The translations under genes and the position numbers were made by a program. The notes under the pieces were generated by a model that was given only the letters and a program-made list of their open reading frames with translations, was not told where the DNA came from and made no database searches. A DNA stretch of 64,000 nt from NCBI GenBank assembly GCA_965261545.1, contig CBDHDF010000010.1, forward strand, positions 448,001 through 512,000. Reading direction: 5' to 3'. Positions 1 through 64,000 of the stretch are shown here, piece after piece (position 1 is the first letter of the stretch; each line of letters opens with the position of its first letter). The stretch comes from Bdellovibrionales bacterium. GTDB lineage: Bacteria > Bdellovibrionota > Bdellovibrionia > Bdellovibrionales > UBA1609.

Positions 1-160
1 TATACTTTTTAAACTTGTCCGACAAGTCCTCCACATCGATCATATCCTTGATTTTATGCCGCATGGAGATCATGGCTCCAAAGCCAATGAGAATCAATCC
101 ACCTAGGACAATAACAAAAGCCTTTCCCGCAAAAAGGCCAAATTCAATAAGGTATTCCAT
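1..160 (-). CDS. sohB: Protease SohB (S49), N-terminal part; runs off the window edge
   Basis: Manual translation from ATG at 160 gives MEYLIEFGLFAGKAFVIVLGGLILIGFGAMISMRHKIKDMIDVEDLSDKFKKY, resembling the SohB N-terminal anchor; GGGAGG RBS upstream. Confidence 0.75.
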   Translation of the reverse strand, partial: MEYLIEFGLFAGKAFVIVLGGLILIGFGAMISMRHKIKDMIDVEDLSDKFKKY

Positions 161-240
161 ACGCCCTCCCAATGGCCAATGGTCACAACAAGAAATAAAT
201 AATACACAACCAAGGTGTAAGAGCAACAGCAATTATTGAT

Positions 241-1122
241 TTATTTAGCTCTTGTCTGCTGTAAAGCAATATTCTTGAGATGTCCATAGGCAAAAAACTC
301 TTGATTACCATCTCGCCCAAGAGGTTGGCTTTCAATATAAGCTTCCACATACATACCAAGAAAGCGTCCCTGTCCAGTCACTTTGTCCTTAATGTCTTTG
401 AAAGATATCCGTGGAGCGCGCCCCTGTTCAAACTGAGGCTTGACAAGAAGCAGAAACTCCCCTTCTGGGTTTAAAAAATAGGGAATCTCTGGCAAAACAT
501 GCTCAAGTGAGATAAAAGAAATGTCCACAGTGACAAGTGAAAAGTGATTCTTATAAGAAGGATTGAGTTCGGTGCGGAGATAGCGAGCATTGACTCCCTC
601 AAAAAAAACAAGATTGGGGCGGTTTCTTAACTGGGGGTGGAGTTGGTTTGTCCCTACATCCACTCCCACGACCCCCAGAGCTTCATGCTCTAAAAGACAG
701 TGGGCAAAGCCACCTGTGGATAGGCCCACATCCAACACTTTTTTCCCCTTGGGGGAAATTCCCAAGGTTTTTATGGCATGTTCAAGCTTTAAGCCTGACC
801 TTGCCACGTATTTCAATAGATCCTGTTTCACAATGCGAACATGGTTGATATGGTGACTTCTGCGGCGGCCCGCCTGGTGATTTTCATAGTGACTCGCCAG
901 GTAATTCTCGTGGAGATTCGCTTGGCTGTTTTCGCAGTGATTTTTATGGTCATTGACTGGGGAGGGGACCTGGCATTCCTCTACTCTGAAACTCGGTTTT
1001 TGAATCACTTGAAAATGGCCATTCACAAGAACTTCAATGCTACCACTTTCAATCAATTCTTGGGCTTTGGTGCGTGAAGGGGCCAAAGCCTTCTCTACGA
1101 GGTAGATATCCAGGCGTTTCAT
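241..1122 (-). CDS. tlyA: TlyA-family rRNA methyltransferase (S4 + FtsJ-like) with a His/Asn-rich insertion
   Basis: MKRLDIYLV..SRTKAQELI, YVARSGLKLEHA, LDVGLSTGGF, VDVGTNQLH, DISFISL, LVKPQFE, GRDGNQEF; start set at the MKRLD Met. Confidence 0.93.
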   Translation of the reverse strand: MKRLDIYLVEKALAPSRTKAQELIESGSIEVLVNGHFQVIQKPSFRVEECQVPSPVNDHKNHCENSQANLHENYLASHYENHQAGRRRSHHINHVRIVKQDLLKYVARSGLKLEHAIKTLGISPKGKKVLDVGLSTGGFAHCLLEHEALGVVGVDVGTNQLHPQLRNRPNLVFFEGVNARYLRTELNPSYKNHFSLVTVDISFISLEHVLPEIPYFLNPEGEFLLLVKPQFEQGRAPRISFKDIKDKVTGQGRFLGMYVEAYIESQPLGRDGNQEFFAYGHLKNIALQQTRAK

Positions 1123-1153
1123 GTTATCCTTGCTGTTGTTTTTACCGGTGTTT

Positions 1154-2056
1154 TTACCGGAGATTTTTTGCCAAGACCCGTTGGGCATTCCATTGGGTTA
1201 GTTTTCGAAGGTCTGCGGCCTCCTCTCCCAACGAAGCTAAAAGTTGGAGGGCCTCATGAGTTATCTCTTGCAAATAGGACTTTGTCTCCTCAAGTCCCAT
1301 AATATATGGAAAACCCGATGCTTCAGGCTGATCTTCGTTGTGGTCGGCAATGTCATCGGCCAATTGAAAAGCAAAGCCGAGTTTCTCACCAAATTCCCTT
1401 AGGTTTTTCCGTTCTTCCTCAGTGGCTTCGCAGGCAACAGCAGCTCCCTCGGCACAAAAGCGAATGAGCGCTCCTGTCTTCATGCTATGGAGACCGCACC
1501 TTAAGGCAAAGGAAGACCTACCCTCTAACAATGTTTCTCCCTCTAAGGTGACATCGATAGCCTGTCCCCCCACCATGCCCTTGATACCCGTGGCTTCAGA
1601 CAACAATACAATCAATTCCAAGGCCATGGAGGGTTGATATCTGTAGGCGAAACCCAAGTTCTCAAAGGCCATGGGCTGCAAAGCATCACCAGCCAAAAGT
1701 GCGATAGTTTCACCATAAACCTTATGGTTGGCAAGTTGACCTCGCCTCTCATCGTCATTATCCATCATGGGTAAATCATCGTGAATCAATGAGTAGCTGT
1801 GAATGAGTTCTGCGGAGATTCCCAAGGGTAGAGCCTTATCTTCGGTTTGCCCCAGAGCCTTGGCCACAAGGATCGATAGCAGGGGGCGAAACCTTTTCCC
1901 TCCTCTCAAAACTCCATAGGAAATAGAGTCGGCAAGCCACGGCTTTGCGCAGGCCTTTTCTATGTGGGGAGGAAAAGGGCCACTAAGGCATTTTTTTAAG
2001 TCTTGCTCTAGGCATTTTTCTATTTTTTGGAGATAGGGCTGGAATGAATCAATCAT
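1154..2056 (-). CDS. ispA: Geranyltranstransferase / FPP synthase
   Basis: GGKRFRP, HSYSLIHDDLPMMDNDDERRG, GQAID, KTGAL, FQLADD; sits next to xseB. Confidence 0.95.
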   Translation of the reverse strand: MIDSFQPYLQKIEKCLEQDLKKCLSGPFPPHIEKACAKPWLADSISYGVLRGGKRFRPLLSILVAKALGQTEDKALPLGISAELIHSYSLIHDDLPMMDNDDERRGQLANHKVYGETIALLAGDALQPMAFENLGFAYRYQPSMALELIVLLSEATGIKGMVGGQAIDVTLEGETLLEGRSSFALRCGLHSMKTGALIRFCAEGAAVACEATEEERKNLREFGEKLGFAFQLADDIADHNEDQPEASGFPYIMGLEETKSYLQEITHEALQLLASLGEEAADLRKLTQWNAQRVLAKNLR

Positions 2057-2134
2057 TGCTCAAAGTCTCTCGTCTGTTGATTTACGTCTGTGAATTTGTG
2101 GGTTCAAACCACATGCGCATGAGGTTGAGTTCCG

Positions 2135-2347
2135 TCACTCAAAGTTTTTTGTCTCTTGAGTTCCATCCTCTGAAATATTGAGCAAGACCTTCACTTTTTG
2201 CTCGGCCTCATCAAGTTGTTGGTAGCATTCCTTCGAAATTCGCACGCCTTCCTCAAAGTCCTTGAGAGCTTCTTCAAGGCTCAAGTCTCCGGATTCCATG
2301 TTTTCCACAATCTTATCGAGGCGATGTAATTTTTTTTCAAAATCCAT
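2135..2347 (-). CDS. xseB: Exodeoxyribonuclease VII small subunit
   Basis: FEKKLHRLDKIVENMESGDLSLEEALKDFEEG. Confidence 0.96.
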   Translation of the reverse strand: MDFEKKLHRLDKIVENMESGDLSLEEALKDFEEGVRISKECYQQLDEAEQKVKVLLNISEDGTQETKNFE

Positions 2348-3590
2348 AGGGTCCTCCCTCATTTATTTCAATCACCTTAGCGGAAAATCCACCTCGGCGC
2401 AATTGCACTTGTACCTCATCCCCCAACCTCACATTCTCGTAGGTTTGAGAAAGGTTTGTGCCCACTTTCACCACGGCATATCCTCGTTCTAAAACTTTAA
2501 AAGGGCTCAGGCTATCCATCATGGAGCCTCGGTGAGTGACTTTGGTACGCTTTTCCTTGAGCGACCTCGCCATGGATTGCTCCAAGCGAAATCTGACATC
2601 ATCACAGCGAAGGGTTAGATCTTCAAGCCTTCGCTGGGGATCCTTAAGGCGTCGGTGCAAGTGAGTGACTTGGTGACGTCGCTGGCCCATGGATTGTCGC
2701 CACGATATATAGAGGCGTTTTTTTAAGTGATGAAGCTCTTCGTGGAACTCCTGAACACTTTTTACCACAAGCTCTGCGGCCACAGAAGGTGTGGCCGCAC
2801 GCATGTCGGCCACAAAGTCAGCTATGGTGAAATCCACTTCATGTCCTACGGCAGAAACCACGGGAATGGGGGAGTTAAAAATAGCCCTAGCAACACCTTC
2901 ATGATTAAAGGCCCAAAGGTCTTCCATGGATCCGCCACCACGACCCACAATAAGAACATCGGCATCTTTGATAAGGCGAGCTTGGTGGAGACCATGGAGA
3001 ATGGAGGTGGGGGCCCCCTCCCCCTGAACCTGCACAGGGACAATGGTGATTTTGAGCCCCTTAAACCGACGATTCAAAACATTGAGGATATCGCGGACGG
3101 CGGCCCCCGTGGGAGATGTGACGAGGACGACATGTCGTGGCAAGGTGGGCAAAGGTTTTTTGTGTTCCTGTGAAAAGAGCCCCTCTTTTTGAAGTTTTTC
3201 TTTAAGCTGTTCAAAACCCTGCTGAAGGGCCCCCGCACCCACGGGCTCCATGGATTGGCAAAAAACCTGGTAGTTGCCACGGGGTTCATAAACGGTGATC
3301 TTTCCCTTGATGAGAACTTCCATTCCCGTTTTGGGTCGAAACTTTAGCTTTGAGTTTGCCCCTCGAAACATGACCGCATTGATTTGGGATTGATCGTCTT
3401 TGAGGCTAAAGTAAAAGTGTCCCGAACCGTGGGCCTTAAAATTGGAGATTTCACCTTGCACCCAAATATCCAAAAACTCTCCCTCAAGTCGTTGACGAAT
3501 TTTTCGATTGAGATCCGAGACCCTATAAACCTTGGGCTTCACGCTTACGCTTGTAGAGTTTTCACTAAAGTCAAAGGATGTTTGGTTCAT
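2337..3590 (-). CDS. xseA: Exodeoxyribonuclease VII large subunit
   Basis: WVQGEISNF, SGHFYFSLKD, TSPTGAAVRD, GRGGGSMEDL, SAVGHEVD, LSPFKVLERGY. Confidence 0.97.
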   Translation of the reverse strand: MNQTSFDFSENSTSVSVKPKVYRVSDLNRKIRQRLEGEFLDIWVQGEISNFKAHGSGHFYFSLKDDQSQINAVMFRGANSKLKFRPKTGMEVLIKGKITVYEPRGNYQVFCQSMEPVGAGALQQGFEQLKEKLQKEGLFSQEHKKPLPTLPRHVVLVTSPTGAAVRDILNVLNRRFKGLKITIVPVQVQGEGAPTSILHGLHQARLIKDADVLIVGRGGGSMEDLWAFNHEGVARAIFNSPIPVVSAVGHEVDFTIADFVADMRAATPSVAAELVVKSVQEFHEELHHLKKRLYISWRQSMGQRRHQVTHLHRRLKDPQRRLEDLTLRCDDVRFRLEQSMARSLKEKRTKVTHRGSMMDSLSPFKVLERGYAVVKVGTNLSQTYENVRLGDEVQVQLRRGGFSAKVIEINEGGPYGF

Positions 3591-3855
3591 AGGGGCTTCA
3601 CACTACCAGATTGACTTTTCAAGTCAACATATGGCCCATCGGGGAGATGGTGAAGATGGCGAAATAGCTCGGAGCAATATAATTATAATAATTTCAAATT
3701 TTTTTGAAAAAATTATTGATTTCCATAAATGAAACAAGATATAAGATTTCTTATGAACAGGCTTGCTCCTTATTTTTAGAGCGGAGTAAGCCATAATTAT
3801 AAAAATGATCCAATGGAGGGTCTTAACATAAACAACCTTAATAAGGAGGTAAAGA

Positions 3856-4323
3856 ATGAAGAAAATTATTGCAATAGGTTTATTGTCGCTTAGTTTGGCA
3901 ATGCCAGCTCATGCTGTTGTTGTAGGCATTTTCACTGGTGGTGTTGCTGGAGCAGCTCTTGCTGCTAGTGGAGGGGGATTGTTCCTTGGTGCTCATCTTA
4001 GTGATGGTGATTCTAAAATGAATCCATTTATTATCATTGCAACTATCTTATTAGAGAGAGATGATTATTACGAGAACAGCAACAGAAAAAGTCCAATGGT
4101 TAAGATCGACGTCAATGCAGATGTTGATGAATTGGTGAGTGCTGGTCTTTATTCTATGAATGAAGGAGAGGCTTTAAAAGCTGAATTTGCTCTTGGTGAC
4201 TTTTCTGTTCGTACAAAAGAGATCAAAGATATGACTTCTGATGAAGCCATGGATTTGATTCAGGAAAAATCTGGATGCAGCGAACTGCTTGCCGGCTACC
4301 TTGCGAGTAAAGTCGGGCTCTAA
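3856..4323 (+). CDS. Hypothetical secreted protein
   Basis: Strong RBS (AGGAGGT), signal peptide ending AHA, Gly/Ala-rich hydrophobic segment; family not recognised. Confidence 0.8.
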   Translation: MKKIIAIGLLSLSLAMPAHAVVVGIFTGGVAGAALAASGGGLFLGAHLSDGDSKMNPFIIIATILLERDDYYENSNRKSPMVKIDVNADVDELVSAGLYSMNEGEALKAEFALGDFSVRTKEIKDMTSDEAMDLIQEKSGCSELLAGYLASKVGL

Positions 4324-4354
4324 TCTCCTCAATTAGAATTATTGATTGATGATT

Positions 4355-4386
4355 GCCAGCATTAGCACGCTCGTGCTAATGCTGGC
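4355..4386 (+). terminator. Perfect stem-loop downstream of the 155-aa gene (terminator or stabiliser, no U-tract)
   Basis: GCCAGCATTAGCAC-GCTC-GTGCTAATGCTGGC, a 14-bp perfect stem. Confidence 0.6.
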
Positions 4387-4458
4387 CCGTTCCTAGTTGA
4401 AAAGATATCTGTCTCGTACCCTCTAACTTTTACATATGGTTGACTGATAGCAGTTTCT

Positions 4459-5448
4459 ATGAAAGGTTGTTCCATGTTGAAATCTCGTCTTTGTTTGGTC
4501 TATATTTTTTTGTGTTTCATTCTGTTCCCTTTATGGGGGCAAGCTTCATCTCTCTGTGTTGTTTCCCTCCTCCATGAAAAGCCTTTGAATAAAACTCTGC
4601 TAAAAGAGGTGTCTAAGTATTTAAAAAAAATGGGTCACTTATCCTCCCAGAGACCCTCCGTAGCCCATAGGAAAGACAAGCCTGAAGAATCTGAAAAAAA
4701 GAAAGAGTACAAAGATTTTTTTAAGTTTTATGGGGACTTGGTTGGTGTCAGTGAAGTTTATGGAGCCTTGAAAAATTGTTTAGGGGGTGGTTATGAAGAA
4801 GTCATCATCGTGGCTCATTCCATGAAAAACATCATTGGCCAGCCCCGTCTCATATTTCCTTATCAAAGGATTAAAGGAAAAGTGGCAACGTCATTTATCA
4901 ATGACAGGTTTTTTGCAAACTTGAACCACAACCCTATGATAAAGCAGATTTCGGTGATAGGTTGTAACTCAGAAGAAGTCCTGCCTAATTATCCCAATTT
5001 GTTAAATTATGTATCTCGCTACAATATCAACCTCAAGCAAGCTCCTACCGACACTGTGTTATCAAAAAAGCAAGGAGTTACAAGGGGCCGTTCATTCAAG
5101 AGTGTTATATCCATGCTGGCTGAGGCAGCACAACCCATAGAGTCTGAAGTCTTATTTTGCCGTATCCACTTTCAAACATCTGATGTTTATTCTTGTTTAA
5201 GAGGGCATATTCAAATAGAAGCTATGGATGAAAGTCTTTTACCTGTGGAGCGTTGGATCAGGATTCATAGAAATGCCAATGGTATTTCATGGATTTTTCT
5301 AGGCCCCGACGAAGAATCTTCAAGACCGCCAAGCCTTCCTGACAACCACCATAACTCCTCTATTGGTTTACTTCCTGGAGACGTTATTTATGAGGATCAA
5401 GGTTATCGCATCTTCTTTGTAAAAGAAAAAGAGATTGGGCTTCACTAG
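4459..5448 (+). CDS. Hypothetical exported protein
   Basis: 329-aa ORF with a hydrophobic signal-like N-terminus; family not recognised. Confidence 0.7.
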   Translation: MKGCSMLKSRLCLVYIFLCFILFPLWGQASSLCVVSLLHEKPLNKTLLKEVSKYLKKMGHLSSQRPSVAHRKDKPEESEKKKEYKDFFKFYGDLVGVSEVYGALKNCLGGGYEEVIIVAHSMKNIIGQPRLIFPYQRIKGKVATSFINDRFFANLNHNPMIKQISVIGCNSEEVLPNYPNLLNYVSRYNINLKQAPTDTVLSKKQGVTRGRSFKSVISMLAEAAQPIESEVLFCRIHFQTSDVYSCLRGHIQIEAMDESLLPVERWIRIHRNANGISWIFLGPDEESSRPPSLPDNHHNSSIGLLPGDVIYEDQGYRIFFVKEKEIGLH

Positions 5449-5550
5449 CACCTCACTCACGAAGAACTTCACTAAGACCCCCCAGAATAAAGATCACTAA
5501 AAAAGGGAATCACTGAAAATCTGAGAGACTGAGAATAAGAATTTTTGGTT

Positions 5551-8500
5551 TCACTCCAAAAGTGTTTTCAAGTGGGAGACCTCACTGTGAATTCGAGGCC
5601 ATTGGATATCATCCATACGGATTTTGAGCCGATGATCGGGGGTGATGGAATACTTCTTACTTTCTCTTAAAGTGAGTTCCACTACCTTTTCTGGAGAAAG
5701 GCGTGTGCTTTCCATGAATTTCATGGTGATGGTATTTTTTCCTGAACTTATATCTTCCACCCTCAACTCTTTGCACTCCCTTCGAATCAACATGATGCCC
5801 ATGAGGTTGAGAGTTTCATTGGGTATTTTACCAAATTGATCTTGAAGGTCAGCTTCAATGGTGTCGATATCCTGGGGGCCTTTGATTTGAGAAAGAATTT
5901 TGTAGTATGCCAGGCGAATGCGAATATCTGGGATATATTTATCGGGTATGTAGGCAGGAATAGAGATATTGATCTCCGGCTCGATACTTTCCTCTTTGGG
6001 AGATTCACCCTTTTGTTCTCTCATGGCCTCTTCTAAAAGTTCCATATAGTGTTCGTAGCCAATGGAGTGAATGTGACCCGATTGGCTTTCACCTAAGAAA
6101 TCACCAGTGCCTCTTATTTCTAAATCGTGCTGGGCGATCCTGATACCACTTCCTAACGCAGAGTTTTCTTGCAATATGCGTAGTTTTTCTTGAGATTTGT
6201 CGTCAAGAGCCCTGTTGCGTGGAATGAGCAAATAACAATAACCTCGCTCCTTACTGCGGCCAATTCTTCCCCTTAGTTGATAGAGTTGGCTTAAGCCAAA
6301 GTTTTGAGCCTCGTTAATAAACATCGTGTTGGACCTTGGTATATCCATACCAGATTCAATGATTGTTGTGCAGATGAGAACATCTGTGTTGTGGTTGAGA
6401 AAATCAATCATGACTTGTTCAAGTTGAGACTCCTCCATTTGACCGTGCCCCACGGCAAAGCGTACTCCTGGCATAAGTTCTCTTAGCTCTGAGGCCACGA
6501 AATCAATGCTTTGAATGCGGTTATGTAGAAAAAAAGTCTGCCCCCCACGGGCAATCTCATTTTCAATGGCTTTTTTAATGGTTTGCATATCATGGTGGGA
6601 TACGAAAGTTCTTATGGGCAATCGGTCCACGGGAGGAGTGCTGATAAGGCTAAGGTCTCTTATTCCCACAAGGCTCATATTTAAAGTTCTTGGAATAGGT
6701 GTGGCTGACAAAGCCATGGTATCTACAGCCGCTTTGATTTTCCGAATTTTTTCTTTGTGTCGAACGCCAAATTTTTGTTCTTCGTCAATGACGAGCAAAC
6801 CCAGGCGTTTGAATTTAATATCTTTACTTAGAAGACGATGGGTTCCAATAATAATATCTGCACGTCCTTCTTCCATCTCTAAGAGAGTTTCTTTGATTTT
6901 CTTTTTGTCCACAAAGCGATTGAGAAGTCTTATTTCCATGGGCCAGCCTTTAAATCGCCTTTTGAAGTTTTCAAAATGTTGCATGGTGAGAATCGTTGTG
7001 GGAGCTAAAAGGGCCACCTGCTTGCCCCCATAGGCCACATGAAAGGCCGCACGCATGGCCACTTCTGTCTTGCCAAAGCCTACATCTCCACAGATGAGAC
7101 GGTCCATGGGGTTATCCTTTGTAAGGTCTAGGAGAACCTCTCCAATGGCCTTCATCTGGTCTTCGGTTTCTTCAAAGGGAAAGCTATCCTCAAATTTAAA
7201 GTAATCGCTATGAGGTTCATCAAAGGAGGGGCGCTTCATGTGAGTTCTTTTTGCGTACATGTGAAGAAGCTCGGCCGTCATATCCCTGATATATTTTTTG
7301 GCTTTTGTTTGAACTTTGGCCCATTGAGTTCCACCCAGTTTATCCATCAGACGCGTGGATAACGGCCCCGAATATCTTTGAATCTGGCCAATGCGATAAA
7401 TGGGGAGGTAGAGTTTATCTTTGTCTTTGTATTCAAGTTGAATAAATTCGGATTTCACTCCCCCAATAGGCATCACACTGAGTCCTCGAAAAATGCCCAC
7501 TCCGTGGAGCTTGTGAACAATAAGGTCCCCTGGTGCAAGATCCCCAAAGTTGAGAGCCTTTGTTTTTTCTTGGACCCTTTCAGAGTCGGATCTGGAAATT
7601 CGACTCCTGTAGTGTCCAAAGATATCCTTGTCTTGAATGAAAATAATTTTCTCTTCAACAAATTTTAAACTTACCCCCAGTTTTCGAGGTACGATGTGAA
7701 CTTGGACTCCTCCTTGGAGGCTTTGCTCCTCCAGCCACTTTTGCCATGAATAATCATCTCTATGGGTGAGTTTGTAGTTCACTGAATTGTCTTTTAATAT
7801 TTGCTCAAATCGTCGAAAAAGTGTTTGTGAAGTTGAAGAGATGAATATTTTGTAACCTTGGTGGGACCAATCAGAAATTTTTTCTTGAACGATCTGACCA
7901 ATTCGGCGGTAGTTACCTAGGGCTGCTTTGCATAGAGAGATAAAGTCATTCACCTCTTGGGTGCGATAATCCACCTCCCTGTGGGAAGAAGGGGAAAGCA
8001 TGGATTGATCTTGAAGGCTACCATTTTGAGGACTTCTACTTTTGGTGTTGTCCTTTTGGGGGCTTTTATCTTGGGGGCTGCTGCTTTGAAGGTTGTAAAT
8101 GCCCACCTTGGAAACATGAATTTTTCTTGAAGATGGTGGAAGCATAAAATCTTCAAATTCCACAAAGAGTTTTTGGGGCGATGGAATGAGAGTGGTTGCA
8201 GACTCCCAATCCTCTTTGAGTTCTTTCATCTGAGCGTCAAATTTTTGAGTGATATCCACGGGATTGATCATCCAGAAATCAATGTCTTGTAAGAAGTGTT
8301 GGAGAGGTTGGGCACAGGGCTTATAAAAATAAGGCAAATAAAATTCCACTCCACGAAAATAGATTCCCTGACTCATGGAGTGAAGGAGAGGCATGATCTC
8401 TGCTTCGTCCATCTTTGAGTCCAACTTTTGATTTAAACTATGGGCTTTCAGACTTTGAGCTGCCATCTGGCGGTTTTCATCCGTGAAAATAATTTCTTTT

Positions 8501-9186
8501 GTTGGAATGATGACAAAATCTTTGATGCTTTCAAAACTCCTTTGTGAATAGGGGTCAAAGTGGCGAGCGGATTCCACGATGTCTCCAAATAGCTCCAAGC
8601 GTAGGGGGTATTTGTGGGCAGGGCTATAGATATCTACAATTCCTCCTCGCTGGCAGTAGGAGCCAGGGTCTTCAACATAGCTGACGGAATGATAACCGTA
8701 GCGATCCATAAGAAGAGAAAAATTGCTGGGGAGTTCGTCTCCCACTCGAAAAGCATGGGTGTATTCAAAGAGGTCCTCCACGGGAAGAGTTCGCTGGGAG
8801 AGACTGCGGAGGCTGGCCAAGAAGATATCTCCTGGTGTTGCATTTTGAGCTCTGTAAAGCCAGTTCACCCTTTCACAAATCATACGTCGATGGGGGTCTT
8901 GGTGTAAGTAGGGGCTAATATCAAAGCTTCTTAAAAAGTGGACCTCCACATCGGGGTTAAAAAATTGAATGGCTTTGGCAAAGGGTTCCATATGAGATTC
9001 ATCGGGAACCAGAATAAGTTGGGGCCTTGAAAGACTTGCAGAGACCTGGGCACATGAGAAGAAAGGGATAAGGGCCATCCAAGAGCTTGAGCCCAAAAGG
9101 TGGGTTTCTTGGGAATCCTCCCCCAGTAGACTTCTCAGCCTTGTGGGGAGTTCTTCAACCATATGATCCGCCATAGAGTCAGTCAT
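5551..9186 (-). CDS. mfd: Transcription-repair coupling factor
   Basis: RGGIVDIY UvrB-like module, VHKLHGVG RID, GDVGFGKTEV, DEEQKFG, SATPIPRT, QLRGRIGRS, TRG and TRCF C-terminus. Confidence 0.97.
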   Translation of the reverse strand: MTDSMADHMVEELPTRLRSLLGEDSQETHLLGSSSWMALIPFFSCAQVSASLSRPQLILVPDESHMEPFAKAIQFFNPDVEVHFLRSFDISPYLHQDPHRRMICERVNWLYRAQNATPGDIFLASLRSLSQRTLPVEDLFEYTHAFRVGDELPSNFSLLMDRYGYHSVSYVEDPGSYCQRGGIVDIYSPAHKYPLRLELFGDIVESARHFDPYSQRSFESIKDFVIIPTKEIIFTDENRQMAAQSLKAHSLNQKLDSKMDEAEIMPLLHSMSQGIYFRGVEFYLPYFYKPCAQPLQHFLQDIDFWMINPVDITQKFDAQMKELKEDWESATTLIPSPQKLFVEFEDFMLPPSSRKIHVSKVGIYNLQSSSPQDKSPQKDNTKSRSPQNGSLQDQSMLSPSSHREVDYRTQEVNDFISLCKAALGNYRRIGQIVQEKISDWSHQGYKIFISSTSQTLFRRFEQILKDNSVNYKLTHRDDYSWQKWLEEQSLQGGVQVHIVPRKLGVSLKFVEEKIIFIQDKDIFGHYRSRISRSDSERVQEKTKALNFGDLAPGDLIVHKLHGVGIFRGLSVMPIGGVKSEFIQLEYKDKDKLYLPIYRIGQIQRYSGPLSTRLMDKLGGTQWAKVQTKAKKYIRDMTAELLHMYAKRTHMKRPSFDEPHSDYFKFEDSFPFEETEDQMKAIGEVLLDLTKDNPMDRLICGDVGFGKTEVAMRAAFHVAYGGKQVALLAPTTILTMQHFENFKRRFKGWPMEIRLLNRFVDKKKIKETLLEMEEGRADIIIGTHRLLSKDIKFKRLGLLVIDEEQKFGVRHKEKIRKIKAAVDTMALSATPIPRTLNMSLVGIRDLSLISTPPVDRLPIRTFVSHHDMQTIKKAIENEIARGGQTFFLHNRIQSIDFVASELRELMPGVRFAVGHGQMEESQLEQVMIDFLNHNTDVLICTTIIESGMDIPRSNTMFINEAQNFGLSQLYQLRGRIGRSKERGYCYLLIPRNRALDDKSQEKLRILQENSALGSGIRIAQHDLEIRGTGDFLGESQSGHIHSIGYEHYMELLEEAMREQKGESPKEESIEPEINISIPAYIPDKYIPDIRIRLAYYKILSQIKGPQDIDTIEADLQDQFGKIPNETLNLMGIMLIRRECKELRVEDISSGKNTITMKFMESTRLSPEKVVELTLRESKKYSITPDHRLKIRMDDIQWPRIHSEVSHLKTLLE

Positions 9187-9423
9187 AGGATCACCCTATG
9201 TCGTATGTGACAGGCTGGACCTGCTTTGGGGTCATTTTTTGGGTCATCTATGATATTGATATTTTCGACTACCTCGTTCGCCACGGGAAGTGAGTAGCAA
9301 AGTGTGGAGTTTCAAGCAATGATCAAAGAAGAAAGATATTGCGAAGCGGCATTTTTCTGCTTGGATTTGTATATATTTTATCTCATAACTTTGTTTTGGG
9401 TAAATTCGAAACTTCACTCACTT

Positions 9424-10872
9424 TTACTCTCTAAATCTAAATCCCTGAACATCGATCTCGCTAGAAACATGGGGAAGAGGCTCGTTGGCATCGTCAAAGC
9501 CTGTGACGTACCCGTAGGCCCCTAGGCTCATATCAGCTTCTCGACGATGAAACTCAGGCAAAATAAAAGATGCATCTTCACCATTTCGGGAAAGGGATCC
9601 CGGCCGCAGGGAAAGAGCTTGAATGCGCTCGTTGAAATCTTGAAGAATATTCGCAGTTTCTTCCTCAAGCTGACGACTGTGAGGACGAGAGGAGACCATT
9701 GTGGGAATGGCTTGCTGAACTCTGGAATTGAGATGGTCGAGGCGAAGCCTGTAGTTGCGCTCAATGGAATTTTTACAGTTTGAGTAATATAATTCCATAG
9801 TTGAACTCTCCCCCCGATGAGCCCCCTGGTGGGTCATGTAGGGAGAGGGAGAAGCAGAACGATAGCGGCCACAGTGATAGGCAAGATCTTTTGTGTAACT
9901 TTGGTCCCATCGAAAGGTGGTTTGGATCGCTCTATGCATGGATCGAAGTTGATGGGCGGCTGTTCGAATAGCTGATGAATCGTGATCTATAAATAGCTCA
10001 ATTTGTTCAGCCACATCATCCAAGTTGTCTTTGTGACCGTGGGTGAGAGCTTTCTTCAAAGGACGATAAAAATGCTTCATAAAGTATTTTTCACGCTTTG
10101 ATTCCGATGAAAAATTATAGTTAGAAAGAGCCTCCATACGGCAAGCCTTCACGTCATCTGTGGAATTCACTTTGCTCACGACTCCCTTTTTCGTTTGCTT
10201 CCATAAATGCGTGCATTTCAATTCAACGCTTTCTTTGTTTTTCTTATAGTTGGCAATATATTTCTTAAGATTCTTTTGTTCAGATTGGACCCTGGCATCA
10301 ATCACATCTGCAAGATCGTGGATATTCTTCTGAGTCACTTTGCCCATATGACCTATAATAGAAACCTCTAAATCCACAGCCTTTTCAAGACAACCCTCAC
10401 AAGTATCAATTTCAGCGTCTTCACTGATATGGGATTGGACATCAAAAAGGGTCTTAACTTCCTCTTTCTCATTACCATTTGTATCCTCTGTCACACATGT
10501 GATATCAAAAACTTGGATGTCCCAAGTTAAAGATGTAATATCTAAATCCGTTTCAGCACTTTCAAATTGATTTTCCAAAAGTTGATTTCGTTTTTTGTCT
10601 TTGACTTTAAGACAGCCCTGAATAACTTCCTTGGGAGTGGCTCTTGAGATCTCGTTGGCATCCCTTGAAGCTCCCTTTAAACTGACAACACGGCTGGACA
10701 TGGAAATTTCACTGTAGGTTTCATTGTTGTTTGTGAAAAACCGCTGAAGCCAGGATGTGTTGAGTAGCAAGATGACCACAAGAACTGCTATTTGTTGTCG
10801 CTGCTTCTTTGGCACCTTTGAGTCTTTGTCTTTGACTTCGCCTTCGCCTCTGTCTTTATAAGATGTAAACAT
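9424..10872 (-). CDS. Hypothetical membrane-anchored protein
   Basis: 482-aa ORF, GGGGGC RBS-like site, single N-terminal hydrophobic segment (IAVLVVILLL). Confidence 0.7.
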   Translation of the reverse strand: MFTSYKDRGEGEVKDKDSKVPKKQRQQIAVLVVILLLNTSWLQRFFTNNNETYSEISMSSRVVSLKGASRDANEISRATPKEVIQGCLKVKDKKRNQLLENQFESAETDLDITSLTWDIQVFDITCVTEDTNGNEKEEVKTLFDVQSHISEDAEIDTCEGCLEKAVDLEVSIIGHMGKVTQKNIHDLADVIDARVQSEQKNLKKYIANYKKNKESVELKCTHLWKQTKKGVVSKVNSTDDVKACRMEALSNYNFSSESKREKYFMKHFYRPLKKALTHGHKDNLDDVAEQIELFIDHDSSAIRTAAHQLRSMHRAIQTTFRWDQSYTKDLAYHCGRYRSASPSPYMTHQGAHRGESSTMELYYSNCKNSIERNYRLRLDHLNSRVQQAIPTMVSSRPHSRQLEEETANILQDFNERIQALSLRPGSLSRNGEDASFILPEFHRREADMSLGAYGYVTGFDDANEPLPHVSSEIDVQGFRFRE

Positions 10873-11185
10873 GGAGCCCCCCTCTCATATATATATATTA
10901 GTTATTCAAAATCCGTTCCCTTTTTGTCTAAGGTCCTTCAAAGAACTCTAACCCCCTGTAAAAACTTATAAATTTAAGATTTTTCTCCATGGTTCTCCAT
11001 GGGTGGCGCAGGAAATTCCCCAAAAGACCTGTTGAGAATACGAACAGTTTTTTAAGTATTTTAGGAATAAGATGTAATATCAATAACTTAGTCTGTCTGT
11101 TAAAAAAGCCTCGTTCTAAGAAATTGACAGTGGTCTTTTTTGCTCCACCTGTGTTAGCTTGCTTTTGTTGTAACAGGAGAGCTAT

Positions 11186-12358
11186 ATGGCTTTTGATTTC
11201 CCCCCCCTTCAACCAAGACAAGATATTTCCTGGGATCAATGGAATGACTGGAAGTGGCAGTTTCGTGCGAGCCTAAAAAATCTGTCTCAATTTGAGTCCT
11301 ATTTCCACTTGACTGAGGAGGAGCGAAGAGGGTTTACCCATGGCAAAGATTTATTTCAAATCCGAGTGACCCCCTACTATGCCCACTTGGCTGACCCCCA
11401 TAATCCCCTAGACCCCATACGTAGAATCTTCATGCCCCTGGAGCAAGAACTCCACCTTGGCGTTCAAGGGCAATTCGATCCCTTGGGCGAACGCCAGCAC
11501 TCCCCAGTGAGACGTATTGTCCACCGCTATCCAGATCGCGTGCTCTTTTTGGTCACAGATACTTGCAGTGTTTACTGTCGCTACTGCACGAGAAAGCATT
11601 TTACGGGACAAGACCAAGCCTTCATCAAAAACAGAGAGTACACAAAAGCTATTGAATACATAAAATCAAAAAGGGGAATTAAAGAAGTCATTTTATCAGG
11701 GGGGGACCCACTGACTTTGGGCCAACGACCTCTGGAGTCTGTGCTTAAAGATTTGAGAAGTATTGAACACATTGAGATCATTCGCCTAGGAACTCGAATC
11801 CCTGTTGTCAACCCCATGCGTGTCAATCGAGAACTTGTAAGAATGTTGAGAAAGTACAAGCCGGTATTTTTAATGACCCACTTTAATCACCCCAAAGAAC
11901 TGACAGAGCAAGCGGCAAAATCTTTAGAGCTGTTTGTCGACCACGGTGTGCCTGTATTTAATCAAATGGTTTTGCTCAATGGAGTGAACAACCACCATGT
12001 GATCGTTCAAGCTCTGTCTCGAAGATTGTTGTATTTAAGGGTCAAACCCTACTATATGTTTCAATGTGACCCCTCCCAGGGAACAGATCACCTGCGAACT
12101 TCCATTGAGGAGTCCCTCGATATTCAACGTAAGCTTTGGGGAAAATTGTCAGGGCTTGCCATGGCCAACCTCTCCCTAGATATTCCCGATGGAGGTGGAA
12201 AAGTAAGCCTTGTCCCTAGCTTCACCCAATCTCGCTCAAAGACCCAATGGAATTTTCGTGGTTGGGATGGCGTGGAGTCGGCCTATAAGAATCCTCATCC
12301 CCAACAAGAACTTCAGCCCGTAGACATTTCTCAATACATGGATGAGTGGCTTCCCTAA
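11186..12358 (+). CDS. kamA: KamA-family radical SAM protein (lysine 2,3-aminomutase-like)
   Basis: WNDWKWQ, HRYPDRVL, CSVYCRYCTR, SGGDPL, THFNHPKE, DIPDGGGKV (PLP Lys). Confidence 0.88.
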   Translation: MAFDFPPLQPRQDISWDQWNDWKWQFRASLKNLSQFESYFHLTEEERRGFTHGKDLFQIRVTPYYAHLADPHNPLDPIRRIFMPLEQELHLGVQGQFDPLGERQHSPVRRIVHRYPDRVLFLVTDTCSVYCRYCTRKHFTGQDQAFIKNREYTKAIEYIKSKRGIKEVILSGGDPLTLGQRPLESVLKDLRSIEHIEIIRLGTRIPVVNPMRVNRELVRMLRKYKPVFLMTHFNHPKELTEQAAKSLELFVDHGVPVFNQMVLLNGVNNHHVIVQALSRRLLYLRVKPYYMFQCDPSQGTDHLRTSIEESLDIQRKLWGKLSGLAMANLSLDIPDGGGKVSLVPSFTQSRSKTQWNFRGWDGVESAYKNPHPQQELQPVDISQYMDEWLP

Positions 12359-12379
12359 ACTGTCTACGGGCGACTGTAT

Positions 12380-14644
12380 TTAAACTGTGTTTATCACAAT
12401 GACAGGTAATTCAATCACAATCTTGGCCCCTGGGGGACGGTCCCCTGCATGGTGCTTAGGATGCTGCTGGTTAAAAGCCCTCACAAATCCATTATGATCC
12501 TCAATCACACGTTTTACAATGGAAAGCCCTAGGCCCGTGCCATGCTCTTTAGTGGTCATATAGGGCTCAAACACTCTGTCCATGGATTGTGTCGGGAAGC
12601 CCGGCCCATTATCTATGACAGAAATTTGAATCATTTTTAACAATTTGTCATACTTTGTACAAATGGTAATTTCGGGAGAATTCCCCAAAGAAAGAGTTGC
12701 CGAAAGTGCATTTTTTATAAGGTTGGTGATGACTCTTTTAATTTGATCCGGGTCAAATAAAAAGTGTGGGAGGTCTTCATCCAGGTCTTGAATAAAGCGC
12801 ACTTCCTTATGGGCTTGAGTAAAAAGAACCATAGCCTCTGCAATCACCTTATTCAGAGATGACATTCTTGGTTGTGACTGGGGAAGCCTTGCAAAGTGGG
12901 TAAACTCATTGACAATGGTCTTTAAATCATCCACCTGACGAATAATCATCTGCACACAGTCGGAAAAAGCTGGATCTTTGAGGGAGGAACCAAATTTTCT
13001 CTGTAACCTTTGAGCTGAAAGTCGAATGGGTGTCAGTGGATTTTTAATTTCGTGGGCAATTCTTCGGGCGACTTCTTTCCAAGCAGCCGATCTTTGAGCA
13101 CTTAACAAGTCAGAGAGATCATTTAACACAACGACTGTGCCCAATTCCCTTCCTGACTTATCACTTAAAAGGGATAAGGTCATTTGCATAGGAATTGTTC
13201 GATCGTGGATGGCAATATGAACTTCTCTTTGAATGCTTTTTGATTTTTGATTTTGCATAACTCTGACAAGCTCGTTAAAAAGCTTGCGATGTTCTTCACT
13301 AAGAATATCTACAACCTTTTGGCCCACATATTTTTGAGGGTTTATTCGAAATAAATGAGCAGCATGACGATTCACCATAGTCACTATACCCTTATTATCT
13401 ATGGAGACCACTCCCGTACTCACATTGGATAAAACAATCTCAATATAGCTACTGTGTTCATCAAGCTGAACAAAAGCCTTTTTGAGGCTCTCATTGGCTT
13501 GTTTAATCTCAACCTGGGAAGCCTCCAAATCATCGACCATCTTGTTGAAATTATTGATAAGAAGGCTCATTTCTGGAGACCCCCGTGAAATTGCAACCCG
13601 TCGATACTGTCCACTGGCAAGATCCCTGGCGGCTTGGGTGAGTCTGTCTATGGGAATGCTAAGTTGCTTGGCTAAGTAAAATCCAAACCATGTGGCACAA
13701 AGTAAAATAAAAAGAGTGATAAAGATAAGGACTCCAATGTAAAAGGGCTCAAGAAGAGCCACGGGTGAGAGGTCGTTTCTCAAAGAGTTGTAGGTTGCTT
13801 CAATATCACCAATGTTTCTTGGAATGGAGCTTGGAATAATAGAGGTCACAACGAGAACTCCCTTGGCTTTTACAGGTATAAGCACACGAACCAAAGCCTC
13901 TCCATTGAAATTGTGAGTGTCGCTCATTTCAATTTTCTCTTCGAGAACACGCCTCCTATACTTGGAGTTCACCTCTGGAAGAACTGTAAAGGGAACATCG
14001 GGGGAAATGGACAAATACTGGGGAGCCATATCCTGGGCTGTATAGTATTCAACGGCATCTAGGTTGTATATTTCCCTTGCTTTGTTCAAAAGTTCTGGGA
14101 AAAGGCTCGAGTCATTGAGGCTTTCAAGCTCCTTTCCAATCTTATAGGCAAAATCATAATTTTTTTTCTTCGTCGAAGTAATATAAGACACAGAGATATC
14201 AATGGCGTTTCTCAAGACATGCCCCAATTGAGGATTGGACCACTTTTCCACCGATGCTTTTATATAAATGATAGAAACAAAAAATATGATCGTTGTAGGA
14301 ATGGCGCTAAATCCTACAAAGGCTGCAATAAGCTTTCTCTTGAGAGTGCTTCCCACAATTCCTTTTTCTTGCTCTGAGAAGCTTTTAACAACAATTCTAA
14401 AGATCAAGAAAATAAGAAGGAGTAAAATGGTAATGTTAAAGCTAAGCAATCCAAAAAAGAAGATGGAATGCTCTAGAGGAAGACTATCTGTGATACCAAA
14501 GATTTTGAAGGCAAAACCCGCCAGCACAAGAAACAAAAGGCCAAGAAATATAATGGCCTTTACCTCACGATGACGTTTTTTAACTTCGTTTGTATTGACG
14601 TCATTTGTATTTGCTTCATCCGCATTTGATGGATGGAATGTCAT
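12380..14644 (-). CDS. NtrY-like membrane sensor histidine kinase (HAMP, PAS)
   Basis: N-terminal TM helices, HAMP, PAS, AWKEVARRIAHEIKNPLTPI, DNGPG, GTGLGL. Confidence 0.92.
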   Translation of the reverse strand: MTFHPSNADEANTNDVNTNEVKKRHREVKAIIFLGLLFLVLAGFAFKIFGITDSLPLEHSIFFFGLLSFNITILLLLIFLIFRIVVKSFSEQEKGIVGSTLKRKLIAAFVGFSAIPTTIIFFVSIIYIKASVEKWSNPQLGHVLRNAIDISVSYITSTKKKNYDFAYKIGKELESLNDSSLFPELLNKAREIYNLDAVEYYTAQDMAPQYLSISPDVPFTVLPEVNSKYRRRVLEEKIEMSDTHNFNGEALVRVLIPVKAKGVLVVTSIIPSSIPRNIGDIEATYNSLRNDLSPVALLEPFYIGVLIFITLFILLCATWFGFYLAKQLSIPIDRLTQAARDLASGQYRRVAISRGSPEMSLLINNFNKMVDDLEASQVEIKQANESLKKAFVQLDEHSSYIEIVLSNVSTGVVSIDNKGIVTMVNRHAAHLFRINPQKYVGQKVVDILSEEHRKLFNELVRVMQNQKSKSIQREVHIAIHDRTIPMQMTLSLLSDKSGRELGTVVVLNDLSDLLSAQRSAAWKEVARRIAHEIKNPLTPIRLSAQRLQRKFGSSLKDPAFSDCVQMIIRQVDDLKTIVNEFTHFARLPQSQPRMSSLNKVIAEAMVLFTQAHKEVRFIQDLDEDLPHFLFDPDQIKRVITNLIKNALSATLSLGNSPEITICTKYDKLLKMIQISVIDNGPGFPTQSMDRVFEPYMTTKEHGTGLGLSIVKRVIEDHNGFVRAFNQQHPKHHAGDRPPGAKIVIELPVIVINTV

Positions 14645-14673
14645 GCACTTGCCTCAACAACCATGAGTTTGCC

Positions 14674-15834
14674 TCAACTATAAAGTTGGTGACGAAGGTA
14701 AAGCATTTCCACAGCAGCTTCCATGGCCTCCATTCCCTTGTGCCCCTTCTCGCCACCCGCTCTTGCTAGGGCTTGGGTTTTGTTTTCAACTGTCAGCACA
14801 CCAAAAGTAATGGGTTTACCTAGTTTTTCTTGCAACCGCAGGCAGCCCCATAGATAGCCCTCACAAACAACTTCGTAGTGAGAAGTCTCTCCACGAATCA
14901 CAGCCCCTAAAGTGACCACGGCCTCACAGCCTGAATCAAACATCCATTGACTCGCCATGGGAATCTCTAGGGCTCCAGGAACAGTCACACAAGTCAATTG
15001 GTCAAGCTTTCCACCCAACTCTAAAAATCGATGAACGGCTCCTTTTTCCAAAAGAGAGGTGACCGTCTTATTAAAACGAGAGGTGACAACCCCCAGTTTC
15101 CAATGGGATAAAGCTTTAACTTCCTTCTGATGACTCTTCTGATGGCGAAAGGCCCCCATCTCAGAGCCTTCACTATAACGAGTTGGCAAAGGGGCACGCA
15201 CCATCTCTTCCTCTTCCACAAAATTTTCATTTTCTATTCTGTATTGAATGAGATCTTCAATGTTTCCCATTTTGCACTTGTGCTTTTTGGCAAAGGCTTT
15301 GAGATCCATAATCCGAGCCATGGAACCATCGGGGTTCATGATTTCACAAATCACTGCCGCTGGACGAAGTCCCGCCAAAGTGGCGAGGTCCACGCTGGCC
15401 TCCGTGTGACCGGCCCTCTTGAGCACACCTCCATCATGGGCTCGAATAGGGAAGATATGCCCAGGTATTGTGATATCTTTTTTTGTCGACTGGGGGTCTG
15501 AAGCCACAAGAATTGTTTTGGCTCGATCCGCTGTGGAAATACCCGTTGTCACACCTTGAGCGGCTTCAATGCTGACCGTAAAGGCCGTCTTGTGGGGTGA
15601 AAGATTGAGGTCTTCACAAACCATCAGTTGGAGTCCTAGTTGTTGGACCTGTTTCTTCGACAAAGCTAAGCAAACCAAACCCCTTGCCTCAGAAACCATA
15701 AAGTTTACAGCTTCAGGAGTAATATGTTGGGCCGCTATAATGAGGTCTCCCTCATTTTCACGATCTTCACTGTCGATAAGAATGACCATTTTTCCCTGGC
15801 GAATATCCTCAATAAGTTCAGGAATTGTATTCAT
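14674..15834 (-). CDS. ribB-ribH: Fusion of DHBP synthase (RibB), a short RibA remnant and lumazine synthase (RibH)
   Basis: aa 1-200 RibB ([35 protein letters not shown]); aa ~245-386 RibH ([44 protein letters not shown]) in one reading frame. Confidence 0.92.
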
Positions 15835-16543
15835 ATGATTCCTCTTCAGTATGAGCGTCTTCAGTATGAACGTCTTCTTTAGTTGTAAATGCCCCCTCTT
15901 GAGTTGTGGATGATTCTTCTTTCGTTGTGGATATCCCTTCTTTGTAGCGTTTGAAGTGAGTAGCTAAGCCTCTGGCCAAAATATCCAGCTCAAAGTGGGC
16001 GGACTCCCCAACCCTCAAAGAGCCTAAGTTGGTTCGCCTCATCGTTTCTGGGATCAATGCCACTGAGAAAAAACTTTCACGACACTCATTCACGGTCAAG
16101 CTCACTCCATTGAGAGCCAAGCTCCCCTTGCTCCAGACCATAGAATTGTGGTTGGAGGGAAGGGAAAACTCCATATAACAGGTTTCTTCACCCACATTTT
16201 GCTTGGACTCTAACCATGCCAGGCCATCGACATGACCTAGCACCCAGTGACCATGGAGACGATCTCCCACCTTTAAGGCACGCTCAACGTTGACCTGTCG
16301 CTCCTCTAAATCACGAATGAGCCAATTTGTCACCTGCAAAGTTTCTGCACCGACTGTCACTGTAAAGGATGCCTCGCAAAAGCTTTCCACAGTGAGGCAA
16401 ACTCCATCCACAGCGATACTGTGCCCCCATTGAATGTCGTCAAATTCTTGGGGCCTCTGAAAGGTCACCTGACAAGACTGATCTTTTTTCACAATCTTTA
16501 GTGCTTTGGATTGAGCTTCCACAATACCTGAGAACATAACCAC
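15818..16543 (-). CDS. ribE: Riboflavin synthase (alpha chain)
   Basis: MFSGIVE, SIAVDGVCLTV, GHWVLGHVDG, KGSLALNGVSLTV; low-complexity acidic C-terminal tail. Confidence 0.95.
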   Translation of the reverse strand: MVMFSGIVEAQSKALKIVKKDQSCQVTFQRPQEFDDIQWGHSIAVDGVCLTVESFCEASFTVTVGAETLQVTNWLIRDLEERQVNVERALKVGDRLHGHWVLGHVDGLAWLESKQNVGEETCYMEFSLPSNHNSMVWSKGSLALNGVSLTVNECRESFFSVALIPETMRRTNLGSLRVGESAHFELDILARGLATHFKRYKEGISTTKEESSTTQEGAFTTKEDVHTEDAHTEEESYEYNS

Positions 16544-16649
16544 CTTACCCGGTCCTATTCGATCCGATCATACTCGCAACCCCTAGTCTACCATAGTCTA
16601 CTTTAAAGCCTACCCATGAGAGTATTTTTTAAATATTTTGTGAATATTT

Positions 16650-17462
16650 TTAACCTATATCTTTTGTTCCTTGCCTTTTCTTTTGTTCCTTTTGTTTGAA
16701 AAAAGGAAGCCTCAACAGCTCCCACAAACCATGGGGACCCTTTTCCTCCCTAAGACCTATCTCTATCTCCCCCCTTTCTCTCGATGGGGCGGTGTATGTG
16801 TGAAGCAGGCGATCCCAAATAGATAAACTGAACCCATAGTTACTATTTGTTTCATTCATATTCTGAGAGTGATGTAGCCTGTGCATATCGGGAGTCACCA
16901 AGAGAGGGCGTATAAATTTTTCAACCTTTGGGTGAATCTGAATATTTGCATGTTGGAAAATGGCACAGGCATTGAGAATGATTTCAAAGCTAAGAATAGT
17001 AAGAGCTGAGATACCCAAGGATCCCACCAGCACAAACTTAAAGATCATGGAAAAAAATATCTCCACGGGGTGAAATCGTAGAGCTGAAGAGGCATCTAAG
17101 TGGTGGTCACAATGATGAACTCGGTGGAACTTCCAACTCCATGACCACCTATGCAAAAACCAGTGCTGCCCATAGATACTTATATCCAGTAAAAAAAGCC
17201 CCAAGATAAAAGCTATTATGGGGTGTAAATCTAGAAAATAAAAAACTCCGTAACCTTGAGCCGAAACCCAGTAAGCAAACACTGTCGAGCCCATGGGAAG
17301 CCCCCCACGCACCAGCAGAACCCCCACAAAGATGAGTCCGTAGTTGGCCACCCACCTTGATCCTCGCACATGAGGTCTCCACGGGAGACAAAGCTCATAG
17401 ATATTCATAGTGGCGAGAGCGAGTGCAAAAGCTCCCAAGCGAATATAAGCCTCGTTTTCCAC
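16650..17462 (-). CDS. Sterol desaturase / fatty-acid hydroxylase family membrane protein
   Basis: His boxes HWFLH, HRVHH, FQHAN, HRLHHS; LRFHPVE; NYGFSLSIWDRL. Confidence 0.9.
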   Translation of the reverse strand: MENEAYIRLGAFALALATMNIYELCLPWRPHVRGSRWVANYGLIFVGVLLVRGGLPMGSTVFAYWVSAQGYGVFYFLDLHPIIAFILGLFLLDISIYGQHWFLHRWSWSWKFHRVHHCDHHLDASSALRFHPVEIFFSMIFKFVLVGSLGISALTILSFEIILNACAIFQHANIQIHPKVEKFIRPLLVTPDMHRLHHSQNMNETNSNYGFSLSIWDRLLHTYTAPSRERGEIEIGLREEKGPHGLWELLRLPFFKQKEQKKRQGTKDIG

Positions 17463-17592
17463 ACCTTTCCCCTCCTAAGTTTTTCAGAAAATGATTATGG
17501 TATATAAGGGTCTTGTGCTATGATAAACACAAATTTCTATTGGCTGTCACTTAGAATGAATATGAAAAATATGATCCAGAATATGGCCTAGA

Positions 17593-19173
17593 GTGGAGGT
17601 TTCTCAATTGGTTTTCTTTATAGTTGTTTTGGCAAGCTTTTTTTGCGGCCTCTTCTTTGTGGGATTTCTCAACTACATGATGAAAAGGCGAATTCTCAAG
17701 GAAGCAGAAGCTGAGGGGCGTGAATATATTTCTCAAGCCCAACAAAACTCCGATGACATGATGTCGGACCTTCAAAGGCAAATAGAAGAAGAGCGCCTCG
17801 TGCATCTTGAGAATCTAGAAAATGAGCTTCAGCCTACCATAGAAAAAGATGAAGAAAAAAAGACCGCTCTCTCCGATCGTGAAACTCAATTGAAAGAATA
17901 TATCCTCGAAAAAGAGCGCATAGCTCAAGGCCAGCAATCCCAAGTCGACCACTATGAGAATCAAGTCAAGGGCCAGCAGGAGCGACTTCATCGCTTCAAG
18001 AAAAAATTCAGTCGCTTGCACAGCCATTATCAAAAAGAGCTTGAAAAGAAGTTTTCATTCTGTGTTGACGAAATCAAAGAGGAACTCAAAGAGTTAATTG
18101 TCGAAGAGGAACGCCTTGCTTGTCAAAAAGACTTGCAATTTCAAGAAGAGTTGGCCCAGCAAAATATGGAAAGAAATGCTCGCTCTATTCTCCATATTGC
18201 CTTGAACCGTTTTGCCCGGGCTTATTGCCCCGAAAGAGGAAACAATTACATTCATCTCATTGATGAGGAAACGAAAGACCGTATATTTGAATCCCAAAGG
18301 GCTCATTTGAGACAAGTTGAAGAACTTTGTGGTGTGGACCTTATCTATAAGCCTGATATGAACTCACTCTTTATTTCCGGTTTTGATCCCGTACGACGAG
18401 AATGGGCTTGCATTTGCCTTAAAAAATTGTTGGTAAAAAAGAATATTGATGAAACTTTTATTCGTAAAATGAGCCACGGTGTGAAGCGTGAACTTTTTAG
18501 AAAGATCAAACGGAATGGAAAGAAGCTTGGCAAGGAACTATGTTTAACAGGTTTGCATCCTAAAATCATTTATATGATGGGAGCCCTTCGATATCGCTAT
18601 TCCTTTGCTCAAAACCAGTACTTTCATTGCTCAGAAGTGGGTTTTTTGTGTGGACTTCTTGCCACTGAACTGGGCCTTCCCATTTCTGAAGCTCGTCGTA
18701 TAGGAATGCTTCATGATATTGGAAAGGCCATGGATCACAGCTTGGATGGAGGGCATGCTGTCATTGGAGCTGATTTCATTAAAAATCATGGTGAATCTGC
18801 GGCAGTTGTTCATGCTGTTCGCGCCCACCACTATGATGAAGAACCCTCCACAGATCTTGCCTTCCTTGTTATTGCAGCAGATGCTCTTTCAGGAGCAAGA
18901 CCGGGGGCAAGACGCTCCACCACAGACTCCTATGTGCAAAAAATGGGACAACTTCAAAAAATTGGAAGTAGCTTTGAACACACAAAAGATACTTGTATTA
19001 TGAGTGCCGGTCGAGAAGTTCGCATTCAGGTCGACAGCAAAAAAGTGAGTGACCGAGATATACTTGATTTGAGCAAGAAAATTGTTCGCAAAATCGAAGA
19101 AGAATGTAACTATCCAGGATTCATTAAAGTGACTGTTGTTCGCCAAACTCAAACTGTTGAATACGCAAAGTAA
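17593..19173 (+). CDS. rny: Ribonuclease Y
   Basis: N-terminal TM, coiled coil, degenerate KH, LHDIGKA HD motif, ADALSGARPGARR, AGREVRI, YPGFIKVTVVR. Confidence 0.93.
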   Translation: MEVSQLVFFIVVLASFFCGLFFVGFLNYMMKRRILKEAEAEGREYISQAQQNSDDMMSDLQRQIEEERLVHLENLENELQPTIEKDEEKKTALSDRETQLKEYILEKERIAQGQQSQVDHYENQVKGQQERLHRFKKKFSRLHSHYQKELEKKFSFCVDEIKEELKELIVEEERLACQKDLQFQEELAQQNMERNARSILHIALNRFARAYCPERGNNYIHLIDEETKDRIFESQRAHLRQVEELCGVDLIYKPDMNSLFISGFDPVRREWACICLKKLLVKKNIDETFIRKMSHGVKRELFRKIKRNGKKLGKELCLTGLHPKIIYMMGALRYRYSFAQNQYFHCSEVGFLCGLLATELGLPISEARRIGMLHDIGKAMDHSLDGGHAVIGADFIKNHGESAAVVHAVRAHHYDEEPSTDLAFLVIAADALSGARPGARRSTTDSYVQKMGQLQKIGSSFEHTKDTCIMSAGREVRIQVDSKKVSDRDILDLSKKIVRKIEEECNYPGFIKVTVVRQTQTVEYAK

Positions 19174-19208
19174 GAAAGGGCGTGAACAGTTCCTACAATA
19201 AATAAGAG

Positions 19209-20444
19209 CTATCCTAGCTTCTTTTTTCCAAAACCCAAGCCTCCAAGTATGTCCTTTTTCGGGGAGGTCTTGTTATCAAATGTTTTACTACTTGGAGAAG
19301 CGGAGGTTGAAGACGTGGCACCTCTGGGGGGGGGGCGATTGGAATTGGAATTGTTGTTCAGGTATGTAATGTCACCACCCTGTTGAGAAGCACCTTGGGC
19401 GCGAACTTGCCGCAAGGGCCTTCCTAAAAACAGTTCGGCATCGTCTTCGGAGACCTTTCCTTCACTGATAAGTTTAGTAAGACTGCTTTCAAAAGTAATC
19501 ATACCATGTTCAGAACTTGTTTGCATGGTCGATGGAATTTGGTATGTCTTTCCCTCACGAATGAGGTTGGCCACCGCATGAGTATTGGTTAAAACTTCAA
19601 AGGCTGCCACTCGTCCCGCCTGGTCTCTCCTTTTAAAGAGAGTCTGTGCCACAACACCCTTTAAGCTTTCTGCCAACATCTTACGAATTTGAGCCTGCTG
19701 ACTTTCAGAAAAAACATCGATGATACGATCGATAGTTTTGGAGGCGCTGTTGGTATGGAGTGTTGCAAAGACCAAGTGACCTGTTTCAGCTGCTGTGATG
19801 GCGAGGTGAATGGTTTCTAAGTCACGCATCTCACCCACGAGAATGATATCTGGATCTTCACGAAGAGACGACCTGAGGGCATTGGCAAAGGACTTGGTAT
19901 GACTATTGATCTCTCTTTGGTTGATCAGGGATTTGATGTTAGAGTGCACAAACTCAATTGGATCTTCAATGGTGATAATATGCTCTTTTCTTGTGGAATT
20001 GATGGCATGAATGAGAGCGGCAAGAGTTGTGGATTTACCTGAACCCGTGGGGCCTGTGACGAGAATGAGTCCCCGTGAAGTATCTATAAGGCTCGTGATT
20101 TCTTTGAAGAGTCCGAGTTGCTCAGTTGTGACCACTTCTTCTGGAATCACACGAAAAACCGCTCCTAAGCCTCGTCGTTGCATAAAGACATTGCAGCGAA
20201 ATCTTCCTAGACCTTTGACGCTATAGCTACAGTCCAATTCCCACTTCTCAACAAAGTCCCTCTTTTGCTTATCCGTAATGATTTCAAAAATGAGGGACTG
20301 GACATCCGCACTCTTAAGAATTTTGTCATCGAGCTTCACTATGGATCCGTGGCTTCGGATACATGCTGGGGACCCCGCACTCAAGTGCAGATCTGAGGCA
20401 CTCTGAGCAATCATCATCTTAAAAAGTTGATCAATTTGAGCCAT
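19209..20444 (-). CDS. pilT: Type IV pilus retraction ATPase
   Basis: ASDLHL, GPTGSGKSTT, TIEDPIE, LREDPDIILVGEMRD, TGHLVFATLHT. Confidence 0.95.
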   Translation of the reverse strand: MAQIDQLFKMMIAQSASDLHLSAGSPACIRSHGSIVKLDDKILKSADVQSLIFEIITDKQKRDFVEKWELDCSYSVKGLGRFRCNVFMQRRGLGAVFRVIPEEVVTTEQLGLFKEITSLIDTSRGLILVTGPTGSGKSTTLAALIHAINSTRKEHIITIEDPIEFVHSNIKSLINQREINSHTKSFANALRSSLREDPDIILVGEMRDLETIHLAITAAETGHLVFATLHTNSASKTIDRIIDVFSESQQAQIRKMLAESLKGVVAQTLFKRRDQAGRVAAFEVLTNTHAVANLIREGKTYQIPSTMQTSSEHGMITFESSLTKLISEGKVSEDDAELFLGRPLRQVRAQGASQQGGDITYLNNNSNSNRPPPRGATSSTSASPSSKTFDNKTSPKKDILGGLGFGKKKLG

Positions 20445-20478
20445 ATGAATTCCTTTCTCAAGTTATGGTGTTATTTAC

Positions 20479-20505
20479 CTATCGGCTGCATGGAGGGAGT
20501 CCTAC
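20479..20505 (-). promoter_or_regulatory. Possible sigma-28 (FliA) -10 box upstream of pilT
   Basis: GCCGATAG on the minus strand at 20486-20479; the -35 region fits poorly. Confidence 0.3.
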
Positions 20506-20662
20506 AGGCACTTTAATACACTGCGCAGGACGAGGGGGCCAAAGCTCCTTTAATTATGTGAAATACTTTGCTTTGTTTTTATATCTGTTGTATCTATCTA
20601 GAGTTGTGTCTATATAGTCTATACATTATCTATCTAGCTGTAGGGTTAGTGGGAGGTAAAGG

Positions 20663-21031
20663 GTGTATGCTGTTATATGTTCAGGTGGAAAGCAATACAA
20701 AGTCAAACCTGGAGATGTTATCCGTGTTGAAAAAAGAGATGAAGACTTAGGAGCCGAACTACAACTGACGGATGTTTTGTTTTTGGGTGGCTGTACTCCC
20801 CCCATTGTGGGTGAGCCTCAAATCTCATCTGCCAAGGTGATGGCTCTTGTCACAGCCCAAGCGAGAGGTCCAAAAGTACTTGTATTTAAGAAAAAGCGTC
20901 GCCAAGGTTACAAGCGAATGAAAGGGCATCGCCAGGATTACACAGAGCTTTTCGTGAAATCTCTAACACTTCCCAGTGGAGAAGTTATAGGTAAGGAATT
21001 AGGTAAAGAAACAAGTAAAGAAAATAGGTAA
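20663..21031 (+). CDS. rplU: 50S ribosomal protein L21
   Basis: YAVICSGGKQYKV, FKKKRRQGY, GHRQDYT. Confidence 0.97.
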   Translation: MYAVICSGGKQYKVKPGDVIRVEKRDEDLGAELQLTDVLFLGGCTPPIVGEPQISSAKVMALVTAQARGPKVLVFKKKRRQGYKRMKGHRQDYTELFVKSLTLPSGEVIGKELGKETSKENR

Positions 21032-21044
21032 CTACTCATCCCTA

Positions 21045-21170
21045 TAGCTGCTCACGGCTTGGATGAGATACGAGGCACCAAGGCGGCGGCGACTGGAGGC
21101 GTACTTTGAGTACGTTGAAAGGAGCCACCGCCGCAGGTAACGAAGTAGATCGCCAAGGAGTGAGCAGCTA
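21045..21170. repeat. 126-bp imperfect palindromic element (RPE/MITE-like) between rplU and rpmA
   Basis: Terminal TAGCTGCTCAC...GTGAGCAGCTA; inner pairings CTTGG/CCAAG, GCGGCGG/CCGCCGC, GCGTAC-TTTGA-GTACGT. Confidence 0.75.
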
Positions 21171-21222
21171 CGAAAGTAGTGTTCAAAACTAAACTCAGTG
21201 GCAGGAAAGAAAGGAGTTCATT

Positions 21223-21510
21223 GTGGCATCAAAGAAAGCCATGGGGAGCACAAGGAATGGACGAGACAGTCAAGGTCAGCGCTTGGGCGTCAAGCGTTTT
21301 GGTGGCCAGCGTGTCAAGCCAGGGGTGATTATCGTTCGCCAAAGGGGAACTAAGTTTGATGTTGGCAATAATGTAAAAATGGGGCGTGACCATACCATCT
21401 ACTCTGTAATTCATGGGTGCGTTAAGTTTGAACGAGTGAATAAGAAAAAATTTAAAATTAGCGTGTATCCGCAAGCACCCCAAGCGGCTAAGACAAACCA
21501 AACGGCATAA
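21223..21510 (+). CDS. rpmA: 50S ribosomal protein L27
   Basis: [37 protein letters not shown]. Confidence 0.97.
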
Positions 21511-21555
21511 TTTATTCATCACTATCCACCCACCAACCTTATGATCGACCGACCC

Positions 21556-21612
21556 TACTTAATTATGAAATTTATACTTAATTATGAAATTTATACTTAA
21601 TTATGAAATTTA
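21556..21612 (+). repeat. Three perfect copies of a 19-bp tandem repeat overlapping the obgE start
   Basis: (TACTTAATTATGAAATTTA)x3. Confidence 0.95.
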
Positions 21613-22643
21613 TAGATGAAGTTCATATTTCAGTGGGCTCTGGACATGGAGGCCCCGGCTGTGTGAGCTTCCGCCGTGAAAGCGGAATCCCCCGGGGCGG
21701 CCCCGATGGAGGGGACGGCGGAAAGGGTGGAGATGTCATCTTTCAAGCGAACCCCCAACTATCATCGCTTTTGGATCTCAGATACAAAAGAAAGTATTAT
21801 GCAGGGAATGGAGAGCCCGGAAGAGGCTCTCTGATGACCGGAGCCAGCGGTCGGAATATGGTCATTCAAATTCCCAAAGGCACAGTGATTCGTCGCGAGG
21901 AAACCGATGAGCTTGTGGTGGATATGGCAGATCATGAAGAATACCTCTTTTTAAAGGGAGGACGCGGGGGCAAAGGGAACACTTTTTATAAATCCAGTAT
22001 TCAACAAGCCCCGCAAAAGGCTCAATCCGGGGAATCGGGACATCGAGCCAACCTTCAGTTAGAGTTAAAACTTCTTGCCGATGTCGGCTTGGTCGGCATG
22101 CCCAATGGGGGAAAGTCCACATTTATTTCCAGGGTTTCAGCTGTGAAGCCCAAGGTTGCAGACTACCCCTTTACAACATTGATCCCCCATCTAGGTGTGG
22201 TTCGTTATACAGATGAGAAAACCTATGTTATGGCAGACATTCCTGGCCTTATTGAGGGCGCTCACCGTGGAATCGGGCTAGGCATTCAATTTTTAAAGCA
22301 TATTGAGAGAACCAAGATTTTTATTCACCTCATCGATGGTTCCGAAATGGCTTCCACAGAACCCCTTGAGGCTTATCAAGTTATTTGCCGAGAGCTAGAA
22401 GCCTATGATCGAGAGCAAGCTTCAAGGTTGGAGTGGACCCCTCTCATGAAGCGTCCTCAAATTGTTGTTATCAATAAGGTCGATATTATAAGTGATCTGA
22501 GAAAGAAAGAACTCAAGAAGTTGTTTGCCCACAGCTCTGCCCCCCCCCCTGTCACTTCTATTCACTTTGTTTCAGCGGCCACAGGAGAGAACATGCAGAA
22601 AATGGTTTACTTAGTGGGTGACAGAATTTTTAACCCAAGGTGA
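21603..22643 (+). CDS. obgE: GTPase ObgE/CgtA
   Basis: MKFIDE, GGPDGGDGGKGG, LADVGLVGMPNGGKST, DYPFTTL, DIPG, NKVD. Confidence 0.97.
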   Translation: MKFIDEVHISVGSGHGGPGCVSFRRESGIPRGGPDGGDGGKGGDVIFQANPQLSSLLDLRYKRKYYAGNGEPGRGSLMTGASGRNMVIQIPKGTVIRREETDELVVDMADHEEYLFLKGGRGGKGNTFYKSSIQQAPQKAQSGESGHRANLQLELKLLADVGLVGMPNGGKSTFISRVSAVKPKVADYPFTTLIPHLGVVRYTDEKTYVMADIPGLIEGAHRGIGLGIQFLKHIERTKIFIHLIDGSEMASTEPLEAYQVICRELEAYDREQASRLEWTPLMKRPQIVVINKVDIISDLRKKELKKLFAHSSAPPPVTSIHFVSAATGENMQKMVYLVGDRIFNPR

Positions 22644-23680
22644 GGCTAGGTATTTTTGGGGGTTCTTTTAATCCCATTCATAATGGACATATCAACAGCC
22701 TTGTTTCCCTGTACAAAGCCCTAGGACTAAACCGCCTCTTTGTTGTGCCTGCGGCCCAGAATCCCCTGCGCCCCCCCGTGGAGGGAGCTTCACCATGGCA
22801 TCGTCTCGAAATGGTTCAAATAGCTCTTAAGGAGACACCTTTTGAGCTAGACCCCTTTGAACTAGAAAAAGGCGGTCTTAGCTTTACAATAAACACCCTT
22901 CAGAGGTATCATAGTAGATATAGGAACTGGGAGGTAAGTCTTATTATAGGGATCGACCAATTCTTACATTTTCATCAATGGAAGGATTATAAAACAATCC
23001 TTTGTAAAAATGATCTTGTGATCACCAGCCGCCCCGGCGAGAATCTTCCCCAAAAGTCATCGGAGATACCACCCATCTTTAGATCTTTTCTAGCTCCGCC
23101 CCATACCCCAACTTCTTCAACGTACTCAATGGCTTACGAAGTGAAACTAAAAACTGGACGAAGTCTTATTTTCTATCCATTGGAAGATAGGAATATCTCT
23201 TCGACTCAAATTCGAGACAATTTAAGGAAAGGAGTGTCTGTGGCAGAAATGATTCCCAGTGAAGTTTTAGAATACATTCACCATCGTAAACTCTACAAGT
23301 CAGGTGATGTTGATACTGATGATTCTGACTTTAAAGTGCTTACAGAATTTGCAGCTCGCATTCTCTGTGATAAGGGCGGTATTCAAGTAAGAGCCTTCGA
23401 TGTGTCCCACTTAGATCGACCCACAGAGTATTATCTCATCGCATCGGGAACAAGCACAAGGCACACCACGGCCCTTGCCGAGCATATGGTCATGGGACTC
23501 AAAAAGAAGTGGACTGTCACTCCCCAAGGAACAGAAGGGGAGTTGGAGGGACGCTGGATTGCCCTCGATTATGGGTCTTTGATTGTCCATGTGTTTTATG
23601 ACTTTGTTCGCTGGGAGTACAGGCTAGAAGAACTGTGGCAAGACGGCATTGAAATGGAAGTTAAAAGCCATGAAAATTAA
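22640..23680 (+). CDS. nadD-rsfS: Nicotinate-nucleotide adenylyltransferase fused to ribosome silencing factor RsfS
   Basis: GIFGGSFNPIHNGH and ISSTQIR (NadD), followed in frame by LIASGTSTRH and WIALDYGSLIVHVF...YRLEELW (RsfS). Confidence 0.92.
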   Translation: MRLGIFGGSFNPIHNGHINSLVSLYKALGLNRLFVVPAAQNPLRPPVEGASPWHRLEMVQIALKETPFELDPFELEKGGLSFTINTLQRYHSRYRNWEVSLIIGIDQFLHFHQWKDYKTILCKNDLVITSRPGENLPQKSSEIPPIFRSFLAPPHTPTSSTYSMAYEVKLKTGRSLIFYPLEDRNISSTQIRDNLRKGVSVAEMIPSEVLEYIHHRKLYKSGDVDTDDSDFKVLTEFAARILCDKGGIQVRAFDVSHLDRPTEYYLIASGTSTRHTTALAEHMVMGLKKKWTVTPQGTEGELEGRWIALDYGSLIVHVFYDFVRWEYRLEELWQDGIEMEVKSHEN

Positions 23681-23717
23681 GAGCAATGAAATTAAGATTC
23701 ATGGAAGTTAAGAGCAA

Positions 23718-24203
23718 GTGAAGCTCGCTTTTGTGGGCTTTCTTTCGTCCAAAGATCAATGGTTTGAGTTTTTTGTCCATGGGTACACAAAAAAGATCAA
23801 CCATTTATTTCCCTTTGAATATCATTCCTTAAAGTCCAGACCCTTTCCCCAAACTCAATGGGATAGCAAAGTCCGAGAAGAATGCAAACAGCTTTTCAAA
23901 TTTCTTACCCTTAGGGATCGCCTCATTTTATTGGATGTTAAGGGTCGCTCCTTCAAAGACTCCATGGAATTTTCAAGATTCCTTGTGACCCATGTGGAGT
24001 CTGGCCCAAAGAGGTTGGTTTTTGCCGTGGGGGGAGCTTATGGATTCTCCCCGGAGGTCCATTCACGGGCCCTCGATCAAATATCTCTCTCTTCGCTCAC
24101 CATGAGTCACCAAGTGGCCATGGTGGCCTCCCTTGAGCAAATTTATCGTGGCCTTTCTATCTGGAAGGGTCTTCCCTATCACCATGAAAATCATAGCTTT
24201 TGA
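23718..24203 (+). CDS. rlmH: 23S rRNA pseudouridine-1915 N3-methyltransferase
   Basis: FAVGGAYGFS, SLSSLTMSHQ, EQIYRG...PYHH. Confidence 0.94.
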   Translation: MKLAFVGFLSSKDQWFEFFVHGYTKKINHLFPFEYHSLKSRPFPQTQWDSKVREECKQLFKFLTLRDRLILLDVKGRSFKDSMEFSRFLVTHVESGPKRLVFAVGGAYGFSPEVHSRALDQISLSSLTMSHQVAMVASLEQIYRGLSIWKGLPYHHENHSF

Positions 24204-24315
24204 TAGAGAACAGCCCTTGTGCCGGTACCGGAGACACGATGACCGGATAAAAATCTTTTCATCTAAAATACAAAGATGATAAAAGCTGAGACTAGGCTTG
24301 CAGTCACGTTGTTTT

Positions 24316-25755
24316 ATGCGTGTTTACTCCTTAACAAAACAACTTTATGAATTTGTCCCCCTTGAGGTCGAAATTTCATTTATGCCAGGTCTTCCTCGCT
24401 TTCACATTATGGGTCTCCCCGATATTGCCATACGTGAAAGTCAAGCGAGAATCAAATCAGCCCTGCGCCACCAGGGATTTAAACTTCCCCGCTATCAACA
24501 AGTTTTAGTGAACTTAAAACCCTTGCATTTAAAAAAGAGCAGTCAAGGCTTAGACTTGGCCATTGCCTGTGCTTATTTGTGGGCCTCCAAGCAGGTTCCC
24601 CTACCTGAAGTTTCCTTAGATAAAATATGTATTTATGGGGAGCTCAGTTTAGCCGGTGAAATTCAAGTCCCCGAAGACTTTGAGGACCTCGATGAAATGA
24701 AGGAAAATCACTTCATTCTGTCGGCCCCGCCCTCATCCACAACAAGGTGGAATTGGTTGGGAGCCAAAAAGCTTCAAGACCTAGAAAGCCTTGAAAAAAT
24801 CACCCCCCAAGAAGAAAGCTGTGAGTTTACAAGACCCTCTTTGGATGACAACGTCCACTTTAAACTCGCCCAAGCCCACCTTATGACTGTTGTAGGCACT
24901 GGTGAGCACTCACTCTGTATTGCCGGACCTGCTGGCTCAGGAAAAACAACATTGGTTAAAAATACCCATAGAATATTATCCAACCCCAGTCCCTGTCGCT
25001 ATCGAGAAAGTCGAAAAATGGCAAGATCCATGGGGCTTCAAGAGTCGTGGAGGCCCTTGGTGGTCCCCCACCACAGTATTCCCGTGATGTCTATGGTGGG
25101 GGGAGGAAGCCCCCCTGTTCCAGGAGAAATTTCAAGAGCCCACGGGGGTGTTCTTTTGCTGGATGAATTCTTGGAATTTCACACTTATGTTAGAGAGTCT
25201 TTAAGGGAGCCCATGGAGAGCAAAAACATCACTGTGGCTCGAAGAGGACAAATTTGCCACTTTCCCGCCAACTTCATACTCATGGCCACGACCAATCTGT
25301 GTCCCTGTGGAAACTATGTTCCCGCAAACCCCACTCGCTGTCATTTTACAATATCACGCTGCCGCTCCTACTTGGATAAACTAAGCGGTCCTCTCTTGGA
25401 TCGCTTTGCCATACTTGCCATGAGCCATCAATGGAAGGGGGACTTAATTGTGCCAATCAAGGAAATCAGAGAAAGGGTGGCTCAAGCCCAGGACTTTGCC
25501 CGCAAGACCCGAGGACAAATATCCCCCAATGCAGACTTAGATATCAAGAGTTTAGAAACTTTTGTTGACAAGTTTGTCATAGAAAATTTGCTTCCAAGCT
25601 TTGAAGGCTCTCAACGTCGAAAGAAAGCTCTTTTTCAAGTGGCAAGAAGTCTCGCTGACTTGAAGAAACAAGAGAAAATTCCCATGGAAACTCTCAATGA
25701 AGCCATGGATTTGTGCGTAAGACCTTTTAGTGATCTTAAATTTGGAGTGACTTAA
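24316..25755 (+). CDS. comM: YifB/ComM Mg-chelatase-like AAA+ ATPase
   Basis: GLPDIAIRES, GELSLAG, GPAGSGKT, PHHS, GEISRAHGGVLLLDE, NLCPCG, SGPLLDR. Confidence 0.92.
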   Translation: MRVYSLTKQLYEFVPLEVEISFMPGLPRFHIMGLPDIAIRESQARIKSALRHQGFKLPRYQQVLVNLKPLHLKKSSQGLDLAIACAYLWASKQVPLPEVSLDKICIYGELSLAGEIQVPEDFEDLDEMKENHFILSAPPSSTTRWNWLGAKKLQDLESLEKITPQEESCEFTRPSLDDNVHFKLAQAHLMTVVGTGEHSLCIAGPAGSGKTTLVKNTHRILSNPSPCRYRESRKMARSMGLQESWRPLVVPHHSIPVMSMVGGGSPPVPGEISRAHGGVLLLDEFLEFHTYVRESLREPMESKNITVARRGQICHFPANFILMATTNLCPCGNYVPANPTRCHFTISRCRSYLDKLSGPLLDRFAILAMSHQWKGDLIVPIKEIRERVAQAQDFARKTRGQISPNADLDIKSLETFVDKFVIENLLPSFEGSQRRKKALFQVARSLADLKKQEKIPMETLNEAMDLCVRPFSDLKFGVT

Positions 25756-25989
25756 GTGACTTGTAAAAGCTTACTTCTCGATAACTTGTAAGCAAGTGTC
25801 TAAAGTATGACACCAAACCTCTTAGAGCTTTCAAGAAACCCCCAAAAAACCTTGCAAAAGCAAAGCTTTACAAAAGTTTTATTGGCCTCTGTCTTGCATC
25901 TTTCATATATTATAGCTCTATGGCTATCAATTATAGCTAGGCTGCGGCTTTGGCATAATCTATGGTCACACACATGGGGGAGGGAAAGT

Positions 25990-26571
25990 ATGAAATATCT
26001 TTCACGAGTAGGATTTGGTTTAGCCGCTCTGATGGGACTGCTACTTCTTTTGTGTGTCTCCTCATCACCAAACCCGAAGGGGAGGATAAAAGCCTTAGTC
26101 TCAAGGCTTGTGTTTGACTCCATAGAAGAGCAAGATGCAGAAATCAATCATCATTTGAAACAAAATTTTATGAAACAAAAAATAAAAGCCATGGTGGTGG
26201 AGGCTGAAAATGGCGACATCAAGCTCGATCCTTTGCCTGAATTGCTGGCAAAGAAAACCGTAGATAAAAATTTGTGGGGAGTCAACTTGAAGCAAGAAAG
26301 AGGGGCTCGCCATATTGTTGCAGATATTGAAAAAGAAAAGAGAGACTCACAGCCACAACCACAAACTGTGGAACAAGAGATTCTCCAAGAAATAGCTGAA
26401 ATTGAAGCAGAAACTCAATACTACAAAATGTATAAGAAGGAGTTTATAGATTCCTTTATAGAAAATGCCTTAGAGGCCGGCTACGCAATTCAACTGAGTG
26501 AAGACCTTGAAGTTGTTGGCATTCAAGAAGCAAGAATAAAGCCTAGGCTTTATGACCCAGAAACACTTTAA
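25990..26571 (+). CDS. Hypothetical membrane-anchored protein
   Basis: Start set at MKYLSRVG after a GGAGG RBS; N-terminal hydrophobic helix; acidic helical C-terminus. Confidence 0.7.
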   Translation: MKYLSRVGFGLAALMGLLLLLCVSSSPNPKGRIKALVSRLVFDSIEEQDAEINHHLKQNFMKQKIKAMVVEAENGDIKLDPLPELLAKKTVDKNLWGVNLKQERGARHIVADIEKEKRDSQPQPQTVEQEILQEIAEIEAETQYYKMYKKEFIDSFIENALEAGYAIQLSEDLEVVGIQEARIKPRLYDPETL

Positions 26572-28115
26572 CCCAAGGGTTCTTCAAAGCTTAAAAGTTC
26601 TCCACAGGGCTCTTGCCCTGTAAGCTTTCCATCTTTCATGACAACATTTCCCTTGAGCAAAGTGGCGACGGGCCACCCTTTGACTAACTCCCCCGAAAAA
26701 GGACTCCAGCCACACTTATATCTCAACCAGTCTTCAGAAATTTTCGCCTCTTTGTTAAGGTCAATGATGGTGAAATCAGCATGGTAGCCCTCCTGAATGG
26801 CCCCCTTATGTTGGACTCCAAATAAGTTCACAGGATTCACACACATCAGTTCCACCAACTTTTCCAAACTTAAACGCCCATGTCCAACATGGTTAAGCAT
26901 AATAGGAACAATGGTTTGAACCCCTGGCATGCCCGACGGACTTAAGGGGTAAGTGCGTGCCTTTTCTTCTTTGGTATGGGGAGCATGATCTGAACCAATA
27001 ATATCCACCGTCCCATTGTAAATACCTTCCCACAAAGCATCTTGGTGGCAAACGCCACGGATGGGTGGGTTCATTTGAGCCCATGTTCCCCATTTTTCGT
27101 AACAATGAGGGGCCACCAAAGTGAGATGTTGAGGTGTGCATTCCACAGAGAGAATATTCTTTGGTGAGGGGCTTTTGGAAAGATAATTTTCTTTATGGGC
27201 TTCTCCGCAAGGAACTTCTTTATGAACTCCTCTATGGAGGGCTTCTCTATGGTTCTCTTTATAGGACTTAAGGAGTTTCATTTCCTGGGCGGTGCTCACA
27301 TGCAATACATGCACAGAACGCTGGTGTTTTGTCGCCAGCTTCAGAAGGCACTGGGTCGCCCTCAAGGCCACTTCTTCATCTCTCCACTGAGGATGAAAAG
27401 CAGGGTTGCCCTTTTGACTCTGAAGAAGTGGACTTCTTTCTTGCAAGCGAGCTTCATCTTCGGCGTGAATGGCCACACGCCTTTTTCCCAAGGCTAAAAT
27501 GCGATCCAAAGCCTCGCTGTCTTTAACGAGGAGGTTGCCTGTGGAGGACCCCATAAAAATTTTGATACCACAACAGCCGGGAAGTTTTTCCAACTCAAGA
27601 AGCTGCTCCCCATTGTCAGGAGTGGCCCCTGCGTAAAAGGCATAGTGGGACCAACAGCGCCCCTGGGCTCGACCCACCTTATTTTTGAATTGTTCCACAG
27701 TGATTGTCGGGGGAAGTGTGTTGGGCATTTCAAAAACAGCGGTGATGCCCCCAAGAATGGCAGCCCTGGTTCCTGAAAAGAGATCTTCTTTGTGCTCCAA
27801 ACCAGGCTCTCGAAAATGAACCTGGGTATCCATAAGCCCTGGTAAAATGTGAAGCCCTTGGGCATCAAAAACCTGCTCTCCCAAATGGGAGTCGATGGAA
27901 CCCACTTGGGTGATCCAACCTCCACGAATACCTACGTCTGCGGTGACCTGGGTGAGTGGACCGATAAGGGGAACATGGCCTTCTTTCACCTTACCAGCCC
28001 CCCCCGTATGACTCTCGTTCTCACAGCCCCCCCCATAGGGAGCTTTTCCGTAGATTTTACTGGTTCTTCTGTGGGGAACCAAACAGGTGCCAGCCTTAAT
28101 GATTAAATCAAACAT
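26568..28115 (-). CDS. pyrC: Dihydroorotase (amidohydrolase superfamily)
   Basis: DTQVHFREPG, EMPNT, KIFMGSSTG, HAED, HVST, QMNPPIR, SDHAPH, KCGWSPF. Confidence 0.9.
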   Translation of the reverse strand: MFDLIIKAGTCLVPHRRTSKIYGKAPYGGGCENESHTGGAGKVKEGHVPLIGPLTQVTADVGIRGGWITQVGSIDSHLGEQVFDAQGLHILPGLMDTQVHFREPGLEHKEDLFSGTRAAILGGITAVFEMPNTLPPTITVEQFKNKVGRAQGRCWSHYAFYAGATPDNGEQLLELEKLPGCCGIKIFMGSSTGNLLVKDSEALDRILALGKRRVAIHAEDEARLQERSPLLQSQKGNPAFHPQWRDEEVALRATQCLLKLATKHQRSVHVLHVSTAQEMKLLKSYKENHREALHRGVHKEVPCGEAHKENYLSKSPSPKNILSVECTPQHLTLVAPHCYEKWGTWAQMNPPIRGVCHQDALWEGIYNGTVDIIGSDHAPHTKEEKARTYPLSPSGMPGVQTIVPIMLNHVGHGRLSLEKLVELMCVNPVNLFGVQHKGAIQEGYHADFTIIDLNKEAKISEDWLRYKCGWSPFSGELVKGWPVATLLKGNVVMKDGKLTGQEPCGELLSFEEPLG

Positions 28116-28160
28116 CGTGGAACCTTACTAAGCATAGCAGAGCCTTTCATATAACGAAGC

Positions 28161-31100
28161 CTAGGGAAGGGGAAGAGTTTTCTTTAAGAAGGATGCCTCC
28201 TTTTTAAGCTTCTTGGGGTTTCCAGCCACTGTTATTTTAGACTCCTTAAGAGCTGAGGCCAAAGCTTGATTAATCTTTTTAAAATCTCTAGATGTTGTCG
28301 CCAATATCTCCTTTTGTCGTAAAATGTACTCCTCCCAAGTCAAATCGTTCAAATAAAGATTTGTCATTAGGTCGGCCTTCTCCAACACGGATTTATCTTT
28401 GTAATAAGGTTTAAGGGAACCTAAAATAGCTGGTTTCAACTGAGCCTTATCAAACTTTTGTTTCTCCATAAAGTCTACTATCTGAGAAAAGGCATCTAAA
28501 CTGTCCCGAAGATTTGGATCTCTGTAGGTGGACATTTGAAACAATCCATTCCAATGAAAGCCTGCTCTTGCACCGTAGGCCCCCAACTGCTCTCGAAGGC
28601 GTGGAATAAGAAAATAAGTATTTAGATATTGGGAGTAAACACCCATGGCTCCATTGTAATCTAAGCCCTGTTTTCTAAAGGAAGCCATTTTAAACACATA
28701 TTGAACCTCTCCATGGATGGCGTAACCATCGTAGTGTTTTTGATGGGCAAACAACCACCCTTGATCCTGGTTTTTTTGAGAGAAAAGGGCCTTTTGAACT
28801 TGGTTTATGGAATGGTTCAGTTCCTTAAGACTCTTTTCTTCAGAGGTGAGAGTGACAAGATAAAATCTATTTTGGTGGAAAATATTTTTTAGCATCTCTT
28901 GAAACTTGGAGGACAAAATCTGGGGTTTAACTTTGAAAGAGCGCATGTACTCTTCAAAGGTGGCTCCCCGTATTTCGTCTTCAAAGGCTCCTTGCAGGGG
29001 AAAAAATGTCTTTTCTGCCGCCCCCATGGCTAAATTTCGTGCCCTGGATGAAAAGCTGTTGGTCATTCCCGCCTTTATCTCTTTCACAAGGTGGCCCACT
29101 CGATCCTTGGGGGAAAACTGACTTTCAGTAAGAATTTCTTTGAGCAGGCCCATGGATTTCTCACGATTTTCCGCTAAAAAACTTAAGCTTACAACCAAGG
29201 TTGGTTTAAATTTGTACAAATCTTTGGATGACTGATAGGTCGCAAGTTCAAAGTTGATACCACCTGTATGGAGGTCTATTTTCTTTTGAAGTTCCATAAA
29301 AGAACGATGCTGTGTGTTTGTCTCTTTTATGAGTTCCTTGAAAAGGTAGAGATTTTTAAGATTCCTTTCTTCCACACCTCGAAGATCAAAAAAAAGTTTG
29401 ACATAAGAAATACCACCGGTGTTCTGCGGAAACTCCATCACCATGGTTTGTTGAACCAGTTGACCTTTCTGAATCTTTGAGCCCATGGGAAACTTTCTTG
29501 AAGGAATGGGTGTTGTATTCACGGTGATCTCCGAAAGATCAAGAAGAGGGGTGCGGTCCGTGATGGCCTTCGGTTCTTCGCTGGCAACCCACTGGCGGTA
29601 AATCTGATCCTCCTTGGCATAGGCACTGAGGGGCTTGATTTTGAGAGCCTTTTTCACTCGATCTTCAAGACGAGAGTTGAATTTTTTAGAAAACAAAGGA
29701 TCAGGGGTCATAACAAGCCACCGAGAGTGGCCGTTTTCCTTGAGGCGTGTCTTAAAGAAATCTTTCACAAATTCTCTGTCCTTGATTTTGTGACGAATTT
29801 TTTTGAAGTGGCTCTCAAAGTCCAGTTGCCTTTCTAAGGGCTGCTCTTTCTTGATCCAGTTGTCGAGCACAGTCCAACCGAGACTCATCCCCTTATGGGA
29901 CCCGTTGCTGTACTTCTCTTTATGGGAGAATTCTTCTTTATTGACAATAGACTCTAAAAGTTCTTCATCGAGACCTTGGATGATGACTTTGCCTATTTCT
30001 TCTTGGAGAACCTTGGCCATTGGCTCTTTCTGGGCTTTATCCCCCTCAAAAATAAAAGTGAAACTATGGTCTTGGCTATCTGGATTTAAAAGAAAAACTG
30101 AGGTGGCCAGACCCTCCTTGAGGAATCGAAGCTTAAGGGGGGCTGAAGAATGGGAGGCAAAGGCTGTCAGGAGGACATTGGCCACATCCTCTTCTATGGG
30201 GGTGAGGGGGCCTAAGATATAGGACTGGGCGATAAAGTCTTTGCCACCAATGGCGGGACCAGGGTAGGTGGCCTCAGCCACAGACGTGGGGTAATTAAAG
30301 TCTTTTTGCAGGGGAATATCAGGGGGCTGAAAACCTGGGGTTTTGCGAAAGTGACGTAGAAATTTTTTATCTATGGTCGCCAAAGCTTTTTTATAATCGA
30401 TGTTCCCATAGAGGTAGATCACTGAATTTTGGGGGTGATAGTATTTTTTGTGAGCCTCTACAATTTGCTCAAACTGAAGGGTGGAAATCTGGTCGGGAAA
30501 ACCTCCGCTGGATTTGGCATAGGGCGTGTCAGGTAGCACCGAACTCTGGAGGTGGTAATAGAGAGATCTGTAGGGGCTTGAAAAGGCTCCCTTCATTTCA
30601 CTGAGGACAATTCCGTTAATGGACATTTTATTGGTTTTTGGGTCCACTTCGTATCGCCACCCCTCTCGCTTCATAATACGAGGATCCTCAATGGCCTTGG
30701 GGAAGAAAACGGCATCCATATAAACAGAGAGGAGATTATCGAAGTCTTTAGGGTCTTTGGTGACAAAGGGGTAAAGGGTACTTACGCTCGAAGTCATAGC
30801 GTTTATAAAACTCGCCACTGTAGACCCCGCCACCTTCAAAAAGTTGGACCTAGAGGGATAGAGCCTCGACCCTGCAAGGACAGCATGCTCAAAAATATGA
30901 AAAAGGCCGGTATTGTCGTAGGGGGGAGTTCGAAAGCCTGCCATAAAAGAGCGAGCAGGGTCTGAGTTTTTAATAAGAACCAGGCGCGCCCCTGATTTTT
31001 TATGGGAAAGTTCCACGACCTCCGAAACGGGCGAGGGCAGCGAAAAACGCTTCAATGTTTCATAGGGGCTATAAAATGGAAACTCTTGAATGGAAGAGCA

Positions 31101-31325
31101 TGAGAGCAAGAGGCTCGCCAAGATCACCCAAAGAGTTGTCAATACGACGCGATGAACTTTCTTGTGAGCCTCGTAAACCTTATGGATCTTGTGAATATTA
31201 TTATAGATCTTGTGAATAGTCTGGAGGGTAAAGTGATGAGTCTTATGGAAAGATCTTATAATTTTCATGGATGTCATAGGGGCTCCTTGGATGGTAGGGG
31301 GTCGCATGATGGCACGAATGGCCAT
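28161..31325 (-). CDS. M16C (PreP/presequence-protease-like) zinc metallopeptidase, probable lipoprotein; start uncertain
   Basis: HIFEHAVLAGS (HXXEH), FINAMT, REGWR, GIVLSEMKG, SGG.P, YYHPQN, LREQLGAYG, TYRDPN; lipobox LLLSC. Confidence 0.88.
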   Translation of the reverse strand: MAIRAIMRPPTIQGAPMTSMKIIRSFHKTHHFTLQTIHKIYNNIHKIHKVYEAHKKVHRVVLTTLWVILASLLLSCSSIQEFPFYSPYETLKRFSLPSPVSEVVELSHKKSGARLVLIKNSDPARSFMAGFRTPPYDNTGLFHIFEHAVLAGSRLYPSRSNFLKVAGSTVASFINAMTSSVSTLYPFVTKDPKDFDNLLSVYMDAVFFPKAIEDPRIMKREGWRYEVDPKTNKMSINGIVLSEMKGAFSSPYRSLYYHLQSSVLPDTPYAKSSGGFPDQISTLQFEQIVEAHKKYYHPQNSVIYLYGNIDYKKALATIDKKFLRHFRKTPGFQPPDIPLQKDFNYPTSVAEATYPGPAIGGKDFIAQSYILGPLTPIEEDVANVLLTAFASHSSAPLKLRFLKEGLATSVFLLNPDSQDHSFTFIFEGDKAQKEPMAKVLQEEIGKVIIQGLDEELLESIVNKEEFSHKEKYSNGSHKGMSLGWTVLDNWIKKEQPLERQLDFESHFKKIRHKIKDREFVKDFFKTRLKENGHSRWLVMTPDPLFSKKFNSRLEDRVKKALKIKPLSAYAKEDQIYRQWVASEEPKAITDRTPLLDLSEITVNTTPIPSRKFPMGSKIQKGQLVQQTMVMEFPQNTGGISYVKLFFDLRGVEERNLKNLYLFKELIKETNTQHRSFMELQKKIDLHTGGINFELATYQSSKDLYKFKPTLVVSLSFLAENREKSMGLLKEILTESQFSPKDRVGHLVKEIKAGMTNSFSSRARNLAMGAAEKTFFPLQGAFEDEIRGATFEEYMRSFKVKPQILSSKFQEMLKNIFHQNRFYLVTLTSEEKSLKELNHSINQVQKALFSQKNQDQGWLFAHQKHYDGYAIHGEVQYVFKMASFRKQGLDYNGAMGVYSQYLNTYFLIPRLREQLGAYGARAGFHWNGLFQMSTYRDPNLRDSLDAFSQIVDFMEKQKFDKAQLKPAILGSLKPYYKDKSVLEKADLMTNLYLNDLTWEEYILRQKEILATTSRDFKKINQALASALKESKITVAGNPKKLKKEASFLKKTLPLP

Positions 31326-31522
31326 TGCTTTGTCCGCTTCGTTTGGTCACTGCTCTACAAAGCTCCAGCCACCCACCATAATAGAACCAAAGGGGTTGGT
31401 CATGTCAAGTTCTCTCACAAGGGTCAGTCAACTAAGTTGAGGTTGGCCCAAAGTCCAGAGGTTTTCTCGTAGGTAAGGCATTCTTGCTCTTTGTACCATC
31501 TTCATGGAAACTATGAATATCC

Positions 31523-31906
31523 ATGGATTACACAGAAACATTCTTGTACTTTTGGTTTGAGAACAATGAGTTAATCATTCAATGGGCCACATTGATTTTG
31601 ATTATCAACATTACCTTTTTGGCGGTGATGTCTTATCTTCGCCGCAATATATCTTCCAATGCACCTCATCTGGATGCTAAACTGCAAAGCCTAGACCAAA
31701 GGTTAAGGCGGATGGAAGGAATGGACTCAGGAATTTCTAACAATTTGCAACGCCAAAGAGATCTAGCAAAAATTAAAGATTTAGAGAAAAAACTCACTGA
31801 GTATCAAGTGATTGAGGATGATATTGCCAATCTCTCAAAATATAAAGAAGAAAATAAAGAGCTTCGAGAACGACTTGCTCAGACGCGGTCAAACCATAAA
31901 AAGTGA
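31523..31906 (+). CDS. Hypothetical membrane-anchored coiled-coil protein
   Basis: One TM helix followed by a coiled coil (LTEYQVIEDDIANLSKYKEEN). Confidence 0.7.
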   Translation: MDYTETFLYFWFENNELIIQWATLILIINITFLAVMSYLRRNISSNAPHLDAKLQSLDQRLRRMEGMDSGISNNLQRQRDLAKIKDLEKKLTEYQVIEDDIANLSKYKEENKELRERLAQTRSNHKK

Positions 31907-31996
31907 ATGGGTCGTTGATCTTGGCATTTGTATTGGACATTTTAGCATTTACTAACATTTATTTATTATTGATAATTCCATGGCAAAAAATAGGAG

Positions 31997-32815
31997 ATGT
32001 CCATGATGAAAATTTCAAGAATCTCTAAGCTCTTTAGAATCTTTTCTTTCTCTCTTGCCTTGATGCTATTTTCTCTTCAAGGTCAAGCCAGCATTGATAA
32101 GAGCCCCTCGCTGCATGATACACCCTTCCAAAAAGAGCGAGTCTCCAACGCTCTTCCCTCCAGACTCGATATCACTCGTCGCTCTCTTGGACTTTCTCGG
32201 AAACAAAGGGTTCAGTTTCTTAAGAAAATGCCATGGGCAGAAAAGGTCATTATTCAATTGGCTTTTGACGAAAAAATATCTATGGGTGAAAGGTGGAAAG
32301 CCATCATTTCTCTAGGCCAACTAAACCCACAACACAGGATCCTTGAAAGAGCTGCCCAGCACAAAAAATGGTTTATGCGCAATGCCAGCATTTTGGCCAT
32401 GTCCCGTGGCCCCAGAGAAAGGGCCTTGAGATGGAGTCGCCAACTCTTGGATGATCCAGCCTTAGTGGTGCGAACAGCGGCCGTGAGAGTCATCCAAAAG
32501 CTGAAAGGCAAAGAGCTTGAGGGGGTTCTTTGGAGCAAGCTACAAAGCAAAACGAACTTTCGGGGGGGGAAGAGCCTGTGGATTCGCAAAAATATTGTGC
32601 AAACTCTTGGAGAGCTTTCAAGCCCCTTATATAACGAGCGTTTTGTTCAACTTCTTAACGAAAAGGATTCTTACATTCATGATTCCGCCATTGCAGCTTT
32701 AGAAAGAATAACAAACTCTCGTTTCAAAGGCGAAACAACAGCTCAAAAGCGTCAAGCTTGGCTGAGTTGGTGGAAAGATCAAGCCTCCACACCACCAAAT
32801 ATCTTAAGTAAATAG
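31997..32815 (+). CDS. Exported HEAT-repeat protein
   Basis: Signal peptide; WFMRNASILA, LDDPALVVRTAAV, AIAALERIT...WLSWW. Confidence 0.8.
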   Translation: MSMMKISRISKLFRIFSFSLALMLFSLQGQASIDKSPSLHDTPFQKERVSNALPSRLDITRRSLGLSRKQRVQFLKKMPWAEKVIIQLAFDEKISMGERWKAIISLGQLNPQHRILERAAQHKKWFMRNASILAMSRGPRERALRWSRQLLDDPALVVRTAAVRVIQKLKGKELEGVLWSKLQSKTNFRGGKSLWIRKNIVQTLGELSSPLYNERFVQLLNEKDSYIHDSAIAALERITNSRFKGETTAQKRQAWLSWWKDQASTPPNILSK

Positions 32816-33041
32816 TCACCGTTGTCGCTTGCCAAGGGAATTCAATTAAGATATAGGTGACACTCATTCCATATGGCTCTGATGGTTTGGAGGGGTGATG
32901 ATAGAGCCTATGTAATGATACCTATGTTTAGATCCTGTTATAGACGAGTGGCCCTGATGGGTGATGAGATATTTAGACTGGTGGGTCCAGTGAGTGACGG
33001 GAGGTCATTATTTACGCATGCGATAAAAGGAGATAACCATT

Positions 33042-33794
33042 ATGAAATTCAATAAGAAATTCTGGCTTCAAGGTTATGGTTCTTATATCCTTGCCATTTC
33101 TATCGCACTCACTATTCGCTGGGCCGTCATGGAAGCTTATGTGATTCCATCAGGAAGTATGCTGCCCTCTCTTTTGATTCATGACCATATTTTTGTAAAT
33201 AAGTTCATCTATGGCTTACGGATTCCTGCTACAAGCCAATGGATTTTCAAATCCGAAGACCCCAAGCGTGGCGAAGTCATTGTCTTTCGCTATCCCGAAG
33301 ATGAAAAGATCTTTTATATTAAACGAGTTGTGGGTGTTCCCGGAGATACGATTCGCTATGAGTCCAATCAGCTTTATGTCAATGACCAACCTGTAGAAAA
33401 AAAAGAACCCACAACTAAAAAATCAGATGTCAACTGGCTTCAAGGTCAAAACCCCACAGACATTGGCATTGTATTGTCAGATCATCGCCACTGGCAGGAG
33501 ACTCTAGGTGAAAACACCTATAGCATTCTGGAATTCAAACACCATAGTTACGAGGAAAGCCTTGGCCCCTACAAGGTCCCCGAGGATAGTTATTTTGTTT
33601 TGGGAGACAACCGAGACAATTCAAGAGATAGCCGGCGGTGGACGAAAACTCACTTTGTCCACAGAGACCAGCTTATTGGCCGCGCCATGTTTGTATGGTT
33701 AAGTTGTGACCAAATGCTCTCTCTCCCCGTACTTTCGGTTTTGTGTAACCCCTCGAAAATTCGGTGGAAGCGTCTTTTTCATAGCATTCACTAA
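33042..33794 (+). CDS. lepB: Signal peptidase I
   Basis: IPSGSMLPSL, YIKRVVGVPGD, LGDNRDNSRDSR. Confidence 0.96.
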   Translation: MKFNKKFWLQGYGSYILAISIALTIRWAVMEAYVIPSGSMLPSLLIHDHIFVNKFIYGLRIPATSQWIFKSEDPKRGEVIVFRYPEDEKIFYIKRVVGVPGDTIRYESNQLYVNDQPVEKKEPTTKKSDVNWLQGQNPTDIGIVLSDHRHWQETLGENTYSILEFKHHSYEESLGPYKVPEDSYFVLGDNRDNSRDSRRWTKTHFVHRDQLIGRAMFVWLSCDQMLSLPVLSVLCNPSKIRWKRLFHSIH

Positions 33795-33860
33795 AGATAA
33801 ATATTCAGGAGGCAGTAAAGTTGCTTTATGGAAATTTAGTTTAAGGGGTCATGGCGCTTT

Positions 33861-35084
33861 ATGTCAAACGATCAACTGGCTTTAACTCAAACAAAAATTC
33901 ATGAGCAGATCTGTCACCATTTAAGTCAGATTGAGGAGTGGTTTTGGAAGAAAAGCCAAGGGCTGCTTTTTCCGGTGTACTCAAGCTTTGATATTAGAGA
34001 TTCTTCTCAAAAAGTGGTGCCTGTGGATGCAAATATTTTTCCTGCTGGTTTTAACAATATTTGCCATGCAGACCAAGAGCATGCCAGTAAAACCATGGGC
34101 TCCTACTTACAAGAGCATTATGGTTCATTCTCTCGCATCGTTCTCCTTACAGAAGAGCATACTAAAAACGCCTTTTACTGGGAAAATATTTATGTCCTTG
34201 TCAGCCTCTTGGTTGAGGCTGGCTACTCCGTCAAAGTCGCCTTCCCAAGGAGTATGGAAACCATCCGTGTGCAAAGTCTTTCTGGAAAATTCCTCGATAT
34301 TTATGGAGCCGAAAGACGGGGAAATGGAATCACTGTGGGAGGGGATTCCCCAGAACTCATCATTTGTAACAATGATTTTTCAAATCCCCACGAAAATTGG
34401 GTCAAGGACCTAAGTTGTACAATGAACCCCCCTTACCAACTGGGATGGTACCAGCGCAAAAAAAGTTTGTTCTTTGAACATTACAATGCTTTGTCAAAAG
34501 AGTTTGCCCATACCTTAAACCTGAGCCCAAGCCTATTTCAAATAAAGACAGAAGCTTTTTCATATCTCAAAATTTCAGATGAATCCAGTCTTGATTCTCT
34601 CGCCAACAAAGTAGATATTTTTTTAGAAGGTCTAAGGTCTCAAAATTGCAATACAGATCCTTTTGTCTTTATTAAAAACAATTCAGGCACTTACGGCCTA
34701 GGAATTATTCAAGCGCGTTCAGGAGACGATATTCGCAATCTTAACTACAAATCGAAAAAAAAACTGAAAGCTGTTAAAGGAGGAGGAACGATATCAGAAG
34801 TTATTATTCAAGAGGGTGTGCCTTCAGCTATTTTTTCTGAAAACCAAATTGCTGAGCCCACGATCTATACTGTTGGGAATAAACTTGTGGGCGGATTCCT
34901 TAGAACTCACAGTAAAAAAGGACCAAAAGAAAATCTCAATAGTCCTGGTGCTATATATAAAAAGCTTTGTATCACTGATCTTCAAGTTGATGTTATGGGT
35001 TGCCCCATGGAAAATGTTTATGGGTGGGTGGCCAGATTAGGCTCTTTGGCAATTGCCTACGAGATGAAACACTATATCCAATGA
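33861..35084 (+). CDS. gshA: Glutamate--cysteine ligase (ATP-grasp GshA type)
   Basis: VYSSFDIRDS, PVDANIFPAGFNN, EEHTKNAFY, NNDFS, KNNSGTYGLG, NLNSPG. Confidence 0.88.
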   Translation: MSNDQLALTQTKIHEQICHHLSQIEEWFWKKSQGLLFPVYSSFDIRDSSQKVVPVDANIFPAGFNNICHADQEHASKTMGSYLQEHYGSFSRIVLLTEEHTKNAFYWENIYVLVSLLVEAGYSVKVAFPRSMETIRVQSLSGKFLDIYGAERRGNGITVGGDSPELIICNNDFSNPHENWVKDLSCTMNPPYQLGWYQRKKSLFFEHYNALSKEFAHTLNLSPSLFQIKTEAFSYLKISDESSLDSLANKVDIFLEGLRSQNCNTDPFVFIKNNSGTYGLGIIQARSGDDIRNLNYKSKKKLKAVKGGGTISEVIIQEGVPSAIFSENQIAEPTIYTVGNKLVGGFLRTHSKKGPKENLNSPGAIYKKLCITDLQVDVMGCPMENVYGWVARLGSLAIAYEMKHYIQ

Positions 35085-35133
35085 TAAGAAAACCTCTATG
35101 GCCTGGCCTATTTCGTCTATATAAAAGGTAACT

Positions 35134-36921
35134 CTACTGCATTGTAAGATTATCAAGTCCCCTTGAGATGCACAAAGAAATATGGTCATTCTGGCGAGCA
35201 AGCTCTAAGAGGTGCTTTTTAAGAGACTCTGCTCTTGAACACTGGGGATCAAATTGATAAAAAATTTCAAGAATCTCAAATCCAGGAAGCCAGTGAATTG
35301 AAAATTTCTCAAAATATTCTTCATAAAGAGTGGTGAAACTCCCATAGATTTTCCTCGCCATGGAGGATTCCGAATCAAAGTGCTTTTTCTCAAAAGCTAG
35401 ACCTTCCACAGAAGCAACACCAAAAGCATGACGACAATCCCGGATTTTCTGATAAAATTGGTGCAAAGCCACTTTATTAGGCATCACTTCCTTGCTAGGC
35501 ACTCTCGCCGCCACAAAGTCATCCAAAAGACCATAGGCTTTTGAATCAGCAGCTCCCCCAAAAACAGATGTCACTTGAGTTCCAACAGCCAAGTCAAAGG
35601 CGCCCCAACTTGCCTCAAATAAACACCTGTCTTTGTATGTTATGTCACAGTGAGAGAAACTCACCAACACCAATTTCCCTTTTTTAAATTCCAACTGAGA
35701 CACTGTTCCCTTTAAAGTAATACCAGAATCAAATTTTAGATGGGTTCCTTGGCCACAAATCAAATGGTGTTTATTTAAATCTGCCTCAGTTAAAGTATGA
35801 AGTTCTCGCCCCTCAACGGTACCCAGGGGGGTGCTATAGCCGTGCTGATGATATTCCTTATCATGCCCCTCCCACTGACAGTGCTCAAAACATATTTGGG
35901 TGGGCCCCATGAATTTAATAAAAATAGGATCCCCCTTGGAAGAACAAATAACCTCACTGAGAACACCTGATAGTTGAAGTCCGGTTTCTAGCTCCACAGT
36001 ATTAACAGTTTTTGACTTCTGAGCCACCTTCAAACCATAGGCCCCAGCTTTTTTAAAAGCCATGGTTTCTGCCAATTCATGCAAAATCTTCGATAAATAA
36101 TTAAAATCAGGAGTCACAAAAAGCTGTGGCTGTGGCTCTGTAATATTATAGCTATAACTGATACAATCCAAGGACAAGGGAATTTTTTTTACTTTATCAC
36201 TCAAACAGTTTTGAGCTTCCCCAATGGATGACAGAAGGCCCGCTCCAAATATTTTAGGCGCATGAAGAGGCCCCACCAGTCCATACTCTGCTGTCCACCA
36301 ATTCATGCGCCCCAAGAGAGCCGCCTCAGAAACATAACTCACTTGATGACTTACCTTTTCCAAACAAAACTCAGCCTCTTTGATCTCTTTGGGGGTGGAG
36401 TTTGTATGCTCCTTAATATCACTCAACTCTCTAATCGCCCTGTAAACATCCATGTCTTCGCTGCTAATAATAGCCTTCTTCGCTACTTGGGCATACTCTC
36501 TTAAATAATTGGAAAATGAGGAATCAATTAAGGTGGGAGCATGTCCTGCCGCCTCGTGGACAATATCCGGAGCCGGAGTGTAGAGAAGGTGCTCCACAGA
36601 CCTCATATCAGAAGCAATAGGAAGATAGCCAAGAGATTGAAATTCCATAAATGCCGATGGAGGTATAAAGCCACTCACTGGAATAGCCCCCCAACCAAAC
36701 TCTTGAAGCCTTTCATTGATAACTTCAATACATGGTATATTTTCTACATCAATACCCACCTTCTCCAAACCTCTCAAATAACATTCATGGGCATGTATCG
36801 ATAAGAAAGATTTAAGTTGAGTCATAGTATAGCGCCACACAGCCTGATCTTCAGATGTATACTCCTGCTGTGATTGGTCAACGACGTACTTCTTAAGATG
36901 ATGGGGAATGGATTTTTGCAT
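35134..36921 (-). CDS. phhA: Aromatic amino acid hydroxylase (long-form phenylalanine 4-monooxygenase)
   Basis: YTPAPDIVHEAAGHAP, WWTAEYGL, GAGLLSSIGE, PQPQLFV. Confidence 0.9.
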   Translation of the reverse strand: MQKSIPHHLKKYVVDQSQQEYTSEDQAVWRYTMTQLKSFLSIHAHECYLRGLEKVGIDVENIPCIEVINERLQEFGWGAIPVSGFIPPSAFMEFQSLGYLPIASDMRSVEHLLYTPAPDIVHEAAGHAPTLIDSSFSNYLREYAQVAKKAIISSEDMDVYRAIRELSDIKEHTNSTPKEIKEAEFCLEKVSHQVSYVSEAALLGRMNWWTAEYGLVGPLHAPKIFGAGLLSSIGEAQNCLSDKVKKIPLSLDCISYSYNITEPQPQLFVTPDFNYLSKILHELAETMAFKKAGAYGLKVAQKSKTVNTVELETGLQLSGVLSEVICSSKGDPIFIKFMGPTQICFEHCQWEGHDKEYHQHGYSTPLGTVEGRELHTLTEADLNKHHLICGQGTHLKFDSGITLKGTVSQLEFKKGKLVLVSFSHCDITYKDRCLFEASWGAFDLAVGTQVTSVFGGAADSKAYGLLDDFVAARVPSKEVMPNKVALHQFYQKIRDCRHAFGVASVEGLAFEKKHFDSESSMARKIYGSFTTLYEEYFEKFSIHWLPGFEILEIFYQFDPQCSRAESLKKHLLELARQNDHISLCISRGLDNLTMQ

Positions 36922-36978
36922 AGAATTTTTCCAATTTTAGGCTCTCTCTCAGTAGCCAACAACTACCAAAAAGCTCCA

Positions 36979-37569
36979 TTAGAGTTCCGACTGATCTTCC
37001 TTAGGCTTTTTAATAACAGCAAAATTTATTTCATGAATGCCAGCCTTGGTAGCGGTGTACATGATCTTTTTCACAGTTAAAAAATCCACACCTCTATCAG
37101 CTTGAAGAGTCACTTTTCTAAATCGATCCACCCCAGGTGCCTCCTCATTTGAATCATCCTCACCCTGCATAGCATTTCGAATTTTATGGCGTAAAGATGA
37201 TTTTTCTGCCTCACCATTTTCAATAATTTTTTCAATACCCTCTTTTAATCTCACAATAACCCAGTCAGCCTGCTCCTTAACAACTGTAAAGTCAGCAATA
37301 AACACGTTATTGAGCCTAAGATCACTCTCGGAAAGCGAAATAATATTTGATGGCTTAAGCTCTTTGGTCTCTCTTGCCTCAGGCAACTTAACTCCCTCAG
37401 GAATATGAATAACTTCACCTGTTGCTGCATAGTTTTGAATCAAAAAAACAGCAAGAACTGTAAATAAATCCACCATGGCCGTCAAGGAAAGAACAGCCAC
37501 CACATTTCTCTTGGAACTTCTTTTTCGTTTTCCACGAGCATCTCTAGCCCCAGGAATATGAATTGGCAT
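36979..37569 (-). CDS. aglS: ExbD/TolR-family gliding motor subunit (AglS-like)
   Basis: LSLTAMVDLFTVLAVFL TM with conserved Asp; LQADR...VKKIMYTA. Confidence 0.8.
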   Translation of the reverse strand: MPIHIPGARDARGKRKRSSKRNVVAVLSLTAMVDLFTVLAVFLIQNYAATGEVIHIPEGVKLPEARETKELKPSNIISLSESDLRLNNVFIADFTVVKEQADWVIVRLKEGIEKIIENGEAEKSSLRHKIRNAMQGEDDSNEEAPGVDRFRKVTLQADRGVDFLTVKKIMYTATKAGIHEINFAVIKKPKEDQSEL

Positions 37570-38039
37570 TAACGAGCCCCTCCTGTTGCAATAGATATCT
37601 CAGGGAATCCAGCATGCAAGATCTCATCCATGGCACCCACTAAATGGCCATAAGCCAATTCATCAGACATGGTAATCACAGCATCTTCTTTATCTTCATA
37701 CTCTCTTTTGATTCGAAATAATTCTTCACGCAATCGAAGTTGGTCATATTCTTCGCCATTTTTTGGAATAAAAATAGATTCTTTTCCAAAAGCAACATTG
37801 TAACCTAAAGGTTTTATATCAATACGAAAAGGAATCTCAGCCCTAGGTGGAGGCTGAGCAGATACATCCTTGTTTTTCTGCCCGTAAATGGAACTACCAA
37901 TTTGAATCATAGACACTTGGGTCCACACTGCCGAAACAAGTAGAAAAATAATAAGAACACTCATTAAATCAATGAAGGGAACAATATTTACATCCACACT
38001 GACAGAACGACCGGCACCGCTCTCTTCTATTTGTGCCAT
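37569..38039 (-). CDS. ExbD/TolR-family gliding motor subunit (AglQ-like)
   Basis: NIVPFIDLMSVLIIFLL; start set at MAQIEE. Confidence 0.82.
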   Translation of the reverse strand: MAQIEESGAGRSVSVDVNIVPFIDLMSVLIIFLLVSAVWTQVSMIQIGSSIYGQKNKDVSAQPPPRAEIPFRIDIKPLGYNVAFGKESIFIPKNGEEYDQLRLREELFRIKREYEDKEDAVITMSDELAYGHLVGAMDEILHAGFPEISIATGGAR

Positions 38040-38249
38040 AACCCCACACCAACCTTTATTCGTAACTGCTCGCAACCTTTTAGTTTCAGGAAACCTGTGG
38101 GCTCAAAGTCCGACATTTCTCCTCTTGTCAGAGAGGCAAGGATGAGCATTTATCCTTACTCTATCTTCATCTACTCTACTCCACTCTATTACTTACTATC
38201 TTTATCACTATTGCATTGCTACCTCTACCGCTAGTGTGTATTGTATACA

Positions 38250-38933
38250 TCACTTCATTTTATCACGATTGGCAACCACCATATTCATCATGGTCATACT
38301 GCTTTCTAACATGTCGTTAATAGCCTGACCAATACGAATCTGAAAAAAACCATAGGCGATAATAGCTGTCACCGCAACCGTAAGTCCAAAAGCTGTACAG
38401 TTAAGAGCGTGAGCAATACCTTTAGATAAAATCAGAGCCTTTGTTGCAGCATCTGCCTCACTAATACCATCAAAGGCAATAATAAGACCAATAATTGTAC
38501 CAATAAGACCAATAAGAACTGCCACGTTACCAAAAACCGCAAGAAAAGACGTCCATCCCTCTAAACGAGGAGTTTCCCTTAATACAGATGCATCCATAGC
38601 CACCTGAACCTCTTCGTCGGACCTCTTATTAAAAACCTGAACCAAACCTGCCTTCAATGTATTTGTAAGAGGCGCTGGCTTGCTATCACAAAAAGCAATG
38701 GCCTGCTTTAAATCGCCACGAAGGATCATGCTAAACAAATTTTTATTAATACTGGACTTGTCAATCGTCAAGCGATGTAAAGTTATCAGCCTTTCTATAA
38801 TTAAAAATAGTGTGACAAGTCCAATCATCAAGATAAAGTACATGGCATTGCCACCCTCACAGAAAGCATTTGCAATAAAACTTGCATCTGCAGGGCAAAC
38901 TTTAAGTGCTGTTAGTTGATCTACTTCCTCCAC
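38250..38933 (-). CDS. aglR: MotA/TolQ/ExbB proton-channel protein (AglR-like)
   Basis: GNVAVLIGLIGTIIGLI, GIAHALNCTAFGL. Confidence 0.85.
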   Translation of the reverse strand: MEEVDQLTALKVCPADASFIANAFCEGGNAMYFILMIGLVTLFLIIERLITLHRLTIDKSSINKNLFSMILRGDLKQAIAFCDSKPAPLTNTLKAGLVQVFNKRSDEEVQVAMDASVLRETPRLEGWTSFLAVFGNVAVLIGLIGTIIGLIIAFDGISEADAATKALILSKGIAHALNCTAFGLTVAVTAIIAYGFFQIRIGQAINDMLESSMTMMNMVVANRDKMK

Positions 38934-39023
38934 CGCTAACCTCCGTGTTAAGCTTCATAACGACTTAGAAGCTGATAAAAATTTTCTTACTACATTAGTA
39001 TTGCACATTAGTATTTCTCATTA

Positions 39024-42014
39024 TTATTGTGATGTAAAAACAAATGGATAAGTCACCTCGCCCTCAGTATTGGAGGGAGGCTCTGGGAACTTCCATGTTT
39101 TCAGCCTTCTTATTATACAGTTTGCCACAGCTTTGCCTTCTAAGCTACTACTAACAACACTGGCTTTAGTAACACGCCCACCTTCAATAATGTTCCAACG
39201 CAAAACAAGTTTTCCATAAAGGTCTTTATTTTTGTTAAGTTCCCGGTCGTAGCAATTTTTAATAGCCCTTTTATTTCTCTCAATAACTCGACGAATGGCT
39301 GCACGATCTAAGGACCCTACAAACTCAGCTCCCTGACCACCGGTACTGATAACCACGGCTCCTTTTTTACCTAAACTTCCCAAACCCTCCTCACCATAGT
39401 TCCCGGTGCCTTTACCCTGTGTTCCAACTCCACTTATACCCACAGTGGATTTTCCACGACCTCTTCCCCCTGTATCTTTAATTCGTGTACCAATATTCTC
39501 ACCCTTACGATCCGACAACTGTCCCGAAGCACCTGTCGCAGTATCTGCAATACCGGCAAGTTCTCCAGAGCCATCATAGGCTTTATTAAGAGCTTGCTGA
39601 GTTCCCTTGCTGCCAAAAACACCCAAAAGTCCTGTTTTAGAAGGATCTACCTTTTTGCTTTTGAGACTACTACCCTTTTTGCCTGTTTTGCGCGCACCTC
39701 CATGCCTCGTCGATGTCAGCCTTTTTCTTTTATTATTTTTAGACTTTTTGCGAGATTTGACAGCAGCAGCTTTTCCCGGCTTTTTACGCACCGTAGGTTT
39801 TGGGGATTGCGCAACAACAGGCTTTGGAGGAGTCACCTTTTTCTTAGGAGCCTGAGGTGTGGGAGCTTTCTTTGGAGCCTCCGTCTTTTTTTGTTTATTG
39901 ATAGCAACAACCTTCTTTTGTGCGGATTTGACAACCTTCTTCTTTACCTTTGGTGGCATGAACTTCACAACCGCTTTTCTAACCTGTTCCTCCATTTTAT
40001 CTTCTTGATCAATAACAGAGGGGGAATAAATCATCATATAAAGACCCATCGTCATGGCAACAACTATGGCTAAAATAACACCTGTGACTTCTGAAGCTGT
40101 TAAGTTTAAAATAGGTGCGACTAAAGGCTTGGCTGTTTCAGGTACATAGCGAATATAAATAGAAACCAAATCTCCCTGTAGCCCCACACGCAACATACAC
40201 CCCTGGGGAATTTGTAATTTGTAGCCCTTAGATGCTTGTTCAAACTGTCCCTTGCGCATGAGTTCAGAAAATGACACCTTACTCAAGTCATCTTTGACAT
40301 AGTCACCAGACATACTTTGCTCTATGTACGCCGTGGCAAGTGTGTCTATTTTTAATAGTTGGTGGCTATCTTTATTGGTACCCAGTAAAGGAACAACCAC
40401 ATCGCATTTTGTGTTTGTACCCACCGTCACAAGGCCCTTTTGATCAAAGTGATGGCTCGATATCACCCTCTCACCCCAAGCCACAAGAACCTCAACAACC
40501 GTCCCTCTGTCGGGATGAATGTTGGGCTCCTTCAAAATACTACCCCGCCCTAGAGTCATTGAGTTCGACAAGCCCAAGGATTCTGTGGCATTGGATTCTG
40601 TCGATAAAGAAAAGGACGAGGAGGACGAGGAGGACGAAGCTTGAAAACTCTTTTCCAATGACCCTGATTTACTTTCGACTGAGCTTGGCTTACTTTTCAG
40701 TGGACCTGACTTAATTTCCAATGAACTTGGCTTAGGTTGCAACACTGTTTTTTCAAAGGTTTTATCAAATAACCCAACTTTAGAAGCCGATGTGGTCACC
40801 GTCGACCCTGCCACCTTAAAAGAAGAAGTGGAAGAAGGGGCTTGCTCATTGGGGGACGTCGTCACAGGTGCTGCAGGAGTCACTGGAACCGCAGGAGTCA
40901 CTGGGACCGCAGGAGTCACTGGAACCGCAGAAGGTACTGGGACCGCAGGAGTCACTGGAACCGCAGAAGGTACTGGGACCGCAGGAGCCACTGGAACCGC
41001 AGAAGGTACTGGGACCGCAGGTGCCGGGGGAGCCGCAGAAGGTACTGGAACCGCAGGAGCCACTGGAACCGCAGAAGGTACTGGAACCGCAGGTGCCGGG
41101 GGAGCCGCAGAAGGTACTGGAACCGCAGGAGTCACTGGAACCGCAGAAGGTACTGGAACCGCAGGTGCCGGGGGAGCCGCAGAAGGTACTGGAACCGCAG
41201 GAGTCACTGGAACCGCAGAAGGTACTGGAACCGCAGGTGCCGGGGGAGCCGCAGAAGGTACTGGAACCGCAGGAGTTACTGGGACCGCAGGAGTCACTGG
41301 AGTCGCAGAAGGTACTGGAACCGCAGGAGCCACTGGGACCGCAGAAGGTACTGGAACCGCAGGAGTCACTGGGACCACCGCAGGAGTCACTGGAACCGCA
41401 GGAGTCACTGGGACCGCAGGAGTTACTGGAGCCGCAGGAGTCACTGGGACCGCAGGAGTTACTGGAGCCGCAGGAGCCACTGGGACCGCAGAAGGTACTG
41501 GAGCCGCAGGAGCCACTGGGACCGCAGAAGGTACTGGAGCCGCAGGAGCCACTGGGACCGCAGAAGGTACTGGAGCCGCAGGAGCCACTGGGACCGCAGA
41601 AGGTACTGGAGCCGCAGGAGCCACTGGGACCGCAGAAGGTACTGGAGCCGCAAGAACTGGGGAGGCTGCGGAGGGCTCTGAAGACAAAGGAGGCGTGGAT
41701 GCCACGCCTCCCCTAGGCGCTCCCACAAAAAAATGAATTCTATACGATCCTACTTGAAATTCTGTTCCAGATTCAATCTTTTGCTCAACAACTCGAAGTC
41801 CTCCCACAAAAGTACCAAGCTCCGAACCCAGGTCAGAAATATAATAACCCGCATCTCTCTCTTCAATCAAAACATGAAATGGAGACACACTCTGGTCATT
41901 CAACGACAACTCAAGGCCCTCACCATGACCAATAACAATAGAGGGGCCATCAAATTGCTTAATACCCTCCAGCTTATCATGATGAAAAATACGCAAGAAA
42001 ATGGGTAATTTCAC
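39024..42014 (-). CDS. GltG/PglI-like gliding protein: FHA domain, Pro-rich repeat, TM helix, TonB-like C-terminal domain
   Basis: FHA (VSPFH, ISDLGSELGTFV), PAVPV repeats, TM at GVILAIVVAMTMG, C-terminal IRRVIERNKRAIKNCY...WKFPEP...VTYPFVF. Confidence 0.85.
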   Translation of the reverse strand: MKLPIFLRIFHHDKLEGIKQFDGPSIVIGHGEGLELSLNDQSVSPFHVLIEERDAGYYISDLGSELGTFVGGLRVVEQKIESGTEFQVGSYRIHFFVGAPRGGVASTPPLSSEPSAASPVLAAPVPSAVPVAPAAPVPSAVPVAPAAPVPSAVPVAPAAPVPSAVPVAPAAPVPSAVPVAPAAPVTPAVPVTPAAPVTPAVPVTPAVPVTPAVVPVTPAVPVPSAVPVAPAVPVPSATPVTPAVPVTPAVPVPSAAPPAPAVPVPSAVPVTPAVPVPSAAPPAPAVPVPSAVPVTPAVPVPSAAPPAPAVPVPSAVPVAPAVPVPSAAPPAPAVPVPSAVPVAPAVPVPSAVPVTPAVPVPSAVPVTPAVPVTPAVPVTPAAPVTTSPNEQAPSSTSSFKVAGSTVTTSASKVGLFDKTFEKTVLQPKPSSLEIKSGPLKSKPSSVESKSGSLEKSFQASSSSSSSSFSLSTESNATESLGLSNSMTLGRGSILKEPNIHPDRGTVVEVLVAWGERVISSHHFDQKGLVTVGTNTKCDVVVPLLGTNKDSHQLLKIDTLATAYIEQSMSGDYVKDDLSKVSFSELMRKGQFEQASKGYKLQIPQGCMLRVGLQGDLVSIYIRYVPETAKPLVAPILNLTASEVTGVILAIVVAMTMGLYMMIYSPSVIDQEDKMEEQVRKAVVKFMPPKVKKKVVKSAQKKVVAINKQKKTEAPKKAPTPQAPKKKVTPPKPVVAQSPKPTVRKKPGKAAAVKSRKKSKNNKRKRLTSTRHGGARKTGKKGSSLKSKKVDPSKTGLLGVFGSKGTQQALNKAYDGSGELAGIADTATGASGQLSDRKGENIGTRIKDTGGRGRGKSTVGISGVGTQGKGTGNYGEEGLGSLGKKGAVVISTGGQGAEFVGSLDRAAIRRVIERNKRAIKNCYDRELNKNKDLYGKLVLRWNIIEGGRVTKASVVSSSLEGKAVANCIIRRLKTWKFPEPPSNTEGEVTYPFVFTSQ
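40860..41655 (-). repeat. Coding VNTR with an 18-bp (6-aa) unit and 36- and 72-bp higher-order repeats
   Basis: Units such as ACTGGAACCGCAGGAGTC and ACTGGAACCGCAGAAGGT encode PAVPVT, PSAVPV and PAAPVP. Confidence 0.97.
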
Positions 42015-42042
42015 TCTTAGTTCCTTACTTGTTTAGCAAGTC

Positions 42043-42351
42043 TTATTTTTTTTGAATTTCTTCTCCAGAGCGTCTCATTTCAGGAAGAAAATTCTTTCTC
42101 AATTTAATGAGCTTCTTGTAGTTCACTTGTTTTCTCTTCAGAAAATACAGCAACTCAGATCCTTTAACGTCACCGTGAATCAGTTCATCCTCAAAATTAA
42201 CAGATGCTTTACGCTTTTTCTTTTTTTTTGCTTCAGCATACTCAAGACCTAGGACTAAACATAGATTCATTATTATAAGAACAATGAGATAAAACCGACT
42301 ATTTTTACTAATAGAGTTAGATTTTCTGTTTTTATTTAAGACTTTATTCAC
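42043..42351 (-). CDS. GltF/CglF-like small exported gliding protein
   Basis: Signal peptide, then VNFEDELIHG...LIKLRKNFLPEM; lies between the TPR gene and gltG. Confidence 0.72.
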   Translation of the reverse strand: MNKVLNKNRKSNSISKNSRFYLIVLIIMNLCLVLGLEYAEAKKKKKRKASVNFEDELIHGDVKGSELLYFLKRKQVNYKKLIKLRKNFLPEMRRSGEEIQKK

Positions 42352-45300
42352 AATTCACCTAACCTTTTTTCAAGTTCACTTACTTTACGCAAGAGATTCG
42401 GATTATTTGTATTAAACTTAACCTTGCTTAGTATGCGATAAGCATCCCCTCGTTCTTTCAATATATCTATTAGCAAAATGGCATAATTATAAAGCAATGA
42501 GGCATCACGAACTCCTGAATCCAAAGCTTTCTTAAAAATTTTCTCAGCCTGCTTATTTTGCCCCGTTCCCATCAAAGCAACAGCATAGTTATTTGATACA
42601 CCAATAGCAGACTCATTCCTTCTCCCCAAACCAGACTTCATCTTCTCATATCCAGATTCGAGTGGAGCAAGTGCTCGCCCATAGTCCTTATAAGTACTAA
42701 ATATAGACCCTAAATTAAGGCTAGCATTTTCGTAAGAATCTTTTATTTCGATGGCTCTTTTAAAATAAAAAATAGCTTTTCTAATATCACCTTCCACTAA
42801 ATAAATAACACCTATATTATTATATAAGCCAGGTTCTTTTTCATGATTCTTAAGAGCTCTTTGATAAATAATTTTAGCCATCTTCGATTTTCCTTCAGTA
42901 AAATAAAAATACCCCAAAGCATTTAATGCATTTAAGTCCTTTGGATTTACACTTAACATCTTAGACACCTCTTTCACAACCATGTCCTCGTCTTTAGCAT
43001 TAAGAGCCAACTTAAGGCGACGATAGCTTCCAGACACACCCTTAGGTCTTTCAGACTTTTCACTACTGCCACGACTTCCACCCAGTCCGTCTGTCAATCT
43101 AGTTAAATGAGTTTCATAATCATGGCCTGAGTTCTTTCCGGGTTCAACCTTACCTAATTCTATGGTTGCTATATTTAACCACTTATTATAAGCCTGAAAT
43201 CTAAACGCCTTTTCAATAGCTGACTTATAAGATCCAATAGCCTGTTCTTGAAATGGCTTTGCCAATTTATCAATTTCCTTTTTATATAATTTAAGATCAT
43301 CACCTTTTAACTCCTTAGGAACAGGCGCATGATAAATAGAGGAAGCCATGTGCTGAAGGGCTTGACCTTGAACCGTCAAGGCAGCAACAACCTGACTGCC
43401 ATCATTATAGGCCACCACTGATTTGAGCTGTTCTTTAAGTTGGTTCATCATTTTTAGTTTCTTTTGCACAGCTGCACTCTGACGCTTTCCCGCTGGAATA
43501 GAAATGGCTTGCAAGGCAAGATAAGTTTCATAAACAATATTAAATTTAGCCTCTGCTGCATAACGAAGACCTAGGTCTCTCTGTTCTCCTGAAGCCTCTT
43601 TATGCAAAGATACAGTTTTTTTATACCAAAAATGTGCCTTAGATTTATTTTTTTCCTTCTCATAAATATGCCCTATTTTATAAGACGCCTCAATAAAAAG
43701 TTTTCCACTTTGATCGCTCTCTTTAATATATTTTTTATAAAAAGAAATAGCTTTTGAAGCCTTCTTTCTCCGCTCCCAAATTTTACCCATGAGAAATAAT
43801 ACTTCGGAACGATCTTTCTCGCGTGACTTATCATAGTAACTTTGATAATTTTTAAGCGCCGAACTATATCTATCTAAACCATCTTGAATAACTGCAGCAT
43901 TATATAAGAAATCTATAGCTACTTTGCTCTTAGGATTTTTCTTAGAGTAAACCTCATAAATATTTGCTGCCTTTAAATACTGACCTGTTTGTTCATAAAT
44001 AGATGCTAGAAATTTTTGTGCCTTAGGTTTCAAAACCTTCTCTTTATTTCCTTTCATTGTTAAAACAAGGTGATACATCGAGATGGCGCTCAATAACATA
44101 CCAGCTCTTTCAAAATTCACTGCGGCATTAAATCGGGCCCCAATGGCCAAAGAACTTCTTGGGTTTGCTGTCGCAAAAGAGGCATAATCCTTGGCAGCAT
44201 TTTTATAGTCTTTTAACTTTTCTTTTTCTTCAGCTTGTTTAAAGGTCGCCTTTTGTTTAATCTCTCTCACTTTAGATCCAAGCTTTGAAGACCCTATAGA
44301 ATATATACCGAGAAGCTTATCTGCCACCACTCCCAAGTTTTTATAATCTTTCTTTATATTAAAAATATCTAAAATAAAATTAACTGAATATTCACCATAC
44401 TTTGTCTTTGGAGCCTTTTGCGCCACCTCCATGAGGTGTTCAATGGCAAGGTCAAACTGATTATAATAATAATAAAGTGATCCTATGCGATACCTAATAG
44501 ATATGCGGCTGCTCTTATCCTCATGCTTTGAGCCAAGATACTTTATAGCTACTTTCTCAAAAGCCTTCACTTTAGGTCCAAAAGGGATGGGCTTTAAAGA
44601 ACCTCCCACAATGGACTTGATCTCCTTGGGGGTTGGGAGCAACTTCTCACGAGAAAGAATGGCATTGAGAATTGCCTTTTCTGCATATTTACTTTTGGAT
44701 CGATAGTTAAACACCCATTCATAGTGCTTTGCCGACTGCTCAAAATTCTTCATATCGTAAAGAAGCTCACCATAGAAGAAGTGCATTTCGTCCACATTTT
44801 CACTATTGGTGAATGAACGAAAATAAGCATTATAAGCATCGCTAGCCTGCTTCTGAGTATCAGCAACCTTGGATTTTTGAGCCGTCTGATGTGTCTGCAA
44901 AATATAGCTGCGCAATGTGCTTTCAACAAGCTTATTAGACTTAGCAATAATATTTTTATTCTTGGCATTTTTAGAAAACCACTCACTTTTTTTATTATAA
45001 CCATTAATCCATTTAAAAAGCTCTGCAATAAAAACCCTGTTATTTCCACTATCTAGTTCAATTTTCACGATCTGATACTGATACTCATAGGCTCGTGGGC
45101 TATTGGAATTGAGTGAGATAAGCTTTCTAAATGAATATTTAGCAGCAGGAAGATTCCCAGCATCAACATAATAGAAAGCAATTTTTGCTAGCAGTTTAGG
45201 GGCGGATTTTCTTCCAACAACTTTTTGGAAATAAGAATAAGCACTCTTGTAGTTTCCTGCCTCTACATAAAAAGCCACAATATCTTTCACCGCCTCAGTA

Positions 45301-46247
45301 GCAAGACGAATGCGACTAACCTTCGACTTTTCAGAACGACCCTTAGCTTTTCGCCCCGTGTATATAACCTTCTCCATGGACCTTAAGGCCACCGCAGCCT
45401 GTCCCATTTTATACTGACACCAAGCGCTTTTATACAAAGAAAATGAGTAAAGGCGAGCTTTTTTATCTCTTATAATCTTCTTATAGTGCTTAAGAGCTTC
45501 TCTCCATTTTTCATTATTAAAATAATACTCTCCCAATGAAAAATTAGATTCATGAACAAATAAACTTTTTGGATATTCTTTTGTTAAGCGTAAATAATAC
45601 CCTTTCCCCTTTCTAGGTTGATTCAACTCAAAATAATTATAGCCCAACAAAAAAAGTGCTTGGTCTCCCTTTGAATCCTTTGGATAGTCTCTTAAAAACC
45701 ATTCATAAAGCTGGATGGCTTTTCGATTGTAAGTCATGGCTGAGCTTAAATCTAGCCTAGGCATTCTTTTTCTTTTTTTATCATAATATTCTTGAATCCG
45801 CTTATCATAATCATCCTGCAATCTAAACTCTATGAGACGTGCCTTTTCGACATAAAGCTCTGCCAACCTCAACCAAAGTTCTCCTCGACCGCGACTCCTC
45901 TTAAAGCGTTGAGTGAGTTGATAAGCATCCTTGATAAGCCTATCCGTGGCTTTTTCAAGAGCAATTTCGTTTGCATTTTCACCATAGTAAAATTGCGAAG
46001 AGGAAGGCGGCTTTACCTTTCGAAGATTGACTTTATTCAAAATTTTTATTTTATTAAATTTTGGCAGTGCATTTTTTTTCTTCTTAACTTGTTGGACATG
46101 CTTCTGTTCGATCTTTCTAAGAACATCACCAACAGTTCCCTTCTCTCTAGCTCCTATAGAATTTTTATTAAAGAAAACTACCTGTGATGCGACCGCAACA
46201 AGAAGAATACAAAAAAAACTGATAAAGATACGAAAATTATAAACCAC
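42348..46247 (-). CDS. Large TPR gliding protein (GltD/AgmU-like, probably fused to a GltE/AglT-like module)
   Basis: Signal peptide, ELWLRLAELYVE, many TPR units, a Gly/Ser linker and a further ~230-aa TPR module. Confidence 0.8.
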   Translation of the reverse strand: MVYNFRIFISFFCILLVAVASQVVFFNKNSIGAREKGTVGDVLRKIEQKHVQQVKKKKNALPKFNKIKILNKVNLRKVKPPSSSQFYYGENANEIALEKATDRLIKDAYQLTQRFKRSRGRGELWLRLAELYVEKARLIEFRLQDDYDKRIQEYYDKKRKRMPRLDLSSAMTYNRKAIQLYEWFLRDYPKDSKGDQALFLLGYNYFELNQPRKGKGYYLRLTKEYPKSLFVHESNFSLGEYYFNNEKWREALKHYKKIIRDKKARLYSFSLYKSAWCQYKMGQAAVALRSMEKVIYTGRKAKGRSEKSKVSRIRLATEAVKDIVAFYVEAGNYKSAYSYFQKVVGRKSAPKLLAKIAFYYVDAGNLPAAKYSFRKLISLNSNSPRAYEYQYQIVKIELDSGNNRVFIAELFKWINGYNKKSEWFSKNAKNKNIIAKSNKLVESTLRSYILQTHQTAQKSKVADTQKQASDAYNAYFRSFTNSENVDEMHFFYGELLYDMKNFEQSAKHYEWVFNYRSKSKYAEKAILNAILSREKLLPTPKEIKSIVGGSLKPIPFGPKVKAFEKVAIKYLGSKHEDKSSRISIRYRIGSLYYYYNQFDLAIEHLMEVAQKAPKTKYGEYSVNFILDIFNIKKDYKNLGVVADKLLGIYSIGSSKLGSKVREIKQKATFKQAEEKEKLKDYKNAAKDYASFATANPRSSLAIGARFNAAVNFERAGMLLSAISMYHLVLTMKGNKEKVLKPKAQKFLASIYEQTGQYLKAANIYEVYSKKNPKSKVAIDFLYNAAVIQDGLDRYSSALKNYQSYYDKSREKDRSEVLFLMGKIWERRKKASKAISFYKKYIKESDQSGKLFIEASYKIGHIYEKEKNKSKAHFWYKKTVSLHKEASGEQRDLGLRYAAEAKFNIVYETYLALQAISIPAGKRQSAAVQKKLKMMNQLKEQLKSVVAYNDGSQVVAALTVQGQALQHMASSIYHAPVPKELKGDDLKLYKKEIDKLAKPFQEQAIGSYKSAIEKAFRFQAYNKWLNIATIELGKVEPGKNSGHDYETHLTRLTDGLGGSRGSSEKSERPKGVSGSYRRLKLALNAKDEDMVVKEVSKMLSVNPKDLNALNALGYFYFTEGKSKMAKIIYQRALKNHEKEPGLYNNIGVIYLVEGDIRKAIFYFKRAIEIKDSYENASLNLGSIFSTYKDYGRALAPLESGYEKMKSGLGRRNESAIGVSNNYAVALMGTGQNKQAEKIFKKALDSGVRDASLLYNYAILLIDILKERGDAYRILSKVKFNTNNPNLLRKVSELEKRLGEL

Positions 46248-48072
46248 AACTATGTGTTCCTATATAGTGATAATTACCTAATTCATCTAGCCAATATTCA
46301 CCATTAAATGACCAGTACTCAAATCCATCTTGTATATAAAAGTCTCTTGTTTGCTCATCATTTATTTGCTTAGGCAATAATTTTCCGCTTATTTTTTTCC
46401 GAATATTTTCTCTCTCGCTGTTGCCCATCTCAAAACGAATAAAACCTTCTTGTTCAAAAAAATCTCTCAATTCAGCCTTAATAGCCAACATATGATCTCT
46501 AACCTGTTGACCCGCCCTCTTGCGCGCCTTGATAATTCTTGTTGTTATAACCTTGTTAGCATATCGCCCCATAGAAGACTCTTTCCAGCGAGATGGCATA
46601 GATTGAACTCGATTTTTTTCTCTTAAAAGCTCTTTAATGTAGTTATAAGAGCGACGAAAATCACCTTCTTTAAGAATTCTTCTAACGGCCTGAAAAGGTA
46701 ACTTATATTTATTATGATCAATGTTTTCTCCAAAATTATTATAATCTACCAAAATGCTAACGATATCATTAAAATATTTTGAAGGATCACTATTAACATT
46801 CAAATAATTATTGATATCTGAGTAAACAGGTTTATATATTTTATTAAATAAATCCATTACTTTCCTCATTTCAACATACTTGCAAATATACAAGTATACA
46901 ATAGCCCTTAATAAAAGAGACTCCGGCAAATAAAAGTTCTCATAAAAAGTTGAATGAAGAGATTGAAAATTACTAAGAGCTGACCTAAATTTTCCACTTC
47001 TAAGCATGGCCCAACTAGACTCAAACAATGTGTCATGCCAAAACTCTGTATCTCTAGGAATCTTTCGATAATTTTCAATAGCTTGTTCCCAGTTTTTATC
47101 TTGATAGAAGGCTCGGGCCTTTCCCATAATCCCAACCACCCGGTTAGCATTGGTAATATCAGTTGATCCCTGATGCTCTATAAGTTCATCAAACGCATTC
47201 ACAGCTTTTTCAATTTGATTGAGTTCACTATATGCAAGAGCCTGAGAATATTTTGATTTATTATAAAAAGAACTTGAATCGCTCACCAAACCAAAACTAT
47301 GCGCTGCTTTCTTTATTTGATCATTTCTCATCTGAAACTCACCAATACGATAGTACAGCATATCCCTATGAACCTTTGGAAATTCACTGACTTTTACCTT
47401 TGATATTGCATAGTTGAGAAGGGAATCATCACCTAATTTGTCTGCTGCCAAAGATAACTTTTCAAGACTCTGCTTCAAGTACTTACTTTGTCCCTTTCTA
47501 ATAACATTAATAAATTGAAAAGCTGAAGTTTGATTTAAATCCATTTGATAAAGCATTAAACCTAATATGTACTTAATTTGAGTCCTTTTAGATAAAAATC
47601 GAGGGCTATGACTAAGTTGAAACAACTTCATTGAGGCCTCATGGTACTCACCATTATGAACTAGTTTTAAAGCATTTGTTAGATCGGCGTACATTTTCTT
47701 TGAACGAGTCTTTGAACGGGTCTTTGAAACATCGCTTTGTCTTTTACGCCAAGATTTTTTAAGCTTCTTCCTCTTGCTCTTCAACTGTTTTTTTGGCTTA
47801 GACTTCCTTGCTACTTTCTTACGACTCTTCGTGTTATTAAGCTTTTTAATAAGAGCTTTAGATTTTTCTCTTACTCCTCTTTTTGCCACTCTTTTCAATT
47901 TAGACTGAATATTTTTTTGAGATTTCTTAACTTGCTTTTTATTTTTCCCTTCTATGAGAGTTGCTCCTTGACCAAAAGAGAGATTCCCAAAGCCTCCCCC
48001 CCCCAAGAACAAAAAAAATATAAGACCTAAACTTGCCCCAATCTTCATCAACTTTTTTGATATAATAATCAC
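46237..48072 (-). CDS. GltC-like TPR gliding protein
   Basis: TPRs, FESSWA...ALSNFQSLHS, PESLLLRAIVYLYICKY, C-terminal EYWSFNGEYWLDELGNY...C. Confidence 0.8.
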   Translation of the reverse strand: MIIISKKLMKIGASLGLIFFLFLGGGGFGNLSFGQGATLIEGKNKKQVKKSQKNIQSKLKRVAKRGVREKSKALIKKLNNTKSRKKVARKSKPKKQLKSKRKKLKKSWRKRQSDVSKTRSKTRSKKMYADLTNALKLVHNGEYHEASMKLFQLSHSPRFLSKRTQIKYILGLMLYQMDLNQTSAFQFINVIRKGQSKYLKQSLEKLSLAADKLGDDSLLNYAISKVKVSEFPKVHRDMLYYRIGEFQMRNDQIKKAAHSFGLVSDSSSFYNKSKYSQALAYSELNQIEKAVNAFDELIEHQGSTDITNANRVVGIMGKARAFYQDKNWEQAIENYRKIPRDTEFWHDTLFESSWAMLRSGKFRSALSNFQSLHSTFYENFYLPESLLLRAIVYLYICKYVEMRKVMDLFNKIYKPVYSDINNYLNVNSDPSKYFNDIVSILVDYNNFGENIDHNKYKLPFQAVRRILKEGDFRRSYNYIKELLREKNRVQSMPSRWKESSMGRYANKVITTRIIKARKRAGQQVRDHMLAIKAELRDFFEQEGFIRFEMGNSERENIRKKISGKLLPKQINDEQTRDFYIQDGFEYWSFNGEYWLDELGNYHYIGTHSCGL

Positions 48073-48084
48073 TACTTGACTCCC

Positions 48085-48148
48085 TATTCCTTTTAGCTAC
48101 AGCATTGCCTTTAGCTACAGTATTGCCTTTAGCTACAGTATTGCCTTC
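48085..48148 (-). repeat. About 3.5 copies of an 18-bp tandem repeat between gliding genes
   Basis: TTGCCTTTAGCTACAG(C/T)A units. Confidence 0.85.
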
Positions 48149-48149
48149 A

Positions 48150-48992
48150 TTACCTGTACTCAACCCCTGGAATAAAAAAGCTAACACCAATTCCACAAAA
48201 CAAATCTGAGTGATTTACAGCTTCACGCCCACCACTTCGCCTTGATTCAACTTCTGCTATATATCGATTCCAGGTCAGGTCCCACCGAAGAGCCATAGAC
48301 TTACCAAGAGCAAAGCTCTGACCAACACCTAATTGTATCGTACCAACTCCTTGGCGATTTTGAATCTCTGTTGATCCATAACCTAGACTAAAGAAGGCAT
48401 CAAAGGGAACAATCCTACCTTCAAAAAGAGACATCTTTCCGTAAATAGGCACCCACTTAATGGACCCTCCAATGAAGCTATGAGGGACAACAAGGCTGCG
48501 TGTAGAAATCTTTCTTAAATTTGCAAGGTCCTTTGTAATCTGCCTCTTTGATGAATAAACAGAATAATATTGACCCTCCACTCCCCATTTTTCTGAAATA
48601 TAAAATCCTCCCTTTAAGGCAAAGGCTACGTTATTAAAGAATGCATTGTTTAAAACGAGAAGACTTCCCGCATGCAGCTCAAAGCGCTGGCTTTTTGGCA
48701 AGAATTTCTTAGATATAATGGCCACATCTTGAAAAGGAGCCAGCTTAGATAGTTCTGAAAGTTTATCAAGAGCCTTTGGAGGATCAAAGCTTCTCGAAAT
48801 AGTTGTTTTTTTGTCCTTACTATTTACTTCTTCTTCTAAATCGTCATAAAGCCCCTCAATGTCTACACTTTCACCTTCAATACCAGTTTGCGCTAGAGCG
48901 AGAGGTATAGACAGCCATGACATCCATGTGGCGGATGGTATGAAAAGCATTAAAAATATTAACAGCGTAGATAATCTAATATAGTAATACAC
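48150..48992 (-). CDS. Outer-membrane beta-barrel protein (GltA/B-like)
   Basis: AIISKKFLPKSQRFE, WVPIYGKMSL, C-terminal GIGVSFFIP. Confidence 0.8.
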   Translation of the reverse strand: MYYYIRLSTLLIFLMLFIPSATWMSWLSIPLALAQTGIEGESVDIEGLYDDLEEEVNSKDKKTTISRSFDPPKALDKLSELSKLAPFQDVAIISKKFLPKSQRFELHAGSLLVLNNAFFNNVAFALKGGFYISEKWGVEGQYYSVYSSKRQITKDLANLRKISTRSLVVPHSFIGGSIKWVPIYGKMSLFEGRIVPFDAFFSLGYGSTEIQNRQGVGTIQLGVGQSFALGKSMALRWDLTWNRYIAEVESRRSGGREAVNHSDLFCGIGVSFFIPGVEYR

Positions 48993-49091
48993 ATGCCCCC
49001 CATATATATCTCACTAAAATATCAAAATAATAAAAATTTTCTAAATACTTCATTGCATAACTAATGTTTCGTCGATGCGCACGCCCTCAGC

Positions 49092-49895
49092 TTAGATGAT
49101 AAACTCGATACCAATATTGAGAAAAATGGGAAAATAAAAAACACTATCTAAATCACGACTGGAAACAGGAGGGTCTCCTACCTGTAAGTCTGGATTATCC
49201 TGGATAGGGTTGGGTCCCTCATAAACAATAAGTCTTAAGTCTCCACGTACAGCCATTCTTTTGTTTAAATAAAATTTTTGCCCAAAACCTACACTCAAGG
49301 CATAGGAATCTAAATCACTAAAAGAAACTGTACCCGCCCCCAGCAAACCATAAAGAGCCAAGTTCATCACTGAATATTTTGAGAAACTCACTTTTCCATA
49401 GTAGGCCATGAGTTGATATTCACCCAAGACCATACGCTCTAGAGTCGGCGCCAAGCTCGCGTCAAAAGTATCAGGCTCAATACCGCGCCCCGCCTTAAGC
49501 TCTTGCCCCATCTCTGAAAGACCCTGCATAACATGAATATAAGTTAAGCCAACAGCATGGGTCTCAGAAAAGTTATAATGAAGATCCACATGGAAATTCT
49601 GCTTGTTATAAAGAGCGTCTTGAAGATTAAGACCTGCGCCAAGCCCCACCTCCAAATGTGACTTCAATACAATATTTCTGTTTTGAACAAATGATGTGGC
49701 ATTAAAGCGTGGTAGAACTGTCTCACGAGCCAATTCCTCTTCAGGAAACTCAATCGTCTCCCCCCCCACTGTGCAACACACCAAAAGCAAAAGAACGGCG
49801 ACACCAAAAACAGGCCCCCAAAAGAGGCTTTCCATCCGTGTTCTTCTTCTCTGCATCAACCCTACCCCTTCTTCTTTATCAAATTTCTTTATCAA
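49092..49895 (-). CDS. Outer-membrane beta-barrel protein (GltA/B-like); true start probably ~40-60 nt downstream
   Basis: EELARETVLPRF, VQNRNI, YYGKVSFSK, GFGQKFYL, C-terminal aromatic beta strand. Confidence 0.78.
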   Translation of the reverse strand: MIKKFDKEEGVGLMQRRRTRMESLFWGPVFGVAVLLLLVCCTVGGETIEFPEEELARETVLPRFNATSFVQNRNIVLKSHLEVGLGAGLNLQDALYNKQNFHVDLHYNFSETHAVGLTYIHVMQGLSEMGQELKAGRGIEPDTFDASLAPTLERMVLGEYQLMAYYGKVSFSKYSVMNLALYGLLGAGTVSFSDLDSYALSVGFGQKFYLNKRMAVRGDLRLIVYEGPNPIQDNPDLQVGDPPVSSRDLDSVFYFPIFLNIGIEFII

Positions 49896-50176
49896 AGCAA
49901 AATAAATGATCTCCTAGAAAATCCACCAAACTCTCACTATCATCCTCTCATGAAATTCAAAGAGGTGAATAAAGTGCTCCGAGTTGACTCCTTAGCACAT
50001 ATGATAAAGGGACAATATTTAAATGACTAATACCATTCCATACTGACTAGACTCAAGTCAGAGCATTTAATTTGATTCTAGCCTTTAGGAAAGCTTCTAA
50101 AACACCAAATCGCTCTTATTTGCAAATCAAGATGAACATAAAATGAAAAATTGACTAGGTGGAGAGAGTGAAAAAT

Positions 50177-50251
50177 TGGCTCAGGTGGAGGGATTCGAAC
50201 CCCCGACCGGGTGATTAACAGTCACCTGCTCTACCACTGAGCTACACCTGA
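50177..50251 (-). tRNA. trnN: tRNA-Asn (GTT) with encoded CCA
   Basis: Minus strand TCAGGTG TA GCTC AGTGGTA GAGC A GGTGA CT GTT AA TCACC CGGTC GGGGG TTCGAAT CCCTC CACCTGA G CCA. Confidence 0.98.
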
Positions 50252-50484
50252 ACACACTCACAATGCAATCAACAACTCATCTCACTTTCTTAACGAGCAT
50301 AGTATTGAAAACCCAGACAAAACCTTTAATTAGATAGTGAGATATAAAAAATATGAAAAAACCTAGGTATCAAGCTACAGGAAGCTTCTATCACAGAAAA
50401 GCTCTTTTTCAAGAATTCTTCGTATTTTATGGAAAGGCTCGTCAACTCTCTCTTGATTCCCTCAGCAAGTCCACCAAGGCTCCC

Positions 50485-51072
50485 TCACTCAGGCATGGCA
50501 CCCTTCTCTAACGGCAGCACCGGGGAGTTTGAAATCTTGGCAAGCTCATTGAGAGCCAGCTTAAGTTGAGGGGAGCGAAAAACTTGCCCCCTCCACCCAT
50601 AAATGTTGGGCCCTTGCCTTAAAAGACGCTCCGGTGTACCTTTGATAAAGTGGACAATCAATGCTGTGCGAAAATTCTTCTCCCTATGCCCCTCAAGCAC
50701 AGGCGTCATTCTTAGGGAGCAATGTTTGCCAAACCACTTCTCCATGGCTAAAAAGTCAATTTTCCTTGGGGCTCCAAGTAGGTTTGAAGCTTGAAGCGCT
50801 CCTGAATGCTCCATGTGAGAAACAAACCACTTAAGCTCACTCTGATAAATCTTAAAGCTCTGTGGCTTTTCTATACTCTGCACTCGGGTTTCGCACCATG
50901 TTAATTGACTGGTAGACTTGCCCCCCCCTTGGCCTAAAGTGGGAGAAGAAAATCCCAAAATCGCCAAAACGGAGGGAGGGAGTCCAGAATTTTTCATTTG
51001 AAAAATCACGTAAAGAGACAGTCCCAGGCACAAAATAAGAAAATTTGCTCTCAAAATCCAAGGTAAACTCAT
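50485..51072 (-). CDS. Hypothetical membrane-anchored protein
   Basis: Start set at MSLPWIL after GAGGGG; TM helix; WCETRV and EKWFGKHC motifs; family not recognised. Confidence 0.7.
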   Translation of the reverse strand: MSLPWILRANFLILCLGLSLYVIFQMKNSGLPPSVLAILGFSSPTLGQGGGKSTSQLTWCETRVQSIEKPQSFKIYQSELKWFVSHMEHSGALQASNLLGAPRKIDFLAMEKWFGKHCSLRMTPVLEGHREKNFRTALIVHFIKGTPERLLRQGPNIYGWRGQVFRSPQLKLALNELAKISNSPVLPLEKGAMPE

Positions 51073-51394
51073 ACGCCCCCTCCCCTCGACAGCCATGGAA
51101 GTCAAGTAGACAGCCTTGGGAACCAAATCAACAACCATGGACAACCATGAAATTGACAGCAAACCCTATCCAAAAAAAATCAAGCTGAAACCCACGACAC
51201 TTCTTTAACAAAAGAATTTTTTTCAATCAACCTCATAAAAAACAAAGAAAGCCTGTTCGCTGAAAATTTCCTTTTTTTGACTACAATGAAGACAAAAAGT
51301 CTAGGTTGTACATTTTTTACCCAAATGAGGTCAAAAAAACATTTTTTCTATATGCGTTAAGTCCCTAACATTTCTCGATTTGAGTCTGAGACAC

Positions 51395-51411
51395 TTGGCC
51401 TATGAATTGCA
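51395..51411 (+). promoter_or_regulatory. Sigma-54 (-24/-12) promoter of the vWA lipoprotein gene
   Basis: TTGGCCTATGAATTGCA has exact GG-N10-GC spacing, ~30 nt before the start codon. Confidence 0.6.
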
Positions 51412-51442
51412 TCCTCAGTCATAGGTAATGGAGGGTCTGTAT

Positions 51443-53065
51443 ATGAGTCAAATTAAATTACTTTCATATTTCTTATTCTTACCACTGTCCTTAAGTCTCT
51501 ATGGATGTGCCGATGTCGAACTAAGCTCAAAGCCATCCCCCCCCCCCATTTCAGTCTCTTCAAAAGATAAATTTTGCATTGCCGATCCAGCCAAGCAATT
51601 CTCAACAATGAAAATTATGTTTGTCGTGGACATCTCGGGCAGCAACCAATCTACAGATCCCTCTGGAAAAAGGCGAAGCCATGGCATCAAGAAGTTTGTT
51701 GAAAACCTAGAAGCTCTGCAAGGAAGGCGCCCCCAGTACGGGTTGATTGCTTTTGCCAGCAAGGCATACGCTCTCATTAATGAAGGCGGAGATATCACAA
51801 AACCAAGATTTATCAAAAGTGCCCAAGCTATCTACCAAGCCGCCAGAGCCATTCAAAAAAAGCCTTTTATTCGTGCTGGAGGCACTGTCTACAAGACTGC
51901 CCTTCAAATGGTACAACAAGCCATCGATGACGACATTCAAAGGTTCCCCGAACAAAGGGCCAACTATGCTATCTTTTTTGTTTCAGATGGCGCCCCTTCA
52001 GATAGCTTCAAAAAGTCCCATATTTTAAATGTTATCAATACAGGAAATCGAAATATCTACCTGAGCACAGCCTACTATGGCAATGTAGGTCGACGGGCTC
52101 AAGATATATTGAAGAAAATGGCGACATGGGGCAATGGAAATTATATCAACTTTGAAAAAGGACACTCTTGGGATTTAAATCGACTCTTAGTCAGACCCGA
52201 TGTTATTCCATGGAGCCTTAAAGAGTTTTTAGTTTACAACCTCAACGCAGGCTTTTGCTTAGATGGCGAAATTGATGTGGACTCCGATGTGGATGGTATG
52301 TGCGATCGTGACGAAGAAACTTTGAATCACGTGTATGCCAAAGAACTTAAAGCAGAGGGGAACACCTTCGATCCCTCAAACCGATTTAGTTTTGGAGACG
52401 GCTATGGAGACTTCTTTCACTGGCTTCGCTTTAAATATCCAGGAACAAAGCTTATACCCTGCATGAATCGCTCCGATCAGGATTTTGACTTACTGACAGC
52501 CTGTGAAGAAGGTGAGATTCAAAATTATAATAATAATGCCCCCTTCAAAAAAGCCAACCCTCTATATTTTGATACAGACAAAGATGGACTTCTTGATGGC
52601 ATTGAAACATTTGTTTATTTTGCTTCACCGAACACGGGCCAAAGCACTCGCTATACAGCCCCCTTAGATAGTGAAAACCTTGAAGACAATCCCGATGGAG
52701 AGGAAAGTGTACTCACTCAAATCCAACAACACCGCAACCCATGGTTCAAAGACCCCCATGCGGAAGCCTATAACACTAAACTTACTCCCTTAAATAGCAA
52801 AAAAGGAGACTGCTATGAGTTTCACCAATCTGTTCTACCTCTCTACAAGACCCTCCCTGTAAAGGAGGAAAATACTCTCAAGGGTTTAGGGCATGGAGAA
52901 GGAGAAAACTCTATTCTTATTTACTACATACAAATTCCCCAGAAAGAGCCGGATAGCCATGGAGTGCTTCAACACAGTGTGCAAAAAATACCTTTTGGCC
53001 CCTTAAGCCAAGGACTTAAAGTAAGCAAGGGCCAGTTTCAACAATATATAGCCCCCAAGGAATAA
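51443..53065 (+). CDS. CglB-like vWA-domain lipoprotein (candidate gliding adhesin)
   Basis: Lipobox LYGC; MIDAS DISGS...GGT...SDG; Ca-binding repeats DSDVDGMCD, DQDFDLLTACEE, DTDKDGLLDGIE; several Cys. Confidence 0.72.
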   Translation: MSQIKLLSYFLFLPLSLSLYGCADVELSSKPSPPPISVSSKDKFCIADPAKQFSTMKIMFVVDISGSNQSTDPSGKRRSHGIKKFVENLEALQGRRPQYGLIAFASKAYALINEGGDITKPRFIKSAQAIYQAARAIQKKPFIRAGGTVYKTALQMVQQAIDDDIQRFPEQRANYAIFFVSDGAPSDSFKKSHILNVINTGNRNIYLSTAYYGNVGRRAQDILKKMATWGNGNYINFEKGHSWDLNRLLVRPDVIPWSLKEFLVYNLNAGFCLDGEIDVDSDVDGMCDRDEETLNHVYAKELKAEGNTFDPSNRFSFGDGYGDFFHWLRFKYPGTKLIPCMNRSDQDFDLLTACEEGEIQNYNNNAPFKKANPLYFDTDKDGLLDGIETFVYFASPNTGQSTRYTAPLDSENLEDNPDGEESVLTQIQQHRNPWFKDPHAEAYNTKLTPLNSKKGDCYEFHQSVLPLYKTLPVKEENTLKGLGHGEGENSILIYYIQIPQKEPDSHGVLQHSVQKIPFGPLSQGLKVSKGQFQQYIAPKE

Positions 53066-53222
53066 GGCTGGCTATATTAAGATAGCGACTCCCACCCACC
53101 ACCCCTCTATAACGCAGGATAAATATAAATAAAGCCTGTGCTTCTGGAGTCGCCCCATAAAGTCGTCTCTCTGAAGTGGAAATGAAATGAATGTGAAGCA
53201 GCCGCATTGCTATCTAAGAAAT

Positions 53223-53789
53223 CTAGCCGCCAGTCCCCGAGTCTTCACGAACGGCAAAGTTAATACCTGTAAATCCCTCTGAAATAAGTATATTCATGAC
53301 TCTCTTTATATAGAGAATAGGAGTGCCTTGATCCGCCTGAATATTGATTTGAGTTTTGGGCTTAAGTCCTGCAAGTGCAAGGTTGGTTTGAAGTTGCTTT
53401 AAGTGCTGAAGGGCCGCCACCAATTTGGGCATGTGAGGAGATATAGTCACTTCTGTGGAATGGGATCCCACAATCTCTGAATCCAGAGAAACTGTTTGAC
53501 TGGTAATAGAAATGAGGGGAAGAGACTCTAATGGAAGGGCGTAAAGTGCTTTGGGAAGAGTAATATCTTTATTGACAAAGAAAGCCTCCCCAGTCGCTGA
53601 AAAATTTAGTAATAAAAAGATCACCAGCATGGAGAACATATCAATCATGGAGGTCAATGGGAGCACAACATCCAGGTCTTTACCCTCTTGGGAGGATAAA
53701 CGTTCTCGAAGCTTAGGCAGGTCATACTTAGGCCGAATATGATAGCCCGGCGGTTGAATAGTGCGACGATGAGCGCCTTGGATTTCCAT
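53223..53789 (-). CDS. ExbD/TolR-family protein (second AglS-like)
   Basis: LPLTSMIDMFSMLVIFLL, NIQAD. Confidence 0.85.
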   Translation of the reverse strand: MEIQGAHRRTIQPPGYHIRPKYDLPKLRERLSSQEGKDLDVVLPLTSMIDMFSMLVIFLLLNFSATGEAFFVNKDITLPKALYALPLESLPLISITSQTVSLDSEIVGSHSTEVTISPHMPKLVAALQHLKQLQTNLALAGLKPKTQINIQADQGTPILYIKRVMNILISEGFTGINFAVREDSGTGG

Positions 53790-54223
53790 TATTGTGTATT
53801 AACTCCTACATCAGGCCAACCATTTCCCGCAAGGGTGTCAAAGACAACAATAAGTTGCTTATAAGTGACCGAATTTTCAGTATTAAGAATCACATCCGTT
53901 TTTTGGGGATGCCTTTGCTTCCACTGGTTAAGAACCTGAACCAGTCTCATCTTATCAATTTGATCTCCACTGACGTGGGGTATATGGATGGGTTTTTCAT
54001 TTTCAGACATTTCAAGGCCACGAAATAAAATCGTCACATGAAGACTCACGCTTTTTTGGTCTTTTGTGGAAGGACTATCCGAAGACGTGGCGGCAGAAGT
54101 GTCCGTAGAAAGAACAACAATATGATTCCATACTGCTGTAAGCAGCAGCATGACCACAAGAAGAGCAAATAGCCCTATAAAAGGAGTCATATTTAATTCA
54201 ACATTGACTTTCTTTTTGGCCAT
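53789..54223 (-). CDS. ExbD/TolR-family protein (second AglQ-like); TM Asp replaced by Gly
   Basis: ELNMTPFIGLFALLVVMLLLTAVW. Confidence 0.82.
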   Translation of the reverse strand: MAKKKVNVELNMTPFIGLFALLVVMLLLTAVWNHIVVLSTDTSAATSSDSPSTKDQKSVSLHVTILFRGLEMSENEKPIHIPHVSGDQIDKMRLVQVLNQWKQRHPQKTDVILNTENSVTYKQLIVVFDTLAGNGWPDVGVNTQ

Positions 54224-54287
54224 ATAAAACTCTGTTTACCATATTATTTCAGCATTGTTTCTATTGTTTCATCTCCAAATTGTCTCT

Positions 54288-54932
54288 TTAGTATCCTAGC
54301 TTTTTCTTGTTAGCTAAAACCAAATTCAAAGTTGTAACACTGGACTCATGAATATCATCAATCATATTTTGAGCCATGGAACTCAGATAACCAAAGGCTC
54401 CCAAAAGAGGAATGGCAACAATCAAACCAAAGGCGGTAGTATTCATAGCCGTTGCAATAGAATTAGAAAGAAGAGTTGCTTTTTCTGCCGGAGCCACATT
54501 GGCCACAGCGGCAAATGCCCCAATGAGGCCAGTCACAGTTCCCAAGAGGCCCAGAAGCGTCGCTATGTTGGAAAGGGTGGCCAAAAGTCCAATTCTTTTC
54601 TCAAGAAGTGGAACCTCTCTTAAAGCAATGGCATCCATGGCCGTTTGTACCTCCTCAGAGTCCCCATGATTCATCACCGACGTTAAACCTGCTCGAATGA
54701 TATTGGTCAAAGGATTTTGGATCTGAGCAGTGACTGCCAAAGCTTTTTTTATATCCCCTTGGAGAATATAACTATTAATATGATTGAGCAGTTCATCTTT
54801 TTTTACCTTAGAAGCAGCGAGAAGAACAAGGAGGCGCTCCACACCAATCGCTATTCCCACGAGAGAACACACTAAAATAATGTGCATAAACATTCCACCC
54901 TTTGAATATTGAGCAGCCAAATCTGATAGCAT
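54288..54932 (-). CDS. MotA/TolQ/ExbB proton-channel protein (second AglR-like)
   Basis: ATLLGLLGTVTGLIGAF, AMNTTAFGL. Confidence 0.9.
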   Translation of the reverse strand: MLSDLAAQYSKGGMFMHIILVCSLVGIAIGVERLLVLLAASKVKKDELLNHINSYILQGDIKKALAVTAQIQNPLTNIIRAGLTSVMNHGDSEEVQTAMDAIALREVPLLEKRIGLLATLSNIATLLGLLGTVTGLIGAFAAVANVAPAEKATLLSNSIATAMNTTAFGLIVAIPLLGAFGYLSSMAQNMIDDIHESSVTTLNLVLANKKKLGY

Positions 54933-55123
54933 GGAAACCTCCTTATGCTACATTCGTATTTGATTATATACTACAATACTACAATATTTTTATTTATAAA
55001 TGTATTTATCTAATTCAATTTAGACTACCTTAAGTAGTGATCTAAGAAAAATAATTGGACATTGGTATAGACTCACCGGCATACATAACAATAATACATA
55101 ATATACATTAAGAGATACCATCA

Positions 55124-55139
55124 TGCAATCATAACGCCC
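55124..55139 (-). promoter_or_regulatory. Possible sigma-54 promoter of the second motor operon
   Basis: Minus strand GGGCGTTATGATTGCA has GG-N10-GC spacing. Confidence 0.4.
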
Positions 55140-55250
55140 CACAACCTACGACAAAACCTCATACAGTATCTCAAATGCTTATTTAATTTGCCGGCTCTAA
55201 TTCTCTTAAGCTTGTATTTTTAACTATTATCTATTAAATTCATTATACAC

Positions 55251-57266
55251 ATGCCACTTTACTTAAAAAATGCTAAAAAACCACCACAACCAAGGGGGAC
55301 GTGTATGACTGCAAGTATGACCAAAAAAGCAACAACTCTCGCTGTAATTACAATAAGAGTTATTTGTTTAAATTTAGTTATGTTAGGTATAGGTTTTTGT
55401 TTGATTTTCTCTGGAAAATCCGCCCATGCCGAAAAATATATTTTAACTATGAAAACTCAGAAGGATTTTGCAAGGGTCTGGAATGAACTCAAAAAGACAG
55501 GTCACTCTACAACTAAAAATCATATTTCTTTCTTAGGACTCCCAGTGAAGAAGGTTGTGAGTCTCAAACACCTTGAAATATTTATTCTTGAATCCAAGAC
55601 AAATATAATATCAACACTTCAAAATAAACCTGGTGTTCATAGAGTTGAAAAAAATATTATTTTTCAAGGCCTAGACCCTAGGTTTAAAGAAAAAATTATT
55701 TCTAATATCCATACTTCTTTCAACAATACTCCTGTCCACAATAGAAATGGCCAAGGGGTATGGGGTGATAATAAAAAGTTGAACAAACACCCTCTCCCCT
55801 CCCAAATCCATTTTTTCTCCCTCCCCCATCTCTTAGAAGAGGCCCCCCCTCCCTTAACATGGGGACTGAGGTCCATTCATGCAAGCAAGGCTTGGGCCCA
55901 TAGCCAAGGAACCAACGTAAAAGTTCTTGTCATAGACACAGGTGTCGATAAAGACCACATCGAGCTTGAGGGAAAAGTTGAAAAGGGAGCTAACTTCTAC
56001 CAAGATGATTCTAAAGATGTTCCCTACCCCTACTATGATGACCATGGTCATGGGACCCACGTTGCAGGAACAGTGGTCGGAACAACTGTCGGCGTCGCCC
56101 CAAAAGCAAAACTCCTATCAGCTAAAGTTTGTGGTTTCTCTGGACGCTGCGATCTTGCTGCTATGCTCGCCTCTATCAACTGGGGAGTGGAAGAAAAAGT
56201 GGATGTGATCAATATTTCTATAGGAGGCCCCCGCGCCAGCGAAGCAGAAAGGGTCGCCTATGCAAAAGTTACTGAAGCCGGAGTTTTTGTGGTTGCCGCT
56301 GCGGGAAATAGCGGCACCCCCGACCTCGCCTATCCGGCTCGTTTTGAATCCGTATTTAGTGTCGGAGCCATCAATGAAAAGATGGAGAAGGCTCGCTTTT
56401 CACAATATGGCCCTGACTTAAACCTTGTCGCCCCCGGGGAATCCATTAAGTCAAGTACTCCAGGAGAGGCCCCCAGTTCCACACTGCAAGTCGATGGCTT
56501 TGGTGAAGTTGAAAACGTAGCGGCTATTGGTACGAATGTTCCAGAGGCCCCTGTTCAAGGCCCATTGGTTCATATTGGCTACGGACAAGAATCCGATGTA
56601 AAAGACTTAGACCTCACAGGTAAAGTCGCTCTCATTTCTCGTGGAAAACTATCCTTTCTTAAAAAAGTCCAAAATGCCATAAGCAAAGGAGCCATCGGAG
56701 TGATTATTCACAATAACACCACGGGCCTGATGGTCCCGACTCTCGATAAAAAAAATCCTGTGAGCATACCTGTGGTTTCCATTGGGCAAAGTGACGGAGA
56801 AAATATTCGCACTCAATTAGATCAAGAAATTGTGGTGAATACGTCCATTGCCATAGTACTAAAACCTGCCTATGAATATTACAGTGGAACCTCCATGTCT
56901 AGCCCCCATGTGACAGGTGTGGCAGCCTTAATTAAATCCGCTTATACAGGTCTTAAAGAAAAAGATATTAAGGACATTCTTTTGAAAACAGCGACGGACC
57001 TCATGGATACCAATAAGTTTGGCGCAGGACTCGTCAATGCAGAGGCCGCAGTCATAGAAGCTATAAAGCGAAAAGAAGAGGGCGAGAAGCAGCCTCCCGA
57101 CGAAGGCGAAACTCCTCCAGATGAGAGCGAAACTCCTCCAGATGAGGGCGAGACTCCTCCAGATGAGGGCAAGACCCCTCCAGATGAGGGCGAAACTCCT
57201 CCAGATGAGGGCGAGACCCCTCCAGATGAGGGCGAGACTCCTCCAGATGAGGGCGAGGGAAATTAA
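55251..57266 (+). CDS. S8 subtilase with PA domain and acidic repeat tail; start uncertain
   Basis: VIDTG, HGHGTHVAGT, AAAGNSG, PA insert (GKVALISRG), SGTSMSSPHVTG. Confidence 0.93.
   Translation: MPLYLKNAKKPPQPRGTCMTASMTKKATTLAVITIRVICLNLVMLGIGFCLIFSGKSAHAEKYILTMKTQKDFARVWNELKKTGHSTTKNHISFLGLPVKKVVSLKHLEIFILESKTNIISTLQNKPGVHRVEKNIIFQGLDPRFKEKIISNIHTSFNNTPVHNRNGQGVWGDNKKLNKHPLPSQIHFFSLPHLLEEAPPPLTWGLRSIHASKAWAHSQGTNVKVLVIDTGVDKDHIELEGKVEKGANFYQDDSKDVPYPYYDDHGHGTHVAGTVVGTTVGVAPKAKLLSAKVCGFSGRCDLAAMLASINWGVEEKVDVINISIGGPRASEAERVAYAKVTEAGVFVVAAAGNSGTPDLAYPARFESVFSVGAINEKMEKARFSQYGPDLNLVAPGESIKSSTPGEAPSSTLQVDGFGEVENVAAIGTNVPEAPVQGPLVHIGYGQESDVKDLDLTGKVALISRGKLSFLKKVQNAISKGAIGVIIHNNTTGLMVPTLDKKNPVSIPVVSIGQSDGENIRTQLDQEIVVNTSIAIVLKPAYEYYSGTSMSSPHVTGVAALIKSAYTGLKEKDIKDILLKTATDLMDTNKFGAGLVNAEAAVIEAIKRKEEGEKQPPDEGETPPDESETPPDEGETPPDEGKTPPDEGETPPDEGETPPDEGETPPDEGEGN
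57093..57260 (+). repeat. Eight copies of a 21-bp coding repeat (PPDEGET)
   Basis: CCTCCAGATGAGGGCGAGACT variants. Confidence 0.95.
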
Positions 57267-57268
57267 TC

Positions 57269-57950
57269 TTGACTCAATTACAATTTTTTACAAAATGGAC
57301 TTTTTCTAGCATCATCCATTTGTCTCATCATTATCAATGCTTTGGGCTGTGGAGATGGAGAGAAAAATCAATACGAATCACCCTTCAGCGATCCCTCTAC
57401 TTCTTTTATCTCTGTATGGCGGCTTGACAACGACAACGAGTCCATCACTCTTCCCTTACGCTCAGGCTATGATTATAATTTTACGGTGGATTGAGGTGAT
57501 GGCTCTTCCAACGAAATCACAGCCCATGATGACAGCGACATCACCCACACCTACACAAAGGTTGGAGATTACACTGTCATCATCTCAGGAGAGCTTGAAT
57601 CTTGGTTTTTCAACAACAGTGGGAGCAAAGATAAGATCATTTCTGTAAAGAATCTGGGAAATATGGGATGGACCAACTTGGAGGGAGCCTTTGAGGGCTG
57701 CAGTGAGCTCGTAGAAGTCATTGGAGGCAACACCTCTCGTGTGACAAATATAAATCGCATGTTTAAAGGGGCCACCTCCATAAAAAATATTGACTTCACT
57801 CCATGGGATTTCGCCCGTGTGACAGAGATAAATGAAACTTTCAGCGACTTCACACTTGCTACAAGGGTTTATAACACCCTACTTCATCGACTCCTGAGAC
57901 CTCCACTCAAGAAAATATTACCTTAGATGTGGGTAGCTCTAAGTACGACA
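57269..57950 (+). pseudogene. DUF285/BspA-like surface lipoprotein pseudogene
   Basis: One frame reads NALGC...SFISVWRL...ITLPLRSGYDYNFTVD*GDG...HTY...GWTNLEGAFEGC; TGA at 57492-57494 where Trp is expected; frameshift near 57895 before ENITLDVGSSKY; truncated at ~57950. Confidence 0.85.
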
Positions 57951-57954
57951 CAAT

Positions 57955-58368
57955 GCCATTCGTCTATGAAAAAGTATGTCAAGAAAATATACCTATCCAT
58001 GTTGCAAAAAATTACCATCTTTTGCTGCATACGGTCACCCGTCCTTCCGAAATCTCTCACCAAGTTCTTTCTAGCACTTCTTCTTCATGGTTAATGGCTT
58101 TTTATTTACATCTCTAAAACAACATATTCCTATGATTCGTCTATTTGGACACTCTTAATTCAAGACCGGTTGGAAAATGCTCCTTCCTACAATCTTCAAT
58201 TTGGGTCATCGTAAATGTTAAGGAATAGAGGACGTACTAATCGTTTAAATGAACCTTTATGGCTATCGAATGGATTGAGCTATCTATCCTCACCTCATAA
58301 TAAAGTCATTGTCTACTTTTCGCTATATGCTTAAAGAACTACTGAGATTTTTATGAGGCTGTTTTAAT
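57955..58368 (-). mobile_element. IS110-family 3' end: last codons of the transposase plus right-end non-coding region
   Basis: Removing the IS256 lets the transposase frame continue ...YRKYKNVKY-IKTAS* (stop at 58353-58351); end-like motifs CTTGAATTAAGAGTGTCCAAATAGACGAAT and CTTGACATACTTTTTCATAGACGAAT. Confidence 0.6.
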
Positions 58369-58376
58369 ATATTTTA

Positions 58377-60202
58377 GAGCCTGTAAACTATTTTGTGTAA
58401 CTGCCGAATCATATTAGGATGAACTATCATCCTGAAAGGAGAAGGCAGAATGGATATCAAGACAATAGGCAAGGAACTAGCGAAGAACGTCAAGACCCAA
58501 AAGGATTTATCCGACATAACGGGTCAACTGATGAAGGTTGTTTTAGAGACAGCTCTTAATGCGGAAATGGACGATCACCTAGGTTATGAGAGGCATGAGA
58601 AGTCTGAGACCCGCAAATCCAACACTCGCAATGGTTACAGTAGAAAGACCATAAAGGGAGAGAAAGGCGAGGTGGAGCTTCAGGTCCCCCGTGACCGAAG
58701 TGCCTCCTTTGAGCCCCAAGTCATTCCCAAAGGCAAGACTCGTCTTGAGGGCTTTGAAGACAGTATTCTGACCCTCTATGCGAGGGGAATGACGACCAGG
58801 GATATTCAAGGAGCTATCAAAGACCTCTACCATGGTGCAGAGATATCCCACTCAGTGATAGCCAACGTGACGGATGCTGTTATTGATGAAGTTACGGCTT
58901 GGCAGAACCGCCCCTTGGATAGCACTTACCCTATCGTATTTTTGGACTGTATCGTGGTGAAGGTCCATCAAGACAAGAGAGTTATTAATAAGGCGATTTA
59001 CCTAGCTCTTGGTATTACAGAGGAGGGTCAGAAAGACTTGTTGGGCCTATGGATTTCTGAAAATGAGGGTTCAAAGTTTTGGTTGAGTGTTTTGACTGAG
59101 CTGCAAAATCGAGGGTTGAAAGACGTATTTATATTTTCTGTAGATGGTCTTACAGGTTTTCCTCAAGCCATTTCAGCGGCTTTTCCCAAGTCTAAAGTGC
59201 AACTGTGCATTGTCCATATGGTCCGCAATTCCCTTCGCTATGTCCCTTCCAAGGATATGAAAGCTGTCGCCCAAGACCTCAAGTCCATTTATGGCTCTAC
59301 GACTCTGACAGAAGCTGAAAAGGCCCTTGAGGAATTTTGTACCAAGTGGTCTTCAAAGTATCCGAATATTGAAAAGTCTTGGCGTAGGAATTGGGACAAT
59401 CTCATCACTATTTTCGATTATCCGGATGAAATCAGAAAGATTTTTTATACCACAAACGCCATAGAGTCGTTAAATAGCGTGATCCGCAAGGCGATCAGAA
59501 ATCGTAAGATATTTCCCAGTGATCGGTCGGCTTTAAAAGTTGTATATTTAGCGATAAAAATGGCCTCTAAGCGATGGACACGACCATTACACAACTGGAA
59601 GCCAGCCATGAACAGGTTTGCCATTGAATACGGTGACCGTTTTGACAACTAAGTTTTTTAATAAGGTCCACCACCTGCCTTATAAGGGGGCTTAAAAGCC
59701 CCTCTAAGGCGTTGACAGAAGTACTGGAATACCGAGACTATGGTTAGGGTAATATAGTATGGGAACCTAAATACATGCCCTCTTGGTGCAGATTTGGGTT
59801 TCCATTTTTTTTCATGTTTCATCCCAATGCTGGTATTTCTCGAATATCCCAAGTTAAAAAAAATAAAAAAAAGGGGGTAATATAGTATGGGAACCTAAAC
59901 ACATGAACCCTTTGATGAGATTGGAATTTCCATTTTTTTGAGAGAGCTATTGCTGATTTTTTTCCAATCAAGATGATAATTATTTATTTGAGTTCTTTCC
60001 AGTTCTGATATGATCCCATTACGGCTCCATCTCCCCATTAAATTATAATGCATTGTGACTGACAAAATCGCTTGAAGGAAAAAATGTCAATTATACATTG
60101 ACGAATAATATGGGGCTGTGCTTTTTACTAGGAGTGGAGCCACATAAGTGGCTTTAAGATTTAAGAAAAAAATTGCAGTTACACAATTATTTTTACAGTC
60201 CC
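58377..60202 (+). mobile_element. Complete IS256-family element, 1826 bp, with 8-bp TSD
   Basis: Left TIR GAGCCTGTAAACTATTTTGTGTAACTGC; right TIR (reverse complement) GGGACTGTAAAAATAATTGTGTAACTGC; ATATTTTA duplicated at 58369-58376 and 60203-60210. Confidence 0.93.
58450..59652 (+). CDS. IS256-family (Mutator-like) DDE transposase
   Basis: RNGY, VPRDR, LYARGMTTRDI, FLDCI, VDGLTGF, QLCIVH, YTTNAIES. Confidence 0.97.
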   Translation: MDIKTIGKELAKNVKTQKDLSDITGQLMKVVLETALNAEMDDHLGYERHEKSETRKSNTRNGYSRKTIKGEKGEVELQVPRDRSASFEPQVIPKGKTRLEGFEDSILTLYARGMTTRDIQGAIKDLYHGAEISHSVIANVTDAVIDEVTAWQNRPLDSTYPIVFLDCIVVKVHQDKRVINKAIYLALGITEEGQKDLLGLWISENEGSKFWLSVLTELQNRGLKDVFIFSVDGLTGFPQAISAAFPKSKVQLCIVHMVRNSLRYVPSKDMKAVAQDLKSIYGSTTLTEAEKALEEFCTKWSSKYPNIEKSWRRNWDNLITIFDYPDEIRKIFYTTNAIESLNSVIRKAIRNRKIFPSDRSALKVVYLAIKMASKRWTRPLHNWKPAMNRFAIEYGDRFDN

Positions 60203-60210
60203 ATATTTTA

Positions 60211-60419
60211 CATTTTTGTATTTCCTGTAGGGTTTAAATTTTTCTTCAGACTTCAAAACTCCTAATGCTAAAGCAGCTATTCTTCTTGAAATGGCGTTCC
60301 TGGCTTTGTGTGGTGGATAATTTCTTTCTGTAATTAACTGCTCATACCAGTCATTGAATTCATTTTTCCCACCAATAACTGTCAATGCAGCCACCTTAAA
60401 AACACATTTCATTTGCCGA
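60211..60419 (-). pseudogene. IS110-family transposase C-terminal fragment, cut by IS21 on one side and IS256 on the other
   Basis: RQMKCVFKVAALTVIGGKNEFNDWYEQL...KARNAISRRIAALALGVLKSEEKF resembles the IS110 (Transposase_20) C-terminal helices. Confidence 0.72.
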
Positions 60420-61087
60420 TGTTAGGCGCCAATTAAAATTGGCCATTTTTAGAAGCCGTCGCCAATGAAAAACGGCCAGTTGATGATGTACTGATTTAGT
60501 TATTCTTCGTTCAGAGTTTAGTCAAGTGTCTTTATTTTGCTCATCATTTAACTCCGACTATGCCACAAGATTCTGAGGAATGATTTTCTGCCCACCACTT
60601 TTGGCATGACCCCAAATGCATCCTTCAGCCCTATGGCAGAGGTAAATGGAGTATTTTTCAGGATTCCTTGGCGCAGCTAATGTCTAAAGCTCCGCAAGAG
60701 TGACGAGCAAATAGTACGGTAAAAGCCAGTTATCCATAAATTTATCCATGGCGACACTGCGGCTGTGACCCCGATGTCTAGCAACGCAGTGCTGCTGGTG
60801 TGCCCAGCACAATATAGGAGGTAACGACTATAGAAAGCTGACATGATGATGGTGGTAGGTCCACCGTTCTCGATTTACAGGAATTGGGAACAAACAACCC
60901 TAAGCTGCGCAGGGGGCAAGACCTGGGTGGTGAGCGTTAGGGAAAAGGCCAGAATAACTGGTCATGTGTAGTCTGTGAAGATGAGCGAAAGCGAACCATC
61001 GATGAGGCGTCGAAAATGCGTTAGTTGCTGTCAAAACCAAGGTCCCGGTAGTACCTTGGGATAAACTCGGAAGGTACCTGATTACTG

Positions 61088-63248
61088 GTCGAGTAGGGAA
61101 GGAGGTTTCCCCCCTTCCCCCTCCCAGAGCCGAACGTGCGCAACTAACGCATTCGGCTCCTCTGATTATAGGTTCACTGCTTGGTTGGGATAGGCGCACC
61201 GACTCTCACTAGTGTGAAAGTTTTCCAGCTTTCCTTACTAGACATTCCATTGGAATTGCTGGAAGGGGCGCCTAATCCTTGGTATGGGTAACGGGAAGCG
61301 CTTCAACAATCGGTTGTACGCCTCCCAGTTGATCTGGCGTCTTTGCGTCCTCCTCATGAGCCACTTTTTCCAAATTCTGATGACCACCCGGTAGAACCGC
61401 TTTATGTTGCGGTAGTTCCCGGGTATACCATAATAGGCATAGTGACCGTAGAGAAACTGCTGCAAACGGTTGGCTTGATGCTTGAGGGGAGCATGACGAT
61501 GCCGTTTACACCAGAGGCTTACGGATGCAAGCCCCCGATCCAGACGACTTTTCATCGTGCCTCGAAAGACAACCCAGTTTCCCTTCAGAGATTTCCTCCA
61601 TGTGTGGCTGAAACCTAAGAAGTCGAACGACTGGATTTTTCTCACGTCCCTCTCGTATCCCTTGAGGTTCGTGCGGGAAATACGGTAGGGAGGAGGGCGG
61701 AAATCTACGATCCGAGACTTCTCGGGGTGCATTGTTAGCCCAAATCGAGCAAGTCTTTTTGGCAACACCTCGTAGATTCGCCGTGCGTCCTCTTCCCTCT
61801 GGAATCCCATCACGAAGTCGTCGCAGTATCGAGCCATAAACCCGTATCCTTTGAGTCGTGGTTTGACATCCTTCTCAAACCATTCATCTAAGACATAATG
61901 GAGAAATACGTTAGCCATGAGCGGGGAAGCCACCCCACCTTGCGGTGTACCTGATATCGGCTTGGTGGTTCGCCCCTTATCCATGATCTCTGCATTCAGC
62001 CATTTGTCTATCAACCGACGGATCACTCCGTCTCGCACTCGCTTGGCGAGAATCTTACGAAGCTCAGAATGAGAGATGGTATCAAAGAATTTCTGGATAT
62101 CAATATCTAATACCCAGTAGGCTCGATGGTCCATCATTTCATTGCGAATTCCCTCTAGTGCTTGGTGGCATGATCTTCCAGGACGGAAGCCATAGGAGCA
62201 GTTGTAGAATTCCTGCTCATACACCGCTTCAAGAACCATCACGACAGCTCTTTGAGCTACCTTGTCCTCGATCGTCGGGATGCCTAGTGGGCGCAGACTT
62301 CCATCGGCCTTGGGAATGTAGTGACGTCTGATTTTGGGCGCACGATAGCTCCCAGATTTCAGGCGTCCGAGAAGATTTTGAAGATTTTCCTCAAGCTTCT
62401 CTTCGTACTCCTTCGCCGTTATGTTATCTACACCTACCGCCCCATCCTTTCGGGTGAGACGCCACGCCTCTTTCAACCAATCTATGGTGATAAAGTGGTT
62501 GAGGGAAATTATAGCTTTGCCCTTCGTGTGTCTCGCTATCTCTGCTATCCGAGATTTTTTCGTTGACACTATCTTGGTTGGATTCAATGTTCCTCCTAAT
62601 GTTTCAAAATACTCGAGTCTATAATCAGGTTAGCCCTTCCCTCGTTTGGGTCCCCTGCAAGTTCAGGTTCCCCACTCTCAACGGTACTATGGCTACCTCC
62701 GACTCCCTACAACCCATCGCCAGTCCCTTATTGATTCGTTGTGGCTACCTTGGCACGGAGATTCTTTTCGCTGCGGGTTCTGACATCTCCGTTTGCAGAA
62801 CTCGCCCTAGGTTTTTTTTCACAGGATACCGACCTGCTTGCACGCCTCGGAGGTTGTAGGGCCTCCTGTGTTACTAGGTCACCTCGATACACATTCGCCC
62901 CGCTCTACGACCCCGGCAGAATTCACACGACCTCGCTCATCTATGGGCGTGCAAATGTTGCCCCCCATTCTCGACACTCGAAGGGCTTCTGCAATTTCGT
63001 TCTGTTTCGTGGCTCAATCACGCGGCTTTTGCATCGCTGTTTACGCTTTACGGATGTTGTTCCACCTCCCACCCCTCACCATTCGGTGTCGAGGTTTCAT
63101 GATGTCCGTGTCCGCACAAAACTCGCTTCCAGTCGGGTGAGCTAGCCCTTACTGGGTGGGGTTCCAACCCACAAGATGACTTCAAAGGATTTCAAAACTT
63201 CATTTCCTATTCCATTCATTCCTCCTTTCTAGCCTTTGCACAGCGCAC
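61088..63248 (-). mobile_element. RT-encoding group II intron (IIB, class E/F-like), 2161 nt
   Basis: Minus strand 5' GTGCGCTG; DV GAGCCGAATGCGTTAGTTGCGCACGTTCGGCTC; 3' end CCTACTCGAC; EBS1 candidate GTCGAG pairs with IBS1 CTCGGC. Confidence 0.92.
61238..62587 (-). CDS. ltrA: Group II intron reverse transcriptase/maturase without endonuclease domain
   Basis: GAVGVD, IPKADGSLRPLGIPTIEDK, SYGFRPGRS, DIQKFFD, GTPQGG, RYCDD, FDFLGF, maturase domain; no HNH domain. Confidence 0.96.
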   Translation of the reverse strand: MNPTKIVSTKKSRIAEIARHTKGKAIISLNHFITIDWLKEAWRLTRKDGAVGVDNITAKEYEEKLEENLQNLLGRLKSGSYRAPKIRRHYIPKADGSLRPLGIPTIEDKVAQRAVVMVLEAVYEQEFYNCSYGFRPGRSCHQALEGIRNEMMDHRAYWVLDIDIQKFFDTISHSELRKILAKRVRDGVIRRLIDKWLNAEIMDKGRTTKPISGTPQGGVASPLMANVFLHYVLDEWFEKDVKPRLKGYGFMARYCDDFVMGFQREEDARRIYEVLPKRLARFGLTMHPEKSRIVDFRPPPYRISRTNLKGYERDVRKIQSFDFLGFSHTWRKSLKGNWVVFRGTMKSRLDRGLASVSLWCKRHRHAPLKHQANRLQQFLYGHYAYYGIPGNYRNIKRFYRVVIRIWKKWLMRRTQRRQINWEAYNRLLKRFPLPIPRIRRPFQQFQWNV

Positions 63249-63657
63249 GCCGAGTGGCAGCCGGCGTAAAGGTGGCATGAGCACAGACTTGGCGTCGTGT
63301 TGGAACTGGGGAACCTACTGGTGGATGTTAAGGGAACGGCTATAAGGTGGAAACCGAAGGGCAAATACCGATGACACCAGATAGGGGCAGAGAGACTCGT
63401 AGTAGTGAAGAAGGTTCTGTAACGGAGCTGGAGCGAAGGGGTCTCCTAATATGTGAGGAAACACTAACCAGTCGGACACTCTGTGGTCCATTTAAATGGT
63501 TTACAATAGTGGAACCTCGCAAATATTAGAGGAGCCGTATGACGGGAGACTGTCACGTACGTGTCTGTGAGGGGCAGTGGGGGAAGCTCCCACTGTCTAC
63601 TCGATTGGATAAATTTTGTGGATAACTGGCGAGTTCCTTCCCCAAAAGTGGGGATCT

Positions 63658-64000
63658 CTAATGAACTTCTTTGGTTGAACTTTCCTCTTTGCTCTGTTTA
63701 GACTTGGCTTTTGCCGATTCGGTTCTCCAACTTTCTTTTCCTTCAATGTTGAGGGTTTCACAGTTGTGAATGATTCGATCAACAGCAGCAGCGGTGGTAA
63801 TAGGGTTAAGAAACACCTTATCCCATTCAGAGTATGTTAAGTTTGTAGTGATCATGAGACTTTTCCTTTCATATCGCTGAGATATGAATTGAAAGAAAAG
63901 ATCTGCCCCCTCTGTGCAGGAAGCTGTATAGCCAAGTTCATCACAAGCAATAAGATCAAAACGGTCTAATTTCTTAAAAAGAGCATTCAATGAGAGTTCT
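63658..64000 (-). CDS. istB: IS21 helper ATPase IstB, C-terminal part
   Basis: DLIACDELGY, LFFQFISQRYERKSLMITTNL, AAAVDRIIH, GKESWR. Confidence 0.95.
   Translation of the reverse strand, partial: ELSLNALFKKLDRFDLIACDELGYTASCTEGADLFFQFISQRYERKSLMITTNLTYSEWDKVFLNPITTAAAVDRIIHNCETLNIEGKESWRTESAKAKSKQSKEESSTKEVH

What the first reader, a model, noticed from the sequence alone, without database searches (positions are those of the whole stretch)
59653..60174. IS256 carrying ~520 nt of structured non-coding cargo inside its TIRs
Seen: the TIRs and TSD place the right end 550 bp past the transposase stop. The interval has no convincing ORF but holds a hairpin at 59677-59710, two repeated stem-loop units, and a long bulged hairpin at ~60023-60141 (GGCTCCA/TGGAGCC, CCCCAT/ATGGGG, TGACA/TGTCA). 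Established: typical IS256 elements end within tens of bases of the stop codon, and I know of no RNA component for this family. Inference: a candidate transposon-encoded ncRNA, or a captured non-autonomous RNA-bearing element. The 5' part (GTCCACCACC...GGGGGCTT..AAGCCC..GTTGAC..GAGACTATGGTT) loosely recalls HEARO/omegaRNA openings, which is speculative.
Basis: partly seen in the sequence, partly recalled or inferred. Interest (0 to 1): 0.75.

Follow-up and report, generated by a model that had tools for sequence, protein, structure and literature searches.

The report
IS256 carrying scavenged non-coding DNA
An active jumping gene carries about 520-580 extra non-coding bases, partly shared with the ends of other jumping genes in the same genome; the stretch looks like picked-up baggage with a stop-signal-like hairpin, not like a conserved RNA gene.

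Summary
The anatomy is real. The IS256 spans 58377-60202 with an 8-bp target duplication, and its right end lies 550 nt past the stop codon. All 61 copies with an intact 3' part carry the cargo (416-614 nt), so it moves with the element.

The RNA reading is not supported. The closest relative (87-93% aa) has a 31-nt tail. Across 135 predicted pairs there are 0 compensatory and 13 breaking changes. Repeat unit 2 does not fold as a stem-loop (z +0.7). A purpose-built HEARO 5' model scores the region 3 bits, against 46-48 for held-out HEARO-type ends. No RNA data exist to test expression.

Best reading: captured DNA in the one slot of a compact IS that tolerates insertions, perhaps acting as a terminator. 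Other IS256s of this phylum fill that slot with hairpins or different passenger genes. An unchecked scan note (e1-6659381) reports a similar shared module on other DNA.

The parts
58369..58376 (+). Left copy of the 8-bp target site duplication
   Evidence: uninterrupted site at two other genome positions
58377..58404 (+). Left terminal inverted repeat of the IS256
   Evidence: same end type in relatives
58450..59652 (+). IS256-family (Mutator-like DDE) transposase, 400 aa, intact and under purifying selection among copies
   Evidence: PF00872 406 bits; NF033543 430 bits; 45 synonymous vs 20 non-synonymous variants in 42 copies, and all 10 variants carried by 16 or more copies are synonymous
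59653..60174 (.). Lineage-specific non-coding cargo inserted between the stop codon and the native right end; 36% GC vs 45% in the transposase gene
   Evidence: the 93% relative goes from the stop straight into the same right-end sequence; present in 61 of 61 copies; GC
59677..59710 (+). GC-rich hairpin after the stop codon, no U-tract; top deleted in 2 copies, other alleles in 10 copies
59747..59813 (+). Repeat unit 1: stem 59759-59805 followed by 8 T; terminator-like geometry (inferred); deleted in 1 copy
   Evidence: -23.4 kcal/mol, z -3.3; not called by the strict terminator scan
59875..59939 (+). Repeat unit 2: first 25 nt identical to unit 1, stem not formed
   Evidence: z +0.73
59832..60012 (+). 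Segment shared with the 295-nt 3' tail of an unrelated IS481-like (rve) element of the same genome; it lies just after the stop codon there too
   Evidence: 89% over 181 nt, 94.6% over the 147-nt core; that element's relatives have short tails
60030..60031 (.). Site where 47 of 61 copies carry a 63-nt piece of the outer left end of a co-resident IS110 element; an IS3-type element sits 1 nt away in one other copy
60023..60141 (+).
60135..60156 (+). Short stable hairpin competing with the long hairpin's outer helix
   Evidence: z -5.0; region picked after seeing the fold
60175..60202 (+). Native right terminal inverted repeat
   Evidence: near-identical in the 82% and 93% relatives
60203..60210 (+). 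Right copy of the 8-bp target site duplication

Best explanation
An ordinary, very active IS256 whose founder in this lineage picked up about 520 bp of foreign non-coding DNA between the transposase stop codon and the right inverted repeat, then multiplied with it. SHOWN: the cargo is a lineage-specific insertion; it travels with the element; parts of it are shared with the non-coding ends of two other IS families in this genome; it keeps gaining and losing pieces. FROM KNOWN BIOLOGY: IS256 moves through a circular intermediate made at its two ends, so whatever lies between the ends is carried along. INFERRED: this slot is the only place in a compact IS where an insertion breaks neither the gene nor an end. 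Pieces arrive by nested insertion followed by deletion, or by template switching at microhomologies, in a genome crowded with repeats. The likeliest function, if any, is local: unit 1 plus its T-run ends the transposase transcript. No trans-acting RNA is needed.
For: (1) The closest relative (87% N-terminal, 93% C-terminal) has a 31-nt tail with the same end. Of 46 loci at >=60% C-terminal identity, 38 had a called right end: 37 at 29-56 nt and 1 at 319 nt; rows include several copies per genome. (2) No homologue of the cargo in 400 other genomes of the phylum (8 had only 25-46-nt low-complexity or TIR matches), in plasmids or phages, or among 12 metagenome and 28 viral exact-motif hits, none of which extended. 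(3) Patchwork: 181 nt shared with the IS481-like element's tail and 63 nt from the IS110 left end, found at about 40 IS110 ends in the genome. (4) No structural conservation: 0 compensatory, 6 one-sided and 13 breaking substitutions on 135 pairs; substitutions at 18 of 242 paired vs 10 of 250 unpaired sites, p=0.12; 19 indel events in the cargo vs 2 in the gene. (5) Both forms transpose: duplications flank 29 of 36 long and 5 of 7 short uninterrupted copies. (6) 45 target sites show no consensus (max 0.29 bit per position) and little excess match to the cargo (mean longest match 7.8 vs 7.5 nt). (7) The slot takes unrelated cargo in other IS256s. (8) 1.67 of 4.3 Mb is repeated three or more times, and other elements have inserted into the cargo at four positions. 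(9) Circular intermediate: PMC3942029, passages read.
Against: No copy has lost the cargo: 61 of 61 keep at least 416 nt. Substitution density in the cargo (23 of 493 sites) is below that of fourfold-degenerate sites (21 of 167; p=0.001), although for shared variants alone the gap is not significant (15 of 493 vs 8 of 167; p=0.33). The same segment sits in the same slot of two unrelated IS families, which selection could explain. The nearest full-length relative in the tree (L218, 72%, support 0.999) also has a hairpin-rich 319-nt tail (z -3.35), though with no detectable sequence homology. The source of roughly two thirds of the cargo was not found. The pair counts use the window allele's own fold, which favours 'broken'. 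Copies are only about 2% diverged, so power to see covariation is low, and a trans-acting RNA would not be under selection copy by copy.
Confidence: 0.62

Rival explanations
1. The repeat-and-hairpin segment is a selected cis-acting accessory module (terminator, insulator or mRNA-stabilising 3' end) that benefits any IS carrying it and has moved between IS families.
For: Same segment just after the stop codon in two unrelated IS families whose relatives lack it. Unit 1 has a -23.4 kcal/mol stem followed by 8 T. Kept in nearly all copies; reduced substitution density. An unrelated hairpin-rich tail in L218.
Against: The part shared with the other IS holds unit 2, which does not form the stem, not unit 1's hairpin. 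No compensatory changes. The strict terminator scan finds 0 sites in either form. The other IS has only 2 copies with the tail.
Confidence: 0.17
2. The cargo encodes a trans-acting non-coding RNA that partners the IS256 transposase (guide, scaffold or regulator), like the bridge RNA of IS110.
For: Always carried. Strand asymmetry of folding in the window's form: z -3.0 plus vs -0.6 minus.
Against: Absent from the 82-93% relatives that use the same ends. No target consensus and no target-cargo match. The asymmetry vanishes in the long form: -2.0 vs -2.2. No promoter excess: 3 vs 4.8 expected and 2 vs 1.9 expected. No Rfam family.
Confidence: 0.07
3. The 5' part (59665-59800) is a decayed HEARO/omegaRNA left end of an IS200/IS605-type element captured long ago.
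For: Motif order resembles HEARO by eye. A motif pattern taken from this region pulled 8 true HEARO RNAs among 16 viral loci, but those motifs were chosen for the resemblance. The custom model does place a weak hit at 59666.
Against: That hit is 3.0 bits (E 10 in 24 kb), the weakest of 12 background hits; held-out HEARO-type ends score 46-48 bits. RF02033 finds 0 in this genome at E<=10 and 0 of 151 genomes of the phylum (controls silent). No RRXRR/IscB match (controls silent, so weak). Ten copies lack the 8 nt that give the HEARO-like opening.
Confidence: 0.07
4. The cargo encodes a small membrane peptide with a structured mRNA (type I toxin-antitoxin-like addiction module) on the minus strand.
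For: In the long form the 63-nt piece is in frame and reads as a hydrophobic stretch within a 50-54-aa ORF.
Against: The hydrophobic stretch is simply the IS110 left-end DNA read backwards. 11+ long copies have a 1-nt deletion in it and the stop position varies between copies. No Pfam or Atlas support. Short copies without it transpose.
Confidence: 0.03

Closest known systems
IS256 family (p-MULT 1), Guerillot et al. 2014, PMC3942029 (passages read)
   Same: Single Mutator-like DDE transposase, terminal inverted repeats, 8-bp duplication, apparently random targets.
   Different: 550-614-nt tail instead of about 30-45 nt. The passages read describe the IS256 family as containing only simple ISs.
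Transporter ISs (tIS) and TMos, as defined in PMC9330008 and PMC3129680 (passages read)
   Same: Extra DNA carried inside or beside one IS and moved with it.
   Different: tIS carry passenger genes; here the cargo has no credible gene. TMos use a surrogate downstream end; here the native right end is kept and the cargo lies inside it.
Pack-MULEs of plants (recalled; search listing only)
   Same: Mutator-superfamily element holding a patchwork of captured fragments between its terminal repeats.
   Different: This element is autonomous and bacterial, and the traced fragments come from other IS elements rather than from host genes.
HEARO / omegaRNA (Rfam RF02033)
   Same: Superficial order of short motifs in the first 130 nt.
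   Different: Background score with Rfam and with a custom model; no 3' half; no IscB found.
IS110 bridge RNA (search listing only)
   Same: A non-coding end region inside an IS; 47 of 61 copies carry a piece of a real IS110 left end.
   Different: No target specificity and no conservation in relatives. The borrowed piece is the outermost 63 nt of a 336-nt end, probably outside the bridge RNA proper (inferred, not tested).

Membership tests
IS256 family | Mutator-like DDE transposase of about 400 aa | tested here: met
   NF033543 430 bits, cut-off 150; PF00872
IS256 family | Terminal inverted repeats of the family type | tested here: met
IS256 family | 8-9-bp target duplication, little target specificity | tested here: met
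   45 distinct 8-bp-duplicated sites, no consensus
IS256 family | Circular transposition intermediate | not testable with these tools
   only assembled contigs were available
Transporter IS (tIS) | Extra DNA inside the ends, moved with the element | tested here: met
   61 of 61 copies
Transporter IS (tIS) | Passenger gene | tested here: not met
   no conserved ORF; no family match
HEARO / omegaRNA | Match to the covariance model | tested here: not met
   custom 5' model 3.0 bits vs 46-48
HEARO / omegaRNA | IscB/HNH ORF downstream or in trans | tested here: inconclusive
   no ORF downstream; PF14239 0 in genome, but controls were silent
Conserved structured ncRNA (general) | Covariation among homologues | tested here: not met
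   0 compensatory, 13 breaking changes on 135 pairs in 25 haplotypes; low power, no distant homologues found
Conserved structured ncRNA (general) | Discrete transcript | not testable with these tools
   no RNA holder listed
Bridge/guide RNA systems | Target sites match the RNA | tested here: not met
Type I toxin-antitoxin | Conserved small hydrophobic ORF with antisense partner | tested here: not met

The most novel reading that the evidence does not exclude
The slot behind the IS256 stop codon is a working cargo bay. A hairpin-bearing module in it has moved between unrelated IS families. The 63-nt IS110 end piece, now in 47 of 61 copies, was selected because it is transcribed as an antisense or decoy sequence against a competing element: a primitive acquired memory between transposons. 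The related IS256 clade with swappable passenger genes would be the gene-carrying form of the same bay.
Probability: 0.1. Interest if true: 0.75.

Novelty: new variant of a known kind. Interest (0 to 1): 0.3.

Why it matters
As it stands this is a modest point. IS256 elements can gain and carry a patchwork of DNA from neighbouring mobile elements, a bacterial echo of Pack-MULE capture, and a hairpin-rich tail inside an IS is not by itself evidence of an RNA partner. The within-genome series of 61 copies records the capture step by step. The more promising lead is outside the window: IS256s of this phylum with nearly identical transposases and different passenger genes in the same slot, which would make the family a gene-cassette carrier.

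Tried and rejected
Expression: no RNA holder listed; this is no evidence either way. Three contig runs (2 samples, 2 studies) hold the element with cargo, both forms, and the empty site of locus L010; contigs say nothing on transcription.

HEARO: rejected. The sequence-only profile gave no hit but included one doubtful sequence, and its filter passed nothing, so it is given no weight. The covariance model used 13 sequences: 8 of the 9 kept (from 80 loci listed) plus 5.

Small protein or type I toxin: rejected. An ORF on the opposite strand of the other IS's tail gave only sub-0.9 Atlas hits.

RNA-guided targeting: rejected.

Homologues of the cargo: none in 60 relatives, 400 phylum genomes, plasmids, phages, metagenome or viral motif scans. 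Exact-motif scans miss diverged copies, so this means 'not found', not 'absent'. Neither transposase had relatives in viral contigs.

Homology between the distal parts of the two tails, and between the second halves of the two repeat units, was not above shuffles (145 of 500 and 58 of 300 as good), so a full 128-nt repeat is not claimed.

Literature: ten searches. Searches returned 0 papers; some searches listed 1-8 each, and no listing described an RNA or long non-coding tail in IS256. Only passages of PMC3942029, PMC9330008 and PMC3129680 were read; no supplements were read, and subscription journals and ISfinder were not searchable.

Full report
Observation. The element is an IS256 at 58377-60202. 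Its 400-aa transposase (58450-59652) scores 430 bits on NF033543. The ends are inverted repeats, flanked by an 8-bp duplication. The uninterrupted target, the last codons of a 352-aa IS110-like gene, survives at two other places in the genome. The right end is 550 nt past the stop. The z of -3.0 for the whole region falls to -2.0 in the commoner form and to -1.2 and +0.2 in 400-nt windows without the terminal repeat. In that setup 6 of 60 random non-coding windows of the genome reach -3 (10-15 shuffles each, so rough).

The cargo moves with the element. The genome holds 67 left and 69-70 right ends. All 61 copies with an intact 3' part carry cargo of 416-614 nt, and no stop or right end without it was found. 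Forty-five distinct sites have a perfect 8-bp duplication. Contigs from two studies hold both forms and an empty site. The transposase is under purifying selection.

The cargo is lineage-specific. The closest relative found (87% N-terminal, 93% C-terminal, on two contigs of one genome) goes from the stop codon into the same right end in 31 nt. Relatives at 82% have 31-34 nt. Among 46 loci at 60% or more C-terminal identity, 38 had a called end: 37 at 29-56 nt and one at 319 nt (rows are not independent). No homologue was found in 400 genomes of the phylum, in plasmids, in phages, or by exact motifs in metagenomes and viral contigs.

The cargo is a patchwork. First, 59832-60012 is 89% identical (94.6% in a 147-nt core) to the 295-nt tail of an unrelated 381-aa IS481-like element present with that tail in two copies. 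That element's relatives end about 30-105 nt after the stop in most loci, read by eye, so its tail is also an acquisition. Its copy begins inside the spacer after unit 1, which suggests it was cut from an already duplicated array (inference). Second, 47 of 61 copies have 63 extra bases at 60030/60031. These match the outer left end of an IS110 element with about 40 such ends in the genome and stop 3-4 nt short of its terminus. The short copies are the diverse ones and the other IS lacks the piece, so it is a later gain that spread with the latest burst (inference). An IS3-type element sits one base away in another copy, and further insertions hit the cargo at three other positions.

No sign of a conserved RNA. 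On 135 pairs with probability above 0.6, the 25 cargo haplotypes show 0 compensatory, 6 one-sided and 13 breaking substitutions, and stems are not depleted of change. The cargo has 19 indel events against 2 in the gene. Target sites have no consensus and no clear match to the cargo. Rfam gives nothing. I tested the HEARO idea directly because the motif order does look similar. A model from 13 HEARO-type 5' halves scores the region 3.0 bits, last of 12 background hits in 24 kb, while held-out HEARO-type ends score 46-48.

Results against this reading. The cargo has never been lost. Its substitution density is below that of fourfold sites (p=0.001), though not for shared variants (p=0.33). The nearest full-length relative, L218, has its own hairpin-rich 319-nt tail in four identical copies, unrelated in sequence. 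Divergence among copies is only about 2%, so covariation would be hard to see. Expression could not be tested. About two thirds of the cargo has no traced source.

How it most likely works. IS256 elements move through a circle formed at their two ends (PMC3942029, passages), so internal DNA rides along. The few bases between stop codon and right repeat are the one place where an insertion harms neither gene nor end (inference). In a genome with 1.67 of 4.3 Mb repeated, nested insertion with deletion, or template switching at short homologies, supplies fragments (inference; the TCCA repeats at the 63-nt piece fit this). The enlarged founder then expanded. Unit 1 with its 8-T run may end the transposase transcript, but the strict scan does not call it.

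The slot is a general cargo bay. Other IS256s in the searches carry 110-180-nt hairpin tails, 271- and 319-nt hairpin strings, or 805-843-nt tails each with a different small ORF that begins with a hydrophobic stretch. L220/L222 and L259/L260 have nearly identical transposases but unrelated passengers, and L259 has two in tandem behind a repeated motif. The four passenger proteins tested have no Pfam family over its cut-off.

Comparison and verdict. It is a member of the IS256 family on every testable feature. It works like a transporter IS but lacks the passenger gene. It is not a HEARO or bridge-RNA system. Ten literature searches found no description of an RNA or long non-coding tail in IS256, within an open-access library only. 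Two unchecked scan notes bear on it: one on the same IS110 element and one on another enlarged IS256. Verdict: real feature, new variant of a known kind, interest 0.3; about 0.1 probability for a selected, inter-transposon function that would deserve 0.75.

Noticed in passing
L220:2698-3510, L221:2695-3537, L222:1566-2370, L258, L259, L260:2689-3494: An IS256 clade in the host's family and phylum (45-47% identical to ours) carries 805-843 nt (L259 over 1480 nt) between stop codon and right end, each with a different small ORF with a hydrophobic N-terminus; near-identical transposases have unrelated passengers and L259 has two behind a repeated motif. Looks like exchangeable cassettes; more promising than the present finding.
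   Followed up: partly
L218:1175-1494 (minus strand; G261): 72%-identical IS256 with a 319-nt hairpin-rich tail (z -3.35) in 4 identical copies, containing a near-consensus outward promoter-like pair of hexamers seen by eye; unrelated in sequence to our cargo.
   Followed up: partly
L117:1459-3017 (G000:C2:825-827 kb) and L116: IS481-like rve element, 381 aa, with a 295-nt tail sharing about 180 nt with the IS256 cargo; relatives have short tails.
   Followed up: yes
L115 (G000:C7:121.5-129.4 kb): Tandem array of four IS110 copies, each with a frameshifted transposase (319 + 103 aa), about 1.7-1.9 kb apart.
   Followed up: partly
window 60179-60412 (minus) and 58360-58376: The IS256 landed in the last codons of an IS110-like gene (352 aa where intact; 100 bits on NF033542, below cut-off; weak TIGR-Tas hit).
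   Followed up: partly
window 60851-60966 (+), 61088-61161 (-), 61238-62587 (-): Two group II intron pieces on opposite strands: a D1-D4 fragment and a D5/D6 with an RT ORF of 449 aa. Part of a nest of elements inside elements.
   Followed up: no
G000:C10:129197-131711 and C7:165162-168889: A 625-nt insertion at position 89/90 of the IS256 in two copies; four copies are interrupted at this same base. Its size equals the mini group II intron of note e1-5057676; identity not checked.
   Followed up: no
L057, L059, L062, L065, L072: IS256s of Bacteroidota carry 110-137-nt tails that form one long hairpin.
   Followed up: no
window 57072-57278 and 57337-57926: A 21-nt tandem repeat coding for a PPDEGET tail on a subtilase-like ORF, followed by a broken DUF285 gene.
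   Followed up: no

Follow-up and report, generated by a model that had tools for sequence, protein, structure and literature searches.

Does this locus hold an RT-encoding group II intron inserted backwards into an ORF-less intron of another class, and if so, how did it arrive there and what became of its host? The window analysed is a 64,000-nt stretch of a Bdellovibrionales genome (C10:448001-512000 of a 4.3 Mb, 11-contig assembly), about 45% of which is repeated DNA (at least 90% identity). An earlier note on this DNA had proposed such an antisense nest, had assigned the two introns to different classes, and had suggested that the inner intron uses an insertion sequence of the IS21 family as its transcript source and carrier. 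We compared the window with the rest of the genome, with Rfam intron models and with published group II introns to find out which parts of this picture hold.

Architecture of the nested introns

We found that the nesting is real and that its coordinates are exact to the base: an RT-encoding group II intron lies reversed within an ORF-less intron of another class. The outer intron occupies the plus strand in two pieces (60798-61087 and 63249-63605), has no ORF, and bears GUGUG at its 5′ end and AU at its 3′ end. Together the pieces make up the full length of 647 nt (290 + 357), with zero bases lost or duplicated. Between them, on the minus strand, runs the inner intron of 2161 nt (63248-61088), which starts with GUGCG and ends with AC. 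The boundaries given in the earlier note are thus exact; they are fixed by empty sites and by uninterrupted copies. The genome search that it had proposed for such copies of the outer intron returned four of full length (C2:47908, C2:910162, C4:188023 and C11:1056592), two within IS21 and two in an end of a different multi-copy element. For the C4 copy the predicted fold has an energy of –238.4 kcal/mol (z = –5.5 versus 20 shuffles).

Intron models applied to both strands, a further check named in that note, placed Rfam D1D4-2 on the plus strand (60851-60966, 93.4 bits) and D1D4-6 on the minus strand (62901-63164, 108 bits), in agreement with its claim of two different classes, which we identify as D-type for the outer and E-type for the inner intron. 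Domains V and VI of the outer intron are matched by Intron_gpII (63530-63605, plus strand, 43.4 bits). With a GUGYG 5′ end, an AY 3′ end, both of these domains and a foldable domain I, the outer element is a group II intron. The inner intron is identical at 2161 of 2161 bases to C11:346168-348328, the sole other full copy in the genome, and since the two are identical, its copying was recent, probably in the direction from C11 to the window. The nested arrangement itself occurs once in the genome. It is a twintron in the broad sense of nesting of group II introns by an insertion event (PMC4424553); it is not one in the original sense, in which the inner intron is spliced first and the outer is restored in the same RNA (PMC8393795), because the two lie on opposite strands. 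Positions of all features are collected in Table 1.

Table 1. Features of the intron nest and of the flanking IS21 sequence, in window coordinates
Feature	Position	Strand	Evidence
IS21-family element, non-coding right end, distal part	60420..60797	-	∼60 genome copies; 5-bp target duplication
5′ arm and loop of the long IS21-end palindrome; outer IBS2 60783-60788, IBS1 60791-60797	60725..60797		EBS1 7/7, EBS2 6/6
Outer ORF-less class D-type intron, 5′ part of domain I	60798..61087	+	Rfam D1D4-2; uninterrupted copies
Outer EBS2	61017..61022	+	6/6 pairs at 7/7 sites with a 5′ end
Outer EBS1	61046..61052	+	7/7 pairs at 7/7 sites; same loop in RmInt1 (locus L037)
5′ strand of the insertion-split domain I helix	61065..61070	+	Helix kept in class D-type introns
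Inner class E-type intron, full length	61088..63248	-	Rfam D1D4-6; identical C11 copy
Inner domain V (61127-61159, AGC triad) and domain VI with 3′ end	61088..61159	-	Domain V and VI hairpin folds
Inner RT/maturase, 449 aa, YCDD motif	61238..62587	-	TIGR04416, Pfam RVT_1
Inner EBS3 62908, EBS1 62970-62975, EBS2 62998-63002	62908..63002	-	Comparison with D1D4-6 relatives
IBS1 for the inner intron (antisense of the outer helix); IBS3 is 61087	63249..63254	-	6/6 pairs; IBS2 2/5
Outer 3′ part: helix 3′ strand 63250-63255, EBS3 63269, ORF-less domains II-IV, domain V 63532-63565, domain VI	63249..63605	+	Rfam, copies
IS21 continuation: palindrome 3′ arm 63606-63630, istB 3′ part 63658-63999	63606..64000	-	NF038214, PF01695

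Elsewhere in the window lie an IS256-family element that encodes a 400-aa transposase and is present in dozens of copies (58376-60202), a VWA-domain lipoprotein-like ORF (51428-53065), and a subtilase in which a PA domain is combined with an acidic, proline-rich repeat at the C terminus (55251-57266).

The outer intron and its split helix

On its RNA alone we assign the outer intron to the class D type (RmInt1-like). It shares the D1D4-2 model with RmInt1 of Sinorhizobium meliloti (class D/IIB3; accessible text of PMC4615759 and PMC5894124) and also agrees with it in the positions of EBS1, EBS3 and the domain I helix; the class D C-terminal protein motif is absent, as the intron has no ORF. 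Besides the fully pairing EBS1 and EBS2, the latter being the best among five registers tried, the intron has an A as EBS3, and a T follows both the window copy and the five other family copies that have a native 3′ end. Like RmInt2, as far as the accessible text describes it, the outer intron has its homing sites in inverted repeats or at the ends of insertion sequences. Unlike RmInt1 and RmInt2, it has no ORF and a non-canonical domain V, and its targets are the IS21 palindrome and the end repeat of a second insertion sequence.

In domain V, two mismatches stand opposite the AGC triad in all six family 3′ ends (window 63532-63565, C2:910806, C2:47261, C4:188671, C11:811575 and C11:1055947), whereas pairing is full at this place in RmInt1 and in a related family of ORF-less class D-type introns, here called family B. 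The outer family with the variant domain V nevertheless occupies at least three different target sites, and the variant is either functional or the copies spread before or despite it. Viral contigs searched for the variant domain V gave 18 matches, of which two passed a length-and-energy filter and none looked intron-like by eye; for comparison, the canonical pattern was found 112 times in viral contigs, and 35 of the 80 instances examined were intron-like.

Family B introns are ∼626 nt long, present in 14 near-full copies and ∼73% identical to the outer intron. Their EBS letters differ from those of the outer intron and fit their own main site in an IS256 element; most copies (e.g., L012 and L017) lie close to where the IS256 transposase gene begins, in two cases head-to-tail. 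Since target sites differ while EBS pairing is kept, RNA-guided mobility in trans is indicated. The helper of the outer intron was likely the RT of a class D intron that is now broken in the assembly: all class D RT copies there are truncated, frameshifted or split by insertion sequences, with none intact, and the core of the class D C-terminal motif occurs in this genome only in such broken copies. Among 400 genomes of the phylum, the outer intron has only partial matches (68–88% identity) in seven. We also observed a chimeric ORF-less intron at C2:463512 (L011), in which a 5′ half of the outer family is joined to a 3′ half of family B, the switch falling after domain I in a shared stretch. 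A Methylomonas plasmid (L034, CP157007.1) has an unannotated class D-type intron of ∼660 nt at about 1440-2097, 69% like the outer intron and too short for an RT gene.

The inner intron is inserted one base ahead of the 3′ strand of a 6-bp domain I helix, ACUCGG/CCGAGU. A helix with 6/6 pairs and different letters is found at the same place in eight of the nine class D-type introns compared, among them RmInt1; the exception is the broken class D intron of this genome, which was anchored elsewhere and has 5/6 pairs. The stem that the earlier note saw restored on removal of the inner intron is therefore real. A hairpin just 3′ of the insertion was considered as the outer EBS1 loop and rejected, as it is absent in family B and the actual EBS1 is located on the 5′ side of the insertion.

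As a result of the insertion, 2161 nt of antisense sequence now part EBS1 and EBS2 from EBS3 and domains II–VI. According to the accessible text of PMC3898094, a group II intron in antisense orientation cannot be spliced out, and the disruption is non-conditional, which supports the claim that the inner intron is unspliceable from the RNA of the outer one. Because the helix is split, the guide sequences are separated from the catalytic half and the intruder cannot leave by splicing, the window copy of the outer intron is very likely unable to splice, and the proposed disabling of one intron by the other stands at that strength. Given the non-canonical domain V in six of six 3′ ends, the family may already have been inactive when hit.

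The inner intron and its target rules

The inner ORF (62587-61238) matches TIGR04416 with 357 bits (cut-off 300), is intact over 449 aa and begins with a TTG codon preceded by a ribosome-binding site. A Pfam search of its product returned RVT_1 only and no endonuclease domain. The RT is 43% identical to that of L036 and 34% to that of RmInt1, and has no class D C-terminal motif. L036 is the disrupted intron of plasmid pRmeGR4b and for that reason is taken to be S.me.I4; of the two main RT loci of this plasmid, the intact one carries the class D motif (accessible text of PMC4615759) and D1D4-2, and the disrupted one D1D4-6. By its D1D4-6 ribozyme, common to L036, and its endonuclease-less RT/maturase, the inner intron is classified as class E-type, the RT having been compared pairwise with presumed S.me.I4 and RmInt1. 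The likeness to the class E reference S.me.I4, as far as it is described in the available text of PMC5894124, extends to the ribozyme model, the RT identity of 43% and both protein absences. Inner domains V and VI fold as hairpins and score under the Rfam gathering level for Intron_gpII. The free fold of the 5′ 569 nt is no better than that of shuffles (z = –0.06), so the assignment of inner structure rests on Rfam and relatives.

Comparison with the other D1D4-6 introns of this genome gave the positions of the three inner guide sequences. For a check of the EBS1 register, 53 of 78 relative loci were taken, 49 with the anchor and 4 without; of the 49 scorable relatives, 24 have a 5′ exon that pairs with this register. 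The inner EBS1 sequence is found in 0 of 24 scorable relatives, as is an intron-like 5′ exon. The fit of the inner EBS set to a class D 3′ splice junction sets it apart from these class E relatives and appears peculiar to its lineage. Among 100 relatives of the genome, the inner intron has one weak match.

Just two 5′ exons are known for the inner intron. The C11 copy follows a class D RT intron head-to-tail, inserted at its 3′ splice junction; there EBS1 is paired 6/6, EBS2 5/5, and EBS3 is paired. At the window site EBS1 is again paired 6/6 (5 Watson–Crick) and EBS3 is paired, while EBS2 pairs at only 2/5; the GTGCG...AC ends and the EBS1/IBS1 match reported earlier are borne out. A second class D 3′ junction, at C11:870415, has no inner intron. 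By the EBS rules, 1041 unoccupied sites in the genome are as good as that in the window; the stricter 10-nt context common to the two occupied sites leaves 29 unoccupied ones, six of which are other outer-intron copies. The family B helix has different letters and offers no such site.

Several further arrangements of class D and class E introns were seen. At C11:346168 (L003), C10:10989 and C11:870415, the terminal three bases of the IS256-family end, CCC, come after the class D RT intron and after the class E copies that lie behind it; the class D RT intron may home into this end and the class E intron may then enter at its 3′ junction. Another D1D4-6 RT intron family (L004, L006 and L008) lies in 21-nt repeat arrays with near-tandem pairs and several split RT genes. 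In L114 (3340-5148) a class D intron is co-oriented inside a class E RT gene, and head-to-tail class E pairs occur in three metagenome and genome contigs (L041, L077 and L083).

The IS21 host and the origin of the nest

A long palindrome lies just past istB; its 3′ arm is the target of the outer intron, which is antisense to istAB. The palindrome spans ∼100 nt at the right end of IS21, contains two perfect TTATCCACA 9-mers and is split by the outer intron (60725-60797 and 63606-63630). The 9-mer matches the DnaA-box consensus. The empty site is predicted to form one long hairpin (–75.9 kcal/mol with RNA parameters). A 92% identical version of the palindrome is found in ∼18 copies of another element. 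The outer site is reached by 60 IS21 copies: four have the outer intron and 56 are empty, 55 of the latter joining 60797 directly to 63606 and one having a short right piece.

A 5-bp target duplication links position 60419 to C10:519149, the far end of the element, and IS21 was thus once complete here. At present istB is cut at 64042, just outside the window, by another multi-copy element. What remains of IS21 lies ∼7–16 kb further on (C10:519149-527704) in three pieces on the opposite strand, where istA is fragmented and the 5′ half of istB points away and is interrupted again. An active carrier would have two ends enclosing intact istA and istB genes in the same orientation, which this locus does not have. 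In the present arrangement no istAB transcript reaches the inner intron, and the earlier claim of istB read-through therefore fails for the locus as it is; other upstream elements might supply a transcript, and an earlier, intact IS21 may have allowed read-through. A promoter and terminator scan of 60100-64000 gave 5 and 4 sites versus 4.4 and 4.0 in shuffles, that is, chance level, and the GC skew is so scrambled that no fork direction can be read from it.

We suggest that the nest probably results from one recent off-target retrotransposition of a class E-type RT intron into the antisense strand of outer domain I, within an IS21 end, after which the outer copy would have been splice-dead. 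IS21 would have inserted at the locus, as the target duplication shows, and the ORF-less outer intron would have homed into its right-end palindrome, antisense to istAB, likely with a borrowed class D RT. Next, the class E intron would have entered the bottom strand of the ACUCGG/CCGAGU helix by reverse splicing, a near-cognate site that resembles a class D 3′ splice junction for EBS1 and EBS3 and not for EBS2. An intron without an endonuclease would, by analogy with RmInt1 and RmInt2, need only fork-opened DNA and no target transcript. In endonuclease-less class D introns, homing is biased by the replication fork and possible despite EBS2 mismatches (accessible text of PMC4615759), and conservation limited to IBS motifs is taken as evidence of ectopic retrotransposition in the accessible text of PMC2504315. 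With EBS2 at 2/5 and six identical outer-intron sites unoccupied, an ectopic landing is likely. At some time another element would have broken istB, and an inversion would have moved istA away. The outcome would be a natural, non-conditional antisense knock-out of one of several outer copies, and the inner intron, itself intact, could remain mobile if any minus-strand transcript crosses it.

What counts against a single off-target event is that the two occupied sites share four bases (–10 to –7) beyond the need of EBS1. A purely random landing in the outer intron is also unlikely a priori, since the loose rule places only ∼7 of ∼1040 sites there; under the stricter rule, seven of 31 sites (29 empty and 2 occupied) fall in outer-intron copies, so a real secondary target is possible. 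The class E intron might accordingly be specialised on class D introns, targeting their 3′ splice junction in sense and the domain I helix in antisense, and repeatedly inactivating the non-autonomous family. Both known inner sites are in class D introns and have a common context from –10 to –4 plus IBS3; the EBS1 loop has an overlapping second register that could pair with –8 to –2 at both sites, with a modelled duplex for the window site; and the 3′ end of a diverged relative (C2:263416) is followed by the exon found after family B introns. Yet the event is single, six of seven identical sites are empty, EBS2 fits poorly at the window site, the 14 near-full family B copies are without a site, and EBS1 is unconserved among relatives. 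We consider such specialisation unlikely, and it is equally improbable that the class E intron parasitises class D introns, riding head-to-tail on their homing sites and acting as an anti-intron targetron against non-autonomous competitors.

That the inner intron is expressed and spliced by istB read-through, with IS21 spreading the nested pair, could be argued from its lying on the same strand as istB, 410 nt past the istB stop, and from one complete IS21 with an uninterrupted outer intron on C2. However, both istA and the 5′ half of istB are interrupted and lie on the other strand, and the nested form has been seen once in the genome. In addition, the three intron-bearing IS21 copies that have a right piece represent three haplotypes, each with empty twins, which favours separate homing over composite transposition; gene conversion between IS21 copies could blur this signal. 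We regard this account as very unlikely, and the carrier role put forward earlier is not supported. Even less probable is an assembly chimera or DNA recombination between repeats in place of intron insertion. The inner intron is identical to the C11 copy and all parts of the nest are repeats. Moreover, under a 31-letter rule neither junction was bridged in the contigs listed from five read runs, four of them from one sample that may be the assembly source; contigs lose rare variants, and this result was not counted. For the left junction, the contigs listed from four runs contain no bridge and have the uninterrupted form (rare variants again being dropped from contigs); at the right junction, a contig of run X4 leaves the inner intron and covers 30 letters of the outer 3′ part, where the rule asks for 31. 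Against a chimera, both junctions fall exactly at intron ends, the outer intron gains or loses zero bases, and the new flanks pair with EBS1 and EBS3; the stretch shared at the right junction measures seven bases, of which the last three differ, and would not suffice for homologous recombination.

Nests of group II introns, mobilisation of ORF-less introns in trans and homing into insertion-sequence ends are already known (accessible text of PMC4424553, PMC2882425, PMC4649490 and PMC4615759). Twintrons are described for Thermosynechococcus elongatus (TeI3 in TeI4; PMC2882425), Trichodesmium (Tery_4732; PMC4649490) and the nests of Methanosarcina acetivorans (summarised in PMC4424553). As far as the accessible text goes, these bacterial and archaeal cases resemble ours in that one group II intron lies within another and ORF-less introns are moved by an RT in trans, and in Trichodesmium the inner intron is likewise in domain I of its host. 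In those systems the inner intron is spliced out or both are mobilised separately; here it lies on the opposite strand, belongs to another class, is single and cannot be spliced from the outer RNA. The disruption is of the same non-removable kind as that of antisense targetron insertions (relevant text of PMC3898094), although it is natural and its target is another ribozyme. No natural opposite-strand nest of group II introns was found in a literature search of main texts, largely of papers outside subscription.

According to the accessible text of PMC7306698, the commonest neighbours of group II introns are other group II introns, and annotation pipelines miss twintrons (available text of PMC8919778 and PMC4028801). 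If the helix were a real second target of the class E intron, the locus would represent direct antagonism of one retroelement on another across intron classes. Under the preferred reading of one off-target retrotransposition, the nest is not a regulated or cooperative system and is most likely a dead end. Overall, it is most likely a snapshot of group II introns piling up and breaking one another in a genome rich in repeats.
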